Part shown: piece by piece, positions 1 to 64,000 of the stretch
How positions within the stretch are numbered: position 1 is the stretch's first letter
Layout of the letters: each line of letters begins with the position of its first letter
DNA from: Nitrospirota bacterium
Lineage (GTDB): Bacteria > JACPQY01
NCBI GenBank assembly: GCA_016180645.1
Contig: JACPAV010000025.1
Coordinates: 1 to 64,000 of the forward strand
Reading direction: 5' to 3'
DNA length: 64,000 nucleotides
Notes under the pieces: model-generated
Databases searched by the model: none
What the model was told of the DNA's origin: nothing
Seen by the model: the letters and a program-made list of their open reading frames with translations, nothing else
Position numbers and translations under genes: made by a program

Positions 1-403
1 GTGAGCACAAGACCTCGATTGCTCTTGGTTGTTTTCAAGATTCGAGGGCTTGCCGTGGCCATCGAAAGCATCGTACGCCGTGTCCGATAGATCGCAAGAG
101 CAATCAGTCACAAAGGAACGAAGTCAGAAGAAAGCTGTGAGTTTGCCCTCTTGGACGCCAATGGAGGCCACCGGCAGGGGTTTCGGGGCGTGCGCCAGAA
201 GACATACTCACTGGGAGTGGGTCAAGACACTCCCGATTGACCAGATTCGTAGGCCCGAACCTGCATCCTTGTCCTTGTGCCACGTAGCGAGCTTCCAGAC
301 TCTCTGCTATGCGTAGCGCTTCGCAGAGCATAGTCGCAGCCGGAGCGTCTGCTTCGGCGGAGTAGGCACTTCGCAGAGTAGCATTTGTAGGGCAACCGCC
401 CGT

Positions 404-459
404 CCCCTCCGCTTCGCTCCACGGACGACGGGATGAAGAATCATGAGGTCCTTGCGTCG
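404..459 (+). repeat. Repeat A (56-bp structured repeat), intergenic
   Basis: cccctccgcttcgctccacggacgacgggatgaagaatcatgaggtccttgcgtcg. Confidence 0.9.
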
Positions 460-480
460 TTTGTTTCAGGTGAAACAAAC
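459..480. promoter_or_regulatory. parS-like palindrome
   Basis: gttTGTTTCAGGTGAAACAaac; one mismatch to TGTTTCACGTGAAACA. Confidence 0.55.
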
Positions 481-614
481 GCGGAGTATCCCAGGGCTCT
501 CGCGTGGGAATTTGACTGACATCACCAAGACTTGACTGCGTTCCGTGGCACGCCATTGCGGATAGGGAGGGTATGGAAAAGACGAAACAGCCAAAGAGAG
601 AGAAACAAGTCGGC

Positions 615-673
615 GGGCCGGGTCGGCCATCGTGGCCGCTTCCGGCACCGCTTCGGCGTCCTGCCGGCGGGCA
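615..673 (-). repeat. Repeat C (~57 bp)
   Basis: Reverse complement of the 23208 and 25569 copies. Confidence 0.85.
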
Positions 674-839
674 AAAACATGCCGCCGCAGGGACGGGAAG
701 GACAGCAGTAGCAACCCTCGGATACCTGATCGCGGCAGCCCTCAGACGGCGGTTGCAGGGTCAGCTACAGAGGGTTGAACTGGTTCTTCAGTGGCCCCAC
801 GGGCGTCACGCATCCGAGGCGATCGCCGCCTGGTAGCCC

Positions 840-920
840 ATGATCCCACCACTTACAACAGCCGCCGCGGGCGGCTTGGGTCTTCGGCCGCAAAGCGGCC
901 GGTTGGAGGTGGTGGGATGA
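840..920. repeat. Repeat B (inverted-repeat element ATGATCCCACCAC...GTGGTGGGATGA)
   Basis: Terminal inverted repeats; contains the primase ATG. Confidence 0.88.
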
Positions 921-2245
921 GCCAAGATGCGTTTGACGCCGTCAAGCGGCTCATCCCGATCGAGGACGTCGCAAGGGATCTGGGGATCGACATTACGGGA
1001 CCCGGACGCGCGCGATGCTTCAACACAAACAAAGGCCACCACCGCGACCCCAGCCGCGACAACCACCCAAGTCTCCACTTCCTAAAGGGGAACAAAGGCT
1101 ACGGACACTACCACTGTCGGGTGTGCGGGAAGGACACCAGCGGCAGCGTCATCGACCTCGTCATGGCCATTCAGGGAAAAACGGCCCATGAAGCGATCGA
1201 TTGGCTGAAGGATCGTTACAAAAGATACCTGCCGAGTCAGACTGCAACCCACCAAGCGACCCCGCCGAGTTTACCTCACCCCCCATCGCCCAGCGGGGCG
1301 GCTGAAACCTCATCCCTGCCTGCGCCGCGCCCGGCGCGGCAGGCAGGCATCGCTCCCGTGAACCTTCGTGTTCCCACGAGCGACGAGGACAGCCGCCCCA
1401 CACCGGGCGGGGACCCATCCTCCGCAGTAGCTGCTACGGAGGGGGAAGCGGGCAAGAAGCAGGCAGGGGCCTCTGCAGCGTTGATCTACGCGCGCGTCAT
1501 GGAACTCTGCCCTCCGGGTCCCAGGCTGTATGGCTACCTGGAAAAGGAGCGCGGCATCCCCGGAAGCGTCACGAAAACGCTTCCGATGGGTTGGATCGAA
1601 GACGACCGGCAGGTCATGAACACGCTGCGCCGCGAGTTCAGCGAAGAGGAACTTCTCGCCTGCGGGGTCCTCACCGTGAGCAACGCCCAAAAGGGCAACA
1701 AGGATGCGCGGCCGTTTTCGGTTCTGTGGAACATGAAGCTTGCATTCCCCTTCTACTGGGGGAGCGAGATCACCTGGATCCAGTTCCGAAGAGACATCGC
1801 GATGGATACAAAGCCCGAAAAAGGCCCGAAATTCCTGAACGTGGGCATGCCGCTCCAGTATCCCTACAACGCGAACGCAGCCGTCCATTCGGAAGAAATC
1901 TACATCTCCGAAGGGATTCTGGACCTCGCGCAGCTCGTCGTGCTCGGGGTGAAGAACGGCGTAGCGCTTCCAGGCGCCGACATGTTCAAGGACCACTTCA
2001 TCCCGTGGCTTCACGAATGCGGCGTAAAGAGGGTGCACATGTGTTTCGACGCCGACCCTACGGGAACCAAGCACACCCTCGACATCGCCGGAAAACTTCT
2101 CAGGGCCGGTTTCCTGACCACGGCTGCGATCCTCCCGATGGACGAGGACGTCAATTCGTTCTGGCGGGGACATCCGGAAAACGGCGGTAAATCGGATGGC
2201 GACGCCACGAGAGCGCAGGCAGCCGACGGGGCGATAGCGGCGTGA
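917..2245 (+). CDS. DnaG-like DNA primase (N-terminal Zn-binding domain + TOPRIM)
   Basis: N-terminal C..H..D.HPS..HCRVCG..GSVIDLV (CHC2-like); TOPRIM motifs IYISEGILD and MCFDAD. ATG 917 follows GGAGGT inside repeat B. Confidence 0.85.
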   Translation: MSQDAFDAVKRLIPIEDVARDLGIDITGPGRARCFNTNKGHHRDPSRDNHPSLHFLKGNKGYGHYHCRVCGKDTSGSVIDLVMAIQGKTAHEAIDWLKDRYKRYLPSQTATHQATPPSLPHPPSPSGAAETSSLPAPRPARQAGIAPVNLRVPTSDEDSRPTPGGDPSSAVAATEGEAGKKQAGASAALIYARVMELCPPGPRLYGYLEKERGIPGSVTKTLPMGWIEDDRQVMNTLRREFSEEELLACGVLTVSNAQKGNKDARPFSVLWNMKLAFPFYWGSEITWIQFRRDIAMDTKPEKGPKFLNVGMPLQYPYNANAAVHSEEIYISEGILDLAQLVVLGVKNGVALPGADMFKDHFIPWLHECGVKRVHMCFDADPTGTKHTLDIAGKLLRAGFLTTAAILPMDEDVNSFWRGHPENGGKSDGDATRAQAADGAIAA

Positions 2246-2273
2246 ATCCGCAGTAGGGAGGGAGAAAGGAAGG

Positions 2274-2939
2274 ATGCAGGACAGCGCATTGGAAACAGGG
2301 TCCGGTGGGAGCGTGCAATCCCGAGTGCCGAATGAGGGGTTACCTCAGCCGGAACAGGTGGGACAAGATCCCGCCATGGCTCCGGTCGCGAGCGGCCCTG
2401 CCAACGACTTGGGAGCGACCGAGAACCGAATGAAGGTCATCCGCGACGAGGCCCTTCGCGACGCCCCGCTGGGAATCCCAAGCATGTACTACCAAAGACA
2501 CACCGGCTACGGGCCGCTGCACGTCACGATCGTAGACCGAGACCACCGGCCGATCCGTGTCTTCGCCAACCTTCCCCCGCTCGGCACGGAAATCTCAGCC
2601 CTCACGGCCGTCATGGGGATCCTTCTATCGAAGTACCTTGAAATCGGCGGCGACCCGGTCCGGATCGTCAAGCACCTCAACTCCGTCAAGGGCGACCGGC
2701 CCCTGGGATTCGGTCCCCACCGGATCGATTCCATCGCGCACGCCGTGGGCGAGTGCCTGAAGGAGCATCTTCGGCGGCGCGGGCTGATGATCCCACCACC
2801 TGCAACCGGCTCGCCGGGCGAGCCGAACAGCCCCGATGCCGCTTCGCGGCCTGTTGCAGGTGGTGGGATGACGGGGCCCCGAGCGCTCATCAGGAGCCCA
2901 AAGGACCCGAGAGGAGGAGCCATCGAAGACGTAGGCTAA
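2274..2939 (+). CDS. Stand-alone TSCPD-like domain protein (resembles the C-terminal domain of class II ribonucleotide reductase)
   Basis: TGYGPLHVTI..PIRVF..LSKYL..G.DP..IVKHL..VKG..GFG..SIAHAVG pattern; C-terminus is read through repeat B. Confidence 0.7.
   Translation: MQDSALETGSGGSVQSRVPNEGLPQPEQVGQDPAMAPVASGPANDLGATENRMKVIRDEALRDAPLGIPSMYYQRHTGYGPLHVTIVDRDHRPIRVFANLPPLGTEISALTAVMGILLSKYLEIGGDPVRIVKHLNSVKGDRPLGFGPHRIDSIAHAVGECLKEHLRRRGLMIPPPATGSPGEPNSPDAASRPVAGGGMTGPRALIRSPKDPRGGAIEDVG
2787..2871. repeat. Repeat B, in frame in the TSCPD-like gene
   Basis: atcccaccacctgcaac...gttgcaggtggtgggat; translated as MIPPPAT...VAGGGM. Confidence 0.9.
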
Positions 2940-3032
2940 TTCACCCAAGGATGCAACCCTCAACAAGGTTGCCCCCGTACTACATGGGAACTCTGCTTTG
3001 CATAACGCTTCGCAGAGCGAAAAGCGCTGCGT

Positions 3033-3163
3033 CCCCTCCGCTCGTGGGCCTTGCAGGGCTTCGCGCAAGGCCCACGTCCACGGACGACCCCCTTCGGGGG
3101 CGGCGGGCGGAAGGGCATGGGGATCAGCGCCGCGAGATGAAGAATCATCCGGTCCTTGCGTCG
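3033..3163 (+). repeat. Repeat A with two nested insertions
   Basis: Head, middle and tail of A are separated by extra modules. Confidence 0.85.
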
Positions 3164-3342
3164 TAGCACGGATGCTCTTTGACAATTCGATAGCCATAGC
3201 TTCACCGCTTTGAGCGGTGAGGGCGGAATCACTTCCGCGAATCGAACGGGTCCCAGACGGAATCCGGAGCGGACACGGGTGCGTCCGTCCCTCCCCGGAC
3301 AGGCAAGGCTGGAAAAGGTCTTGCCCGGCCGGGGGAGGGCGG

Positions 3343-4542
3343 ATGAAAGAGAGGAACGATATGCAGACACCCCTCAAACCACTGTTCGAACCGGAACCGA
3401 TGAACGACCAAGAATCCTCCATCGTGTCGTGGGACACCTGGGGAACCAAGGGATTCGAGATGATCAGCATCGAGGACACCCTCGAGGACATGCTCGATCT
3501 CTCCCCCGAGGCCCAGGAGGTCTTCGACACGCTGGGTTTCGATCTCCTGCTGGACGCCATCCACAAGATGCGCCATCCGGAGACCTCGAACGCGGAGCTC
3601 GACGCATGGATCGCAAGGGAGCGCAGGAAACTGGAGGAAATCCAGACGGCGCTGATTCCGGTCCTGCAGCGACTCCGGGACAAAGGATTCACGTTCGGTC
3701 CCGACTACTGGGAAAAGGCCGACGAGGCCGATCCCATTCCGAAGATTGCCGCGGAGGAGCTGCCCGAATTGTGGATCGAGCCACTGGCTCGCATCCTCAT
3801 CGGACAGGCCCCGCCGGAGGCCTTGGTGCTCCTGGCCGACTTCGCCAAACGGTGTACACCGAAAGGCATGCCGGCTCGGGAGCCCTTCAGAGACCTCTGG
3901 AGGCTGAGAGACACGGGTGAAGAGGTTGCCCCCTTCGAACGCCGGAGCGCCGGTCTTCGAGGACTACTCATGATGGACGAAATCCTGGAGTGGGCGATGG
4001 CCCACCGGGACCGCCTGACTGAGATCCTTGATCGCCGCGCGCCGAGCTACGAGGAGGTTCACCTCAAGGTGACGAGTTGGCTGCGCTCCCTGCAGCGGCA
4101 CCGGTTTGCGCTACCTGGGGAGAGGATGACGGCAAACGACATCTTCTTCTTTGCGCTTCCGGCGCTGCTCAGAGAGTCCTGCGACCGGCTCCTGAGAACC
4201 ATCTTCCGGCCCGATCTCAAGCCCGGCTCCGTGAAACTGAGCGAAACCGGCCAATCGCTGCTGCCGTGGATCGCCAATGCGGTCCCCGGGGCGCGCGGCG
4301 CGGCGCTCAGGCTCTTCGGATCCATCCCCCAGCCCTCGAAAGAGGACGAGTGGGGAACCTTCTTCGGGATTGCCGATCCGCGGAAATCCCCCGGTCTGGC
4401 GCGGATGTTGGGTATCCAAATCGGTACCGCATGGGCCGAGATGACGGGACAGCCCGTCGGGCTTGCCATCTGGAGATGCCGAAACGGATCCCCGCCGCGT
4501 GAAGACCAGGACACGGGAAGAGAGCGTCCACGGAGACAGTAG
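3343..4542 (+). CDS. Hypothetical protein
   Basis: Long ORF with GC-rich codon usage; start at 3343 or 3361 (GAGG upstream of both). Confidence 0.7.
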   Translation: MKERNDMQTPLKPLFEPEPMNDQESSIVSWDTWGTKGFEMISIEDTLEDMLDLSPEAQEVFDTLGFDLLLDAIHKMRHPETSNAELDAWIARERRKLEEIQTALIPVLQRLRDKGFTFGPDYWEKADEADPIPKIAAEELPELWIEPLARILIGQAPPEALVLLADFAKRCTPKGMPAREPFRDLWRLRDTGEEVAPFERRSAGLRGLLMMDEILEWAMAHRDRLTEILDRRAPSYEEVHLKVTSWLRSLQRHRFALPGERMTANDIFFFALPALLRESCDRLLRTIFRPDLKPGSVKLSETGQSLLPWIANAVPGARGAALRLFGSIPQPSKEDEWGTFFGIADPRKSPGLARMLGIQIGTAWAEMTGQPVGLAIWRCRNGSPPREDQDTGRERPRRQ

Positions 4543-4727
4543 ATCCTGTCGCCCAACGCCTTCTTCCAAAACAGTAACCCGCCACGTCTCGTGAACGTGA
4601 CGCTGGGCGGGTAACCACGTCTTCGTGATTCCCGCCCTCCCCTCTCAAAGCTATGAAGCAGTCGTACAAACGCTCAGCCCTCGCACGCCCCGCGGAGAGG
4701 TCTGTGCTGAAGGAGCACCATGCGCGC

Positions 4728-4783
4728 CCCCTGCGCTCCGCTCCGGGGACGACGGAAGGAATCGTTATGGGGTCCCTGCGTCG
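4728..4783 (+). repeat. Repeat A, subtype 2, intergenic
   Basis: Nearly identical to 23318-23373. Confidence 0.85.
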
Positions 4784-4892
4784 AGAGAAGACTCCCCCTT
4801 GGGGAAGGAGATAGTCCCGGGCGCGCGCGGGAGACGTGTTATGATTTGCGAACACAACTGGACATGAAAGAGAGCATGAAAGGAAGGCAAGG

Positions 4893-5720
4893 ATGAACAC
4901 AGAGGATCAGAATCGCGAGGAGGCTGCGAAGGAATACTACTCCGTGGTCCGGATCAAGATCCTCGAAGGGGAGGAGCGGGACGTCCGGACGGAAATCCTG
5001 AACGACTTGAAGCGGCCGCCGAGCGTCCGGGTCTTTACAGGGCTCCCGGACCCGGCGCTCATGACCGTGCTTCGTGAGCCGGATCCGCGGATGGAGATCA
5101 CGCACATGAACGGAGAAGCCGAACCGCTCGATCTCATCGACTACCACCACATCTACTGCGGCCGGTGTGGCCGGTGCGGGTCGTTCTACGGTCAGTGGGG
5201 AGCGTACGACGACTCCGCGTGGACCCGCGCCGGGGCGTTCAGCATCGTACAGATGCAGAATGTCCTCGAAGGCGGGAAGCGGGCCGTTGCGGATCTGCCG
5301 GGCGTCGGATGCCCGTGCTTCGACGGAGAGGCCGACAGGTGGGCGGAAGCATCTCCGGAGGGAATGGTGAGACGTGCGGGCACGTACTACGGGGCGGTCT
5401 TGGAGGAGATGGGAGAGAAGGAGGGGGCGGCGGCCGTGCGGGACTTGGGTGGCGCCGGTGAAGGGAAGGGGATGGATATCGAGGCGTGGCGGCTGAGCGC
5501 GGGTCCGTATCGGGAGTGGTGGGTCGGTCGATCGGCCGCGGCCGTGCGGCACATTCCGTGGGGGTGGTGGATGCGTCTGATCACCATGAAGCTGCCGGCG
5601 ACGGCGAAAATGGCCTTGGCCATGAAGAGCAAGGCGGAGGCCGCAGGAGTGGATGCGGAGACCCTCCTGTCGCGGGCCACGGAAAACGCGAGAATCAGGC
5701 GGCGGAGAGTGACCCATTAA
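4893..5720 (+). CDS. Hypothetical protein with CxxCxxC motif
   Basis: Purine-rich RBS; YCGRCGRCG cluster. Confidence 0.7.
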   Translation: MNTEDQNREEAAKEYYSVVRIKILEGEERDVRTEILNDLKRPPSVRVFTGLPDPALMTVLREPDPRMEITHMNGEAEPLDLIDYHHIYCGRCGRCGSFYGQWGAYDDSAWTRAGAFSIVQMQNVLEGGKRAVADLPGVGCPCFDGEADRWAEASPEGMVRRAGTYYGAVLEEMGEKEGAAAVRDLGGAGEGKGMDIEAWRLSAGPYREWWVGRSAAAVRHIPWGWWMRLITMKLPATAKMALAMKSKAEAAGVDAETLLSRATENARIRRRRVTH

Positions 5721-5973
5721 GTGCAACCGACGAAGTATCCGCGCGCGGGGCAGTGAACCCCGTTAGAGGCCCGCACGAGAAAAAGATACCCCGTGGCAAA
5801 CCACGGGGCCTCTAACGGGGTGAAGGGGGAGAAGGGGTCGGCCTTGAAGTTTGCGAAAAAGGGGGGGGCTTCGAAGATGCAGCTGGCTGGGGGAGGATCA
5901 TGGAAGAAGCCGCCATCGAGGCGGACAAAGAACGAAGTCGCGTGGCGATCCAGGCGGAAAGGAGGCTTGAGAG

Positions 5974-7305
5974 ATGAGCAAAGACGAATTGGGGCAGGCG
6001 GCTACAGCGGGAGCGACGGCCGGTGCGCCGGCGGAGCGGGACGGGCGACGCAAGGACCGTATCACCCCTCTGATCGTCGTCCCTGAAGCGGAGCGGAAGG
6101 GGAGCGGGGGGGCCAGGCGGCAGGAGCAGGTGTTTCAGGAAGGGTGGCTCGTGGCGGCGTCGATCGGCTACTACCGGGGGCAGGAGTCGGTCTCCCCGGA
6201 GGATCTGGGCCTCGAATGGAAAGGAGTTCCGGACTACATCCGGGATCTGGGACATGTCCGCGTGCTTCCCGAGGGGGCACTGAGGCCGCTGACGCGGGTG
6301 GAAGGGGATACGCGCCGGCAGGTGGGTGGCCTATCGCTACGGTTTCCGCTGACGCACGCGAGGTACGTTCCGGTGAGAGCCATCCCGATGCTGGAAACGG
6401 CGGTAGAGGAGTGCGAGAAGCGGTTCTGGGCGGGGATCGAGGTCTTTGCATCGGGTCTTCCCGGCTACAGGGAGGAAATGATACCGGTATTCCGAAAGGG
6501 TGCGGAAGTGATCCTTGTGGAGAGGGCGTCGTTGATTGCCGAGAAGGAAGGATTCGTGGAGCGGTACGTCGAGCGGATGGAGAAGCTGTTCCCGACGGCG
6601 GAGGTGATCGAGAAGCGGGCTTGGTTCAAGATCGACATGTTCCAGGTCCAGATCCCAAGCCGCATGGTGGTGGATCGACTGATTGAGGAAGGGACGTTGA
6701 CGGGACTCGGGGAACAGATCTCGCAGCGGCTTCAGGGGTCACTCATGAAACTGGACTTCTTCACGAAGAGCATGGAGATCCAGCTCGCCGCCCGGACGAT
6801 GGGGATCGTGCGCCGGATTACGGGGGCGGCGAGACGGGGACAGGGAGTGGGGCGACGCGACACGATGAGGCTCCTCGAGAAGGCGGATCGGCTGGACGTG
6901 CTGAACGCGCCCGGCTTGGAGGCGGTCCGGAGGGTCATCGAGGTCGTGCGGGGGAGAGCGGACGGCACGAGGCTGGTGCGGAACGTGGTTCGGGAGATGA
7001 GCGAGGCGCTCGTGGAGGAAGAAGCGTGGCTTGGGATGAAGCTGGGAGGTGTGGAGGATCTGCCGAGTTTTCTGCGGGATGACGTGGTGAGCGAGGTGCG
7101 GAGCGTTCTTGGGGAGGTTGAGGAGGACGGCGAGGAAGGTGGGAAGACATCTGCGGCTGTGGGGGGAGCAGAGGAGGAAGGCGACGACGAGGGATCGGCG
7201 GAGGGCGAGCATGTGGCGAATGAATCCGAGGGCACGCTGGAAGAGACGGGCGGGGGAGGATCCAATGGGGAGTGGGGAGCCGGGGATGGGGCGCGAGGAG
7301 AATGA
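5974..7305 (+). CDS. DUF3150-like protein (ICE/plasmid associated) with acidic tail
   Basis: AGGAGG RBS; LG..RVLP..L.PL..RF..YVP..L..E..F pattern recalls DUF3150. Confidence 0.55.
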   Translation: MSKDELGQAATAGATAGAPAERDGRRKDRITPLIVVPEAERKGSGGARRQEQVFQEGWLVAASIGYYRGQESVSPEDLGLEWKGVPDYIRDLGHVRVLPEGALRPLTRVEGDTRRQVGGLSLRFPLTHARYVPVRAIPMLETAVEECEKRFWAGIEVFASGLPGYREEMIPVFRKGAEVILVERASLIAEKEGFVERYVERMEKLFPTAEVIEKRAWFKIDMFQVQIPSRMVVDRLIEEGTLTGLGEQISQRLQGSLMKLDFFTKSMEIQLAARTMGIVRRITGAARRGQGVGRRDTMRLLEKADRLDVLNAPGLEAVRRVIEVVRGRADGTRLVRNVVREMSEALVEEEAWLGMKLGGVEDLPSFLRDDVVSEVRSVLGEVEEDGEEGGKTSAAVGGAEEEGDDEGSAEGEHVANESEGTLEETGGGGSNGEWGAGDGARGE

Positions 7306-7328
7306 TTGGGGTGCGGGTGAGCAGGCGA

Positions 7329-7384
7329 CGACGCCAAGACCCCATGGTTTTTCATCTCGTCGTCCGTGGAGCGGAGTGGAGGGG
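7329..7384 (-). repeat. Repeat A, intergenic
   Basis: Reverse-complement copy. Confidence 0.85.
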
Positions 7385-7446
7385 ATGATCGAAAGGGGAA
7401 TGGTTCACAAACCCGTTGTCTTGAGGGTGAGCGTTGCGTGAGGTGT

Positions 7447-7514
7447 TCATCCCACCACCTGAAACGGGCGCGCGAGCGCCCCGTTCCGGGTCGGTTTCAG
7501 GTGGTGGGATCATG
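7447..7514. repeat. Repeat B
   Basis: atcccaccacctgaaac...gtttcaggtggtgggat; ends at the radical SAM ATG. Confidence 0.9.
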
Positions 7515-8444
7515 ATCGTCAATCTCGTTCAGGTTGATGGGAAGCTTCCGAATCTGGCACTCATGAAGCTGTCGGCCTGGCATAAGAGTCGGGGGGACGG
7601 GGTTCGACTGAACTCCATGGGGAGGGCCGACCGGACGTACGTGTCGTCGGTGTTCTCCTGGTCCGAGGCGAAGAGACGCAGGTGGACAGCGTTGTATCCG
7701 GATGCGATTACGGGGGGATCGGGATTCGATCCCGCCGTACGGCTGCCGGAGGAGATTCAATGGATGAAACCGGATTTCGACCTCTTTCCCGAGTACCCGG
7801 CCTGTGTGGTCTACTCGTATGAGCGGTGCCCAAGGAAGTGCGGATTTTGCGTGGTGCCGGGACAAAACATCCCGGAATACCACTCGAGCGTTCGGCGGCT
7901 TTGGGACGGGAAGCGGAGGATCATGGAGTTCCTGGACAACAACCCCATGGCGGACCCGGAGTGGCCCAAGACGGTTCGAGAACTTCAGGAGCTGGATCTG
8001 TCTTCGCGTTGGCACGGGCTGGATATTCGTTTGGTTTCTGAAACAAACGCTCTCCTTCTGGCGGGTCTAAGGATCGACGGATACCTGCACTTTGCCTTTG
8101 ATCATGTCGGGATGGCGAAGTTGGTCGGTCGGAATGTGGATCTGCTGTGTGGGGCGGGGATCGGCAAGCGGCGGCTGATGTTCTATGTGCTGACGAACTA
8201 CGACTCGACGTTCGAGGAGGATGTGGAACGGGTGGAGATCCTGCGTTTGTTGGGCGTATTGCCGTACGTGATGGTCTACGAGAAGGGGCAGGCCCCTGCA
8301 AGGGCGCGGGCGTTTCAGCGGTGGGTCAACCGCAGGTATTACAATTTCATCCCGTGGGGGGAATATCGGCATGGCAGGTGGCCCGAAACAGAGCGCCGGG
8401 AGGGTGAGCAGTTGTCGATGTACGTTCAGGAGCCGGCGGTATGA
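7512..8444 (+). CDS. Radical SAM protein (phage/MGE type)
   Basis: CPRKCGFC (CxxxCxxC); N-terminal DGKLPNLALMKLSAWHK, LDNN, GLDIRL and HFAFD motifs. Confidence 0.8.
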   Translation: MIVNLVQVDGKLPNLALMKLSAWHKSRGDGVRLNSMGRADRTYVSSVFSWSEAKRRRWTALYPDAITGGSGFDPAVRLPEEIQWMKPDFDLFPEYPACVVYSYERCPRKCGFCVVPGQNIPEYHSSVRRLWDGKRRIMEFLDNNPMADPEWPKTVRELQELDLSSRWHGLDIRLVSETNALLLAGLRIDGYLHFAFDHVGMAKLVGRNVDLLCGAGIGKRRLMFYVLTNYDSTFEEDVERVEILRLLGVLPYVMVYEKGQAPARARAFQRWVNRRYYNFIPWGEYRHGRWPETERREGEQLSMYVQEPAV

Positions 8445-8868
8445 AGTTGGGGCGTCTTGAATGGGTATGTAGGGGGGGGTGCAATGATTCCGAAAGCGGC
8501 AGCAAGGGGTGAACGCAAGTGACGGGTGGTAGAGCGGAAAGGTGTCTGATGGACGAGAGTTCATGCCTGAAGGCCGTTTACGCGGAGATGGTACGCCGGG
8601 GTGTCAGAGTTGGGCGAAGGAACTCACGGATATGGCAGTACTCAACACCAGCCATGGATGGTGCGGCGCCCCGCCCTCCGGGCCGACTACCATGGGAGGC
8701 CACTGAAGGCTGGGTGCCACCTTTGCGGAGCGCCCAAGGTGACGGGTATGCTGGAATACGTGAGGTCAGATCTGCCTTTCCGACCCGGTCGTTTTGAGCG
8801 AGCGTCATTATTTACCATTGTGAACCTACCCTGAGTGGTGTAGGTTCCGGGATGGATACGTTTTCGTA

Positions 8869-11856
8869 ATGGGCATGGCACGGCAGGTAGTCATCGACAA
8901 CCCGATTCTGAATTCACCTTATGAGGAACCGTGCCGACATTTTCGATTCACCGACGAGGGGATCAGCAGTGAAATCGTAGAGTCCCGCCGGGTAAGCTCC
9001 TATTTCGTACCGATTCCCCGGCCAAAGAAACGGGGGAAACAGCTCTCCTTCGAGACGGAATGGACCCAAGATCGAATCGAGGAGAATAGGTTCATAAACC
9101 GTGTTCGCGAGCGGGTCCGGATCTGGCGCGGCGGGGGCCACATGGGGGTAACCAGAACCAGCACCGAACTTCTTCAATACTGGCGGCGTCAGGAAAGAAT
9201 CCGTCGGTTGTTTTTCTGTCAAATCGAAGCCATTGAGACCGCTATCTACGTGATGGAGGTAGCGGGGAGATACGGAGATGCCTGGATAGAGAACGAACTC
9301 CAGGAACAGAATCGACTTTCGAATCCGCTTCTCCACCGGATGGCATTCAAGATGGCGACCGGCAGCGGCAAGACCGTCCTCATGGCGATGCTGATTGCGT
9401 GGCACGTTCTGAACAAAGTTTCCAACCCGCAGGACAGTCGTTTTTCCGACACGTTCCTGGTCGTGACGCCCGGGATCACCATCCGCGACCGACTGCGCGT
9501 GCTCCTGCCCAGCGACCCCAGCAATTATTACCGTGAACACGATCTCGTGCCCATCGGACTCATGGACACCTTGGGCCGAGCGAAGATCATCATTACCAAT
9601 TTTCATGCCCTCAAGCCCCGCGCATTGGTAGAGGCGGGAAAGCTCACAAGAAGTATTCTGCTGCGAAACAACGGCGATGCGTTCACGGAAACTCCTGATC
9701 AAATGGTTCGTCGAGTCTGTCGGGAACTGGGCAACAAGAAAAACATTGTTGTTCTGAACGACGAGGCCCATCACTGCTACAGACGAAAGCCCGATGGTGA
9801 AGGTGAGCAACTCTCAGGCGAAGAGCGCCGCGAAGCCGAGAAAAGGGAGGAAGAAGCCCGGATCTGGATCTCGGGTCTTGAAGCCGTGAAAGCCAAGATC
9901 GGTTTGAAGGTCGTCTACGACCTCTCGGCCACCCCCTTCTTCCTTCGGGGATCTAGCTATCCGGAAGGCACGCTCTACCCGTGGGTGATATCCGACTTTT
10001 CGCTCATCGATGCCATCGAATCCGGTATCGTAAAAGTTCCACGGGTACCGGTGGCGGACGACTCCATGACGGGCGACCAGCCGACTTATCGGGACCTGTG
10101 GTTCAGGATTCGGGATCAGTTGCCAAAGAAAGGCCGGGGACGGCAGGCGGTCGAAGGAGAACCCAACATCCCGACGGAACTCGAGGGTGCCTTGCAGAGT
10201 CTGTACGGGAACTATGAGAAGCGGTACAAACGATGGGAGGGAAGTGCGAATTCTCAGGGGGACGGACGGACGCCGCCCGTTTTCATTGTCGTCTGCAACA
10301 ACACGAATGTGTCCAAGCTGATCTATGACTACATCGCCGGTTGGGAAAAGAAACTTCCCGATGGATCCACGGTGGCTGTGCCCGGAAAGCTCCCCATATT
10401 CAGCAACGAATTGAATGGCCGATGGTCCGATCGCCCAAAGACAATCTTGATCGACAGTGAGGAGTTGGAGTCCGGAGACGCGCTCAGTCCGGAATTCAAG
10501 AAAATTGCCGCTCGTGAAATTGAGGAGTTCAAGTCCGAATATAGGCGCAGGTTTCCGGGGCGGGATGTCGATGCCTTGACCGAGCAGGATCTCCTGCGGG
10601 AGGTGATGAATACGGTAGGGAAGGCCGGAAAACTGGGCGAGCAGATCAGATGCGTCGTCTCCGTCTCCATGCTCACGGAAGGTTGGGATGCGAACACCGT
10701 CACGCATATTCTGGGCGTCCGTGCTTTTGGGACCCAGCTTCTTTGCGAGCAGGTGGTCGGTCGCGGCCTGCGCCGCATGAATTACACTCTGGACAACACA
10801 GGGAAATTCTCCCCGGAATACGCGGAAGTGTACGGTGTGCCTTTTTCATTCATTCCGTGCGCGGGGACAACCGAAGGCCCCACGGACACCCCTCAACCTA
10901 CACGAGTCAGGGCTCTTGAAGATCGGCTTGAACTTGAAATCACGTTCCCTCGACTTCTCGGTTACCGATATGACATTGAACGGGAGAGGATCTCCGCGCG
11001 CTTCACGGAAGAATCTCAGTTGGCGATATCTACAAAAGACATCCCTACGCGTACGGAGAACGCGCCAATCGTCGGAGAGACAACGCTTCACACACTCTAC
11101 GGGCTGAAAGAGAAGCGCGAGCAGGAAATTGACTTCAAGCTCGCACAACAGGTTCTGGAACGATACTTTCGTGATGAGGAGGGCCAACCGAAAATCTGGT
11201 GCTTTCCTGAACTGCTTCAGATTGCGCGCGAGTGGCGCCAAACCTGCCTGACCTGCAAGGACAATACGTTCCCCCAGATGCTGCTCCTGATCGAACCCGC
11301 CCACAACGCCTCAGAACGGATTTACCGTGCAATCGTGGCCACAGCCAATGGAAACAAGACATTGAAGCCCATTCTTCGGCCCTACGACACCGTCGGCTCA
11401 ACGCGCTATGTTGACTTCACGACCCTTCGGGACACCTACCTAACCAATCCCCGGAAGTCGCATGTCTCGCACGTGGTGCTGGACAGCGATTGGGAGGCAA
11501 AACTCGCGCAGAGTTTGGAAGACATGCCGGAAGTCGTCTGCTACGTCAAGAACGACACCCACCAGCCCGGTTTCAGTATTCCCTACACCTTGAGCGGGGA
11601 GGAGCATCCGTACATTCCGGACTTCGTGATCCGGTTTAGCGATGGACAGGGCGAAGGTGACCTTCTGAACCTTATCCTGGAAGTCACCGGCGAGCGGAAG
11701 AAGGACAAGGAAGCGAAGGTGTCCACCGCGAAGAACCTGTGGATTCCCGCCGTCAATAACCACGGAGGATATGGGCGCTGGGCGTTTATCGAGATTTCGG
11801 ATCCTTGGAACGCGCAGAATTTGATTCGGGCGGAAGTGAAATCGAGGCGCGGATGA
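8869..11856 (+). CDS. res: Type III-like restriction enzyme Res subunit (SF2 helicase + C-terminal nuclease; BPTD_3080-like)
   Basis: MATGSGKT, DEAHH, LSATP, SMLTEGWD, QVVGRGLRR; C-terminal YIPDF..ILEVTG. Confidence 0.92.
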   Translation: MGMARQVVIDNPILNSPYEEPCRHFRFTDEGISSEIVESRRVSSYFVPIPRPKKRGKQLSFETEWTQDRIEENRFINRVRERVRIWRGGGHMGVTRTSTELLQYWRRQERIRRLFFCQIEAIETAIYVMEVAGRYGDAWIENELQEQNRLSNPLLHRMAFKMATGSGKTVLMAMLIAWHVLNKVSNPQDSRFSDTFLVVTPGITIRDRLRVLLPSDPSNYYREHDLVPIGLMDTLGRAKIIITNFHALKPRALVEAGKLTRSILLRNNGDAFTETPDQMVRRVCRELGNKKNIVVLNDEAHHCYRRKPDGEGEQLSGEERREAEKREEEARIWISGLEAVKAKIGLKVVYDLSATPFFLRGSSYPEGTLYPWVISDFSLIDAIESGIVKVPRVPVADDSMTGDQPTYRDLWFRIRDQLPKKGRGRQAVEGEPNIPTELEGALQSLYGNYEKRYKRWEGSANSQGDGRTPPVFIVVCNNTNVSKLIYDYIAGWEKKLPDGSTVAVPGKLPIFSNELNGRWSDRPKTILIDSEELESGDALSPEFKKIAAREIEEFKSEYRRRFPGRDVDALTEQDLLREVMNTVGKAGKLGEQIRCVVSVSMLTEGWDANTVTHILGVRAFGTQLLCEQVVGRGLRRMNYTLDNTGKFSPEYAEVYGVPFSFIPCAGTTEGPTDTPQPTRVRALEDRLELEITFPRLLGYRYDIERERISARFTEESQLAISTKDIPTRTENAPIVGETTLHTLYGLKEKREQEIDFKLAQQVLERYFRDEEGQPKIWCFPELLQIAREWRQTCLTCKDNTFPQMLLLIEPAHNASERIYRAIVATANGNKTLKPILRPYDTVGSTRYVDFTTLRDTYLTNPRKSHVSHVVLDSDWEAKLAQSLEDMPEVVCYVKNDTHQPGFSIPYTLSGEEHPYIPDFVIRFSDGQGEGDLLNLILEVTGERKKDKEAKVSTAKNLWIPAVNNHGGYGRWAFIEISDPWNAQNLIRAEVKSRRG

Positions 11857-12686
11857 GATCGTTTTCGTTCGACGAAATCGGGTACTGGACTGAAATCAAG
11901 CTCGAAATCATTCGAAAGTATGCCGTAGAGTATTCCAAGATTCTGGCCGCTCAACGACCGATTCGGCGGCACGTCTACATAGATGCCTTTGCGGGGGCGG
12001 GACACCACATGTCGAAACGATCCGGCCGGCTTGTTGCCGGTAGCCCGCTTAATGCACTCGACATTCAACCCCCTTTCAGCGAGTTACATTTCATTGACCT
12101 CCACGGCGGAAAGGCTGGTGCTCTCCGGAAACTGGCGGGTGATCGGAATGACGTTTTCGTGCACGAGGAGGACGCGAACACGGTTCTTTTGAGGGATTGT
12201 TTCAGGCGATGTCGGTTCGAGGACTACAGCCGGGGGCTGTGCATTCTCGACCCGTATAGCATTGCCGTAGATTGGAAGATCCTCGCGACGGCGGGCAAGA
12301 TGAAATCGGTTGAAGTGTTCTACAGTTTCATGATCATGGATGCGAACATGAACGTCCTGTGGACAAATCCCGATAAGGTTGCCAAGAATCAGGCGATCCG
12401 GCTGGATGCGGTGTGGGGCGACCGATCTTGGCGTTCGGTCGCCTATCCCAAATCCCGTGGCCTATTCGGGGAGATGGAGGAGAAAGCGGGAAATGAAGAA
12501 ATAGCTGAGGCATTCAGGAAACGCTTGATTGATGTAGCCGGTTTCAAATTCGCACCGAAACCCATGCCAATGCGAAACAGCAAGGGAGCCGTGGTTTACT
12601 ACCTTTACTTTGCCTCCCCAAACAGGACAGGGGCCAAAATCGTGAAGAGCATCTTTGATAAGTACCGGTCGATGGGCATCCGCTGA
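11853..12686 (+). CDS. tcmP: Three-Cys-motif partner protein (SAM-dependent methyltransferase-like)
   Basis: WTEIKL, YIDAFAGAG, GSPL.AL and LDPY motifs; ATGA-coupled to res and adjacent to the DUF5131 gene. Confidence 0.85.
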   Translation: MRSFSFDEIGYWTEIKLEIIRKYAVEYSKILAAQRPIRRHVYIDAFAGAGHHMSKRSGRLVAGSPLNALDIQPPFSELHFIDLHGGKAGALRKLAGDRNDVFVHEEDANTVLLRDCFRRCRFEDYSRGLCILDPYSIAVDWKILATAGKMKSVEVFYSFMIMDANMNVLWTNPDKVAKNQAIRLDAVWGDRSWRSVAYPKSRGLFGEMEEKAGNEEIAEAFRKRLIDVAGFKFAPKPMPMRNSKGAVVYYLYFASPNRTGAKIVKSIFDKYRSMGIR

Positions 12687-13438
12687 TGGCCACCAAATCC
12701 TCAATCGAATGGACGGAATCGACGTGGAACCCCCTCACGGGGTGCAGCAAGACGAGTCCAGGATGCGACAATTGCTACGCGGAGCGGATGGCGCGGCGAC
12801 TTCACGCGATGGGGCAGCCGCATTACGCGAAGGGATTCGAACTTTCGCTCCACGAGGACGCCCTGGGATTGCCGCTCCGATGGAAAATGCCACAAACGAT
12901 CTTCGTCAATTCGATGAGCGATCTCTTCCACCAGGACGTACCCGTCGCGTTCATCCAGAAAGTGTTTGACGCGATGCGACGGGCTTCTTGGCACCGGTTT
13001 CAAATCCTGACGAAACGGTCCCGCAGGCTCTTGGAGTTGAGTCCCGATCTACCTTGGTCGCCCAACATCTGGATGGGCGTGAGCGTCGAGAAATCCAGTT
13101 ACGGCTTCAGAGTCGATCACCTGCGTCGGACTGGGGCACACACCAAATTCCTCTCGTTGGAACCGCTTCTTGGCCCGTTTCCAGCTCTTGATTTGGAGGC
13201 CATCGACTGGGTGATTGTGGGTGGAGAGTCGGGGCCGGGGGCACGGCCAATGGACCCGGCTTGGGTTATCGAAGTCCGCGATCAATGCCGTGCGTCCGGC
13301 GTGGCATTTTTCTTCAAGCAGTGGGGAGGTGTCTGGAAGAAGAAGACCGGTCGCCTGCTCGAAGGCAGAACATGGGACGAAATGCCCAGGGTCCACATGC
13401 CTCCAATCGATACAGGGCGTGAATTCGCATGGGCGTGA
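12686..13438 (+). CDS. DUF5131 / phage Gp37-Gp68 family radical-SAM-like protein
   Basis: SIEWTESTWNP.TGCSKTSPGCDNCYA, IFVNSMSDLFH, FLSLEPLLG, WVIVGGESG, FFKQWGG. Confidence 0.92.
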   Translation: MATKSSIEWTESTWNPLTGCSKTSPGCDNCYAERMARRLHAMGQPHYAKGFELSLHEDALGLPLRWKMPQTIFVNSMSDLFHQDVPVAFIQKVFDAMRRASWHRFQILTKRSRRLLELSPDLPWSPNIWMGVSVEKSSYGFRVDHLRRTGAHTKFLSLEPLLGPFPALDLEAIDWVIVGGESGPGARPMDPAWVIEVRDQCRASGVAFFFKQWGGVWKKKTGRLLEGRTWDEMPRVHMPPIDTGREFAWA

Positions 13439-13451
13439 CGGAAGATTCTCT

Positions 13452-16067
13452 TTGAAACAGAAGAAACACAAACCTTCCACCTACGTCGCATCCGTCCGCC
13501 ACAAGGACAAGCGGGCGAATATCCCGACGAAAGAACTGCGGGACTTCGTCAAGGAGGACGAGGAAAAGCCAAAGAAGGTACTGTATCCCCGCGACCCGTC
13601 CCTCGATCCTCAGTTGGTTTGGAAGGGGAAGGACGAGCAGGATCAGCACCCGCTGGAGGTTCCGGCTGTTCCCATATACATCCAGGAGAAGATCCACCCG
13701 CAGGCCATCATCGAGCAGGTGCGCGCCGAGGCGCGGAAGGACGCGCCGGGCCAGGCGGAACTTTTCGCGGATTTCAACGGGATCAAGTTCGAGGATTTGG
13801 TGGACTTCTACCGGCACAAGGACGGTGTCAACTGGGCCAACCGAATGATTCTTGGTGATTCTCTTCTGGTAATGACCTCCCTCGCCGAAAAGGAGGGACT
13901 GAAGGGCAAGGTGCAGTGTATCTACTTCGATCCTCCCTACGGGATCAATTTCGGCTCGAACTGGCAGGTCTCCACCCGCAAACGCGACGTCAAAGACGGG
14001 AAAGCCGAGGACACCACCCGCCAGCCCGAACAAATCCGGGCCTTCCGCGACACATGGAAACTCGGCATCCATTCCTATCTCGCCTACCTCCGCGACCGGC
14101 TCACCGCCGCCCGCGAACTCCTCACCGAAAGCGGCAGCATCTTCGTCCAAATCGGTGATGAAAACGTCCACCTCGTGCGCTGCGTGATGGACGAAGTGTT
14201 TGGAAGCGAGAATGCAGTAGTATCCATCATCGTTAAGAAGAAAGGAGCGACGACTGAAACCGACCCAGTTAATGATTTCCTGCTCTGGTTTGCCAAAGAT
14301 CGTGAGCATCTAAGGACGAGACGGCTCTTTCTGGACCGGCCAACGCCAGAGGACGACACCAAGTTCAACACGTTGATCTCACCAAAAGGAAAGCACGTTC
14401 GCGTAAAGGACTGCGAGGAAGGCGAGGTCGCGACACTCTTAGCAGAGGGTTACAAATGGGCGCGAGTAAATTGGCCGCTTGTTAGCCAAGATCCAAGTCC
14501 TCGCAGTCAAGACTTCGTCTGGAACGGTAAGCGGTTTCAATGCGGCAAAACCCGTCACTGGACATACGACCCAGAAACACAAATGGAGCGTCTCGCAATT
14601 GCAGATCGTTTGTTTGACGGCGGAGGCGAATCGCTTGGCGGTGTTGTCTATTGGGATGACTGGCCATTTATTGCGTCTTCAAACATTTGGGAAGATGTAA
14701 AAGGTGAGGAAGAAGCCATTTACGTTGTTCAAACATCTCGCAAGATTATTGAGCGTTGCCTTCTCGTTACGACCGACCCCGGCGACCTGGTGCTCGACCC
14801 GACGTGCGGCAGCGGCACGACGGCGTATGTGGCGGAGCAGTGGGGACGGCGCTGGATCACGATCGACACCAGCCGCGTCGCCATCGCGCTGGCGCGCACC
14901 CGCCTGATGGCCGCCAAGTATCCGTATTTCCTCCTTTCCGATTCGCCCGAAGGTATCAGAAGAGAGGCGGAGTTGACCGGCAAAGTCCCACTGGAATACA
15001 AAACGGAGAACGACATCAAGAAGGGCTTTGTCTACAAGCGCGTCCCGCACGTCACGCTCAAGTCCATCGCCAACAATCCCGACATCAAAGAGGGGATGAC
15101 TCGCGAGCAGATAGACGCCACCATCGCCCGCCACGCCGAGACCGAATACCTCTACGACCAGCCTTACGAAGACGGCAAACGCATCCGCGTCACCGGCCCG
15201 TTCACGGTCGAAAGCCTGTCACCGCATCGCGTCCTCGCCACCGACACCGAACGCCCGACCTCCGAAGTCGCCGGGCGGAAAGACAGCTCCGTCGGCCAGT
15301 TCGAACCGATGATCATCGAAAATCTGGGAAAGGCAGGCGTACAGAACCGCGTAAAAAATGAGCGGCTGACTTTCGACCGCCTTGAACCCTTCGCCGGAAC
15401 ATGGCTTCACGCGGTGGGCGAATACGCTGAGAATGGGAAGCGTCGCCGCGTAGCCGTCTCCATCGGACCGGAGCACGGTACGGTTGGGCCGGAGCAGGTG
15501 AAGGAAGCTGCCAAGGAGGCCGTTCAAGGCGTGGGGTATGATTTGCTGGTCGTATGCGGCTTTGCTTTCGACCCCCATGTTTCTGAAGAAGCAAAACGTT
15601 ATGGCAAACTCACTGTCCTGACCGCACGCATGAATCCCGACCTCGCCATGGGTGACGAACTATTGAAGAAGACAGGTGCCGGCAACCTTTTCATGGTTTT
15701 CGGTGAACCGGATCTCGACGTCACCAAGAAGGACGACAAGGTCATCGTGACCATCAAGGGGCTGGATGTTTACGACCCGACCACGGGTCAGATTCGAAGC
15801 AACTCTACGGCCGACATCGCCTGCTGGTTCATCGACACGAACTACAACGGCGAGAGCTTCTTCGTACGCCACGCCTATTTCACCGGTGCGGGTGAACCCT
15901 ACGACAAGTTGAAGCGGGCCTTGCGTGCCGACATCGACGAATCCGCTTGGACCGCCCTCTATCGCACCGTGAGTCTCCCGTTCGAGAAACCGAAAACCGG
16001 CAAGATCGCCATCAAAGTCATCAACCACTACGGCGACGAAGTCCTGAAGTTGTTTCCTCTGAAATGA
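13452..16067 (+). CDS. mod: Type III-like adenine DNA methyltransferase (Mod)
   Basis: IYFDPPY catalytic motif and VLDPTCGSGTT SAM-binding motif; start approximate (TTG 13452). Confidence 0.9.
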   Translation: MKQKKHKPSTYVASVRHKDKRANIPTKELRDFVKEDEEKPKKVLYPRDPSLDPQLVWKGKDEQDQHPLEVPAVPIYIQEKIHPQAIIEQVRAEARKDAPGQAELFADFNGIKFEDLVDFYRHKDGVNWANRMILGDSLLVMTSLAEKEGLKGKVQCIYFDPPYGINFGSNWQVSTRKRDVKDGKAEDTTRQPEQIRAFRDTWKLGIHSYLAYLRDRLTAARELLTESGSIFVQIGDENVHLVRCVMDEVFGSENAVVSIIVKKKGATTETDPVNDFLLWFAKDREHLRTRRLFLDRPTPEDDTKFNTLISPKGKHVRVKDCEEGEVATLLAEGYKWARVNWPLVSQDPSPRSQDFVWNGKRFQCGKTRHWTYDPETQMERLAIADRLFDGGGESLGGVVYWDDWPFIASSNIWEDVKGEEEAIYVVQTSRKIIERCLLVTTDPGDLVLDPTCGSGTTAYVAEQWGRRWITIDTSRVAIALARTRLMAAKYPYFLLSDSPEGIRREAELTGKVPLEYKTENDIKKGFVYKRVPHVTLKSIANNPDIKEGMTREQIDATIARHAETEYLYDQPYEDGKRIRVTGPFTVESLSPHRVLATDTERPTSEVAGRKDSSVGQFEPMIIENLGKAGVQNRVKNERLTFDRLEPFAGTWLHAVGEYAENGKRRRVAVSIGPEHGTVGPEQVKEAAKEAVQGVGYDLLVVCGFAFDPHVSEEAKRYGKLTVLTARMNPDLAMGDELLKKTGAGNLFMVFGEPDLDVTKKDDKVIVTIKGLDVYDPTTGQIRSNSTADIACWFIDTNYNGESFFVRHAYFTGAGEPYDKLKRALRADIDESAWTALYRTVSLPFEKPKTGKIAIKVINHYGDEVLKLFPLK

Positions 16068-16083
16068 ACCGAAGCCGTTTCTT

Positions 16084-16839
16084 ATGGCGAAATCATTGCT
16101 CGACATAGCCCCCGAGCCGAAAGCCATATTCGACGTGACGCCCGAAGAACTGGCGGGAGTCGTGCTGGAATATTTGAATTCCCTGTCTGATAACGAGCGT
16201 GGGCAACTCAACCGGAACAATTTCAGTTTGCATGTCCAAGACACCTACAGGCGAGTCTCTCGCAATCTCGAACCGAAGATTTCCGAGGCGTACATGGAAG
16301 CATGGGTGTGGCTGGAACGGGAAGGAATGATCGCTCCGACCCCAGGCCGACAGGGAGAATGGGTTTTCTTAACGCGGAAGGGCCGACAATATCAGAACCC
16401 GACAGACCTCTCAGCCTACCGGATCGCAGCCTCGCTCCCGAGGGAGATGCTCCATTCCCTTGTTGCAGAAAAAGCGTGGCCCCTGTTCATGAGGGCCGAA
16501 TATGACACCGCCGTTTTCCAAGCGTTCAAGGAAGTGGAAGTAGCGGTGAGAAAGGCAGGTGGCTTTGCCCTAACCGATATTGGGGTGGACCTAATGCGAA
16601 AGGCATTCAACCCAACGGATGGGCCATTCGCCGATCACTCGCGACCTGCCCCCGAGCGGGAGGCTGTGGCGCATTTGTTTGCCGGATCCATCGGTTTGTT
16701 CAAGAACCCTCACAGCCATCGAAACGAACCGATCACAAATGTCCAGGAGGCATTTGAAATGCTGGTAATTGCCGGCCACCTCCTGCGGATTCTTGATTCT
16801 CGCTCAGAGTCACCAAAGGCAGGGCCTCGTGGCTCGTGA
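16084..16839 (+). CDS. TIGR02391-like protein (defence-island associated)
   Basis: AVFQAFKEVEVAVR, G..LMRKAF and LFAGSIGLFKNPHSH motifs. Confidence 0.8.
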   Translation: MAKSLLDIAPEPKAIFDVTPEELAGVVLEYLNSLSDNERGQLNRNNFSLHVQDTYRRVSRNLEPKISEAYMEAWVWLEREGMIAPTPGRQGEWVFLTRKGRQYQNPTDLSAYRIAASLPREMLHSLVAEKAWPLFMRAEYDTAVFQAFKEVEVAVRKAGGFALTDIGVDLMRKAFNPTDGPFADHSRPAPEREAVAHLFAGSIGLFKNPHSHRNEPITNVQEAFEMLVIAGHLLRILDSRSESPKAGPRGS

Positions 16840-16945
16840 CAGAAACCACACGTAGCAATCCGTTTCAGGCGCATCCACCATGCTGATACGGTTGCTGACG
16901 CAAATCGCTCTACTCGCGAGTCCAATGCAGTTGTGGGGCTGGGGC

Positions 16946-17461
16946 TCAGGACAGGAGCTTGGAAACGGCGACGAGGAGTACAAGCTGAACGACCCACCCG
17001 ACGGCGCAGACGGCCACGGCCCGAAGGGTGCTCGTGTAGTCGAGCGCCTGACGGACGGCGATGACCATGCTCGCCAGCATCCAGATGCCGGCGACGAAAA
17101 ACACGATGGACTGGACTCCGGGGATGACACCCAGCACCCGGATTGCTCCGGGTGCGCTTGAGAAGCCGATCGTTCGCAGGAGTTCACCGACGTCCGACTG
17201 GGTCTGAGGGCTTGGCAGGATCTTGGTGCCTATGACGTAGGTGAGGAGGGCCCAGACAAACCAGCTACCCACGGCGACGATCGAGCCGATGAGAATCCCG
17301 GTGGTCCCCACAGCCGAGATGGACCCGATGGCTGCGGCGATGGCTGAAAGCGCGACGACGACGAGCGCCTGGCCTGTGGCGCTCTTGTCGGCTTCGACTT
17401 CTTCGTAGAGAGCGGCTTCGAGTTTGGCGGCTCGAAGCATGCGCGGGAACAGATTCGACAT
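16946..17461 (-). CDS. Yip1-family membrane protein
   Basis: YEEVEAD..ATGQA, LLRTIGFSSAPG, AVRQALDY; about five hydrophobic segments. Confidence 0.8.
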   Translation of the reverse strand: MSNLFPRMLRAAKLEAALYEEVEADKSATGQALVVVALSAIAAAIGSISAVGTTGILIGSIVAVGSWFVWALLTYVIGTKILPSPQTQSDVGELLRTIGFSSAPGAIRVLGVIPGVQSIVFFVAGIWMLASMVIAVRQALDYTSTLRAVAVCAVGWVVQLVLLVAVSKLLS

Positions 17462-17638
17462 GTCGCGTCACGCTATCAGATCGGTGGAGGATACTCAATT
17501 TGAAGTCTACCGGGAGCCTTTTTCACGGTTTAGAATGACAGACCTTCCCACAGGGCTTTCCCTGCCCCCGCCGCCCGGTTCCTTAGGGTGGTAGGCAGGG
17601 CGCGGTACGGGGACGGTTCCGCAGTCACGGATTGTCGT

Positions 17639-17739
17639 CCCCTCCGCTCCGCTGCACGGACGACTCCCTTCGGGGGCGGCGGGCGGAAGGGCATGGGGAT
17701 CAGCGCCGCGAGATGAAGAATCATGGGGGCCTTGCGTCG
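17639..17739 (+). repeat. Repeat A with a nested ~45-bp insertion
   Basis: Same insert as in the 3033 copy. Confidence 0.85.
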
Positions 17740-17742
17740 CCG

Positions 17743-17764
17743 GTTTGTTTCACCTGAAACAAAC
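17743..17764. promoter_or_regulatory. parS-like palindrome
   Basis: gttTGTTTCACCTGAAACAaac. Confidence 0.55.
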
Positions 17765-17856
17765 GCGGAGGAATCGCGGGTGGGTGTGCGTGAATGTGTG
17801 CATGATTTCGCCTCTATAACGGGGTGCCGTGGCATGGACTTGCGAGAAGAGGGGGC

Positions 17857-20800
17857 ATGGCAACCAAGAGATGCCCGAAGACAGAGGGGGGCAAAGGGCT
17901 TGGAAAGTTCTCCATAACGGGAATCCCATGCCTTCAGCCCATCCTTGGTATTGTAAGTTTGATGGTCGCGGGTTGCGGAGGCGGCCTTCCGGACGTGGTC
18001 GTGCCGCTCAGGCCCGAGCGGGCGGGGATGCTGAGTCGCGTGGAATGGAACGTCGTGGATTCGGAAGGGGAGAGGGCGGAGGTCGATATCGTTCGCCTGG
18101 AGGATCCCAAGTCAGAAAACCGCGCCCCCTCCGCTTCGCTCCAGGGACGACGAGATGAAGAATCATGGGATCCTCGCGTCGAGGAGCGGAGCGGGCTGGT
18201 TCTCGGTGATGCTCTCAACCGAAAAGGTACTTATCTTGTGATGCAAGCGGCCGGCGTGCCGGTGGCCATTGTTGCCGGTCATCCGCCGGTCATCGAGTGG
18301 CTCGACCCGGACCATGACCGGGTGGACAGTCTCACGGAGCTCCTGCTGCAGACGGATCCGACGCAGGTGGATGTCACGGCGGGGTCGGACGCGGTGAGGA
18401 GGGTCGAAAGGGAATCCTACGCTTTTGCGTCGGACCTCCCGGTGAAGGAGCGGGGGAAAAAGGAAAAGTGGGTGTACGGCCGCGAGGGGCGTATTTTGTT
18501 CGAGAGCGGTGAAAGCGCCCGGGCGGATCTCGCTCGCTGGTGGAAGGGGCCGGGGAAAGACAATACGTGCGCGGAGGCAGCACCCGGAGACGCTTGGGAA
18601 ATGCACGAGGTGGGCTGCGACGTTGGCTCGTTGAACATGAGCGACGGTTGGCACACGGTCTGGGCGGAAGACGTTCTGACGTTTCGGATCGGGCGGCCGG
18701 TGCCGGCCACGGTGGTCAAGACTCGCGAAGACGGCATGGATTTTCTGTGCCAGGGGGATGAAAAACTATTCGGCCCAAGCCTGTGCTACGAGCAGTGCTC
18801 GGTCGGGGCCATCGGATTTCGGTCGTGCGGGAGCGTCGACTACGTCTCGACGGGTCCGGGGATCGCCGCGGTGCGCGTGCGATCGGTGGAGGCGGGCGGA
18901 GCCATCGACCTGACGGGAGCCACGGTGCCGTACCGGAGCGTGGCGCGGGCGGTGGGACGCCAAGGCCGCGAAGAAATTCGGTTGTCGCCCGGGCGGGGCG
19001 ATCTCCTCAAATACTGTGCGGATGGAAAAGGGGGTTGCGAGCCGACGAAGCCGCACACGGAGATCTTGCGGCTCTCCTGCAAGGCATCCGGGTGCAAGTA
19101 TTTCGTCAACACGGTTCAGGAGCGACGGGAGAGACTGTCGGCGCCACGGCAGCAGAGCCTCGTGGTCATCGACGGCGATGCGCCGACGGCGCAGTACACC
19201 CCCGAGACGGGATGGTTGGGCTCCTCCGGGACGTATGAAGTCAAGGGCCATGATGCCAGTTCCCCCCTGATCGGTTTGTACTACTGTGCGGCCGGAGCGG
19301 GGGCGCCGCCTTGTGAAGGCGACCCAGCCGACTACGACCGGCTGATTGCAGCGGAGGGTACGGGGGGCCAAACCGTGCAGGATGGGTACGGCTTTACGTT
19401 TACGTTTACGGGGGCGCTACTCCAGGAGTTGGCGACGCAGTCTTGCGCGGGGCTTGGAGCGTGCACGATGCGGCTGGCCGGCGTGGTCATGGACAGCGCG
19501 GGGAACCCCAGCGTGAAGATCGAGGCGGTGGTGAAGCGGGACGTGAGCGTGCCGATCGTAACGGCCTACGCGCCGGAGTACACGACGGAGGCCGCGGCCA
19601 CGGTGAAGTTCAGCATGACCGATACGGGCTCGGGACCGGCGAAGGTACGGCACTGCATGGCCGCGCAGGGGAGTGATACGTGCGAGCCGGCGACGGAGAC
19701 CAACGTGGACGAAACCGGCTCGGCCGAGGTCACGGTGGACTCGCGAAGCAGCGTGGACGTCGTCACGGTGGTGTACGAGGGCCTGGACCAACTGGGCAAT
19801 GTTTCGACGCGGGGGAGCGTCGTCCTGAAATTTGACGGCTCTGGACCGATGGTACAGATGCCGAGCCCGGGCGTGTACGGCCCGGGGCCGAAGGCGGTGT
19901 CCGCGACGGATGCATCGGGCGCGGGACTGGATCGGGTGGTGGTGTGCGTGGTGACCGTGGACATGAATGCATGCCCTGAAAAAGGGTATGCGGTCCAGCC
20001 GTCAAGCGGGGTGGATCCGCTGGAATTTACGGTGGACGTGACATGCCAGGAGGGGGATCTGTGCGCACGGTGGATCCTGGCGAAGGCGTTCGACCGGGCG
20101 GGGAACGCGGGGGCCTGGGCGAAAACGAAACTGAGCATCGATCAGAGGGCGCCCGCGATCACGATTGAAGGGCCGGCGGGTCAGCTCCTGGCCTCGAAAG
20201 CGGAATTCAAAATCACATCGGCGGACGGAACCGGAGAGAGCGGCGTGGCGAAGGTCACGTTCTGCACGGGGGCGAATGGGGCGTGCGACGCGGCATCCGG
20301 CCAGAACGTGCCGGCGGGTGGCCGCGTCACGCTGGAGGGAGACAAAGACGTCTTCAGCTGGCGATGGCTCTGCGTGCGGAGTTCCGACCGGATCGGGAAC
20401 GCGGCGAGCCGCTGCGTTCGGGCGGGATTCGACCATGTGACGGGGGCGTGCGCGATCGAGAATGGAGGAGGACGGTGGATGCGGTGGACGAGCGACGTGC
20501 CGCTGTCGAGCTGCGTCGAGCCGGGCCAGGATGAGTTTCTGGGGGACTCGGGGAAGGATCTTGTGCGCGAACCCTTCGGGGCGCGCGTGGCCTACTGCAT
20601 TACGAATGAAGGTGGGACGTGCGTGCCAAATGGGTCAAAGACCGTTGCGGTTGACGCGGCATCGCGGAGGGCGGCGATGCCAATCGGGGAATTCGGCTGC
20701 GGAGCGGGGGAGGGGTGTGCGAAGGCGGTGTTTTTCCGCATGGAGGACAAATTCGGCAACGTGGGGAAGGTCGAGTCCGGTGCGGTTCGGATCGACCTCC

Positions 20801-23193
20801 AGGCGCCTGAACTGATGGCGCTCCTCAGCGGCACGACGCTGACCGTGAATGTGAGTGACGGACATTCGGGAGCGGCGCTCGTGCGGTATCACGCCTGGGT
20901 GTCCGGAGGCTTCAGACCGGAGGCGAACACGGAATGGGATTTCTACGTACCCTCGGAGGGGGGCGGAGGGGCTGGGGCGGCGCAGATGTACGAGGCGGGG
21001 AACTGGCTGAACCTGTCCGGAGTGGGAACGGTGACGGTCAATAGTCACGCGATCCTCTGTGGAAGGGTTGACCGGAGCGCGGGGAGCACCGACTGCACGG
21101 TAACCATCGAATACAAGGTGCGGGACGCGGCCGGGAACGAGTCGACGGGGGGTACTGGAAGCACGGGAAGCAAGGTCAAGGTGGGTCAGATCAGCGACGG
21201 GGGAGTGAAGGACGAAGGCGCGCCCGTGATTGTGGGAGGCAAGGTCTACGAGGGATTGTACGAGTCGTCCCCTCCGCTTCGCTCCACGGACGACGGGATG
21301 AAGAATCATTCGGTCCTTGCGTCGGCTGAGCACGACATCGAGGTATGGGCGGGCGGCGGGTTGCCGGTAAGCGTGAGATTCAAAGACGGGCTGGTGAACG
21401 CGAAGAATGAACCCACCGGGACGTCAGCCGTGGACTATGTGCGGTTCGATCTCTTCTGGGGTTTCGACGGAAGTCAGGCCTGCTCGGAGAGCTACCGCGT
21501 AAAGTGGGAGTGCAGTGGTAATTGGACGTGCGTGATGCCGAAGGATCCGAAGCCGGCGACGGAGCTCCTGGGAATTGCGTACATGAGACCGCTGTCCGGG
21601 GGCGAGCGGGCATGGACGGGAAGTCTGAACATCGACCTGGCGAAGATCATGGGTACGGACCAATACCGGGGGGACCAGGTGGATCCGGCGGTAAATTCGG
21701 CGGCCCAGGCGAAGCAAGCTCCGGGGCGCGTTCCGCGGCGTTGGTTTGTTCGGGCGAAGGCGGTGGACGTGTACGGCAATGTGTCGGCCTGCGCGGCCTC
21801 AAATGGGTTCTACCCCTACGAAGTCCGCGGCGAAGGGGGTGACGCGCATCTCAAATTCCTTCAGATGAGCGCAAACCTGGGCTCGGCTGAGAACGTGCTC
21901 TTTGGACGATTCAAATCATTCGGCGACGCCTACCGTTCGAAATCGGAAAGCGTGATTGCGCTCAAAGACTGGACGCCCCCCGCGGAACTGGGATGGAACA
22001 GCGGTTCGATAGCCACGACGCGGAGGACGGTGCGCGCGCTGGCGGCGAACGAGGACAAGGACGCCCGGTACTGGGTGAGCTCGGTGACGTACAACCAAGA
22101 TACTACAAACGGCCTGTACTTAACGCTGCAGCACTCGCTTTGGCTGGACAAAATTCGCAAAAGTGATGGAGGCCGGAGGACGTGCTTCGTGGGGAAGGCC
22201 CCATGGATGATCGTACCCAAGAATGCAGCGGTTCCGGATCCGCACGGCTGGAGTGCGGTACTTCCGAGTGGGAAGGTCTTGGTGTCTGGGGTTTTCTACA
22301 ATGCCGATTCAACGTATTCAGATGGCTACCACGCCGCGGCGGTCCGGGGCGTGTTGGATCCGGCGATGATGGAAAAGCAGCCGGCGCCGACGGAGGAGGA
22401 TCCGCAGAGGATGGTGGATTCGCCGCGTTGCGGCTCCTCGATCGATGAGGTTCTCCGGCGGGCGGAGAAGGCGAGAAACCCGAGCTGCACGGGTGCGTGC
22501 GAGCCGAGCTTCTATACGTTCATTTACTTCGTGCAATCGTCGGACAGGGGGCCTCTGTGGCCGTCCTATAGCGAGGGAGCATCCAGCTACGAAGGTCCCC
22601 AGGGAGATGGCTACGAGCGTACGGTGCTGACCGCTCCGAGCCCCTACGGCGATGGACACGTATTCTACGGGGCGCTGATCTACTCCGACTACTTGGAGAG
22701 CTCCGGGTATGTCCCGCGGATCGTGCTCGACTGGGAGGGCCGGGCGGAGAAGGCATACGGCGAGGGACAGTTTTCGGATGGGAACGTGCTCGAACTGGCC
22801 GGTATGAAGTGCCGAGACGCCGCCTTGGCGGCCGATCCTGATTTCGGTCTGATTGTGCGGAGTCCTTACGGGCTCACGAACTACCCGTGGTTTCGGCCGG
22901 TGTCGGCGAGAGTGTTTTCCTCCGCATCCTGCGGCATCCACCTCTTCTGCGCCAAACCGGAGGGCGGGGGCCAGCACATCTGGACGATGGATCCGCTCGT
23001 GAAGGAACAGCCGGGCACGCCCTACAAGGCGGTAGCCGCAAACAAGGGCGCGGTGTGGAAACGTGAGGACTACGCGTTCAGGGACGTGACGATGGACCAG
23101 ATGTGCAATCTTCACGTCCTGGACGATGGATCGGGATCCGCGTATCAGCCGTCGAACCTCCGATACCGGGTGGACCCAGCTAGGTGGTGGTAG
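17857..23193 (+). CDS. Giant Cys-rich surface lipoprotein with Ig-like (D.AGN) repeats
   Basis: Lipobox MVAGC; repeated D.AGN / D..SG / D..AP units; two in-frame copies of repeat A. Confidence 0.8.
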   Translation: MATKRCPKTEGGKGLGKFSITGIPCLQPILGIVSLMVAGCGGGLPDVVVPLRPERAGMLSRVEWNVVDSEGERAEVDIVRLEDPKSENRAPSASLQGRRDEESWDPRVEERSGLVLGDALNRKGTYLVMQAAGVPVAIVAGHPPVIEWLDPDHDRVDSLTELLLQTDPTQVDVTAGSDAVRRVERESYAFASDLPVKERGKKEKWVYGREGRILFESGESARADLARWWKGPGKDNTCAEAAPGDAWEMHEVGCDVGSLNMSDGWHTVWAEDVLTFRIGRPVPATVVKTREDGMDFLCQGDEKLFGPSLCYEQCSVGAIGFRSCGSVDYVSTGPGIAAVRVRSVEAGGAIDLTGATVPYRSVARAVGRQGREEIRLSPGRGDLLKYCADGKGGCEPTKPHTEILRLSCKASGCKYFVNTVQERRERLSAPRQQSLVVIDGDAPTAQYTPETGWLGSSGTYEVKGHDASSPLIGLYYCAAGAGAPPCEGDPADYDRLIAAEGTGGQTVQDGYGFTFTFTGALLQELATQSCAGLGACTMRLAGVVMDSAGNPSVKIEAVVKRDVSVPIVTAYAPEYTTEAAATVKFSMTDTGSGPAKVRHCMAAQGSDTCEPATETNVDETGSAEVTVDSRSSVDVVTVVYEGLDQLGNVSTRGSVVLKFDGSGPMVQMPSPGVYGPGPKAVSATDASGAGLDRVVVCVVTVDMNACPEKGYAVQPSSGVDPLEFTVDVTCQEGDLCARWILAKAFDRAGNAGAWAKTKLSIDQRAPAITIEGPAGQLLASKAEFKITSADGTGESGVAKVTFCTGANGACDAASGQNVPAGGRVTLEGDKDVFSWRWLCVRSSDRIGNAASRCVRAGFDHVTGACAIENGGGRWMRWTSDVPLSSCVEPGQDEFLGDSGKDLVREPFGARVAYCITNEGGTCVPNGSKTVAVDAASRRAAMPIGEFGCGAGEGCAKAVFFRMEDKFGNVGKVESGAVRIDLQAPELMALLSGTTLTVNVSDGHSGAALVRYHAWVSGGFRPEANTEWDFYVPSEGGGGAGAAQMYEAGNWLNLSGVGTVTVNSHAILCGRVDRSAGSTDCTVTIEYKVRDAAGNESTGGTGSTGSKVKVGQISDGGVKDEGAPVIVGGKVYEGLYESSPPLRSTDDGMKNHSVLASAEHDIEVWAGGGLPVSVRFKDGLVNAKNEPTGTSAVDYVRFDLFWGFDGSQACSESYRVKWECSGNWTCVMPKDPKPATELLGIAYMRPLSGGERAWTGSLNIDLAKIMGTDQYRGDQVDPAVNSAAQAKQAPGRVPRRWFVRAKAVDVYGNVSACAASNGFYPYEVRGEGGDAHLKFLQMSANLGSAENVLFGRFKSFGDAYRSKSESVIALKDWTPPAELGWNSGSIATTRRTVRALAANEDKDARYWVSSVTYNQDTTNGLYLTLQHSLWLDKIRKSDGGRRTCFVGKAPWMIVPKNAAVPDPHGWSAVLPSGKVLVSGVFYNADSTYSDGYHAAAVRGVLDPAMMEKQPAPTEEDPQRMVDSPRCGSSIDEVLRRAEKARNPSCTGACEPSFYTFIYFVQSSDRGPLWPSYSEGASSYEGPQGDGYERTVLTAPSPYGDGHVFYGALIYSDYLESSGYVPRIVLDWEGRAEKAYGEGQFSDGNVLELAGMKCRDAALAADPDFGLIVRSPYGLTNYPWFRPVSARVFSSASCGIHLFCAKPEGGGQHIWTMDPLVKEQPGTPYKAVAANKGAVWKREDYAFRDVTMDQMCNLHVLDDGSGSAYQPSNLRYRVDPARWW
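18126..18181 (+). repeat. Repeat A, in frame in CDS (PSASLQGRRDEESWDPRV)
   Basis: Direct alignment to the 404 copy. Confidence 0.9.
21269..21324 (+). repeat. Repeat A, in frame in CDS (PPLRSTDDGMKNHSVLAS)
   Basis: Direct alignment. Confidence 0.9.
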
Positions 23194-23207
23194 CGGTGAG
23201 AAACCTT

Positions 23208-23264
23208 CCCGCGCGCAGGACGCGCAAGCGGTGCCGGCAGCGGCCAGGATGGCCGACCCGGCCC
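23208..23264 (+). repeat. Repeat C, intergenic
   Basis: gcaggacgcg(c/g)aagcggtgccgg(c/a)agcggccaggatggccgacccggc. Confidence 0.88.
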
Positions 23265-23317
23265 GGCATACACGATGGCGCGGACGCCCTCCTTTCATGG
23301 TCCCATACCGTCCTGGC

Positions 23318-23373
23318 CCCCTGCGCTCCGCTCCGGGGACGACGGAAGGAATCGTTATGGGGTCGCCGCGTCG
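23318..23373 (+). repeat. Repeat A, subtype 2, just before ATG 23376
   Basis: Direct alignment to the 4728 copy. Confidence 0.85.
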
Positions 23374-23375
23374 GC

Positions 23376-26363
23376 ATGGGACTGACGCTACTTCTTGCTT
23401 TAGCGGGAACGCCGGCGTGCAGCGGCGAAGGGCACGGAGGACAGCTTCCGAGTCTGGTTCTACTCACGCCGCGGGTGCGGAACGGTCAGGAGATCAAGGT
23501 GCAGGTTCGGTCGTTCGTAGAAGGCGCCGAGGTGACGATCGATGCGTCGGCGCTCGATTCGGAGTTCGGGCCGACCCGAAAGACCGAGGTGCGGACGCGG
23601 GAGGACGGTGTTTACGAAGCTGCGTACGTCGTGGCGGCCGAAAATCGAAACGTGGACGGAGCGTATGCGGTTCGCGTCCGCGTGAGGATGCCGGAGGGGG
23701 ATTTTGCGGCATCGGAGGAGTTCACGGTGAAGCTGGAAAACGGAGCGACGCACGGATGGGTCGTCTCGTTCGAGGCGACCGCGGGAGAGGCGGCGGGGCC
23801 GGACGGGTATCGGTCGGTCGGTCGCCTGGTGGTGGCGGCGCGGGAGGACGGTGTTCTGAGGGCGCTTGCGATCCGGTCCCGTCCGGTCGCCGGACCTCAG
23901 GCGGGCGGAGGCGCGGTAAAGAGCGAAAGGATGCGGGGGGAATGGCGGCTGGCGAGCGGAGTGGCCGGGAGCGAAGTCTTGGATTTTACACCGGGGGCAA
24001 CGGCGGACGGACAGCCGAAATGGGACGTCGCTCTGGGCGGAGAGGGTCTTCCCGTCGAAAAAGGGATGCATCGATGGAGTCTCCTCCTGCGGAGAGCCTG
24101 CGGCGAGGCTGGAGAGGCGCCGGCGCTTGAGATGAGCGCCGAGGACGTGATGGTCGTAAACGGCGTGGGCCAGGTGATTGAAGTTCAGGGTGTCCCGGTG
24201 ACGATTAGGATCGAGGAGGCCGTCTCGCTGGTGGAGCGGTGGTCGCTCAGCCTGGCGGCATTCGAAGCGTTTCCAAGAGTCCTGGGTGCAGCCGATTTGG
24301 AGAGCAGCGAGTGGGGGGATGAACTCCTGGTGTTCGGTGGGCATGGCGGCCGGCGGATTTCGAGGATCGAGCTGGATGCATCGGCGGGGGCCCGGGAGGC
24401 GGGGAGGTGGGAATCGATCAAGGGCCGGAGACTCGTGTCGGCAGCGACGGCAAACCTGGACGGCGACGAGAAGGTTGACGTGATTGCGACGGATGAGACG
24501 GGGGGTATTCAGGTGTTTTTCAATGCGGATGCGGAAGGGAGGATGCCAATCCTCTGGACGGGTGAGCCAGGGCTTGAGGTCGTGGGAGGGACTTTCGACG
24601 CCGACGGGAATGGTCTTGGCGACTATGCGTTTTTCAACAAATCGACGGGCTCGCTCTGGATTGGGCCGAGCCGGCCTGACGGGGTGAGCAAGGCAGTGGG
24701 TTCGGTGGAAGCGCCCCCTCCGCTTCGCTCCGGGGACGACGATCAGAACGGTCATGCGGTCCTTGCGTCGCCGACCTTCGTAAAGGGGTCGCTGGGGCAG
24801 GGGCCGTTCGCCGGGGTGTGGGCGGTCGACGTGGACGGCGACGGCGTGAGCGAGCTGATGGCGGCGGCTTCGTCGGGACGTCGGAGCTGGATGACGCTTT
24901 ACCGGCGATCCGGTGAGACAGGGCGATACGAAGGAGGCCGGTCGGCCGGATTCGGGAAAGGCGCTCTGCAGTTCTCAGGGCCGTGCGAGGGGTGCGACCG
25001 GGAGGATGGGGCGTGGGCGGCCGTCGTTCTGGACGGAGGCGAAGTGAAACTCCTGCATGTCACGGCGCAGGGCGAGTGGGCCGTGGCGTGGTCGAGGGAT
25101 GTGGGGCGCGGAGCGAGGAAGATTGCCGTGCTGCCGGACGGAGATGTGGCGGTATCGATTTCGAGCGGGGTGGTGGTCCTCGATTCCGGGGGTGAGCGCC
25201 CCGTAACGGGGGTTGATCGGGAGCCGGATTGGATGGGGGCGGCAAGGGCACGGGGATGCGCGGGTTGCGGGGGGGATTTCGCGGTCGGGTATGAGGAAGG
25301 CTTGGACGTCGTCTCAGGGGCGGGCGGGGTCTGGTCGGTGTCAAGGTCCTCGGGGTCAGGATTTTATCCCACGCGCGTGGCCACCGAAAACGGGGCAGGA
25401 CTTTGGTTTGCTGGGAACGGAACCAGCGCACAGCACCTATCGGTGGAGTATGGCCGGCCGGGCGGACTGACGGCCGTGAGCACGAAAGGGCGGATCCTCG
25501 GGGCAGCGGCCTTGAGTGGGGGCGTGGCGCTGCTTCAGGAGAATGTAGTTGAGATTGTGGGACGGCGCTGCCCGCCCGCAGGACGCGGAAGCGGTGCCGG
25601 AAGCGGCCAGGATGGCCGACCCGGCTTGGCCGTGGAGTGTCCGGAACAAGGGCGAGAGGTGGCGCTCCCAAAGGGAGAATGGAGCGCGATCGCGAGCGGC
25701 GATCTGGACGGCGACGGCGAAAACGAATTGGTTGTGGCCCCGAAGGTTGGGGGAAGGTGGCTTTTCATGAAGGACGAGGGGGGGCCGCTGGCCAGTTCCG
25801 ATTTGGGCGTCCGTGCGGAGCGGATATTCGTAGAGGACCTCGATGGGGATGGCCTGGCGGAGATCGTTGCGCTTATGGAAAAGGAAGGCGCCATGGCGGT
25901 TATCGGCTTCGATGTGGCCGGGCGAACGCTCAGGGTGAGAGGGACCGCCCAGAGGGGTAGCGGGATGCGCGTGTTGGGTTGGGCGGGGAACGGACGGCTT
26001 GTGGCGGCGGGCTCGGGTTCTGTCGAGTTGGTCAAAATCGAGATGTCGGATGGACAAATCGCCGTCAAGAGATCGGGGGCAAGGGCGGTCACGGGCCTGC
26101 CGCTGGGCGCCGCTGAGGTGGGCATGGGTTCCGGATCGGGCGGACCGGAGCCATCCATGGGGGTCTTGATTGATCGGGCCGATGAGGGCAGGGCCCTGGG
26201 TCTCCTGTCCGGGGAGGCCGCGGAGAGCGGATGTCTGGGAGCGGTCGTGCGGGTTGATGCGGACGGCCTGGCAGCGGTGGATCTTAACGGAGATGGACGA
26301 AAGGAGCTGATCGCATGGAGTTCAACGAGTGGAGTGGTGAAGGGGTACGAGGTGCGGCCATGA
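23376..26363 (+). CDS. FG-GAP/VCBS-repeat lipoprotein
   Basis: Signal peptide MGLTLLLALAGTPAC; several DxDGDGxxE/D motifs; in-frame copies of repeats A and C; stop codon lies in repeat B. Confidence 0.8.
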   Translation: MGLTLLLALAGTPACSGEGHGGQLPSLVLLTPRVRNGQEIKVQVRSFVEGAEVTIDASALDSEFGPTRKTEVRTREDGVYEAAYVVAAENRNVDGAYAVRVRVRMPEGDFAASEEFTVKLENGATHGWVVSFEATAGEAAGPDGYRSVGRLVVAAREDGVLRALAIRSRPVAGPQAGGGAVKSERMRGEWRLASGVAGSEVLDFTPGATADGQPKWDVALGGEGLPVEKGMHRWSLLLRRACGEAGEAPALEMSAEDVMVVNGVGQVIEVQGVPVTIRIEEAVSLVERWSLSLAAFEAFPRVLGAADLESSEWGDELLVFGGHGGRRISRIELDASAGAREAGRWESIKGRRLVSAATANLDGDEKVDVIATDETGGIQVFFNADAEGRMPILWTGEPGLEVVGGTFDADGNGLGDYAFFNKSTGSLWIGPSRPDGVSKAVGSVEAPPPLRSGDDDQNGHAVLASPTFVKGSLGQGPFAGVWAVDVDGDGVSELMAAASSGRRSWMTLYRRSGETGRYEGGRSAGFGKGALQFSGPCEGCDREDGAWAAVVLDGGEVKLLHVTAQGEWAVAWSRDVGRGARKIAVLPDGDVAVSISSGVVVLDSGGERPVTGVDREPDWMGAARARGCAGCGGDFAVGYEEGLDVVSGAGGVWSVSRSSGSGFYPTRVATENGAGLWFAGNGTSAQHLSVEYGRPGGLTAVSTKGRILGAAALSGGVALLQENVVEIVGRRCPPAGRGSGAGSGQDGRPGLAVECPEQGREVALPKGEWSAIASGDLDGDGENELVVAPKVGGRWLFMKDEGGPLASSDLGVRAERIFVEDLDGDGLAEIVALMEKEGAMAVIGFDVAGRTLRVRGTAQRGSGMRVLGWAGNGRLVAAGSGSVELVKIEMSDGQIAVKRSGARAVTGLPLGAAEVGMGSGSGGPEPSMGVLIDRADEGRALGLLSGEAAESGCLGAVVRVDADGLAAVDLNGDGRKELIAWSSTSGVVKGYEVRP
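24715..24770 (+). repeat. Repeat A, in frame in CDS (PPLRSGDDDQNGHAVLAS)
   Basis: Direct alignment. Confidence 0.88.
25569..25625 (+). repeat. Repeat C, in frame in the FG-GAP gene (CPPAGRGSGAGSGQDGRPG)
   Basis: Direct alignment. Confidence 0.88.
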
Positions 26364-26432
26364 TCCCACCACCTGCCACCAGGTCGAAGACCTGCCTTCC
26401 GGTCCGCCTGAGGCGGACAGGTGGTGGGATGA
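26360..26432. repeat. Repeat B at a gene junction
   Basis: Contains upstream TGA 26361 and downstream ATG 26429. Confidence 0.9.
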
Positions 26433-27214
26433 AATCCCCCGGCTCCCGGATGAGACGCGAATGGGCTGCGATCGTTCTTGTGGTCGGATTGATTGTGATC
26501 ATGGAGAGGACGTCTTGGGGCTTCGCCACGAGCACGATGCGCGAGCGGGAGGTGAGTCTGGGGGCGCGAACAAGCCTGGAACGGGAGAACGTGCGGATGG
26601 CCGGCGTCGTGGGCGGCGCCGCAGTTCGGGCGGACCTCCCGGTTCACTACCTTGGAATCTTGGGAGAGGCAACCTACGGACTGACGAAGAGCCTCGACAT
26701 GGGCCTCAGCCTCGGAGCGGCGAAGATGAAAGGCCCCTGGGAGGAGGCGAAGGCGGACCAGGCCACGCTGATGACGGGCGGACTCCGCGTGAGGGGCACG
26801 GCCTGGTCGAATCATTCGGTTGAAGTGGGGTTTCTCGGAGACGTGCGATACCTGCCTTCGGTCGCGTTCAATGAAGACCTCCTCGTGGGGAATCTCCGGA
26901 TGCCGGGTCAGGTCGCGTTGAAGAACGTGTTTGCGACGGAACTCGGAACCGGCGTGACCTTCTGGCTGCGCACGGCCGGAAAGACCTGGGTGGCGCCGTA
27001 CGTGAGGGGATCCCTCCTGCCGATCGTGGCGCTTTCAGGGACGGTTCAGCAGGGGGAATTCGAAGCCAAGTCCGTTTCCAGACTCACGGCCGGACCGGAG
27101 AGGTTGTGGGGCGTGGCGACGGGGCTGGGAATCAATGTGAATCGGTTTTTCATAACGCCGGAGGTGCGGTTTTGGCCGATCGCCGGCGGCATCAAGTTGG
27201 AGATCCTGCTCTAG
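26429..27214 (+). CDS. Putative outer-membrane beta-barrel protein
   Basis: Hydrophobic N-terminus and amphipathic strand-like segments; ATG lies in the arm of repeat B. Confidence 0.55.
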   Translation: MKSPGSRMRREWAAIVLVVGLIVIMERTSWGFATSTMREREVSLGARTSLERENVRMAGVVGGAAVRADLPVHYLGILGEATYGLTKSLDMGLSLGAAKMKGPWEEAKADQATLMTGGLRVRGTAWSNHSVEVGFLGDVRYLPSVAFNEDLLVGNLRMPGQVALKNVFATELGTGVTFWLRTAGKTWVAPYVRGSLLPIVALSGTVQQGEFEAKSVSRLTAGPERLWGVATGLGINVNRFFITPEVRFWPIAGGIKLEILL

Positions 27215-27246
27215 GGGCGCACGGGTCGCTCAAAAGGAGGCTTGCG

Positions 27247-27783
27247 ATGAGAAGCACGAGGAAATGGCCGGTACGAATGGGAACGGCGGCGCTCTTGGGA
27301 TTGATCCTGGGCGGCTGCGCAACGACGAAGGGCGCGGGTCGGAAGGCGGACGACACGACGCTCTCCTGCCGGCAGGTGGGGGAAACCCTCCGCTGCTCGG
27401 GGCTTGAGGGGGGCTATGTGGAGTTTGCACCGGAACCTTTGGCCGTGGATCTGTCGGGCATGAAAAAGAAACGCGAGGCCTACGACGCCGGGTACCAGGC
27501 GGGCATGGAGAGCATGCACAAGATCCGGCAGGGCTACGAGGAGGGAGTGCGGTACGTGTTCAAGCGGCCGGTCTGGCAGAAGGTGAAGCTGCCGGCGGAG
27601 GTGAAGGACGGGGTGTTTCATCCGGAGCGGGAGGTCTACGTGCTCGTTGAACCGGGCCGCTACGAGCTCAAGGGGGGAGCGGTGTCCCCTCCGCTTCGCT
27701 CCACGGACGACGAGATGAAGAATCAGAGGGTCCTTGCGCCGGATGCGCCCTCTCCTGCGAGCGGAGCGGAAGGGCACGAATAG
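27247..27783 (+). CDS. Lipoprotein, TraV-like C-terminal motif
   Basis: AGGAGG RBS; lipobox LGGC; P.WQKV.LPA..DG.FHP..VYVLVEPG.Y resembles TraV; repeat A in frame at the C-terminus. Confidence 0.55.
   Translation: MRSTRKWPVRMGTAALLGLILGGCATTKGAGRKADDTTLSCRQVGETLRCSGLEGGYVEFAPEPLAVDLSGMKKKREAYDAGYQAGMESMHKIRQGYEEGVRYVFKRPVWQKVKLPAEVKDGVFHPEREVYVLVEPGRYELKGGAVSPPLRSTDDEMKNQRVLAPDAPSPASGAEGHE
27686..27741 (+). repeat. Repeat A, in frame in CDS (PPLRSTDDEMKNQRVLAP)
   Basis: Direct alignment. Confidence 0.9.
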
Positions 27784-27983
27784 AGAAAGGGGAGACACGG
27801 TGAAATTGCCGACAATGAGATGAGTGAAAGAGGGGTCAGGAAAAAAGAGAAGTGAATTCAGATGTGCATGCATCACCGAGGAACGGACGGAATCCTCGCG
27901 TCAGCGTGAAGGTCATTTCCCCGCTCGATGGTCTCTTGCGGCCGACAAGGGAACGATCGAGCGGGGAAAGGAGCTAGGCAACT

Positions 27984-28763
27984 ATGACACAGAATGGACC
28001 GACGAATCAGAAACCCCCTGAGGGGGGATTGGATCAGTCGTTCTATGTTGATAGTGTGAGCACACCCTCCATCCTACCAAGCGAGGCGGCGAAGATAACC
28101 CGCCTTGCGTTCCGGGAGCGGCTGTCTCTGGATTCGAGCGCAAAAGTGCTTGGGTTCTTGGGGCTGGCCAATGCGGAGGACATGGAGCTGGTGGGAGACC
28201 TCGACGCAATGGTCGGAGCGGTGAAACACCGCATGAGGACGCACCTACGGCGAAGGAGGCCGGATCTCGTGGTCACATGTTTGGCCGCTGGAGTCGACTT
28301 CTTGATGCTTGAGGTGTGTGAGGAAGAGGCTATCCCGTTTGTCGTGGTAGCGTTTCTTGACCGGGTGGACGTGGACCGGGACGGCAGCCGCGAAAGACTG
28401 GCGCGGCGACATGGTCTCATGTCCAAGGCAAGGCAGGTGGTATTCGTGGCGGACCCGCTGGATGCGGAAGGCGATGAGAAGGCGACCCGCTGGGTCGCGA
28501 CTCACGCGGACCGCGTCTACGCGATTTCCGGCGAAGTGACGGAGGAGTCGATGGCGCGGCTGGAAACAGCTCTCCGCGCCGGTTCTCCTGTCCGTGTCGA
28601 GCCGATTGAGTTCTGCGAGACTGTCTACGCCAAATGGGTGGACGACAGGTTTTGCGATCTCATGTTGGCGATCCAGCCCGGGGCCGCGGATGCGCACCAA
28701 ACCACGACGGAACAGACAAGCTGCAGTGCGACCGGTGGCGAGCCCCCGGCCGTAACGCAGTAG
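27984..28763 (+). CDS. Divergent SLOG-like (YspA/DUF1273-like) protein
   Basis: LAAGVD..EVC..IPFVVV..L..A..V and RWVA..AD parallel the downstream SLOG gene. Confidence 0.55.
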   Translation: MTQNGPTNQKPPEGGLDQSFYVDSVSTPSILPSEAAKITRLAFRERLSLDSSAKVLGFLGLANAEDMELVGDLDAMVGAVKHRMRTHLRRRRPDLVVTCLAAGVDFLMLEVCEEEAIPFVVVAFLDRVDVDRDGSRERLARRHGLMSKARQVVFVADPLDAEGDEKATRWVATHADRVYAISGEVTEESMARLETALRAGSPVRVEPIEFCETVYAKWVDDRFCDLMLAIQPGAADAHQTTTEQTSCSATGGEPPAVTQ

Positions 28764-28999
28764 CAGTCATGGGACGGCGATATCCCGCTCCGTCCGTCCC
28801 TCTGGGATGCATGCGGAAAACAATGAATAGGATGGAACGAACAAGAGCTCGCGGGGAGGCGCGAGAAGAGAAGGGTTCAACGGAAAGTCTATTTCGCATC
28901 TCTGTGGAACGGACCCGGAGAATAAGGGGGCGATCCTTTCCCGCCCGACCGGTCCCTGCCGAAGGGCGGGGGTCGATGGGGCGGGGAAAGGAGAGAACC

Positions 29000-29677
29000 A
29001 TGAAGCAACCTGATGTCGCAGACGCAAAAGGCAGTCAGGGCAGTAGTCATGGACAGATCGTCATGGCGTCGTTTGAGTCGGCCGCGGTGACGAAGCGGGA
29101 TATCCTCCAATGGGCCGGAAAGGGCTCGGAGGGGATCATCCTTGCGGTTACCGGTCACCGGCCGGACAAGATCGGTGGCTACGACGAAACGCACCCCACA
29201 AGAAGGGCCGTAAGGACGGGGATCCGGAAGGTGCTCGAAGGCATTTCGCCGACGGTTGCGCTGAGCGGAATGGCGCTCGGCGTCGACCAGGATTTTGCCG
29301 AAGAGTGCATTTCCTTGGGGATCCCGTTCGTGGCGGTCGTTCCGTTTCGCGGTCAGGAAAACGTCTGGCGCGGCTACGCGCGCGAGCGGTGGCGGAACCT
29401 GCTGAGGCAGGCCGTCGCCGTCGTGAACGTGAGCCCGCCGCCCTACGCCGGCTGGAAGCTCCAGCGGCGGAACGAATGGATGGTGGACCGATGCGATGCG
29501 CTCCTTGCCGTGTACGACGGGTCTCCCGGCGGCACGCGCAACTGCGTTGAATACGCCGAAAAGAGGCGGTTCAGTGCGGAAAGGCTGCACATCCTCCGAC
29601 CGGGGGACTGTGTGGAATCGCAGAGTGTTCCGGCGGTCATGCCGGCGGAATACCAAACGGCTTGCGCACCATGCTGA
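29000..29677 (+). CDS. SLOG family protein (YspA/DUF1273)
   Basis: AVTGHRP, SGMALGVD, RNEWMVD, YDGSPGGT.NCV.YA. Confidence 0.88.
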   Translation: MKQPDVADAKGSQGSSHGQIVMASFESAAVTKRDILQWAGKGSEGIILAVTGHRPDKIGGYDETHPTRRAVRTGIRKVLEGISPTVALSGMALGVDQDFAEECISLGIPFVAVVPFRGQENVWRGYARERWRNLLRQAVAVVNVSPPPYAGWKLQRRNEWMVDRCDALLAVYDGSPGGTRNCVEYAEKRRFSAERLHILRPGDCVESQSVPAVMPAEYQTACAPC

Positions 29678-30462
29678 AGGTCTACACCAGTCGTGTAGGG
29701 TACACGGGCCCCTTGCCGCTCGACGTCACGATCAAGTCGGCGGGAGAGATGGGGCGCGCGTTTGCACCGACGAGTTGGGACATGGTCCTGGGTGCAAAGA
29801 GCGGCCGCATTCCTCACGATCAGTACCGAACTTGGTACGAGGACGTCCTCGACAAGAGCCGGAAGGCGCAGCCGTGGCACTGGGAGAATCTCCTCGGGCT
29901 GCCCCGGGTGGTGCTCATGTGTTACTGCACCTCCCCCTTGAATTGCCACCGACGATATCTGAGCGAATACCTCATGAAAACGTTCGGGGCATCGTATCAA
30001 GGTGAGGTGCCGGTAAACGGCAGCGATCTTCCGGAAAGGTTTCCATTCAGCAACTTCCAGCCTGTGCCGGTGAGCCACGAGGGGATTTTGTATCCCAGCG
30101 TGGAGCACTACTACCAGGCGATGAAGACGCTGGACCTGGCGGAGCGGAGACGCATCGCCCAGCTGCCCACGCCGGGAATGGCGAAGACGGCGGGGAAGAA
30201 GCTCTTCCACCGTCGGGATTGGGAACGGGTCAAGATCGAGGTCATGCGCGATGGCCTCAAGAAGAAGTTCTCGCCGGGGTCGGCCTATCTGGCGGCGCTC
30301 CTGAGAACAGGCAGTGATGAGGTGGTCGAATCGAACCGGTGGCACGATGTGTTCTGGGGACGGTGCATCTGTCTCCAGCACAACGGTGCCGGGGAGAACC
30401 AGCTTGGTCAGCTGCTCATGGAGCTCCGCACGGAGGCGCGATCGGCGGGGATGAACGCGTGA
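29671..30462 (+). CDS. DUF488-like + NADAR (YbiA-like) fusion protein
   Basis: N-terminal FAP..Y..VLMCY..CHR; C-terminal FSNF..YPSVEHYYQAMK..KKF..LL.TG..VE..WG..GENQLG.LLM. Confidence 0.85.
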   Translation: MLKVYTSRVGYTGPLPLDVTIKSAGEMGRAFAPTSWDMVLGAKSGRIPHDQYRTWYEDVLDKSRKAQPWHWENLLGLPRVVLMCYCTSPLNCHRRYLSEYLMKTFGASYQGEVPVNGSDLPERFPFSNFQPVPVSHEGILYPSVEHYYQAMKTLDLAERRRIAQLPTPGMAKTAGKKLFHRRDWERVKIEVMRDGLKKKFSPGSAYLAALLRTGSDEVVESNRWHDVFWGRCICLQHNGAGENQLGQLLMELRTEARSAGMNA

Positions 30463-31023
30463 AATGGAAACGGCCCAAAGCCCGCCCGGGCCGTTCCATA
30501 GGGATGCGAAGCGAGAGGTGGACATGGGGAGAACGGGGCGATGATCCCACCACCTGAAATGTGAGACGTACACCCGACCGCTGGCATCTGGCGTGACAAG
30601 TATCAACTCTTCTCAATTCGGAGGTGATTCTCTCCTGGCGACGAGCGCATCACTCCCAGTGTGCCAGTGCCGTTCGCGTTGACGTTCTTCGGAACCCCTT
30701 AACCATCGGTTCCTCGTCAGAGATGAGTACGCTGTGAGGTGATAAAAAGGAGTTCACTCATGCAAGCCGCGTCCGGCGTGAACTTTGCGAACTGCGAACT
30801 GCGTCAAGATTCGAACCCGAGCGTCGGCGGGTGGGCTGCCACGATACATTGTGGGTGATATTGCGGATGAGGACGTCGTTGAAGTGGTAGACGTAGCTCC
30901 CGGTGCAGCCAAGGGGATCGGTTGAAGAGACGAGGCGGTTCATCGTTTCTTCGCAGAGTCACCAGTCAAGCTGTGACCCTCAATCTTCAGGTCCGTCTTT
31001 CTATGACCGTTCGCGCAATTCGT

Positions 31024-32751
31024 TCAGAAAGGTGCGGCTGCGCACCCGAAGCCGACCGATTCTGTCTTCTCGCGTGAGGTGGGGTCCTCCATCTGGGCCG
31101 GGGAGGACAGCGCTTGCCTCGGCGGAGCCAGCGGAAACTTCACCGGGTCGTACTCGACAATCTGGTCGCTCACGTCGTACCCTAGTACCCCCAAGTACCC
31201 CCCGAAGCAGTAGATCTTCCCGTTGGCCGGCCCCACACAGGACAAATCGCTCCGCGCCGACGGCAGCTTGGCCGATTTCGTTGCAACGGTATCACCGGCC
31301 GGGTCGTACTCGACAATCTGGTCGAAGCGGCTGCCGCCGATCCCCCCCAAGCAGTAGATCTTCCCGTTGGCCGGCCCCGCACAGGACAAATCGCTCCGCG
31401 CCGATGGCAGCTTGGCCGATTTCGTTGCAACGGTATCACTGGCCGGGTTGTACTCAACAATCTGGTCGCTCACGTCCTGCCGTAGCACCCCCAAGGACCC
31501 CCCGAAGCAGTAGATCTTCCCGTTGGCCGGCCCCACACAGGACAAATCGCTCCGCGCCGACGGCAGCTTGGCCGATTTCGTTACAACGGTATCACCGGCC
31601 GGATCGTATTCGACGATCTCTTCATTGCCTACCCCCCCGAAGCAGTAGATCTTCCCGTTGGCCGGCCCCGCACAGGACAAATTGCTCCGCGCCGACGGCA
31701 GCCTGGCCGATTTCGTTACAACGGTATCGCTGGCCGGGTTGTACTCGACGATCTCGTAGACGCCCATGTGCGAAGTGCCCTTCAGCTCGGTCCCCCCGAA
31801 GCAGTAGATCTTCCCGTTGGCCGGCCCCGCACAGGACAAATCACCCCGCGCCGACGGCAGCTTGGCCGATTTGGTTGCCACGGTACGCCTGGCCGGGTCG
31901 TACTCGACGATCTGGTCTTCATATTCGAAGTAGCCAGCACCGCCGATCCCCCGCCCCCCGAAGCAATAGATCTTCCCATTGGCCGAGCCCGCACAGGACA
32001 AGTCCTCCCACCCGGCCGGTAGCTTGGCAACAACGGGCAGCGCGCAAGCGTCGTCGATCTCTCCGTCGCAATCGTTGTCCTTGCCGTCACAACTCTCGGC
32101 TGAAGGAGTGCCCGGCGTGGCATTGCATTCTGTGTCGGTCCCATCAGTCTTACACTTAAGAGTTCCGGCTTTCGCGCATTCCCCTACACCCACTGTACAG
32201 GAGGGGCCAATGTCGAACCCTTCGTCGACCTTTCCGTCGCAGTCGTTATCCACGTCGTCACATACCTCAGGATTACCGGGAAATGCCTTTCCTTTCGAAT
32301 CGTCACAGTCTCCCTGCTTGAAGCTGGAGTTTTGTCCACCACAGATATCCGTACTTCGTGGATTGCCACTCCCAAACCCATCTCCATCGCTGTCAACAAA
32401 ACCAACGCAGATCTCGATACGTTCAGACCGCTTTGGCCCATTGAAAGCGTGCAAGCGATACCTGCCCCCTTCACCACTTCCGTCCCGCCAACGGGTTGTA
32501 TCTCTTGGAAGACTTGCTATAGGGGAGAAGTTATTGCCTTGCCTCTCGGTCGATTTCTCGACAACAAAACCATCTTCAAAGTTTGAATCATCCTTCCATG
32601 TCAAAATGACGCTTCCTTGTTCAAAAGATGCGCCAAGGTCACTGGGTGGATCGGGCGTTGGATCGGCACCGAACATTTCAGCCAGCCCGCATGAGGGGAG
32701 TGCAAGTACAATGAGGTACAGAAAGGTTGTCCTGATCCCGCCTCTCAACAC
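31024..32751 (-). CDS. Lipoprotein: FN3-like + MopE-type Cys/Asp repeats + Kelch propeller
   Basis: Lipobox LPSC; E.CD..DNDCDG..DE motifs; six GKIYC(F/L)GG Kelch repeats; GTG start approximate. Confidence 0.85.
   Translation of the reverse strand: MLRGGIRTTFLYLIVLALPSCGLAEMFGADPTPDPPSDLGASFEQGSVILTWKDDSNFEDGFVVEKSTERQGNNFSPIASLPRDTTRWRDGSGEGGRYRLHAFNGPKRSERIEICVGFVDSDGDGFGSGNPRSTDICGGQNSSFKQGDCDDSKGKAFPGNPEVCDDVDNDCDGKVDEGFDIGPSCTVGVGECAKAGTLKCKTDGTDTECNATPGTPSAESCDGKDNDCDGEIDDACALPVVAKLPAGWEDLSCAGSANGKIYCFGGRGIGGAGYFEYEDQIVEYDPARRTVATKSAKLPSARGDLSCAGPANGKIYCFGGTELKGTSHMGVYEIVEYNPASDTVVTKSARLPSARSNLSCAGPANGKIYCFGGVGNEEIVEYDPAGDTVVTKSAKLPSARSDLSCVGPANGKIYCFGGSLGVLRQDVSDQIVEYNPASDTVATKSAKLPSARSDLSCAGPANGKIYCLGGIGGSRFDQIVEYDPAGDTVATKSAKLPSARSDLSCVGPANGKIYCFGGYLGVLGYDVSDQIVEYDPVKFPLAPPRQALSSPAQMEDPTSREKTESVGFGCAAAPF
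31140..32025 (-). repeat. Near-identical intragenic tandem repeats encoding Kelch blades
   Basis: Six copies of cagtagatcttcccgttggccggccc...; unit length roughly 135-160 bp. Confidence 0.9.
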
Positions 32752-32785
32752 TCGCCTGCGGGAAGCATCGCGGATTCCAGGCGCA

Positions 32786-33544
32786 CTATTCCGGAACTGC
32801 CGCTCTGCCCCCAATGACCGTGCGTTCAATGTAGTTGTCCACTCCCATCGTCTTGCGAAGCTGGTAGTTGTACAGATCAGCATTCTCCTGCGCAAAGAAC
32901 GCTGGCGTCACCCTTTTCTTTCGGAGCTTGTATCCCATGGGAAACAAGATCCCGCTCGTACCCCCAAACGCCGCAGCTATTGGGAAAGCAAATATCACTC
33001 CAGCCACCTGGGCATCTTCTGACTTGCCTTTCTTCATCAGGTAGTCGCCCAGTAGTTGTGATCCCGTTCCGAGAACAGCCATCCACCATCCCGCTGTGAT
33101 AAGTTTCTCCGCTAGTTCCTCTCTTCCCTTTGCGATCGCCACAAGTTCCATCTGCTGGCTCTTTTCCCAGAACTGGGATTCCTTCAAGGGAACAATCCCC
33201 TCAAAAGGCGCCCATGTCTTGATTTGTGAGATGTTTGTGCTTTCAAACGAGCCAAACTTTCCGAGATTCGTTGAACTCTGCTTCACTTCGAGCTCCGTTG
33301 CACTTTCAATAGAGATCTTCCGTTCAATGTATGAGCGGTACTGCGTGACAACCTCATCGTCTTCCAACACGGGTGGGGACGCGGATTGTTCAACCGATTT
33401 CAGAGTCTCTTTTTTCAGGTGCTTTTGAATAATGTCGTCTTGTCCCCAAGCAGGGAAACCTGTAAAGGCCAAGACAACGAACAGCGCAACTGATGCTGCC
33501 CTCGTCGTCAGCCCCACCCTACGCGACCTACGTGTTTGTCTCAT
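32786..33544 (-). CDS. Hypothetical exported/membrane protein
   Basis: GGAGG RBS; signal peptide; two C-terminal hydrophobic segments; lower GC. Confidence 0.7.
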   Translation of the reverse strand: MRQTRRSRRVGLTTRAASVALFVVLAFTGFPAWGQDDIIQKHLKKETLKSVEQSASPPVLEDDEVVTQYRSYIERKISIESATELEVKQSSTNLGKFGSFESTNISQIKTWAPFEGIVPLKESQFWEKSQQMELVAIAKGREELAEKLITAGWWMAVLGTGSQLLGDYLMKKGKSEDAQVAGVIFAFPIAAAFGGTSGILFPMGYKLRKKRVTPAFFAQENADLYNYQLRKTMGVDNYIERTVIGGRAAVPE

Positions 33545-34018
33545 GGCACCTCCCGATACTTTACATTTCCACCATCAACGTGGCTCCTGTGATCTACGTG
33601 GTTGGCCAACCGCAATCTGTTATGAAAGCGGCTTGCAATTGCACTGAAAAGGAAGGGATGACCCGATATTTCCATATTGATATACTTGGCGCGGTCAACA
33701 TTTGAGCTTCTTGGGGGCCATCCCGTAGCTCCCGATTTTACATCGGGCGATAGATCGTCCTAGACCGCACCCGATTTCTTTGGACATTGGATTAGCGATG
33801 GTAGGATGGGTTTGACAGGAGGTGGCTATGTCCAAGAAATCGAACGGTGATGCAACCCCGGAGGCTCGCGAAGCGCTCACCGGCCGGCTTGATCTCCCCC
33901 GTCGAGATGTCCTTTACTTTTCCATTACCCATATCTCCTCCCTCCAATTACCTCCCCTCCTGACGCGGCAAAGCCGCGTTGAGAATCGACCATCGCTTTT
34001 CACTGATCCCACCCCCTG

Positions 34019-35689
34019 CTATTGCCCACCTGTGGTCGTCTTGAGGATCGTGCCGCCTAACCCTACCGCGTAGCCCGTGGTCGCGTCCACCGGGAAGTGG
34101 ACGGCATAGAGATGGTTGCTCGTTCCCGATGTCTGGGCGGTCCAAGTGGCGCCGCCGTCGGTCGTCTTGAGGATCTTGCCCGAATCCCCCACGGCGTAGC
34201 CCGTCGTCGCGTCCACAGGGAAGTGGACGGTGTAGAGCCAGTTCGTCGTCCCCGAGGTCTGGGCTACCCAATTGGCGCCGCCATTCGTCGTCTTGAGGAT
34301 CGTGCCATTCCCCCCCACCGCGTAGCCTGTGGTCACGTCCACAGGGAAGTGGACGGCACTGAGGTTGGAGCTCGTTCCCGATGTCTGGGCGGTCCAGGTG
34401 GCGCCGCCATTGGTCGTCTTGAGGATCGTGCCACCCACCCCCACGGCGTAGCCTGTGGTCGTGTCCACCGGGAAGTGGATGCCATAGAGGTAAAAGCCCG
34501 TTCCCGATGTCTGGGTCCAGGTGGTGCCGCCATCGGTCGTTTTGAGGATCGCGTTGCTTGGCCCCACGGCGTAGCCGGTCGTCGCATCCACAGGGAAGTT
34601 GACGGATTCGATCCCTTCGCTCGTCCCCGAGGTCTGGGCGGTCCAGGGCAGGGGGAGGGTCATCGCGCTCTTTTCCGTGGTGTTCGGATCCTCGTTGCCC
34701 TTTTCGTCCACGGCGCGGGCGACGAAGTAGTAGGTGGCGCCAGCGGTGTAACCCGTTGCGCGGTGGGAGGTGGCGCCGGCGGCGGTCGTGTACGTGGCGG
34801 TGAACGAACGCCCGCACGTTCCTGACGTGTTGGATTGGCAGATGCGGTAGATGATGTTAGCTGGCGCGCTCACATTGTCCGTCGCAGCCGCCCAAGCGAG
34901 GTCGATTTGGCTCCTAGAGACCCCCGTAGCCGAGGATAGGCCGGCAAAAGTTGGGGGTGTCGTGTCGCAGGCGTTGTCCGTTTGCCCGTCGCAGTCGTTG
35001 TCTTTGCCGTCGCAGATTTCGGCCACCGGGATCACCTCGCCGCTGCACGTTCCCCACTGGCCGCCCGAGCAGGTCTGGGAGCCAGCCTTGCAGACACCCG
35101 TGCCTTTCGTTTCGGAGGCACCACTGTAACAGCTTTGGATCAACCCGTCGGTGCAGGCACATCCCTCGTCCACACTCGCGTCGCAGTCGTTGTCTTTGCC
35201 GTCGCACTTTTCAGGATTCCCAGGGAAAACGTCACTATCGGAGTCTTTGCAGTCTCCGCCCACCAATAGAAGTGAGTCCGGCCCTGGGCAGGCCTCATAT
35301 GTCCCCGGCCACACGCCATACCCATCTCCGTCCCGGTCCTGGAAAAATAGACACCGCTCGGCCGCCGAAGATTTCTTGTTGCCCCTGACAGCATACACTC
35401 GGTAGCGGGCACCCTGAATTGTCTCTTCGGAAAATTCGGTACTGTTCTCAGGCAAACGGGCAAGAACTGAAAACCCTTCGCCTTGCGCTTCCGTGGATTT
35501 TTCTACGACATACCCTTTCTCGAAGTCCGAGTTGTCATTCCAATGCAGTCTTACCACGCCATCCTTATAGTCGACCCTGAAACCATCTGGCCCATCCGGT
35601 GTCGGATCCGCTCCAACCAGTTCCCCCACAGCCCCGCAGGATTGCACGCCGAGTGCGATCCCACAAAGAGCGAACAGCTTATATATCAT
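34019..35689 (-). CDS. Lipoprotein: FN3-like + MopE-type repeats + FN3 + YCF48/BNR propeller
   Basis: Lipobox VQSC; DNDCD motifs; five 42-aa GYAVG..ILKTT.GG..W repeats. Confidence 0.85.
   Translation of the reverse strand: MIYKLFALCGIALGVQSCGAVGELVGADPTPDGPDGFRVDYKDGVVRLHWNDNSDFEKGYVVEKSTEAQGEGFSVLARLPENSTEFSEETIQGARYRVYAVRGNKKSSAAERCLFFQDRDGDGYGVWPGTYEACPGPDSLLLVGGDCKDSDSDVFPGNPEKCDGKDNDCDASVDEGCACTDGLIQSCYSGASETKGTGVCKAGSQTCSGGQWGTCSGEVIPVAEICDGKDNDCDGQTDNACDTTPPTFAGLSSATGVSRSQIDLAWAAATDNVSAPANIIYRICQSNTSGTCGRSFTATYTTAAGATSHRATGYTAGATYYFVARAVDEKGNEDPNTTEKSAMTLPLPWTAQTSGTSEGIESVNFPVDATTGYAVGPSNAILKTTDGGTTWTQTSGTGFYLYGIHFPVDTTTGYAVGVGGTILKTTNGGATWTAQTSGTSSNLSAVHFPVDVTTGYAVGGNGTILKTTNGGANWVAQTSGTTNWLYTVHFPVDATTGYAVGDSGKILKTTDGGATWTAQTSGTSNHLYAVHFPVDATTGYAVGLGGTILKTTTGGQ
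34025..34650 (-). repeat. 126-bp intragenic tandem repeat (about 5 copies)
   Basis: gtcgt(c/t)ttgaggatc recurs every 126 bp. Confidence 0.9.
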
Positions 35690-35807
35690 TCCCCCGCAGC
35701 TTGGCAGGCGGGGGAGGCGGTGATTCTGCTCGCCACGCCGACGCTGGAAATCCCTCAAACATGTCCGCGGATACCCAAAATAAATTTGACGGCAATGGTG
35801 CCAAGAC

Positions 35808-36230
35808 TCATTGGCATTTGACACCACCCACTTGCTCGGGAACGGTACAGCCCCCGCCAGCAGTTCCCCCCGCGGCTTTACATGCACCAACGCAATACGT
35901 TTTTGCGCATCTGCACTTCTCTGTGTAACCTTCTTGCTGGCAAGCGGCAGCCCCCGCCACATCACTTATCTTGCTGCACGTTGCAAGTTTCTCCTGTGCT
36001 TTCAACGTACAATCGTTGAATTGAGCGCAGGGATTATTGGATGCAGCCGAAGCAGCAGATGTAGCCGCTGAACTTGCGTCTCCTTCATCTCCCCCACAAC
36101 TGAAGCTATTCAAGACCGCAATAGCGAGAAAAAAGACGGCAAGAACTCCAGTAACGGGAGGTTCTGTTAAGAGGTGTGCAAGCCGATATCTCCGATTTGA
36201 CTCCCGTTTTACCCCTGTGACGGTTTCCAT
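35808..36230 (-). CDS. Small Cys-rich lipoprotein
   Basis: Hydrophobic stretch ending in SFSC; many Cys residues. Confidence 0.55.
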   Translation of the reverse strand: METVTGVKRESNRRYRLAHLLTEPPVTGVLAVFFLAIAVLNSFSCGGDEGDASSAATSAASAASNNPCAQFNDCTLKAQEKLATCSKISDVAGAAACQQEGYTEKCRCAKTYCVGACKAAGGTAGGGCTVPEQVGGVKCQ

Positions 36231-36453
36231 GACGGATGTGGCGATTGTAGCCTGGGCTGATACCTTGTCAAATGCCTCTTAACAGCCAGCCCGAGCATTT
36301 CAGGGTGAATCTGGCCATTTGGGTTGGGGGGCGTAATCCGCATAGAGTCGGAATTCGAGGGCCTCCCGGCCTGTAGGACCCGTTGACGGCCTTTCCGCGC
36401 TCCACCGCTCCTCGACCCATCACCCAGCGTGTGCCTCGGCTCTCCGAGCGTGC

Positions 36454-36532
36454 ATGATCCCACCACCTGCAATCCGCCTGCGGCGGACTCGGAAAAGAGG
36501 CGCTTCTGCGCCTGTTGCAGGTGGTGGGATGA
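36454..36532. repeat. Repeat B, intergenic
   Basis: atcccaccacctgcaa...ttgcaggtggtgggat. Confidence 0.9.
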
Positions 36533-36699
36533 TGAGGAACCCCTACCATCGGTTCCTCGTCGAAGGGGATGACCTCGCGGTGAGGTGAGCGGAAGGAATT
36601 CAGCAAGGCATCTTGTCTGCCATGAGCCTCGGGGACTCTTTCAAGATTCGCACCCGAGCGTCGCGCGGGCGAGGCGCAATCACGATTGGTTCCAATCTC

Positions 36700-36826
36700 T
36701 TCACCTCTCCGGCAAAGGAGGCGTACGGCACGGGGAACATGAAATCCGTCATGAACGGCGCCCTGACGATCGGGACGATCGAGGCTGCGGCGGACCCCTT
36801 CCTCTTCGGCCTCACGGCCGTCGAGT
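36700..36826 (+). pseudogene. glgP: Glycogen/starch phosphorylase fragment (PLP-binding motif)
   Basis: KEAYGTGNMKSVMNGALTIGT..FLFGLT matches the EASGTGNMK..NGALTIGT signature; only about 40 codons are present. Confidence 0.7.
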
Positions 36827-37384
36827 GGGCGATCCTGCACGCCCGGACCCTGCGGCGAACGCGAAGAGGCGCCGCAGGCTCAGGCCGAGTCCGCCCCACA
36901 ACGGAGCGAGCCACAACGGAAGCGGGGTGAAGGCGGCGTACGTGTATCGAAACAACGAGAGATGGACGAGACCCAGTTCGATCGCCGCGTCCCCGACCAT
37001 GAATCCGGCCGCGACCATGAGGTCGCCGAGTCGCCGACAGAAGACGAGCCGCGCGGCGAGGTACGCAGCGACAACAACCGCCAACGCGACCTCCCGCGCG
37101 TGAAGGATCGCAGGCGCCGCGAATAGCGTGAGCAGGATCGTCGTCTCGAGGCCGACCTCGCGGCCCGTCGGAAGCATGGGCTGAGAAATGCGTCGTTCGA
37201 GCGCGCCGAAGCCGGCATTCGCGCCGAGGATCCCCGCGAAGTACACGGCCGCGATCCACACAGGAAGCGGGGCTCCTTCCGGAAGCGTCCATACGCGCGC
37301 CCGCAGGTGGACGGACTCCGCAACGAAACCGATCGCGCCCCCGATGGCGGCGAGGCCGATCGATCGCGCTACTTTGGCCGTCAC
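36812..37384 (-). CDS. Membrane protein (DUF2878-like)
   Basis: Multiple TM segments; two P.W motifs (PLPVW, PLPLWLAPLWG). Confidence 0.55.
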   Translation of the reverse strand: MTAKVARSIGLAAIGGAIGFVAESVHLRARVWTLPEGAPLPVWIAAVYFAGILGANAGFGALERRISQPMLPTGREVGLETTILLTLFAAPAILHAREVALAVVVAAYLAARLVFCRRLGDLMVAAGFMVGDAAIELGLVHLSLFRYTYAAFTPLPLWLAPLWGGLGLSLRRLFAFAAGSGRAGSPTRRP

Positions 37385-37493
37385 GCGGCTATTCTACGCC
37401 TTTCAAGGGCGTATTTCGCCGCTCCGAGAGCGACCATCGGGGATACGAAGAAGCCGCTGGAAATGAATTGTTATGGGGTTCCTGCGTCGTGGC

Positions 37494-37511
37494 TTGTTTC
37501 ACCTGAAACAA
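37494..37511. promoter_or_regulatory. parS-like palindrome
   Basis: tTGTTTCACCTGAAACAa. Confidence 0.55.
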
Positions 37512-37655
37512 ACGCGGAGGAATCGGGGCGGGGTGTGTGTGAATAGACTCATCGTTAGAGAGGGTTCGGACGGTTGGTTGGCACCGGATTGCAATAGGGA
37601 AGGCGTGACGAATGAAGAACAAACGATTGCGGTCAGAAAGAGAGGTCAGACAGTC

Positions 37656-37958
37656 ATGAACAAGAACAGCAAGGACGACAAAACAAAGAGGGCCCGGATG
37701 CCTTTTCCATTCCCGATGCTGGGCGGAAGCCAGTCGGGCGTATCGGATCTCGAGGAGCTTTACGTCGACGCCCTCGCGGAGGGCGGCATGTGCGAAGCAC
37801 CGGAGCAGGATCGAACGGTGGAAATGCTGTCGATCGGCGGAACGACGGTGGTCCGGCGGGTGGGTCGGCGGTCGAGAGTCATCGTCCCCTCCGCTCCGCT
37901 CCACGGACGACGAGATGAAGAATCATGGGAACCTTACATCGAGGTCGATCTGGCGTGA
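37656..37958 (+). CDS. Hypothetical protein at the head of the tra operon
   Basis: GAGG RBS; C-terminus is encoded by repeat A. Confidence 0.45.
   Translation: MNKNSKDDKTKRARMPFPFPMLGGSQSGVSDLEELYVDALAEGGMCEAPEQDRTVEMLSIGGTTVVRRVGRRSRVIVPSAPLHGRRDEESWEPYIEVDLA
37886..37941 (+). repeat. Repeat A, in frame in a small ORF
   Basis: Direct alignment. Confidence 0.88.
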
Positions 37959-38014
37959 GGACGAACTTGGGATCCCTGCTCGTTGCGCTCCGTGGTGGAA
38001 AGGCCGCGGGCGAG

Positions 38015-38632
38015 ATGAAGCCCCATGGGGTCTCTGCGCCGAAACCGGCCCGGAAAAGCGCGGGGCGCTTCTTCGAGGTCTGGGGCGAGGCGGAGACGCG
38101 GTACGAGCACATGCGAGGACTCACCATTCTTTCCCTTCTGGTCGCGCTTGCGGCCGTGGGCCTGGCAGCCGTGCGGAAAGACCGGGTCTATGTGGTCCCG
38201 GGAGCTGCGGGGGTGACCAGACTCGGCGACGAATCGGCGGGACCGGCCTATGCGGTCGACGTGGCGAGGAGTTTTCTCACACAGTATGCGTCCTATCGGC
38301 CCGAGACGATCGAGGGGAACGTCCGATCGGCGCGGACGTACTTGGAGGAGCATCTCCTGGAACCTTTCGACAAGGCGACGATCCGCCAGGTGGAGCGGGC
38401 GAAGAGTCTGTCGCTGTCGCAGCATTTCTGGATCCGGCAGGAAACGGTGGAGCCGACGGGAAAAGATTACAAAGTGGTTCTGGTGGTGTGGCAGGAACTA
38501 TGGAGTCCGCGGGGCAAGGAGTGGGCCGGGACGTACCGGTACGAGATCAGTTTGAAGAAGGTGCCGGTCGCCGGACGGGATTTCCGGGGACTGGCGATCG
38601 TCAACATCGCCCAGCGACAGGAGGCGGCATGA
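38015..38632 (+). CDS. traE: TraE/VirB8-like conjugative transfer protein
   Basis: Single N-terminal TM followed by VYVVP; A..FL..Y.P.T pattern; ATGA-coupled to the traK-like gene. Confidence 0.6.
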   Translation: MKPHGVSAPKPARKSAGRFFEVWGEAETRYEHMRGLTILSLLVALAAVGLAAVRKDRVYVVPGAAGVTRLGDESAGPAYAVDVARSFLTQYASYRPETIEGNVRSARTYLEEHLLEPFDKATIRQVERAKSLSLSQHFWIRQETVEPTGKDYKVVLVVWQELWSPRGKEWAGTYRYEISLKKVPVAGRDFRGLAIVNIAQRQEAA

Positions 38633-39540
38633 ACGGGATGAGTGTCTGGCGGCGGATCCGGTGGGACGTGATCTTAGCCGTGGGCCTGGCGGCAGGGCTG
38701 ACGCGGGGAGCGGCGTTCGCAGTGGATCTCTCGGTACAGCCGTGGAGCCCGGGCAGGACGATCTACGTTCCTCTTCAGGTGGGCAATCCGATGAGCGTGA
38801 AATTTCCCGAAACCCCGAAGCAGTGCGCCGTCCACGACGAACAGCAGCTCACGGTGGAGTATTTCGGGAGGGAGGCCATCTTCAAGGCGCTCAGTTCTTT
38901 CAGCGCGAGCATCTTCTGCATGGACGTGAAGCAGAACACCTACGCGCTCAAAATGGAAACGACCCCCTACGCGGGACCCACGATGATCCAGATCGTCCCG
39001 GAGGAGGGTGCGCCGGTCGGCGCAAAAAGCGATGGGGGCCACGCGTTCTACGGACCCCTCAAGAGACTGCTCCTCGCCATGTACCATCAGCAGCCGCTTG
39101 CGGGCTACGAGATCGAGGTGACGAGCCGGGTGATCGTGGGATCGGAACCGGGATCGCTCCATGTTCGGCAGGTCATGCGGTACGTCTCCGACGTGAGCAA
39201 CCTGATCGGATACGTATTGGAAATTGAGAACCGTCTGCAGGGCCAGGCGCAGGCCGTGGCACCGAGGATGCTCAAGGTTCCGGGGAAGGTCGCGGCGGGC
39301 GTACGGGACATGTATCTCGCGCCGGCGGGGCCGGCGCCGACGCCCCCTCCGCTGCGCTCCGGGGACGATGAGTGGAAGAATCACGGGGTCTTTGCATCGC
39401 CGGAGGCGTACCTGGGTTATCCGACGAAGACGGTGGCGTGGATGGTGGTGGACCGCCGGGCGCTGCCGGAGGGACTCGACAAGGGGACGGACACGCTGCC
39501 GTTAACGGTGAATCCCGAGACGCGCAAGGACGGAGACTAG
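38629..39540 (+). CDS. traK: TraK-like T4SS outer-membrane core protein
   Basis: Signal peptide; LKRLLLAM..PLAGY, Y..L.GYVLEIEN; lies immediately upstream of traB. Confidence 0.7.
   Translation: MNGMSVWRRIRWDVILAVGLAAGLTRGAAFAVDLSVQPWSPGRTIYVPLQVGNPMSVKFPETPKQCAVHDEQQLTVEYFGREAIFKALSSFSASIFCMDVKQNTYALKMETTPYAGPTMIQIVPEEGAPVGAKSDGGHAFYGPLKRLLLAMYHQQPLAGYEIEVTSRVIVGSEPGSLHVRQVMRYVSDVSNLIGYVLEIENRLQGQAQAVAPRMLKVPGKVAAGVRDMYLAPAGPAPTPPPLRSGDDEWKNHGVFASPEAYLGYPTKTVAWMVVDRRALPEGLDKGTDTLPLTVNPETRKDGD
39344..39399 (+). repeat. Repeat A, in frame in the traK-like gene (PPLRSGDDEWKNHGVFAS)
   Basis: Direct alignment. Confidence 0.88.
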
Positions 39541-39567
39541 CAAGAAGAGAAAGGTAGGAAGGAAACC

Positions 39568-41103
39568 GTGGAAGAAGGAGAAAGGGGCAAGACGGGTGGC
39601 GACGCGGGATCGATGCCGGGATCCTATGATTCTTCTCCTCATCGTCTCCGGAGAGAAGCGGAGGGGGCGCCGGTCGGTTCGGGAGCGGAGGATGGAACCG
39701 AGATTAGCGGGTCGTGCGCTGTCGGAGAGAGCAACCCGGGACCTGCGTCGGTGGCGGCGCAGGATCCCCATAACTATTCCCATCGCCGTCCCCGGAGCAA
39801 CGCAGAGTGGACGGAAAGAATGGACCTCACACTGAAAACCCACGGGCTTTCACGCCGGCAGGCGGTCGTGGGCGCAGGTCTTGTGCTGGCGGCCCTTATG
39901 GCGATCATCACGGCCGGGCGGGCAACCGGAGAGGCGCCGCCACTGGACGTTCTGAAGGAGGGCGTCGTAGGCGGTGCCGAGGCGCAGCCTACGGGGAAGG
40001 CTGTCCAAGCCGCGGTGAATTTGCCGCCCGTGCTGGGCGGCGCGGAGGGAATTGAGGGAGAGACGCCGGCGAAGCCGGAGGAGGATCCGGTAGCACGGTG
40101 GCGAGCGATGGGCGCCGAGGCTGAAGCGGCGGGAGGCGAGCAGAGGGCGGTAGTAAGAGCCGGAAGTGGGTTCGACTCCGCTCAGAATGCGGATGCGCTG
40201 ATCAACCGGGAGAAAATGAAGGATATGGAGCGACGCCTTGAGGAGTCGGAGGAGTCGAGGCACCAGCTGGAACTCTCCCTCATGAAGGAGATCGCCGAGC
40301 TGAAGAACAAGGCGGAGGGTGGGCGATCCATCACAACCATTTCAGGGAGCGGCGGGGCGTCCGGTTCGGAAGGCCACGCAGGCCACGAGGGCATGGCGGA
40401 GGCGCGACCGGTCGGGAGAGGGAAAATTATTGTGAACCCGAGCGCGGGCGCGGCTTCGGACGAGAGCGGCGTGTACTTTCCGAGCGGAAGTTTCGCGGCA
40501 GGCGTGCTGCTGACGGGTGCGCTCGCCCCGGATACGGATCAGCAGCTGCCGTACCCGCTGCTCGTGCGTCTGCAGGGTTCGTTCGTGGGACCGAACCGAT
40601 TCAAGATTCCGGCGCACGGGTGTTTCGCGCTGGGGCGGGCGAGCGGCCGGGCGGTGGCGAGGCGCGCGGAGATCCAGGTGTTTCAGATGAGCTGCGTCTA
40701 TGAGGACGGGACGTCGATGGACCGCAAGATCAACGGCTGGGTGTCGGGCGAAGACGGCATCCTGGGGGTGCCGGGTATTGTGGAGAACCATGACGGCCTG
40801 TACATCGCGGGGACGATTGCCGCCCGGACCGCGCAGGCGTTTTCGCAGGCGATTGCGGCGTCGCAGCTGACGACGCAGCTCACGCCGCTGGGCGGCGCTC
40901 AGCAGAAGGTGGACGGAAGTCTCGTGTCTTACGGGTTTTCGAGCGCGGGCGCGGGTTTCTTCGACTCGCTCGCAAAGATTATGGAAGAAAGGATCCGTCG
41001 CAACGTTCCGGTCATCAGAGTGGAACCGGGAAAGGAGATTCATGTCGTACTGGCTCAAGGTTTCGAGGGGATGCCCCCCGATCTGGCTCTTCCTGTGCAC
41101 TAG
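39568..41103 (+). CDS. traB: TraB/VirB10-family conjugation protein (start 39568 or 39820)
   Basis: TM, coiled coil, then P.GSF..GVLLTG..AP, PN..GCF.LG..G..RA.I..MSC, G.V.G.DG..GVPG, VI.V.PG. Confidence 0.88.
   Translation: MEEGERGKTGGDAGSMPGSYDSSPHRLRREAEGAPVGSGAEDGTEISGSCAVGESNPGPASVAAQDPHNYSHRRPRSNAEWTERMDLTLKTHGLSRRQAVVGAGLVLAALMAIITAGRATGEAPPLDVLKEGVVGGAEAQPTGKAVQAAVNLPPVLGGAEGIEGETPAKPEEDPVARWRAMGAEAEAAGGEQRAVVRAGSGFDSAQNADALINREKMKDMERRLEESEESRHQLELSLMKEIAELKNKAEGGRSITTISGSGGASGSEGHAGHEGMAEARPVGRGKIIVNPSAGAASDESGVYFPSGSFAAGVLLTGALAPDTDQQLPYPLLVRLQGSFVGPNRFKIPAHGCFALGRASGRAVARRAEIQVFQMSCVYEDGTSMDRKINGWVSGEDGILGVPGIVENHDGLYIAGTIAARTAQAFSQAIAASQLTTQLTPLGGAQQKVDGSLVSYGFSSAGAGFFDSLAKIMEERIRRNVPVIRVEPGKEIHVVLAQGFEGMPPDLALPVH
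39611..39666 (-). repeat. Repeat A, diverged, in the traB 5' region
   Basis: Reverse-complement alignment. Confidence 0.75.
39755..39810 (-). repeat. Repeat A, diverged (subtype 2-like), in the traB 5' region
   Basis: Reverse-complement alignment. Confidence 0.7.
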
Positions 41104-41491
41104 CCTGGCGCTCTCGGCGTCCGTCGGCTGTTCCGCGCGGGCGCGAATGAGGACGCTGGGCGAGACGTACCGGGAGGCCCTTTCGGAAGGGACGCGCAAA
41201 GAGGGGCGGGCTTACCTGGACCAACTCCAGGTGGAGCGCCCGGCCGGGTTTGCCGAGCCGTTTACGCCCGTGAGAAGGAGCGAGGAGAGCCAAGCGTACT
41301 GGGTCGAGCCGTATTTTGCCGGGGAGGACGAGGCGCACGACGGCCACTGGATGGTGATCATCGTGAAAGGGAGTACATGGAATTCCGACCTGGTGCTGCA
41401 GAAGGGTCTGCTGGCGCTGCCGGGACCCACGATGCCGAAGCCTCCGAGAGCGATGGCGGACGAAGGGACGATGAACGGGGGCATCAAGTAA
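41042..41491 (+). CDS. traV: TraV-like lipoprotein
   Basis: Lipobox SVGC; PVRR..WVEPY..H.GHW..IV..W; follows traB. Confidence 0.7.
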   Translation: MSYWLKVSRGCPPIWLFLCTSLALSASVGCSARARMRTLGETYREALSEGTRKEGRAYLDQLQVERPAGFAEPFTPVRRSEESQAYWVEPYFAGEDEAHDGHWMVIIVKGSTWNSDLVLQKGLLALPGPTMPKPPRAMADEGTMNGGIK

Positions 41492-41559
41492 GAGGTGAAG
41501 GCAAAGGTGAGAAGGCAAAAGTGGGCGAGGGAGAAAGCGAGAATATCAACGTGCAGGAC

Positions 41560-44500
41560 ATGAAGAATCTGAAGAAACGGAAGGGCGCTTGGGCAGGCTC
41601 ACGACCTCATAAGGCGCTGAGTCAATCGAAGGGAGCGCAACCGAGCGGCGCCAGGACGGCACAGCCGTCCGGCCCTGCCTGCCGCGACGCCTCCGCGTCC
41701 TGCGGCGCAGGCAGGGACTCGCTGGACGCGACGAAGCGGGGCGTTCCCGTCTTGAGTTTCCTCCTGGCCGCGGCGGCGCTCTGCGGGACGGCGGCGTGCG
41801 CCCCGCCGGAGCCGGCGACGTACATCATCTATATCGAGGCGGAGAAGTCGCTCACGTCGGCGGTGGAGAGATTTGCGCCGGTGGCACGGATCGACCGGGG
41901 GGAGAGCGTGCTGGACGACGGCGTACCGGTGGGCTTCCAGATCGGCGAGGACGGCGCGTCGTATGTGTCGCTGGGATTCGAAGGTCGGCTTGGGAATGCG
42001 GAGGACCCGGTCACTCTGACGCTCCATGACCGGAGAGTGGATCTCATCGGCGTGAAGCTCATGCGGGCCAGGAACAGTGAGGGGGTCCTGACGCGGGACG
42101 GCGAGGCGACGGCGTTTCCCGATTCGGACGAGGACGGCGTGGAAAATCTCATCGAGGCGTATCTGGGGACGGATCCCTTCTCGAAAGGGCAAAGGCCGCC
42201 CGAGGACCAGGCGCAAAAGATTGCGGAGGATGTCTTTCCGGAACTGGCTTCTCAGCGAAAGGCGCGTAGCACCGGGAATACGGGAGGGGCTGGGGCCGGC
42301 GACCCCGGTGCGGGGGTCGATACGAAAATCACGACAAAACCTTCGAAGCCCGTGTCATCGGATGCCGTAACAATTCGGTTCATCGCGGTGGGGAAGGCGG
42401 AGGGGGCGAGGTTGGAATGTTCGGTGGACGACGGTGCGTTTGGGGAGTGTGTCTCGCCGCTGACGCTTACGGGCCTCGCGGAAGGGCCGCACCGGTTGCG
42501 GGTCAGGGCGGTCGCCGGCGACGGCGAGGTGGATGCGACGCCGGCGGAGGCCGTCGTCGTCGTGGACCGCACGCCACCCGCGACGAAAATCACGGGGACC
42601 CCATCGGGCGTGAAGAACGAGGGGAAAGTGTCTCTCCAGTTTGAGTCGACGGAGGCGGGGAGCGCATTCCTGTGTTCCGTGGATCAGAGCCCGGTGCAGG
42701 CGTGTTCGCCCGGTCAGGGAGTTTCAGTCGGATCGGACGGCCGCCACACCATTCGGGTCTTCGCCATGGATGCCGCGGGAAACCGGGATCCTGTAGGAGC
42801 GGAGGCGGTTGTGGATGTGGATCTGACGCCGCCGACGGTAAAGTGGCTTGCCGCGCCGGCCGCCGTGACGAACCGCACGGAGGTAACGGTGACGGCTGCC
42901 GCGGAGGACCGCGCGGGAGTCGCTGTGATCGAGTGCGCGGTGCGCGGTGCTGCCGAGAAGGATCAGTCGCCCCCTCCGCTGCGCTCCACGGACGACGAGA
43001 TGAAGAATCATGGGGTCTTTACGTCGCCCCGGTGGGAGGCCTGCGGGTCGGGCATGATGGTCCGGGGACTGGCGGAGGGCGCCTTCGTGGCCATGACCCG
43101 GGCGAAGGATCGGGCGGGAAACGTGAGTGCCGTTCTCGAAACAGCTTTCATCGTGGACCTCACGGCGCCGGCCGTTCGCATCAAGGAGGGGCCGGCCGAG
43201 GTCAGCGCGATGAAGCAGGTGTCGTTCGTCCTGGAAGGCTCGGAGGATGTAGAGACCTTCCGCTGCGGAATGGACGAAGAGTGGTCGGCCTGCGGGGGTA
43301 CCTGGAGCGTGCCGAGCGTGCCGGAGGGGCGCCACTTGGCGCAGGCCGAGGGCGTCGACAAGGCGGGTAACGTGGGCCGAAGCGAGGCGTACGCCTTTAC
43401 GATCGATCGATCGCCGCCGGAGATCCGGGTCGTGTCCGGGCCGGTGGATGGGACCAACCAGTCGTCGGTTGTCTTTCGGATGGGGATTACAGATGCGCTT
43501 TCGGGTGGGGCAAGGCTCGAGTGTTCCGCGGACGGCGGGGCGTTCAGCGATTGCCTGGAAAAGGGCGTGACGTTTTCAAGCCTGACGACCGGAGCGCACG
43601 TGCTCGCCGTGAGGGCGGCGGATGGAGCGGGGAATGCGGCGGCAAGCAAATTTACGTTTGTTGTGGACCGGACGGCGCCGACGGTGACGGCCTCCGTGGC
43701 GGCCGGCTGGCTCAAGTCGCCGGGGGCGGTGATGTTCTCGGCGGCCGACGACAGCGGCGTCGCCCCGGCGGTCGACTACTGTTTCGCTCTGGGGGCAGGG
43801 TCCTGTGTGCCGTCGGTTCGCGCGGTCGATGGAGTGGGAGAGATAAGCTGCGAGGCCGGGGCGATCTGCGAGGGAAACGTGCATTTCACGGCGGTGGACC
43901 GGGCGGGGAACCGCTCGGAGGTTGTGCGCGTAAGCGTCAAGGTGGATGCGCAGGGGCCTATGATCGGGGGGGATGTCGCGTTCACGATGATGGGGACGCG
44001 AGGCGCGAGTCTGAGCGCGCGATTCGATGACGCGGGTGTAGGCGAAGTGAAAGACTGTCTTCTTGAGTTTGCGGACTCCGCGGGCGTGACGAGTCAAACG
44101 AAAGCGGCGGTGGGTGGAGTGTGTTCGGTCTCGCGCGCATGCGAAAGAAAAGGACCACTCGTCTTGGGTGTCGTGGCGCTCGATGCGGTAGGGAACGGAT
44201 CGGCCCTGGTGGAAAGGACGATGACCTGCGATTCGGCGCCGCCCGCGACAAGTATTACGTTTGGGCCGGACGTGAAGGAGTCCCCCGGGAGGTTCATCGA
44301 CGGCGGGCCCGGGTTCACGACGAGACGCTACCCGTTCGCGGTGACGGACGGGGACGGTGTGGGGCCACGGGAGGTGCGCTACTGGGTGACGGGCATGAGC
44401 GGGGAGGCGAGCTGCTTGTGGACGAGCCCGGGAGGCTGCGGTTTCGAGGTTGCGTGTTTGGGTTCGGTTTGCCTCGGAACGGTCCGGTTCTACTCGGTCG

Positions 44501-45912
44501 ACCAGTTCGGGAATGAAGAGGCGCTGAAGGCGGTGGCTTATACCATCGATCGAAAGGGCCCGGTGTTCGCTTTCGTGGCCGACGGAGAACTGTACGGACG
44601 AGACGCGGCCGTTCTGTCTTCGAAAGGGGTGACGCTGCGCGCGTGCGGGAACTTCTATGCCAGCGACACGACGACCACGGTCGCGCGGTACGAGGCGGGT
44701 CTGTCACAGGGGGTGAGCGGCTGCGGGAGGTCCGACGTGTCGTTCGCGGGGATCTCGCCGTCCGACGCGCTTCGCCCGGCGGGATGCGTTTCAATGGCCG
44801 GTCGTCCGGCGAACAACCGGTACTGTTTCACGGTCAAGGCATACGACGAGTTTGGAAACGTCGGGTGTGCGTCGTCGTGCGACAGGGAGGCCGGGGTGTA
44901 CTTTTTCGACAATGGAGGACTGGGCCTGTTTTCGCCGGCGGAGGTCGTCGTGCAGAACCGGAGCGACGGGGCGAGTGTGATCAGTATCGGCGGACCCGAC
45001 AAAGTTGTCCGGTATAGCCCGCTCGCCGGCGGTTTCGAAAAGGTGACCGACCTGGCGCCGGTTGCGGCCGGTCCGGAGGCCGTTCGGATGGGCATCTTGG
45101 ACGACGGCTGCGTACAGACGTTCTACGAGACTCCGCTTCCCACGGAGGTGAGGGTTGTAGGCTGCCCGTCAATGGAAGAGGGAGTGCTCTCGGGGGCTGA
45201 GGCGCTCCTCGGAACGTCGAAGGGATCGTTTTGGGTCACAACGGGGGCCAATGCGCTCATAGGATTCGGCACATGGGATCCGGCGAAGGCCGTCGCCGTA
45301 AGCATGACGGATGTCCTGCCGCTACCGAAGGAGGGACTCACGCGCGCCCTGGCCTCGACGTCGTCGAGTTCGACGGCGCATGTAAAGTGGGTGGCCACGG
45401 GGGCGAGAAGCTCATCGCCAGGATCGGCTTTCTCCATTCGAAGAATCGTCCATCCGTCCCATGAGATTTCAATTCTTGATGCGTCGGCTCTCTCGGACGG
45501 CCAGAATACGTATGCGCTCGAGGGCATCGCGCTGGTCGTTGTCGAGGAGGCGGGCGAATCCCTCGTGATCGCGCAGGGTGTTCGGCAGACGAATTCGGGC
45601 TTCGTCCGGAAATTGTTCTACGGTTTTACGACTCCGGCTGGAACGGTTGCGATGAGGATACTGGGGGACGGGGCATCGGGTTTTCCGGTTGCGGCTGTCT
45701 TGCCAGGCGTGTGCAGCGACGCGAAGAGGATCGTCGTGGGAGTCGGCTCTGGGCTGATCCGCGGAAAACTGGACCTCGGGACGCGAGCGATTACGGGCAT
45801 CGAGACCAGCCAGTATCCGGGATGGGTGTTCCAGTCGCTTGGGGCCGACATGGAATGCCAAGTGTACGGCACCGTAATTGCGGATGGGGCACGATATGTC
45901 GTGACACCGTAA
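41560..45912 (+). CDS. Giant Ig-like repeat surface lipoprotein (paralog of 17857-23193)
   Basis: Lipobox TAAC; DSDEDGVEN..E..GTDP; about 10 units of C.x8-9.C..G.H..A.D.AGN..VD.T.P; start approximate. Confidence 0.82.
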   Translation: MKNLKKRKGAWAGSRPHKALSQSKGAQPSGARTAQPSGPACRDASASCGAGRDSLDATKRGVPVLSFLLAAAALCGTAACAPPEPATYIIYIEAEKSLTSAVERFAPVARIDRGESVLDDGVPVGFQIGEDGASYVSLGFEGRLGNAEDPVTLTLHDRRVDLIGVKLMRARNSEGVLTRDGEATAFPDSDEDGVENLIEAYLGTDPFSKGQRPPEDQAQKIAEDVFPELASQRKARSTGNTGGAGAGDPGAGVDTKITTKPSKPVSSDAVTIRFIAVGKAEGARLECSVDDGAFGECVSPLTLTGLAEGPHRLRVRAVAGDGEVDATPAEAVVVVDRTPPATKITGTPSGVKNEGKVSLQFESTEAGSAFLCSVDQSPVQACSPGQGVSVGSDGRHTIRVFAMDAAGNRDPVGAEAVVDVDLTPPTVKWLAAPAAVTNRTEVTVTAAAEDRAGVAVIECAVRGAAEKDQSPPPLRSTDDEMKNHGVFTSPRWEACGSGMMVRGLAEGAFVAMTRAKDRAGNVSAVLETAFIVDLTAPAVRIKEGPAEVSAMKQVSFVLEGSEDVETFRCGMDEEWSACGGTWSVPSVPEGRHLAQAEGVDKAGNVGRSEAYAFTIDRSPPEIRVVSGPVDGTNQSSVVFRMGITDALSGGARLECSADGGAFSDCLEKGVTFSSLTTGAHVLAVRAADGAGNAAASKFTFVVDRTAPTVTASVAAGWLKSPGAVMFSAADDSGVAPAVDYCFALGAGSCVPSVRAVDGVGEISCEAGAICEGNVHFTAVDRAGNRSEVVRVSVKVDAQGPMIGGDVAFTMMGTRGASLSARFDDAGVGEVKDCLLEFADSAGVTSQTKAAVGGVCSVSRACERKGPLVLGVVALDAVGNGSALVERTMTCDSAPPATSITFGPDVKESPGRFIDGGPGFTTRRYPFAVTDGDGVGPREVRYWVTGMSGEASCLWTSPGGCGFEVACLGSVCLGTVRFYSVDQFGNEEALKAVAYTIDRKGPVFAFVADGELYGRDAAVLSSKGVTLRACGNFYASDTTTTVARYEAGLSQGVSGCGRSDVSFAGISPSDALRPAGCVSMAGRPANNRYCFTVKAYDEFGNVGCASSCDREAGVYFFDNGGLGLFSPAEVVVQNRSDGASVISIGGPDKVVRYSPLAGGFEKVTDLAPVAAGPEAVRMGILDDGCVQTFYETPLPTEVRVVGCPSMEEGVLSGAEALLGTSKGSFWVTTGANALIGFGTWDPAKAVAVSMTDVLPLPKEGLTRALASTSSSSTAHVKWVATGARSSSPGSAFSIRRIVHPSHEISILDASALSDGQNTYALEGIALVVVEEAGESLVIAQGVRQTNSGFVRKLFYGFTTPAGTVAMRILGDGASGFPVAAVLPGVCSDAKRIVVGVGSGLIRGKLDLGTRAITGIETSQYPGWVFQSLGADMECQVYGTVIADGARYVVTP
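42971..43026 (+). repeat. Repeat A, in frame in an Ig-repeat loop (PPLRSTDDEMKNHGVFTS)
   Basis: Direct alignment. Confidence 0.9.
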
Positions 45913-46003
45913 GGGGAGGCTGGGAATCAGCTTTGCCGGCTAGGGCCGCATGAGAATGGTGCGGTGATCTGGGCCGTCTCGCGGGAGATCACCCCATCCC
46001 TCG

Positions 46004-46231
46004 CTATCGAATCAGTCGATACGCGGCCACTTGGAGGGCGCGGGCCAGCTTCGCCAGCGTTCGAAGCGTGATGTTTGCCGACCGGGAACGGGTGGATTCC
46101 AGGCGCTGGTAGTACTTGTAGGGGATCCCGAACCGCTCCATGTCCTCCTGGGTGAGGCCCCGCTGCTCTCGGAATCGCCGGAGGTTCCGGGCGAGCCGCG
46201 CGCGGACGGCTGCGTAACGGTCGGTCGCCAT
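46004..46231 (-). CDS. XRE-family HTH transcriptional regulator
   Basis: NLRRFREQRGLTQE..YYQRLE..NITLRTL.KLA.AL. Confidence 0.85.
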   Translation of the reverse strand: MATDRYAAVRARLARNLRRFREQRGLTQEDMERFGIPYKYYQRLESTRSRSANITLRTLAKLARALQVAAYRLIR

Positions 46232-46258
46232 GGCGCGAATGGTAGCCAGACGGCTTGA

Positions 46259-46290
46259 CCGTAAACACCCCAATATATTAGGGTGTACGG
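46259..46290. promoter_or_regulatory. Palindromic operator candidate between the divergent XRE and response-regulator genes
   Basis: ccgtaaACACCC-caatatatta-GGGTGTacgg, next to TTGACC. Confidence 0.5.
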
Positions 46291-46301
46291 ATGGGCTACG
46301 A

Positions 46302-46724
46302 ATGGATAAACTTCCGGAACTAGGCATGGACGCCACCCACGCGCAAGGATTACGCCGCTCGCCCTTCGGACCCGTGGTTCTCATCGTGGACGATGATGAT
46401 CAGATCCGAAGCCTGCTCCGCCGGCTCCTTTCAGGGCGCTGCCGGTGCATCGAGGCGGCGGATGGAACGGAGGGATACGCGCTCGCGCTCCGCGAAACCC
46501 CGGACATCATCCTCACGGACCATGAGATGCCGGGTCTCAAGGGGGCCGACCTTTGCCGTACGATTCGCGGTTCTCCCGCCCTGGCCGGAACGAAGATCAT
46601 CCTCATGAGCGGGACGTTTTCGGGCGAGGGGGCCTCTCCCGAGAAGGCGAGTGGGTGCGATGCCTTCCTCAAGAAGCCGTTCGACCCGCAGGAACTCTAC
46701 GAAACCCTGGGGCTTGGGGCCTGA
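46302..46724 (+). CDS. Single-domain response regulator (receiver)
   Basis: VLIVDDD, PDIILTDHEMP..G, IILMSG, FLKKPF. Confidence 0.9.
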   Translation: MDKLPELGMDATHAQGLRRSPFGPVVLIVDDDDQIRSLLRRLLSGRCRCIEAADGTEGYALALRETPDIILTDHEMPGLKGADLCRTIRGSPALAGTKIILMSGTFSGEGASPEKASGCDAFLKKPFDPQELYETLGLGA

Positions 46725-47126
46725 AGACGGTTGTGTGACCGCGGGGTGACCTCCCTCCACGCCATGCCCCGGCGCGAGCGGACCGTGGATCGGAGCAATT
46801 CCGTCATCGACTCTGGACAGTGCGACGCGAGGGCATGACGGGCGGTTCAATTCAACCTGCACCGAGGCCATTTCACATGCAGCCCTTCCTGGGCCACTTT
46901 TGCGTGGGCCCTCGCCGTCATTATCCCTCACAAAGCGGTTACCGGCTTGTGGGCTGAGCCGGTCATCCTTGGTGAGCCGGAAAAGGAGGCGCACCTTGAT
47001 GGCCGTCATAGGCAATCGGAATCCGGTGAGCGCATACTTTGTGCCAAGGAGGAAGCTGGTATGCGCAGTCCGCGCGGGTCTTGGATCAGCCGGCGAGGTA
47101 ACCCTGTCAGGGGAGGAGACTCCGGC

Positions 47127-49076
47127 ATGACGAACGCCGCACAACCCACTCCCCCAGGACCAATTCCGAACGAAGTGCTGGGTGAACTTCTGCAACACCA
47201 GTCGCTGGTCGGCCTCTACATGCTTCAAGGCGCAAGATTCCGGTATGCCAACGAGAGGATGGCGGAGATGCTCGGGTATTCCCTCCAGGAGCTCCTCGAC
47301 ATTCCCTCGTTCATGGAACTGGTTGTCGAAGAGGACCGTTCCCTCGTTGCGGAGAAAATGCGTCGGAGACTCGCGGGCGAATCGGCCGCCGAGGAGTATG
47401 TCATCCGAGTTCGGACCAAGAGCGGGGCGATCCGACACATCGAGGTCCACGGCGCCGCCACGCCATTGGACGGTGCGCGGGCCATCTTCGGTGTCGCCAT
47501 CGACGTAACGCCTCAGTGGGCTCTGGACGACTTGCTGAGTATTCCCGAAGTCGCCCTACGACATATCCTCGACCTCTCGAACGATTCGATCGCTCTCCAC
47601 GACATCGACAGCTTCGCCGTGGTCGAAGCCAACAACAAGTTCTACGAGTTGCACGGGTACGCCCCCGAGGAAGCCGGCAGGATAAGGATCGACGATCTCG
47701 GTACCAACCAGGCGCCCTATTCCAAGGATGAACTCCTGCCCATCATCGAGCGGGTTAGGGGGGGGGAGCCCCGGACCTTCGAGTGGCTCACCAGGCACAA
47801 GTCCGGCCGCATCTTCCCTGTGGAAGTAAGCCTGTGGCGCACCACGGTCAAGGGACGGGACAGAATCCTGGCCGTTGTCCGCGACCTGACGAAACAGAAG
47901 GCCCTTGAAGACCGGCTCGTGCGATCGCAAAAGCTGGAGGTGGTCGGAAGGCTGGCCGCCGGGATCGCGCACGATTTCAACAACAACCTGACAACCATCC
48001 TGGGGTACGCCGATCTTCTATCACGAGAACTGGAAGCGGGATCCGAACCGGGCCGCTACGCCGCCGAGATCAGAGATTCCGCCAAGCGGGCTTCAGCGGT
48101 CTCTCAGAGGCTGCTGACCTTCAGCCGGAGGGAACTCGTCAAGCCCGTGGAGCTTGAGTTGAATGCGGCGATTTCCGACCTCGAAAAGACATTCAGGCGT
48201 CTCATCGGCGAGAACATCGAGTTGCGGGTTACGCCCTGCATCGAGCGCTGCTGGATCAAGGCCGACCCGGGACAACTTGAGCAGGTGCTTCTCAACCTGG
48301 TCATCAATGCAAGGGACGCCATGCCTGACGGCGGGACACTGGCCATCGAAACCAAGAGGGGCATGTCCGCCGGCGCCGGCCCGGCGGCCGATCGCACCGC
48401 GCGGGAACCGTTTATCCAGGTGTCCGTAACGGACACGGGAACCGGCATGACGCAAGAGACCCAGGCCCGCCTCTTCGAACCGTTTTTCACCACCAAGGAA
48501 GAAGACAAGGGAACGGGGTTGGGGCTGTCTACAAGCCGTGAGATTGTGAGGCAGATGGGAGGCGAGATAAAGGTGTGGAGCGAACCCGGCCGGGGATCAA
48601 GATTCGAAGTCCATTTGCCTCAAGCACTCCATGCGACCCTCTCCACTCATCCGAAAGTGCATCCCGCCCCGCGGGGGGGGAGGGAAACAGTCCTTCTCGT
48701 CGAGGACGACGATCAGATCCGGGATCTCGCCGTTCGGTTCCTGCGGATGTCGGGCTACAAGGTCATCGAGGCGTGCGATGGAGTGGAGGCTCTGGAGTTG
48801 TCGGAACGCCATTCGGAAGCCATCGACCTTCTTGTCACGGATGTTGTGATGCCTCGCAAGGGAGGCTGGGAGCTGGCCGCCGAACTGCACGCATCACGAC
48901 CGGAAACGAAAACCCTTTACATGACCGGATATGTGGACAACGCCTTCATGAGCCAAAGGCTCGGCGAGTTGGGGAGGTCGCTGGTTCGGAAGCCGTTTAC
49001 GTTGGACGATCTCGGTCGCTCTGTCCGCGAGGCTTTGGGCGCCGACTCTCGGGATCGATCCTCGGAGTCTGCCTGA
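47127..49076 (+). CDS. Hybrid sensor histidine kinase (2 PAS + HisKA + HATPase + receiver)
   Basis: GIAHDFNN, NLVINARDAM, DTGTGM, FEPFFTTK..GTGLGL; C-terminal receiver TDVVMP. Confidence 0.95.
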   Translation: MTNAAQPTPPGPIPNEVLGELLQHQSLVGLYMLQGARFRYANERMAEMLGYSLQELLDIPSFMELVVEEDRSLVAEKMRRRLAGESAAEEYVIRVRTKSGAIRHIEVHGAATPLDGARAIFGVAIDVTPQWALDDLLSIPEVALRHILDLSNDSIALHDIDSFAVVEANNKFYELHGYAPEEAGRIRIDDLGTNQAPYSKDELLPIIERVRGGEPRTFEWLTRHKSGRIFPVEVSLWRTTVKGRDRILAVVRDLTKQKALEDRLVRSQKLEVVGRLAAGIAHDFNNNLTTILGYADLLSRELEAGSEPGRYAAEIRDSAKRASAVSQRLLTFSRRELVKPVELELNAAISDLEKTFRRLIGENIELRVTPCIERCWIKADPGQLEQVLLNLVINARDAMPDGGTLAIETKRGMSAGAGPAADRTAREPFIQVSVTDTGTGMTQETQARLFEPFFTTKEEDKGTGLGLSTSREIVRQMGGEIKVWSEPGRGSRFEVHLPQALHATLSTHPKVHPAPRGGRETVLLVEDDDQIRDLAVRFLRMSGYKVIEACDGVEALELSERHSEAIDLLVTDVVMPRKGGWELAAELHASRPETKTLYMTGYVDNAFMSQRLGELGRSLVRKPFTLDDLGRSVREALGADSRDRSSESA

Positions 49077-49200
49077 GGGCCTGACGCCCCCAGATCGGCT
49101 GCAATCGAAAACCAAATCAATGGTAAGCGCGGCCCATGCGATCTTTCCGCGGCGGCCGATTCCTTGTTGGTTTCCGGTGGAATGTTGGTCCAAAACAAGA

Positions 49201-49247
49201 GGCGCGGGCCCCCTGCGAGGATACGGGGGAGCGAAGAGGCCCGCGCC
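49201..49247. other. Intergenic hairpin
   Basis: ggcgcgggcc ... ggcccgcgcc, 10-bp arms; no clear U-tract. Confidence 0.5.
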
Positions 49248-49750
49248 GTAAAGACTTCTTGGGGGGATGATGCGTCTCCCCCACTACGGGCTCGATTCTA
49301 GTCCCGGCAGGTAAATTGTCAACTGGGGTGATGTCCTTACTCGCAGTGGTGTTGTGAGAACCGGAACCTCCTTATCGACATGGGACGATGGCCCGTCCCC
49401 TTCTGACCTTGGCGCCTCATCTTCCCGCAGGAAGCACTTTGTCTCTCTTTCCCGTCTCACGCGCGATTTCTTGGGAGAGGATCTTTGGAAGTTGTTTGAT
49501 GAGCGCCCAACGGGCCCGCGCCAGGAATTCTTTCAGCCCCATTGCATGAAGGTGGCGCTCTTGCCATCCAGGTAGAACGGCGTCCGGTCGGGGATCGGTC
49601 AGGTCCGGCGATCGGAGTCGGAGGCGATTGGACGCGAGGTGGGAGACGAAGGCCATGTTTCCTGTGGGGTGACTGCGCGCGTTTCGCGGAACCAACGCGG
49701 CAAACCGGCGGGATTGACGATGAGTTCAATATATGCTACACATTTACCCT

Positions 49751-51400
49751 ATGGTAAATATTATGCATACAGGCCGGCGCACTGGAAGGATTCCGGTCGC
49801 AGATCTTGAACAAGAGGCGGTAGGGGGGATCCTCCAGCTCATCTCGCATATCGGAGTCAAGGTCAGGCAGGACAGGAGGCCGAGGCGGGAGCGGGGGGGT
49901 GGGGGCATCGGGTGGGACCGCGTGCTGAGGGCCCGGCACGGGGGGGAGGAGGCCCGGATCGGGATTCGGATCGTACGAAGAGGCGAGCCGAGTGCTGTCC
50001 TCGAGGCGATCGGCGTGATTTCGCTCATCAGAAAGAGGCCGGGCGAGCATGCGACGCGGCCCATCATCTTCGCCCCGTCTCTGACGGAGCGGGCCATGGA
50101 GCTCTGCGACGAAGCGGATGTGGGCTACCTGGATCGCCTCGGAAACGTCGCGGTGCGATTTCTGAACGTGGTTGTGCAGAAGGAAAAGGAAAAAAGCATG
50201 CCCTGGCCCAGACGCGAGCTTCGGCATCTCTTCGCGCCCAAGACATCGAGGGCCATTCGGGTCCTGCTTACAGCCCCGGCCCGAGCGTGGACCCAGAAGG
50301 GGCTGGCGGACGAAGCGGACGTCAACATTGCCCTTGTCAACCGCTTGGTGAGACGGCTCAAGGTCGAGGGACTCGTCGCCCTATATCACAAGCGATGGAT
50401 CGTGACGGACCCGAAGACGCTCCTGGGAAGGTGGCTTCAGGCGTACGCCTTCGGGGACGCACATCTGAGCCTGCCCTGTTTCGATGTGCAAGGGGCGCAG
50501 GGACTCTACCGAGGTCTGCGGGATCTCGCCGAGAAGCGCGGGCTGCGGTGGGCCGTGACGCTCTACTCGGGCGCGAACATGCGGTCCCCCTTTACGACGG
50601 CGCAGGTCACGCATGTCTACATCGGGGGGGCGGACGTGCATGAAACGGCGGAGGCGCTCGAGTTGAGGCCGGTCGGGAAGGGTGCAAACGTGGTCCTCAT
50701 CGAGCCGGGGGATGAGGGTGTGTTCCACGGCGCACGGGAGATTGAGGGCGTTCCCGTTGTGTCTGATCTTCAACTCTACCTGGACCTGAAGACATCCGGA
50801 GGGCGGGCTGCGGAGCAGGCCGAGCACTTGGTGGAGAAGGGACTCGTGGCGGCCGCGAAAGAGTGCGCCGCCCCCCCCTTGGGGATCGTCCTGGGAGGCA
50901 TCCCTTCGGATGTGGGTGGAGAGGATGACGGCGCGCCCGGCGATCGGGCGGCGCAGGCGGTTTTGCTTGTCGAAAGGGAGATCGAGAAAACCATGACTCG
51001 GGGCAAGTCGCGGGGGAGTAGGAGAGCCGAATGGCTGCGCGCGACCTTGTGGCTCCTCCGCCTCCAAGCGGCGATGGAGGAGGACCGGAAGCATTTCCTC
51101 GAGTCGGCGGAGCGGATCGTGTCAACCGATACGGCGACCGACGCCTTGGAGGCGCGGGGACTCTTGGATGGAGCGCTGGTGTCGTATGGGCGGGCGCTGC
51201 GCAACGGCCTGAAGGCGAGGTGGGAGACGGATCCTCATGATCGTAAGCACTATCGGGCGGACTTTCAGCGGCAGCTGCGCCTTCTGTTGAACGTGGAGAG
51301 TCAGCCGACGTGGCTGAGGCCGTGGATCGAGCGTCTCAAGACATGGTCCGAAGACGAATCCCGCGGAGTGGGGGAGAAGGGCGATGGCGGAGCCGCGTAG
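49751..51400 (+). CDS. AbiEi-like (type IV TA antitoxin / transcription regulator) protein with C-terminal extension
   Basis: GYLD..GN, LFAPK.SR..R.LL, wHTH, LL..W..Y, GANV..P.D.GVF, VS..QLYLDL..GR..E.AE. Confidence 0.75.
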   Translation: MVNIMHTGRRTGRIPVADLEQEAVGGILQLISHIGVKVRQDRRPRRERGGGGIGWDRVLRARHGGEEARIGIRIVRRGEPSAVLEAIGVISLIRKRPGEHATRPIIFAPSLTERAMELCDEADVGYLDRLGNVAVRFLNVVVQKEKEKSMPWPRRELRHLFAPKTSRAIRVLLTAPARAWTQKGLADEADVNIALVNRLVRRLKVEGLVALYHKRWIVTDPKTLLGRWLQAYAFGDAHLSLPCFDVQGAQGLYRGLRDLAEKRGLRWAVTLYSGANMRSPFTTAQVTHVYIGGADVHETAEALELRPVGKGANVVLIEPGDEGVFHGAREIEGVPVVSDLQLYLDLKTSGGRAAEQAEHLVEKGLVAAAKECAAPPLGIVLGGIPSDVGGEDDGAPGDRAAQAVLLVEREIEKTMTRGKSRGSRRAEWLRATLWLLRLQAAMEEDRKHFLESAERIVSTDTATDALEARGLLDGALVSYGRALRNGLKARWETDPHDRKHYRADFQRQLRLLLNVESQPTWLRPWIERLKTWSEDESRGVGEKGDGGAA

Positions 51401-52241
51401 CCCGGAAATAACGCGGGCCTTGGAGGAGGTTCTCGTCGAGATCCTGACGCACCTGGGCCGGTACGCCGAGCACATGGTGGTGGTTGGGGGGATGGGTACT
51501 TACCTGCTCATCCGGGACCACGTGGGGCCGGAGGGATACATCGGGACGCGGGACATCGATCTCTTGGTGAATCCCTCGGAGATCCCGGGGACGGTGTATG
51601 CGCGGATCAGCGAGATCCTGTCGGACCACGGTTTCCAGCAGAAGAAGGACCTGCTGGGAAAGCCAATCCCAAGCATTTTCGTGCGGACCAAACTCCTTCC
51701 CGGAGAGGGCGTTTGGGACGAGGAAATCGATTTCCTGGCTCCCGAGTACGGGGGGTCGGGCCGGAAACGGCGGCATCAGCGCGTGCAGGATCTTCTGGCC
51801 CGCAAGGTTCGGGGTGGAGACTTGGCGTTGGAGGGGGCGATGACGGTCCCTGTGCGGGGCGTGCTTCCCTCGGGTGCGCCGCAGACAAGATCCATCCGTG
51901 TCGCTTCGCCTGCATCGCTTCTCGTCATGAAGGCGGTCACGTTCGGCGATCGGAAGGAGGACAAGGACGCGTATGACATTGTCATGCTTCTGCGCCATGC
52001 TCCGGGAGGGCTGGATTCGGCGGTGGAGTACTTCACGGTTCATGGCTCACACGGTTTGGTGAGGGAGGCCGTGCGAGTACTGGAGGAGGCGTTTGGAGGA
52101 TCGGATTCGATCGGCCCGGCGGGGGCGGCATCCAGCATGGGGGCCACCGGCCCCGAGGTCAGAGCCCAGGATAGGCAGTTGGCGTTCGAGGTGGTGCAGA
52201 GGTTTCTCAAGCGTATTTGGAGGGGCGGAGGAGCGCCATGA
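51384..52241 (+). CDS. AbiEii-like nucleotidyltransferase (TA toxin)
   Basis: VVVGG..GTRDID, IDFL, MKA..R...KDAYDI; overlaps the upstream gene. Confidence 0.8.
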   Translation: MAEPRSPEITRALEEVLVEILTHLGRYAEHMVVVGGMGTYLLIRDHVGPEGYIGTRDIDLLVNPSEIPGTVYARISEILSDHGFQQKKDLLGKPIPSIFVRTKLLPGEGVWDEEIDFLAPEYGGSGRKRRHQRVQDLLARKVRGGDLALEGAMTVPVRGVLPSGAPQTRSIRVASPASLLVMKAVTFGDRKEDKDAYDIVMLLRHAPGGLDSAVEYFTVHGSHGLVREAVRVLEEAFGGSDSIGPAGAASSMGATGPEVRAQDRQLAFEVVQRFLKRIWRGGGAP

Positions 52242-52539
52242 CTTGGATGGAGTGATGGGGGCCTTGCCGTTTTTGCGCGGCATGTTGGGCGCCGACTTCC
52301 CAGAGGGAACGCCCTCTCCCCATCCCAATCCCATCCAAAACCAAGAAGGAAAAAGAATCCATTGAAAGAGATTGCGAAGAAGAGGCCTGTTCCTCTGGGA
52401 AGCGTACACCCCGCAACATTTCCCCTGCCCTGTGGTAGGATCAGCCGGAGTGGAGAGAAAGAACGTGTCCCGTCAAACGGGAGGACGTGTCACCCCATGC
52501 AACGGGGCAAGCTGTCCCGCGTGATCGGAGGTCAACACA

Positions 52540-52743
52540 ATGATGACGGTGCCCAAGAAGGAATTCGTTGAAGGCTACTCCGTCTGGGTCGGCGACGACA
52601 CGCCGATCGATCTCAAGGTGAGAATTCTCGCCGCGATTGCGAGCTACCAGATGGGAATCAAAAGCATGGACAGAACGCTCAAGCTCTACGGAGAAAACTG
52701 GACCGCCCAGTTCGAGAGGGAAGGGGTGGTGAGATTGCAATAA
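52540..52743 (+). CDS. Small hypothetical protein
   Basis: GGAGG RBS; protein-like composition. Confidence 0.55.
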   Translation: MMTVPKKEFVEGYSVWVGDDTPIDLKVRILAAIASYQMGIKSMDRTLKLYGENWTAQFEREGVVRLQ

Positions 52744-52895
52744 CCATGGAACAGGGGCAACTGTTCAAACCCTCCGCCGACACGGTCCTTCCCACCGACG
52801 CGGAAAGCGAAGTGGAGCGCCCACTGCGGGATTTCGCGAAGATCCCCGCGGAATGATGCAGCCGGACTTCCATCCGGCCGCATACCATCGCGATC

Positions 52896-53228
52896 CTACG
52901 CTGTGAGGGATCCAAGGCCCTCCGGACCGGTCATGGTCTGGAGAGAGTGGAGAATGTCCTTGGGGACAGGCAGGAGCTTCCCTCCCGCGAAGGCAAGCGT
53001 GATGCGCTCGTAGTCGGGGTAGAGTACGGCCGTGTGGAAGGATCGCCGCCTGTATGCAAAGAACTCGTCCATCGCCACCTGGAGGACTTCCTTGGGATCG
53101 GGGGCGTGGATGGTGAACGCGACGCTGAACGGTCCGAGGTCGCGCCCGTGATGCCTGGCGGTGTAGGGAATCCTCACGAGGGAGCGAGCGGGCGCCTTCG
53201 CTTCGAGCTTCGCCATGGCGAGATCCAT
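52896..53228 (-). CDS. Hypothetical protein
   Basis: ORF with plausible codon usage. Confidence 0.5.
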   Translation of the reverse strand: MDLAMAKLEAKAPARSLVRIPYTARHHGRDLGPFSVAFTIHAPDPKEVLQVAMDEFFAYRRRSFHTAVLYPDYERITLAFAGGKLLPVPKDILHSLQTMTGPEGLGSLTA

Positions 53229-53386
53229 TGTAACCTGCCGACAGGGTCGGTGGAAGTGGAAAAGGGGTATTGCAACGGTTTCCGAAGTGGGTTACAAGTG
53301 CGGGGCTTTGCGACCTGCCTCCAAGAGTAGTTATAACCAATGGGGAGAGGCTGGAGCGAGAGCAATGGAATGAAGGAGGATGATTC

Positions 53387-53812
53387 GTGGCAAAACCAAA
53401 GAGAAAGAAAGCCAGGGGCAAGGTCATCCTGGCAGGTGAGTACGCGCGCAAGTCACTAGCCGCGCTCAGACCGTCGTCGATCAACGATCTGGTCAAGAAA
53501 GTGAAGGCCGTCACTGGGCGCAGACTCGCGTTTGCAACGGCGAAGGCCCTGTATCAGGAGTTCCGATCCAAGGTGGGCGCTTCGGCCCCGGCAGACGAAA
53601 GGCCGGCACCCCGGCGGATCCCTCGACCAACCCGTCGGGCGGTGTCACCACAGAACGGCGAGCAGTACTTGGTGGTGACGAGGGACCGGGGCTTCAGGCT
53701 TGAAGTCCTGCGCTACATGGACAAGGGGCAGGCGGAGAGAAAGGCAACCGAGATGATCGGAGCGGGGCGAAAAACGCGCGTCCTGGTCGCGAACCTGAGA
53801 GAGGAGGAGTGA
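53387..53812 (+). CDS. Small basic hypothetical protein
   Basis: GGAGG RBS; Lys/Arg-rich. Confidence 0.65.
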   Translation: MAKPKRKKARGKVILAGEYARKSLAALRPSSINDLVKKVKAVTGRRLAFATAKALYQEFRSKVGASAPADERPAPRRIPRPTRRAVSPQNGEQYLVVTRDRGFRLEVLRYMDKGQAERKATEMIGAGRKTRVLVANLREEE

Positions 53813-53813
53813 G

Positions 53814-53969
53814 ATGGCACAGAAAAAGCCTTTTGGCGGCATGACAATCGACTTTGGAGGCCGCAAAGAAAGTATTGAGAGCGTCTTCGGAACGGGGGCT
53901 CTCAAGCCCAGCGACATGACGAAGAAGCTCTGGTCCTTCATCAAGTCCAAGAAGCTCATCAGGAAGTAG
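53814..53969 (+). CDS. 51-aa SWIB/MDM2-like mini protein (absent from the ORF track)
   Basis: GAGGAG RBS; MAQKKPFGGMTIDFGGRKESIESVFGTGALKPSDMTKKLWSFIKSKKLIRK; ..KKLW.(Y/F)IK...L is the SWIB hallmark. Confidence 0.7.
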   Translation: MAQKKPFGGMTIDFGGRKESIESVFGTGALKPSDMTKKLWSFIKSKKLIRK

Positions 53970-54020
53970 TCGCCTTTTCGGTCCGAGAGGACCGCCGGGG
54001 TACTGAACCGATTCTCTGGG

Positions 54021-54338
54021 TTGAAGAGCACAAGTAAGAGCCGGCGGCGGCCTGTCCCCACCGCGCCGCTGGGGGCGGCTGGGCCGGCAACGAGGGAAAC
54101 CGTCGAAGCGCGGCTCAAGGCGGCGGCCGACCGTATGGTATGGGCTCTGGAGTCGGCGCTCAAGGTTGCGGCGGCGCCTCGTGACAAGCGGAAAGCGCGG
54201 AAGATTCTCCGGATAGCCCGCCACCTCAAGAAGAGCGCCTACAAGGCGCTGGGTGAAGTCGCGCCCGAGGTCGATCGTCCCACGCGAGTCGAAGGCTTCA
54301 AGAAGCCGCTCAAGGCGCTATCGCGCAAACTTCAGTAG
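54021..54338 (+). CDS. Small basic hypothetical protein
   Basis: Helical Lys/Arg/Ala-rich ORF in the same run; TTG start uncertain. Confidence 0.45.
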   Translation: MKSTSKSRRRPVPTAPLGAAGPATRETVEARLKAAADRMVWALESALKVAAAPRDKRKARKILRIARHLKKSAYKALGEVAPEVDRPTRVEGFKKPLKALSRKLQ

Positions 54339-54392
54339 GATCCGACGTCTTGGCGCGATCGGAAGGGATCGGGGCATTCCGCCGCTCAAGCC

Positions 54393-54456
54393 ATGATCCC
54401 ACCACCTGTCACCAAGTCGAAGACTTGCCTTTCGGCAGTGACAGGTGGTGGGATGA
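54393..54456. repeat. Repeat B, intergenic
   Basis: atcccaccacctgtcac...gtgacaggtggtgggat. Confidence 0.9.
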
Positions 54457-54742
54457 TTGACAAACCACCTTTCGTTGGTACGATGCAGTGACGGCATTGG
54501 GGGTGGAGTGATGACGATGAACACGCCGACAGAAGAGTCTGGGCGATGCGGATCCCGGATGACGGGACGCGCGTCCGAAGTGAGCCAAATCGGCCATGGG
54601 CGGAGTCGTTGGCGGAGGTTGGAGTGTCCAACTTCCGAGTAGAGATGCATGGCGCGGGCCCCGTTCGCTCCCCGTTCCTCGCAGGGGGCCCGCGCCTCTT
54701 CCTTCCTGACCCCGTCGCCCTCGCCCACGTGACGGCCTTCCC

Positions 54743-54949
54743 ATGAGAGCACACATCCTTTCCGGACCAAACTCCGCGACTTGGCGAACATGCGCGCGTT
54801 GCCATGTGACCCTGCTGGGCGGCGGTTTTCGCTGCCGACACTGCCGGATGCTCTTGCCAAGCCTGAACAGGCGGAGCGGCATGCTCACGTTCGTTCTCCT
54901 CGCACTTTCAACGCTCGCTGTAGCTCTGGCCTTACGCAGCCAGGGCTGA
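54743..54949 (+). CDS. Small zinc-ribbon membrane protein
   Basis: CARC..CRHC plus C-terminal TM; paralog at 60109. Confidence 0.55.
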   Translation: MRAHILSGPNSATWRTCARCHVTLLGGGFRCRHCRMLLPSLNRRSGMLTFVLLALSTLAVALALRSQG

Positions 54950-54961
54950 TCCCCCACCACC

Positions 54962-56011
54962 TCAGGGGCGCGACAAAAGATCCATGAACAGCTGCTTGAA
55001 CCTCTCTGTGTCCAGATCCTCCCAAACCGTGACGGGAGAACGCCCATCCGATTCCTGCAGGACGACGGTTCTGCCCCAGTCCTCCGACCCTGGGTCCGTG
55101 ACGATGCGGATGAACCGGGTGGAGCTTTTTGTGAGAAGAGAAGGATCGAGTTCGCACAGGATGCCGATCGAACCGTAGGGATAGAATCCTCCCGCCACGG
55201 CCTCCATGATCGAGAGCCACGAAGAGGCGCGCTCGGTGAGGAATTCGGCAAGAAGCGTTCCACTGGATTCGAGCCTCTCGAAATCGGCCCGCGTGACGAC
55301 GGTATCCATCGTGATGTCCAGGGGGACGAGGACCGCTCGTTGCGCGTTCCGGAGGACGTACTCCGCGGCCTGCGGGTCGAACCCCACGTTTGCCTCCGCC
55401 CGGAACCGGAGCGGCACGTTGCCCGCGACGTCCACGGCCCCGCTCACGATGATGAGTCTCCCAAGATTCCCCGCGAAATCCGGATCCGCCATCATGGCCG
55501 TTGCAATATTGGTGAGGGATCCCTGGGCGAAGAGCGTAATGGCCCCCGGATGCTCTTTCACAACCGCGACGAGAAACCGCGAGGCCTCCGTCTCCTCCCC
55601 CAGCCGGCTCGCCCGATCGGCGCCCGCGTAGACGGGGACCTTCGCGTGGCCGGCCACCGAGAGGACCTCTTTGGCCACACGGACTTCATCGTTCAGCGTC
55701 CCGTTCCCGAAGACGATCGTGAGTCCGAGGAGCCTCACGTCCTCCCTTCTCGTGAGGACGGCAATGTCGAACCCGTCATCCACCTCCGAGATCGGGGTGA
55801 GGTCGATCGTGGGATCGGAGTCCATCACGACGAGCCGCCGGTCGTCCGGAGCGTTCTCCTGGCAGCAGGTGAGAGCGAGAATTCCGATTGCGGCGCAAAG
55901 AAAGGAAGCTGTGAGCCGGTCACGCCAACGGCGTGCCTGCCCGGATGATCCCTGCATCGGAACGGCGCGGGACGGGGCTTCAGAACGCGCGTCCGCCGGC
56001 CGGCGGATCAT
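54962..56011 (-). CDS. Inosine/uridine-preferring nucleoside hydrolase family protein, probably exported/lipoprotein
   Basis: DSD..DDG, TIVFGN, VPVYAGA, GSLTNIA, AEAN..DP.AA, VPLD.T; start uncertain (56011 or 55957). Confidence 0.85.
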   Translation of the reverse strand: MIRRPADARSEAPSRAVPMQGSSGQARRWRDRLTASFLCAAIGILALTCCQENAPDDRRLVVMDSDPTIDLTPISEVDDGFDIAVLTRREDVRLLGLTIVFGNGTLNDEVRVAKEVLSVAGHAKVPVYAGADRASRLGEETEASRFLVAVVKEHPGAITLFAQGSLTNIATAMMADPDFAGNLGRLIIVSGAVDVAGNVPLRFRAEANVGFDPQAAEYVLRNAQRAVLVPLDITMDTVVTRADFERLESSGTLLAEFLTERASSWLSIMEAVAGGFYPYGSIGILCELDPSLLTKSSTRFIRIVTDPGSEDWGRTVVLQESDGRSPVTVWEDLDTERFKQLFMDLLSRP

Positions 56012-56091
56012 CCCACCACCTCCCACAGGCCGCAGAGCGGCCTCGGATCTAGCGGCTCGCTTGGCGAGCCGGTGGGAGGTGGTGGGATCAT
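56008..56091. repeat. Repeat B at a minus-strand gene junction
   Basis: Contains the stop of the 56088 gene and ATG 56011. Confidence 0.9.
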
Positions 56092-57635
56092 AGGCCGGCG
56101 CGGCTCAGAAGCCTGCGCACGGCGTCCACCCCGACTTCCAAATCCGACTTGGACAGAATCCGGTCGATCGTGTGGGGCCTAATCTCTGTCTCCACCTTGG
56201 CGCGAGCCCGATCGGTAAGCTCTTGCGAAACGGCGAGGTCCTTCGCGGCCGTTCCGATCTTGTCCGCCTGTTCCTCCGTGAGCGGCACGGCCCCCCAGCG
56301 CCTGAGCTGCTCCCTGTAGAGGCCAAGGTAGTAGAACCTTTCTTCAAGAACGTTTTCCATCCTTGAGACCAGAGCGTCATCCAGCGAACCCGGCTTGCGG
56401 CTCCCTTCGAGAATGATGCTGAAGAACTCCCGGCTGTCGGAGGCGAGGCGCTTCAAGTTGGATGCGACGGGGTCGAGCATTTCGAGCGGCTGGAACTGGG
56501 GATCTCCTTCGGGCGGCTTCCAGCGGCCGGAACCGGCGCGTGATGGCGTGGGGCCCGCGGCCTTGTTGCGGATCTCCTGTCCGCCTTGGCGGAACGCGGG
56601 TAGGCTCGCCGATTTGGTGGCGGTCCGGCAGCAGAACTTGTATTTCTTGCCGCTCCCGCAAGGGCAGGGGGCGTAGACATCGCCTGGAGGCATGCCGACC
56701 CCAGGCGTCACGTCCCGCCCTTTCAGGAGGTCTTCGGGAGCGAAACCGAGATTGTCCAGGTCGAGGTTCCCGTCGGCAAAATCACCCGCAAGGACGGAAC
56801 TGAGCGACCCCAGCATGGACTCGCTCTCCTTGCGCATCTGGTCCAGACGGTCTGTACCCACCCGGTGGAGGAGATCGTTGAGCGGCCCCCGGTTGCCGTT
56901 TTCCGCCTCGCGGCACGCCGCGTTGAACTCGTTCGAGATCTCGCCCCACTTTTCGCGCCACGCGGCCATGAGACCATCGCGATCCCGCACGCGCTCCTCG
57001 TGTGAGGAGGGACTCGCGACGGTTTCGGCAGGAGGCGTGAACGAGAGATCGAACCGCGCCCGTTCTTTCGCGTCGCCCAGGAGCGACGTCAGGAACCGGC
57101 TGCGGGCCGATCGGCCGACCTCCCGGAAGCCCTCGAAGGCCTTGGGAGAAAGATCCCGAACGTGTGCGAAGACGCGCGAGACCTTAAGGATGCCCTCCTG
57201 GACCGACGCGAGAACGCGGGCCATGTCGTCCCACGATTCTCGAATGAGGTCTTCATTGATTTCGGGCATCGTGGCCTCGGCGAAACCGAGCCGCCTGCGG
57301 ATCGCGGGTGGGGCCAGGATCGGGTAGACCCCCATGCGCTTCATGACGAGTTTCAGGCGGAAAGAGAGCATTTCCGTCAGGCCGAAGGCGAGGTCAACCC
57401 ACTCGGTGAACTTTCCGACTGATTTTTCGCGCTCCAACCGGAACCACTCGGAAGCATGCGGATACTCGTCGCGCGTGACGACCTTCTCCCCGGCAGGATC
57501 GGAACGCTTGCCGACCTCGGTGATGGCGAGACCGCGTGTCCGCGCGTCATCGAGGAGTTTGTCCAGGTGGGCGAAGACGAGAGGGAGATCCTCCTCGGTC
57601 ACGACCAAGTTGCGCGCGGGACACTTTTCAGCCAC
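56088..57635 (-). CDS. Tn3-DDE-fragment + SEC-C motif protein
   Basis: GGAGGA RBS with GTG; INEDLIRESWDDM.R..AS..EVGR..F (Tn3 TnpA segment); PCPCGSGKKYKFCC. Confidence 0.75.
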   Translation of the reverse strand: MAEKCPARNLVVTEEDLPLVFAHLDKLLDDARTRGLAITEVGKRSDPAGEKVVTRDEYPHASEWFRLEREKSVGKFTEWVDLAFGLTEMLSFRLKLVMKRMGVYPILAPPAIRRRLGFAEATMPEINEDLIRESWDDMARVLASVQEGILKVSRVFAHVRDLSPKAFEGFREVGRSARSRFLTSLLGDAKERARFDLSFTPPAETVASPSSHEERVRDRDGLMAAWREKWGEISNEFNAACREAENGNRGPLNDLLHRVGTDRLDQMRKESESMLGSLSSVLAGDFADGNLDLDNLGFAPEDLLKGRDVTPGVGMPPGDVYAPCPCGSGKKYKFCCRTATKSASLPAFRQGGQEIRNKAAGPTPSRAGSGRWKPPEGDPQFQPLEMLDPVASNLKRLASDSREFFSIILEGSRKPGSLDDALVSRMENVLEERFYYLGLYREQLRRWGAVPLTEEQADKIGTAAKDLAVSQELTDRARAKVETEIRPHTIDRILSKSDLEVGVDAVRRLLSRAGL

Positions 57636-57756
57636 CGGGATCCTCCATTGCGTGCCGTACCACGGCACATGCCGGGCCGTCAAGGTGAAGCACCGAAATC
57701 CGAGCGTTGAGTGCCTGGCCCCGGAAGGACATAATCCGGGCGTGGATTGGAGAATC

Positions 57757-59106
57757 ATGCTGACGGTCTTTCTGCTGCTTGCACCCGCCGGTGTCGGTTG
57801 CGCGGGTGACGGTGAGACATGCGGTTCGTCGGCGTCCTCCGTGACGCCGTTCCGCGCGGGAAAAGACTTCATCTACGACGCCTCGGAGAGGGTCACAATT
57901 CCGAGAGGTGTGAACGTCCCCGGCAACTACGACTATCCGTTCAAGTACACATCGGCGGATCTGGACCTGATCGCCTCTTTCGGCTTCAACTTCATCCGGC
58001 TCGGGATTTCCTGGAAGCACATGGAGCCGAAGGAAGGGACCTATGACATGGCGCACGTCGATCAATACCGAAACTTCATCCGTGAGGCGGGTGAGCGCGG
58101 CATCTATGCCATGATCGAGGTCCACCAAGTCAACTGGTGCATGAAAGGGGGCGACGTCCCCGAATGGATGTGCGAGGAAATACCCCCATTGTGGGACGAC
58201 CTCGGGACGATCCTTAAAGAGGCTGACCGCTTCTGGAAAAGCGAGGAACTTCGGGCCAAACTCATTCGCTTCTGGATATTTCTGGCTCGGAACTTCAACG
58301 ATCTTGACTCCCTTTTCGGCTATGACATCCTCAACGAGCCCACATCGAGTTACGGCATCCTTTTCGGGGAATTCGAGAAGTGTTGCCTCTTCCCCTTCTA
58401 CCGGAACGTCATTTCAGCCATAAGAGAGGTCGACTCGCGCAGACCCATTGCTCTGGAGCCGAACGTCCTTTCCACCGCGCTTCGCGACTACACCGAGCCC
58501 TTCCCCTACGACAACCTGCTGTTCTCGCCGCATCCCTACTTTCCCCACACCTACGGGGGGCAAGGGCTCATCATCTTGGCGAAAGAAACGCCTGTAGACA
58601 TCAGGGAAAAGTATGGGAGGTACGTCCAAGAGGCGAAAGTCATGGGCGTTCCTGTCCTTGTGGGCGAATACGGGGGTCCGGAAGAAGACAAGCATGACTT
58701 TGTGCCCGCGTGGTTGGAAGAAAGCCATCGAATGCAGGACCAGTATCTGTTGGGAGCCGCCTACTGGGTGTATAACCCCGACGACACGATGTGGTCCATC
58801 GTAGACAGGAACAGAACCCCGAAGCCCTACTATCTTGAGCGGCTCCGGCGACCCTACCCGAGATTCACCGCCGGCATCCCGCTCTCGCTTTCCTTCGACC
58901 GTTCGGAGGGGCACTTTTCCTACTCGTACGCGCCGTCCGGCGGCTCGTGCGGCACGACGGAGATATTCCTGCCGCAGGCCATGATGGAAACGGGCCACCT
59001 GCGCGTGGCGGGGGCGCGAAAATGGTCGTACGATCCGAGCCGGGAGGTGCTCGCTGTCGGGAGCGCGAGGGCGAAAGAAGTCCATGTCGAAATCGCGTCC
59101 GAGTAG
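57757..59106 (+). CDS. GH5 endoglycoceramidase-like glycoside hydrolase lipoprotein
   Basis: RGVNV, GFNFIRL..W..EP, H(Q), YDILNEP acid/base, PHPY, VGEYG nucleophile, RPYP..AG C-domain. Confidence 0.9.
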   Translation: MLTVFLLLAPAGVGCAGDGETCGSSASSVTPFRAGKDFIYDASERVTIPRGVNVPGNYDYPFKYTSADLDLIASFGFNFIRLGISWKHMEPKEGTYDMAHVDQYRNFIREAGERGIYAMIEVHQVNWCMKGGDVPEWMCEEIPPLWDDLGTILKEADRFWKSEELRAKLIRFWIFLARNFNDLDSLFGYDILNEPTSSYGILFGEFEKCCLFPFYRNVISAIREVDSRRPIALEPNVLSTALRDYTEPFPYDNLLFSPHPYFPHTYGGQGLIILAKETPVDIREKYGRYVQEAKVMGVPVLVGEYGGPEEDKHDFVPAWLEESHRMQDQYLLGAAYWVYNPDDTMWSIVDRNRTPKPYYLERLRRPYPRFTAGIPLSLSFDRSEGHFSYSYAPSGGSCGTTEIFLPQAMMETGHLRVAGARKWSYDPSREVLAVGSARAKEVHVEIASE

Positions 59107-59968
59107 GAGACTTGCGCGCCGCCTGCTGGTTCTCGCGTCGGTCGGGGTGCTCGTTTCCTGTGGCGGGGAAAGTGGTCCTGCCGCCGTGGACACGGGCCGG
59201 ACAGAGATGGAGGGCCTTGTGGCCTGGACGAAAAATCCATCGCTTCAGAAAGGACTGGGGCTGTGGGAAGCGCGGACGTTCTGTTGGACGATCGGCGGGG
59301 ACTGTCGAGACAACATTCGGTCAAGCCGGGCGGAGTGGACGGGGGACGGGAACGTGTATCTGCGGGCCGAGGATGAGAACATGGGAGACCTCGGAACTCA
59401 CGTGGCCGCCCTCACCCAGGGGACGGATTTCGACGGTCACCCTCGGGGGACGTCGCTGCTGCAGATCAGGAACGGCGATGTTGAAGCGGCGTACATTCTG
59501 TTCGACCGCTCCGACGCGGGCGCCACGGGCTGCTCCGGCGTTGCCGGTTCGGGCAACATCATCAATTTCTGGCTCCGCCATCCTGAAACGGGCGCCCGCT
59601 GGGTGACGGACTTCTACTTCGAGACGGTCGGCCTAAACGCCGGCTTCGGGGAGCGGGCCGCGCCGCACAACGAGTTCGTCCAGGAAAGGACCCTGCTCGG
59701 CATCGACTGGTACGCCTACCAGTTCGAAATCACCAAGTTCCCCGACTACTGGAGCAAGACCGTCGACGCCGAAGGTGTGGAACACTGGGTCATCAACTTG
59801 AAGGCGTTGCTCGACCGGGGCGCGGCGTTCTCCGGACGGGACCTGAAGAACTATGTTTGGCACTACGTCGAAGTGGTCTCGGAGAACGTCTGCGCCGGAG
59901 GGAAAGTCGGCGAAAGCGCCTCTTGGCAGCGCGTCCACTATTTCGAAATCCGGATGAAGCTTCGCTGA
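59084..59968 (+). CDS. Hypothetical lipoprotein
   Basis: Lipobox LVSC; overlaps the GH5 stop. Confidence 0.7.
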   Translation: MSKSRPSRRLARRLLVLASVGVLVSCGGESGPAAVDTGRTEMEGLVAWTKNPSLQKGLGLWEARTFCWTIGGDCRDNIRSSRAEWTGDGNVYLRAEDENMGDLGTHVAALTQGTDFDGHPRGTSLLQIRNGDVEAAYILFDRSDAGATGCSGVAGSGNIINFWLRHPETGARWVTDFYFETVGLNAGFGERAAPHNEFVQERTLLGIDWYAYQFEITKFPDYWSKTVDAEGVEHWVINLKALLDRGAAFSGRDLKNYVWHYVEVVSENVCAGGKVGESASWQRVHYFEIRMKLR

Positions 59969-60108
59969 TGCGACGCCGTCCGATCCTCGACCGGGGAGAC
60001 GTCTCTTACCTGTATAGGTCAGGCCACTTCGCTCGGTGCGAGGGGATAGCCAGGATAGCGTGTCGCACGTTACCCCCACCGGGGGCCTGGGATACAGGCC
60101 AGAGCGGT

Positions 60109-60322
60109 ATGCATGAAAGGGCTTGCGCGGGTCATCGGGAACAGTTGGCGATATGCGTTCGTTGCCACGTAACCCTCTGCGGTCGCGAGGTCCGATGCCG
60201 CCATTGTAGGATGCTTTTCCCGACCGTGAATCCGCCGGCTGGCGGAGAGCGGCGCGCTCATGGCAGTTCTCCTGGCCCTTTCCGCTTTCGCCGTGGGCTT
60301 GGCGCTTTGAATCCAGGGCTGA
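60109..60322 (+). pseudogene. Frameshifted paralog of 54743-54949
   Basis: CVRCHVTL..RCRHCRML, then the TM segment in another frame with a premature TGA; same ccagggctga end. Confidence 0.6.
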
Positions 60323-60710
60323 TGGCGTCGCTTGCGGTCTTGCTCTGAGCCGGAAACCTCAGCCGATCCACCGCCGCGGCCAATTCCTCTGTCTTTCGCT
60401 CCCTCGCGTACTCGGCAAGCTGCCCAACGGTCTCGTCGGGGAGCGGCAGCGCGGCACCGAGCATCCGGACCAGACACCGCTTGCAGACCCTTGTGGAAGG
60501 GATCCGCATCCCTTCCTTTTCGTTCTGGTAGTAGGTTTCGCCCTCCCGGATCTTGGCGCGGCAGTCGCAACGGTGCTCTTTGCGCGCCTGGACGGGACGG
60601 AATTCCCAGAAAGCGCGGCCGATGCGGTTGAACAGCGTAAGGGCATTCTGAAAACTCCCCTCCGAACTGAAGAAGGAATGCCATGACCGGTCGAGTCTGG
60701 CGCGCGTCAC
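60258..60710 (-). CDS. Hypothetical zinc-finger protein (start uncertain)
   Basis: ARKEHRCDC..I..GE.Y..CKRC. Confidence 0.45.
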   Translation of the reverse strand: MTRARLDRSWHSFFSSEGSFQNALTLFNRIGRAFWEFRPVQARKEHRCDCRAKIREGETYYQNEKEGMRIPSTRVCKRCLVRMLGAALPLPDETVGQLAEYARERKTEELAAAVDRLRFPAQSKTASDAISPGFKAPSPRRKRKGPGELP

Positions 60711-60772
60711 CTGCTGCGCACTGCGGGCAGTGGTCTGGCCATTCGACGAGGGCAGCCGGCGTGGTTTTCGGC

Positions 60773-62227
60773 TCAGGCGTGCCGCTCTTCCACCTTCTCC
60801 ACGAAGGCGAGAACTCTCGCGGCGAGTTCCCGGCCCCTGTGGACAGCGGCCTCGAACGCCCGGAGTTCCTCTCCACGCCCCTCGACGGCCGGATCCCCTC
60901 TCCACGCGTCCAGAAGGCGGCAGTACGCCAGGAGGGACTGGTTGTTCTGGGACCACCCCGAACGAATCCGACCGCAGACAACCGGATGGAGCGACCCTCT
61001 CAGGCGCGCGGCCTCCTCGATGATCCCGGCGAAGAAAACGGCGTTATCGAGCCAAGTCCCGACTTTTTCGCGAAGCTTCGGGAACTCATCGGAGGAGGGA
61101 ACAAGCGGATTGCCGTACCGGTCGGTCGGAGGCAGATCGAGCAGCTCGGGCCCGCTCCCGTCCAAACCGGGCTCGCCGAAAACCTGCCTGCGAATCCGGT
61201 TCACCGCGCCGATGATTTCCTTCAGGAAAGGCGACGGCGCAAAATCGGTCTCCTTGAGGTCTCCCGTCTGGAGGGCTTCGGCGACAAGAGACATAATCTG
61301 AAGCTGGAGCGCTTCGTGCTCCCGGAGCATCTCCTCGCGTTCATGTTCGGGTAAGGTATGAGCCACGCGGCGCGCCGCGGACTCGCCTCCCGAGACCTGA
61401 GCCGCCTGAACTTGCTTGAAGACCGATCCCCATCTCTCCTCGAAGACCTGGCGCCGCGCCATGAAGCTCACCCACCGAGGGTCACCCCAGTCAACCTGTC
61501 CGCGTCGCTCCGGACGGGGGCCGACGTAGTTGCCTTCCTTGTCGCGCCAGAGGGGCCAGTGAGGAACGAGTCGACGGTCCCGGAACTCTTTGTCCCTGAT
61601 ATAGCGCATGTAGAAAACGCTGCCGATCGCGCGACCAAGCTCCCGATACCCCTTGAACAGATGGGGGAACTCCACCGGCAGGCGTTCGAACGCCTTCGAG
61701 GCCGGCAGCCGATAGGTGAGAACGGAGGCGGCGATCCGACACATCTCGTCCCAATGCTCCTCGAAGTGCTTCTTCTTCACTACGCCTCCGAAACATTTCT
61801 GCGCCTTGGGCGGCAGCTTCTGGCCGGGCATGGAGTAGAGCTTGAAGGTGCTCCCCGGGGAGAGGAAGAGATGGAGCTCGAAGCCCATCAGGTGCATGAA
61901 ACCGAACGCGCAGTCGATCACTTCGCTCCTCGGTATCCCGGGCGGCCATCCCCGGACGGCGTCGCCCCCGCCCAGTTCGTAGTCCACGGGCATGGCCGCG
62001 ACGATTTCCTCTTCCTCGTTCCGAGGGAGCTTCGCGAGCGTCGTCCCCTGGCTTTCCGCGCGGTTCTTGAACCCGTCAATCAATCTGAAGGCGATAGGGA
62101 TCTCGGACTCGTGCGCGACGAAGATTTTCGGGATGGAAGTGAGCTTCTCCTCCAACGATCCTCCGACTCCGCTTTCGTAGCACTTGACCCGCCGCGCGTC
62201 AACGGCATCCACCCACGGGTGTTGCAC
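60773..62227 (-). CDS. Tn3-DDE-fragment protein (paralog of 56088-57635)
   Basis: AFGFMHLMGF..LY..EEHWDEM.RIAAS..AS..RL..ELGR..F..YI.D..FR. Confidence 0.75.
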   Translation of the reverse strand: MQHPWVDAVDARRVKCYESGVGGSLEEKLTSIPKIFVAHESEIPIAFRLIDGFKNRAESQGTTLAKLPRNEEEEIVAAMPVDYELGGGDAVRGWPPGIPRSEVIDCAFGFMHLMGFELHLFLSPGSTFKLYSMPGQKLPPKAQKCFGGVVKKKHFEEHWDEMCRIAASVLTYRLPASKAFERLPVEFPHLFKGYRELGRAIGSVFYMRYIRDKEFRDRRLVPHWPLWRDKEGNYVGPRPERRGQVDWGDPRWVSFMARRQVFEERWGSVFKQVQAAQVSGGESAARRVAHTLPEHEREEMLREHEALQLQIMSLVAEALQTGDLKETDFAPSPFLKEIIGAVNRIRRQVFGEPGLDGSGPELLDLPPTDRYGNPLVPSSDEFPKLREKVGTWLDNAVFFAGIIEEAARLRGSLHPVVCGRIRSGWSQNNQSLLAYCRLLDAWRGDPAVEGRGEELRAFEAAVHRGRELAARVLAFVEKVEERHA

Positions 62228-62345
62228 GCCTGCGTACCCCTGTTCAACCGGTGCGTCAAAAGCCGGTCCCGCATGCCGGAGGAATATCGAGCCGAAGGCG
62301 CAACGTTCGGCCTCGTCTCCCCGACAGAACCGTCACTTGAACTTC

Positions 62346-62419
62346 CGGTCCCGGCCGGACTTGAACCGGCTTTCTCCGCCTTGACGGGGCGGCGTCTCGA
62401 CTGCTTCGACTTCGGGACC
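62346..62419 (-). tRNA. tRNA-Asp(GTC)
   Basis: Cloverleaf folded by hand; anticodon loop CC-GTC-AA; G73. Confidence 0.85.
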
Positions 62420-62471
62420 CTCGCTCCTGCCCGGATTGGAACCGAGGTCTACGGCAGGAGCCTGGAAACTG

Positions 62472-62543
62472 TGGCCCGTGCGAGAGTCGCACTCGCTTCA
62501 CCGGATTGAAAGTCCAGTATCCTAACTCGTAGACGAACGGGCC
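62472..62543 (-). tRNA. tRNA-Glu(TTC)
   Basis: Acceptor GGCCCGT/ACGGGCC; loop CT-TTC-AA; T-loop TGCGACT. Confidence 0.85.
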
Positions 62544-62544
62544 G

Positions 62545-62617
62545 TGGCTCGAAAAGGATTCGCACCTTTGCCTGCGCCTTATGAGAGCGCCGTGCCTGCT
62601 GATTACACCATCGAGCC
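62545..62617 (-). tRNA. tRNA-Met or Ile2 (CAT)
   Basis: GGCTCGA/TCGAGCC; loop CT-CAT-AA; T-loop TGCGAAT. Confidence 0.85.
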
Positions 62618-62619
62618 TC

Positions 62620-62694
62620 TGGTAGCGGGTCCAGGATTTGCACCTGGGATCTCGTGGTTATGAGCCACGCGAGATACTACTTCTCCAACCCGCG
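62620..62694 (-). tRNA. Initiator-like tRNA-fMet(CAT)
   Basis: C1:U72 mismatch, CGCGGG start, encoded CCA. Confidence 0.85.
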
Positions 62695-62784
62695 ATCAGG
62701 AGCTCGACTATTGAAAGTAGTGTGGTAGGTTATCGCTCGCGCATTCGCGGGCGATCTTCGTAGAAGGATTCCGCGCCCATCCGG

Positions 62785-62855
62785 ACACGGCTGCGGGAGT
62801 TGCACCCGCCTGATGTGGGTTGCAGCCACACGCCTACCTGCTCGGCCAAGCCGTG
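62785..62855 (-). tRNA. tRNA-Cys(GCA)
   Basis: CACGGCT/AGCCGTG; loop CT-GCA-AC; U73. Confidence 0.85.
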
Positions 62856-62919
62856 CGCGGATAAACGCGGACTACAGTCCGTCTCGAAAGAAATCGTTAC
62901 AGCCATCGTGTGATCTCCG

Positions 62920-62992
62920 CTGGGGAGGTGGGTCTCGATCCCACAACTTCCTGATTAACAGTCAGGCCCGTTGCCGATTGCGGTACTCCCCA
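62920..62992 (-). tRNA. tRNA-Asn(GTT)
   Basis: TGGGGAG/CTCCCCA; loop CT-GTT-AA; G73. Confidence 0.85.
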
Positions 62993-63084
62993 GCGCAGAC
63001 CACGCGCCAGAGAGTTCCTATTGCCCGGACCCAGTTTCTTCATGCCCATCATGGTACTCCTTTCGTCATTCTCTCGTCAAACTT

Positions 63085-63156
63085 CAGGGAAGCAGGGACT
63101 CGAACCCTGGTCTGCGCTTTTGGAGAGCGCATGATTGGCCGCCATCTTCCTCCCCT
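63085..63156 (-). tRNA. tRNA-Trp(CCA)
   Basis: AGGGGAG/CTTCCCT; loop CT-CCA-AA; weak D-arm. Confidence 0.8.
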
Positions 63157-63158
63157 GT

Positions 63159-63230
63159 TCGGCGCGGGAAGGTACGATCTTCCGTCTGTCGGTTATAAGC
63201 CGACTGCTCTCCCTATTGAGCTACACGCCG
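63159..63230 (-). tRNA. tRNA-Ile(TAT)
   Basis: D-stem GCTC/GAGC; anticodon arm GTCGG-CT-TAT-AA-CCGAC; A73. Confidence 0.8.
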
Positions 63231-63237
63231 TAACCTT

Positions 63238-63323
63238 CGGAAGGTGAGGGAATTGAACCCCCGCCGGACGTGCCGGGATCGGTTAGCAACCGATTGCGAC
63301 AAACCGACATTCGCCTACCTTCC
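63238..63323 (-). tRNA. tRNA-Ser(GCT)
   Basis: Long variable arm; loop TT-GCT-AA; G73. Confidence 0.85.
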
Positions 63324-63327
63324 AAGC

Positions 63328-63402
63328 TGGAGCCTCCGGCCAGTATTGATCTGGCTTCTCCGCGTTACGAGTGCGGTGCATCACCTTTTATGCTTCAGAG
63401 GC
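63328..63402 (-). tRNA. tRNA-Thr(CGT)
   Basis: GCCTCTG/CGGAGGC; loop CT-CGT-AA; encoded CCA. Confidence 0.8.
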
Positions 63403-63405
63403 ACG

Positions 63406-63477
63406 AGCCGCCGGAGGGCGTCGATCCCTCTTTTCCTGGGTACAGGCCAGGCGTCTTTCCATCTCGACCTCAGCGGC
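63406..63477 (-). tRNA. tRNA-Thr(TGT)
   Basis: GCCGCTG/CGGCGGC; loop CC-TGT-AC. Confidence 0.75.
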
Positions 63478-63484
63478 AGAACTT

Positions 63485-63555
63485 TGCGGGAGCGGGGACT
63501 TGATCCCCGGCTTCAGGCTTGGAAGGCCCGCTTGCTTCCACTACAACACTCCCGC
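63485..63555 (-). tRNA. tRNA-Gly(TCC)
   Basis: GCGGGAG/CTCCCGC; loop CT-TCC-AA; A73. Confidence 0.85.
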
Positions 63556-63562
63556 TCATGTT

Positions 63563-63749
63563 TGCGCGGGGCCGGCCTCGATCCGGCATGGACCTGTGTG
63601 TAGGACAGGCGGCTCTCCATTCACCCCGCACCAATCCCGAAACAAGCGTGTTGATGTTGAAAACACGAAAGGCGAAGCCGCCTTCGGCTACAAATCAACA
63701 CCTGTGCAGACGCAAACACAGGATTGGTGCGGGGTTCGCCTACCCGCGC
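63563..63749 (-). tRNA. tRNA-Val(TAC) interrupted by a ~115-nt D-loop insertion
   Basis: 5' part GCGCGGG-TA-GGC-GAA (63749-63735) and 3' part (63622-63563) join into a standard 72-nt cloverleaf once one GAA copy is removed. Confidence 0.75.
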
Positions 63750-63757
63750 TTCAAATT

Positions 63758-63829
63758 TGCGGAGTGCGGGCTTCGATCCCCACCCTTCCGCATACCAAAC
63801 GGACGCACATCCAACCGTGCTCTAGCGGC
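63758..63829 (-). pseudogene. Chimeric/pseudo tRNA-Thr(GGT)
   Basis: D and anticodon arms intact (TT-GGT-AT), but 5' GCCGCTA does not pair with 3' ACTCCGC. Confidence 0.6.
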
Positions 63830-63836
63830 GAAACTT

Positions 63837-63923
63837 CGGAGAGGGTGGGATTCGGACCCACGTCCGCCGGTCGGCGGATTCGGTTTTCAGGACCGATGCC
63901 TTCAACCACTCGGCCACCTCTCC
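63837..63923 (-). tRNA. tRNA-Ser(TGA)
   Basis: GGAGAGG/CCTCTCC; loop CC-TGA-AA; long variable arm. Confidence 0.85.
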
Positions 63924-63928
63924 CAACT

Positions 63929-64000
63929 TGGCGGTAGCGGGAGGGGTCGAACCTCCAGTCCACGTCTTCACGGGACGCCGCCTTTCCACGACGGCGGTTT
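63929..64000 (-). tRNA. 3' part of a tRNA-like gene, truncated by the window edge, identity uncertain
   Basis: T-arm GGAGG-TTCGACC-CCTCC, then CGCTACC-G-CCA. Confidence 0.6.

Follow-up and report, generated by a model that had tools for sequence, protein, structure and literature searches.

A GIY-YIG-linked miniature element probably interrupts the D-loop of an accessory tRNA-Val(UAC)-like gene in a Nitrospirae genome

A tRNA-Val(UAC)-like gene near the right end of the window (the whole stretch of 64,000 nucleotides analysed here) is split in its D-loop by a segment that entered the DNA at the tetranucleotide TGAA and duplicated these four nucleotides. The window corresponds to G000:C29:1-64000, where G000 is the source genome (4.7 Mb in 65 contigs); a genome of the sister genus is designated G001. 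We consider it likely that the segment is a MITE belonging to a family linked to small GIY-YIG nuclease genes, that the gene it entered is an accessory one, and that this gene is most likely dead. As an explanation of the locus this is ordinary; as a member of what is apparently an undescribed nuclease-linked family, the case is well bounded.

The split gene occupies positions 63563 to 63749 of the minus strand, within a tRNA array on the same strand that begins at the right end of the window. ARAGORN predicted 26 tRNA genes between positions 62471 and 67783 of C29, and Rfam added three tRNA genes to that set within the window. Direct reading of the sequence shows the D-loop interrupted by a strongly folding insert. 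The 5' fragment (63735-63749, minus strand, 15 nt), delimited by comparison with the intact paralogue at C21:22719-22790, comprises the 7-nt acceptor strand, nucleotides 8 and 9 and the start of the D-arm. The 3' fragment (63563-63623, minus strand, 61 nt) comprises the remainder of the D-loop and D-stem, the anticodon arm, the T-arm, and the 3' strand of the acceptor with the discriminator; this 3' part is 98% identical over 63 nt to C21:22719-22781. On inspection, the gene has the anticodon TAC, an anticodon loop CCTACAC (with C33), a T-loop ATCGAGG (with A54) and a D-stem of 3 bp, and its acceptor stem is a perfect 7 bp. When the element and one copy of the duplication (115 nt together) were excised in silico, the remaining 72 nt were called tRNA-Val(tac) by ARAGORN, and the unspliced sequence received no call. 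The gene therefore reads as the initial annotation had it, that is, as a tRNA-Val(UAC) split by a structured insert in the D-loop. Its description of the joined sequence as a standard cloverleaf stands for the length of 72 nt and the perfect acceptor stem; C33, A54, the 3-bp D-stem and a paralogue without an Rfam match are not standard.

The 187-nt locus has a predicted folding energy of -93.2 kcal/mol (z = -5.64; an equally good fold was found in 0 of 200 shuffles), and in the predicted fold the insert forms a single long hairpin that leaves the cloverleaf arms free. The split gene is flanked downstream by tRNA-Gly(TCC) (63485-63555, minus strand), whose position is syntenic with the C21 array, and upstream by tRNA-Ser(TGA) (63837-63923, minus strand), both called by ARAGORN and Rfam. 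Between these two genes no gene was called by ARAGORN, by Rfam at gathering score, or by Rfam at E values up to 10 (search of 62200-64000). The spacer at 63750-63836 (minus strand) contains a degenerate tRNA-Thr(GGT)-like remnant, weakly aligned to the Thr(ggt) gene of C21 (local score 11) and called by neither ARAGORN nor Rfam. It is a matter of context, showing that the C29 copy of the array is decaying.

A second, paralogous tRNA array is present on C21, where ARAGORN predicted 30 genes whose order is almost that of C29. It supplies the empty site: C21:22719-22790 is an uninterrupted 72-nt tRNA-Val(tac) gene with a single TGAA in its D-loop. The excised C29 gene is identical to this paralogue at 69 to 70 of 72 positions, compared to 48 to 50 of 74 for the housekeeping tRNA-Val(UAC) at C23:71571-71644. 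Since the paralogue has a single TGAA where the split gene reads CGAA-element-TGAA, the insertion duplicated 4 nt, and the 5' copy later changed once. The filled and the empty site thus form a natural pair inside one genome, and this pair fixes both the boundaries of the element and the target duplication. The intact paralogue is itself an unusual tRNA gene: on inspection it shares the atypical C33, A54 and 3-bp D-stem, and it was accepted by ARAGORN; the RF00005 model gave no match to it, either at gathering score or with E values up to 10. The initial annotation had made its reading depend on the joined sequence passing tRNA covariance models. The result is a proxy, in that the paralogue, identical at 70 of 72 positions, has no RF00005 match, and ARAGORN accepts the joined sequence itself.

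The junctions were also recovered in other assemblies. A Logan contig of run X1 spans positions 63569 to 64000, including both junctions, with 0 differences, and another spans 62946 to 63591; X1 may be the source sample, so that the assembler is a different one but the DNA is not independent. Contigs from two groundwater runs of two other studies (X5 and X8) track the window up to position 63622, which is the edge of the element, and then diverge; the X8 contig rejoins the window at 63843, after 193 differing letters. Judged from these breakpoints, the divergence fits related arrays that would lack the insert.

The element itself is non-coding and 111 nt long (63624-63734, on the minus strand, which is the forward orientation of the family profile), with boundaries taken from its inverted repeats and flanks. 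The left terminal inverted repeat, CCCCGCACCAATCC, lies at 63721-63734, and the right one, GGATTGGTGCGGGG on the minus strand, at 63624-63637; both are 14 nt long and on the minus strand. They match perfectly (14/14), and the flanking A-T pair extends the helix to 15 bp. A central block, GGCGGCTTCGCC on the forward strand of the element, lies at 63671-63682 (minus strand), at an offset of about 52 nt, as in the 'standard' short elements. The target duplication consists of CGAA on the 5' side (63735-63738, minus strand), with one mismatch to TGAA, and of TGAA on the 3' side (63620-63623, minus strand), the same word as the single TGAA of the intact paralogue; 3 of 4 positions match. These boundaries refine the first measurements. 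The total of 115 nt to be removed is unchanged, and the family evidence divides it into 111 nt plus a 4-nt duplication in place of 112 nt plus GAA. The 15-bp closing helix corresponds to the 14-bp inverted repeat plus one A-T pair. The proposal of a MITE with a 3-bp target duplication holds for the MITE, the duplication being 4 nt (TGAA, of which the 5' copy is now CGAA).

The nhmmer family profile scored 70.3 bits on the minus strand of the insert, against 14.9 bits on the plus strand. As every copy scored far higher in one orientation, the elements have polarity. By BLAST, the interior of the insert has no second copy in G000, and relatives of it were found in only two places, both in G001 (77 to 78% identity over 66 to 68 nt), when 40 other genomes were searched; G001 is of the same taxonomic family as G000. 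A comparison with Rfam, which the initial annotation had proposed, gave no family match for the insert at gathering score or at E values up to 10, and five related loci were also without a match.

At the level of its ends, the element is one of many. The 14-nt end CCCCGCACC(A/T)ATCC has 18 exact matches in G000 and its reversed control has 0; with one mismatch allowed, the counts are 31 and 3. A pattern search found 12 cases in which two of these ends face each other in inverted orientation at a distance of about 110 nt, and the nhmmer profile recovered 13 full-length copies and one partial copy, dispersed at unrelated sites. Other copies and an empty site, which it had been suggested to look for, are thus both at hand, as 13 full-length family copies in G000 (the interior of the insert not being repeated among them) and the uninterrupted C21 gene. 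The initial annotation had also foreseen that its functional readings would suffer if the insert proved to be an abundant genome-wide MITE and no mature or precursor RNA were made, and for the MITE part this is what was found.

Flanks were compared for 21 copies, 13 in G000 and 8 in G001. Direct repeats of 4 nt abutting the ends were exact in 13 of them, 3 nt were repeated in 5, and 3 had none; the insert in the C29 tRNA gene, with its 3/4 match, was scored among these last 3. In the control, where left and right flanks were drawn from different copies, 33 of 420 combinations matched at 4 nt. The duplicated words included TTCA, TGAA, TGGA, TTGA, TCAA, CACG and CGCG, with a preference for T-N-N-A and with TGAA among the commonest. 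Because these tetranucleotides vary from copy to copy, they derive from the target and are not part of the element. Taken together, the inverted ends, the target duplications, the dispersed copies and the empty site identify a MITE. The two G001 relatives of the interior adjoin the 5' ends of two tRNA-Leu genes, with anticodons CAG and CAA; relative to the tRNA they point the other way from the C29 insert, and the last GGG of the element end coincides with nucleotides 1 to 3 of the tRNA. As a separate observation, a TACAAT-like -10 box brought by these relatives precedes the tRNA-Leu genes.

The family extends well beyond these two genomes. End matches numbered 14+16 in G001 (2+1 in the control) and 12+12 in a Moranbacteria genome of 1 Mb (0 in the control). 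A scan of the genome collection for the paired-end pattern returned five stretches in four MAGs, three of them Patescibacteria. In metagenomes, a slightly degenerate pattern, which required both ends by construction, returned at least 120 contigs with 122 elements, whose lengths peak at 110 to 112 nt and whose median locus GC content is 0.43, among the matches listed. From these sequence matches we consider the family, as defined by the ends CCCCRCACCWATYC, to be large and cross-phylum (Nitrospirae and Patescibacteria). The central block GGCGGCTTCGCC was present with at most two mismatches in 61 of 126 elements among the matches listed, at offsets of 47 to 59 nt (51 to 53 nt in 56 of the 61), and its columns are almost invariant in the family alignment. 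For 59 copies with this block, RNAalifold gave consensus support for the 14-bp terminal helix only. Three variable end pairs covary, with double changes in 27, 16 and 29 of the 59 copies and no G-U intermediates, a covariation for which inverted repeats in DNA account no less well than an RNA helix does. An exact flank repeat of at least 4 nt was found by a naive test in 16 of the 122 metagenome elements among the matches listed; longer ends (AC|CCCC...GGGG|GT) distinguish the CCCCACACC subfamily, and they set its boundary differently. In G042 and G001, apparently single ends (14 regions) had, for the most part, a short partner carrying two or more mismatches.

Among the 122 metagenome elements in the matches listed, 12 had a tRNA within 300 nt and 2 lay inside a tRNA gene, and a tRNA-specific character of the family as a whole was rejected on these counts. 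Five independent insertions into tRNA genes were nevertheless seen, all of them in loops: the D-loop in the C29 gene and in L047, L082, L086 and L087; the anticodon loop in L013 and L087; and the T-loop in L012. This placement could hint at more than target composition. The genes that were hit show decay: the 5' acceptor strand of the outer tRNA is unpaired in L047, its anticodon stem is broken in L012, and the outer tRNA genes of L086 and L087 are truncated. In some relatives, such as L013, the cargo is an entire tRNA gene. None of 401 Patescibacteria genomes yielded a tRNA-carrying element with a strict pattern, which misses even L013, and this count is thus uninformative on their frequency.

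The link to a nuclease came from longer elements with the same ends. In G001, some pairs of these ends are 300 to 302 nt apart. Two such elements, G001:C33:26353-26654 and G001:C37:36055-36354, have identical 14-nt ends within inverted repeats of 19 to 20 nt, and each contains a single open reading frame, of 93 and 89 aa, respectively, which begins a few bases past the left end. Both products match Pfam GIY-YIG (PF01541; E = 1e-11 and 3e-12), and both pass the curated cut-off. G000 has a comparable element of 299 nt (C53:63135-63433), with ends CCCCGCACCTTTYC of the pattern CCCCGCACCTTT(T/C)C and an intact 92-aa homologue (C53:63153-63410) that is 60% identical to the G001 nuclease. The reading frames of G000:C53 and G001:C33 run through the right end and stop at a TGA just outside it, and that of G001:C37 stops within the right end. 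A six-frame search found nuclease homologues in all five genomes with short elements (3 in G000, 4 in G001, 7 in G042, 4 in G043 and 1 in G044). When 16 of these 19 matches were examined, leaving out the three weakest, 13 of the small GIY-YIG genes were flanked by inverted repeats of their own, 13 to 20 nt long, in units of 277 to 330 nt. By arithmetic alone, a perfect 13-mer common to two 100-nt stretches would be expected by chance in about 1 of 10,000 trials.

The sequences of the inverted repeats differ among nuclease subfamilies. No nuclease copy with the exact AATCC-type ends of the C29 insert was found in the elements examined; the ends of the G000 nuclease element match those of the insert at 12 of 14 positions, and G001 offers an exact match to the TATCC subtype. 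Between long and short elements, similarity is limited to the ends (15 to 24 nt), and tblastn found no nuclease remnant in the short copies. The only PDB relative of the nuclease by sequence is the UPF0213 protein 1zg2 (E = 5.6e-4), and NCBIfam gave no match. The nuclease-bearing elements of about 300 nt are likely candidates for the parents of the short ones.

The identity of the mobilising enzyme is where a rival reading has most to offer. Terminal inverted repeats with a duplication of 3 to 4 nt are the textbook signature of a DDE transposon, the ends alone are common to the long and short elements, and insertion sequence copies are often lost from MAG assemblies. The MITE could then have been moved by a classical DDE-type transposase that went unseen, with the GIY-YIG genes as passengers or as a separate selfish layer. 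We regard this as unlikely, however. Neither G000 nor the fetched loci from L007 onwards contained a pair of ends 400 to 4,000 nt apart around an open reading frame of transposase size, whereas most of the small GIY-YIG genes examined (13/16) are bounded by inverted repeats and such genes accompany the short elements in every one of the five genomes. For G000 in particular, the search for an autonomous partner of classical size gave no convincing pair at 400 to 4,000 nt, the matches being low-similarity noise in a GC-rich genome. Of the six long end pairs in the fetched loci from L007 onwards, five were two neighbouring short elements and the sixth was L114. Naming a DDE family from the end sequence and the duplication length was considered and rejected.

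The remaining alternatives concern the RNA, or the assembly. A miniature intron, as first proposed, would be excised from the transcript to give a working tRNA-Val, perhaps through a cut at the foot of the long helix and subsequent ligation. The otherwise intact tRNA halves with their perfect acceptor stem, the very stable closed helix with the arms free in the predicted fold, and the restriction of all five independent tRNA insertions to loops would suit it. It is nonetheless very improbable, as the majority of copies in the family are found away from RNA genes, with target duplications that arose in DNA, the insert matches no ribozyme or intron in Rfam and lacks a bulge-helix-bulge, the interrupted outer tRNAs elsewhere are decayed or replaced, and the paralogue, although uninterrupted, is itself not recognised by the tRNA covariance model; nor is any such bacterial pathway known to us. 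Less probable still is a functional RNA domain, which the initial annotation had also proposed for the tRNA; the insert would be kept as such a domain of the tRNA or of the array transcript (a processing signal, a sponge or an antisense promoter). The central block, which roughly half of the family has conserved in a fixed place, and the -10-like box before the tRNA-Leu genes in the G001 relatives, could be cited in its favour. The insert is, however, absent from the paralogous array and, by breakpoint, from related arrays of other samples, its orientation relative to the tRNA is reversed in G001, the consensus fold supports the terminal helix only, many copies lie outside tRNA genes, and the element matches no Rfam family. 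An assembly artefact that joined a repeat into the tRNA gene hardly deserves credence: chimeric joins at repeats can occur in metagenome bins, but the X1 contig covers both junctions without a difference (with another assembler, and maybe from the same sample), and a chimera would not yield a 4-nt duplication of the exact paralogous site.

We therefore return to a MITE insertion linked to the GIY-YIG family. A non-autonomous MITE of 111 nt would have entered TGAA in the D-loop and duplicated it. A GIY-YIG nuclease acting in trans would recognise the ends and move the element, making a staggered cut of 4 nt at T-N-N-A-like targets. That the nuclease recognises the ends in trans and drives the movement has, on sequence grounds, an even chance of being correct or one slightly better than that; we know of no experimental precedent for a GIY-YIG nuclease performing insertion with target duplication. 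The insertion is recent, judging by the perfect ends, by tRNA halves that show no other damage and by the single change in the duplication. The split gene is very probably non-functional, because there is no known bacterial pathway of removal, no bulge-helix-bulge and no ribozyme match, and because the tRNA genes hit by the family elsewhere are decayed or truncated and the paralogue is itself atypical. To our knowledge, no bacterial pathway would cut a hairpin of this sort out of a precursor tRNA. The C29 copy would be dispensable, given the uninterrupted C21 paralogue and a canonical housekeeping tRNA-Val(UAC). A wider proposal is made tentatively, since we find it slightly more likely to fail than to hold: the insert may be a passenger-less copy of what is possibly the smallest self-contained type of transposon (about 300 bp, with inverted ends and a GIY-YIG nuclease of about 90 aa), whose family would pass between phyla (Nitrospirae and Patescibacteria), would have entered tRNA loops repeatedly, and in some variants would bring a replacement tRNA of the same identity within the broken gene.

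At this locus, an apparent bacterial tRNA intron in a D-loop turns out to be an insertion at the DNA level, and an attractive misreading is thereby set aside; further cases of this kind will be encountered by tRNA-finding programs and by annotators. With this result, the known range of a family of very small nuclease-linked elements, itself largely undescribed, reaches beyond ultra-small bacteria, into a Nitrospirae genome of 4.7 Mb and into accessory tRNA arrays. If the nuclease were the mobiliser, this would be a new chemistry of bacterial transposition, and possibly a source of compact site-specific DNA tools.

Several known systems can be compared with the element. Bacterial MITEs include the Correia/NEMIS elements of Neisseria, the Rickettsia palindromic elements, RUP and Nezha. 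The insert resembles them in being of about 100 to 150 nt, non-coding, with terminal inverted repeats, a short target duplication, dispersed copies and the potential to form a hairpin, and they too can land inside genes, RNA genes included. It differs in that the sole gene found between matching ends encodes a GIY-YIG nuclease of about 90 aa and not a DDE transposase, in that Nitrospirae and Patescibacteria, two different phyla, have almost the same 14-nt ends, and in that some relatives have a tRNA as cargo. Group I introns interrupt bacterial tRNA genes in the anticodon loop and are longer than 200 nt. The interruption of a bacterial tRNA gene is the shared feature; the insert has no ribozyme core or Rfam match, is 111 nt long, lies in the D-loop with a target duplication, and has most of its family copies outside tRNA genes. 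Archaeal tRNA introns of the bulge-helix-bulge type that occupy non-canonical positions were reportedly discussed by Fujishima et al. in 2010 in terms of 'transposition'. As cited in PMC10714607, and as far as that source relates them, they are also short structured insertions, may occupy the D-loop and can have related copies in several tRNA genes; here, in contrast, the host is bacterial, there are DNA target duplications and the copies are mostly outside tRNA genes. In the predicted structure, a bulge-helix-bulge is absent from the insert junctions, both of which lie at the base of a continuous 15-bp helix.

The closest published system is that of the Ssn nucleases with their hairpin repeats. 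In the portion of the report available to us (Chenal et al. 2025, Nat Commun 16:2388, PMC11893778), Ssn proteins are described as site-specific GIY-YIG nucleases of single-stranded DNA that cut beside NTS/SRM hairpin repeats. According to the same portion, their genes have the cognate repeat on both sides and many further copies of it in the genome, a layout that the authors liken to an insertion sequence, and the role demonstrated is a modulation of transformation (PMC11893778). The likeness concerns the relatives of about 300 nt and not the insert itself: in both systems, as that portion presents Ssn, a small single-domain GIY-YIG gene lies between repeats that are also dispersed in the genome. 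NTS/SRM are there hairpins of about 28 nt that fold on themselves, whereas the ends seen here are, by inspection, the two halves of one inverted repeat. Target duplications and insertions into genes are not described in that portion of PMC11893778; the elements analysed here are discrete insertions with target duplications. Literature searches found neither nuclease-bearing mini-elements with inverted repeats nor their insertion into tRNA genes, and the supplementary tables of Chenal et al. may already list the present subfamily. Ssn belongs to the CDD family cd10448, of which the nuclease described here is at most a candidate member; its PDB relative is a UPF0213 protein. A minor observation concerns the ends of the nuclease genes: in two of the three copies the TGA stop lies just past the right end of the element, and the duplicated target of the C29 insert also starts with TGA.

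Two accessory tRNA arrays, paralogous to each other, are carried by the genome studied (G000). The first occupies window positions 62346-64000 and continues to C29:67783, with 26 genes according to ARAGORN; the second, located at C21:21779-25649, contains 30 genes according to the same program. Identity between the array tRNAs and the housekeeping tRNAs is only about 65% (48 to 50 positions out of 74 for Val), and contigs 88 to 99% alike are present in groundwater runs of other studies. The C29 array is adjoined by Tn3-family transposase gene fragments (Pfam PF01526), found on the minus strand at window positions 56088-57872 and 60773-62227.

The tRNA finders disagreed on the array genes. Three tRNAs of the window, all on the minus strand (62346-62419, 63331-63402 and 63406-63477), scored above the Rfam threshold (45 to 52 bits), yet they were missed by ARAGORN; the opposite case was the Val(TAC) type of the arrays, which was found by ARAGORN only. 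Unusual members were also encountered. In the C21 array, a minus-strand tRNA with the anticodon TTA, labelled 'tRNA-Stop' by ARAGORN (C21:23835-23910, which is L002:2580-2655), is an ochre-suppressor-like gene, and a 'tRNA-Asn(att)' is 93 nt long (C21:24546-24638). The place of Thr(ggt) and Gly(gcc) in this array is occupied, in the C29 array, by a degenerate tRNA-Thr(GGT)-like remnant (window 63750-63836, minus strand). This remnant was not called by any tRNA finder, from which we conclude that the C29 copy of the array is losing members.

Some elements of the family, with the same or variant ends, bear a complete tRNA gene and are nested in a second tRNA gene, which is broken and has the identity of the carried one. 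They were found among the fetched loci at L013:2923-3030, L012:66-207, L082:2020-2124 and L087 (about 1153-1268), all on the minus strand, and at L047:7651-7757 on the plus strand. The carried gene is a Glu within the anticodon loop of a Glu, a Lys(CTT) within the T-loop of a Lys(CTT), or a Val(TAC) within a Val(TAC), the site being in this last case the D-loop or the anticodon loop. Locus L087 is layered: the D-loop of its outer Val gene holds a standard element, that is, one of the short type with the conserved central block, and the element bearing a tRNA gene, which has ends CCCCGTTAGATT(T)C, lies in the anticodon loop. Downstream follow two orphan 3' halves of Val genes. The target duplication is absent at the tRNA-carrying elements of these loci. 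The presence of such elements in tRNA genes of the same identity looks like a 'replace what you break' pattern.

Two close relatives of the insert, in a genome of the sister genus (G001; L004, about 1462-1567, and L006, about 1456-1565), each adjoin a tRNA-Leu gene at its 5' end, the anticodons being CAG and CAA. The final GGG of the element end also constitutes nucleotides 1 to 3 of the tRNA-Leu, at which a TACAAT box within the element is directed. At 5 of the 13 short G000 copies (C13:2981-3093, C20:19552-19663, C20:37265-37374, C20:38991-39102 and C47:82416-82529), the TGA stop of a long ORF (114 to 702 aa, measured between stops) lies inside or immediately beside the target duplication, and long ORFs also begin at the edge of several short copies. 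In a GC-rich genome where spurious ORFs are common, this is only a hint that short elements sit exactly on gene boundaries. Some elements with non-standard interiors were found inside long ORFs: the one at L114:7344-7445 lies within a 777-aa ORF, and in L078 both copies (2-125 and 1482-1605) are traversed by ORFs. These positions suggest that the elements inserted into protein genes in frame.

Size also varies within the family. Two G000 copies of one subfamily, C20:71512-71656 and C20:109243-109355, are distinguished by a palindromic block of 32 nt; the 145-nt copy is thus a 113-nt copy plus a nested hairpin. Elements of about 210 nt with the same ends, present in G001 (C6:18542-18752, C74:47465-47676 and C4:3226-3433), are an intermediate size class; they lack the standard core as well as any remnant of the nuclease.
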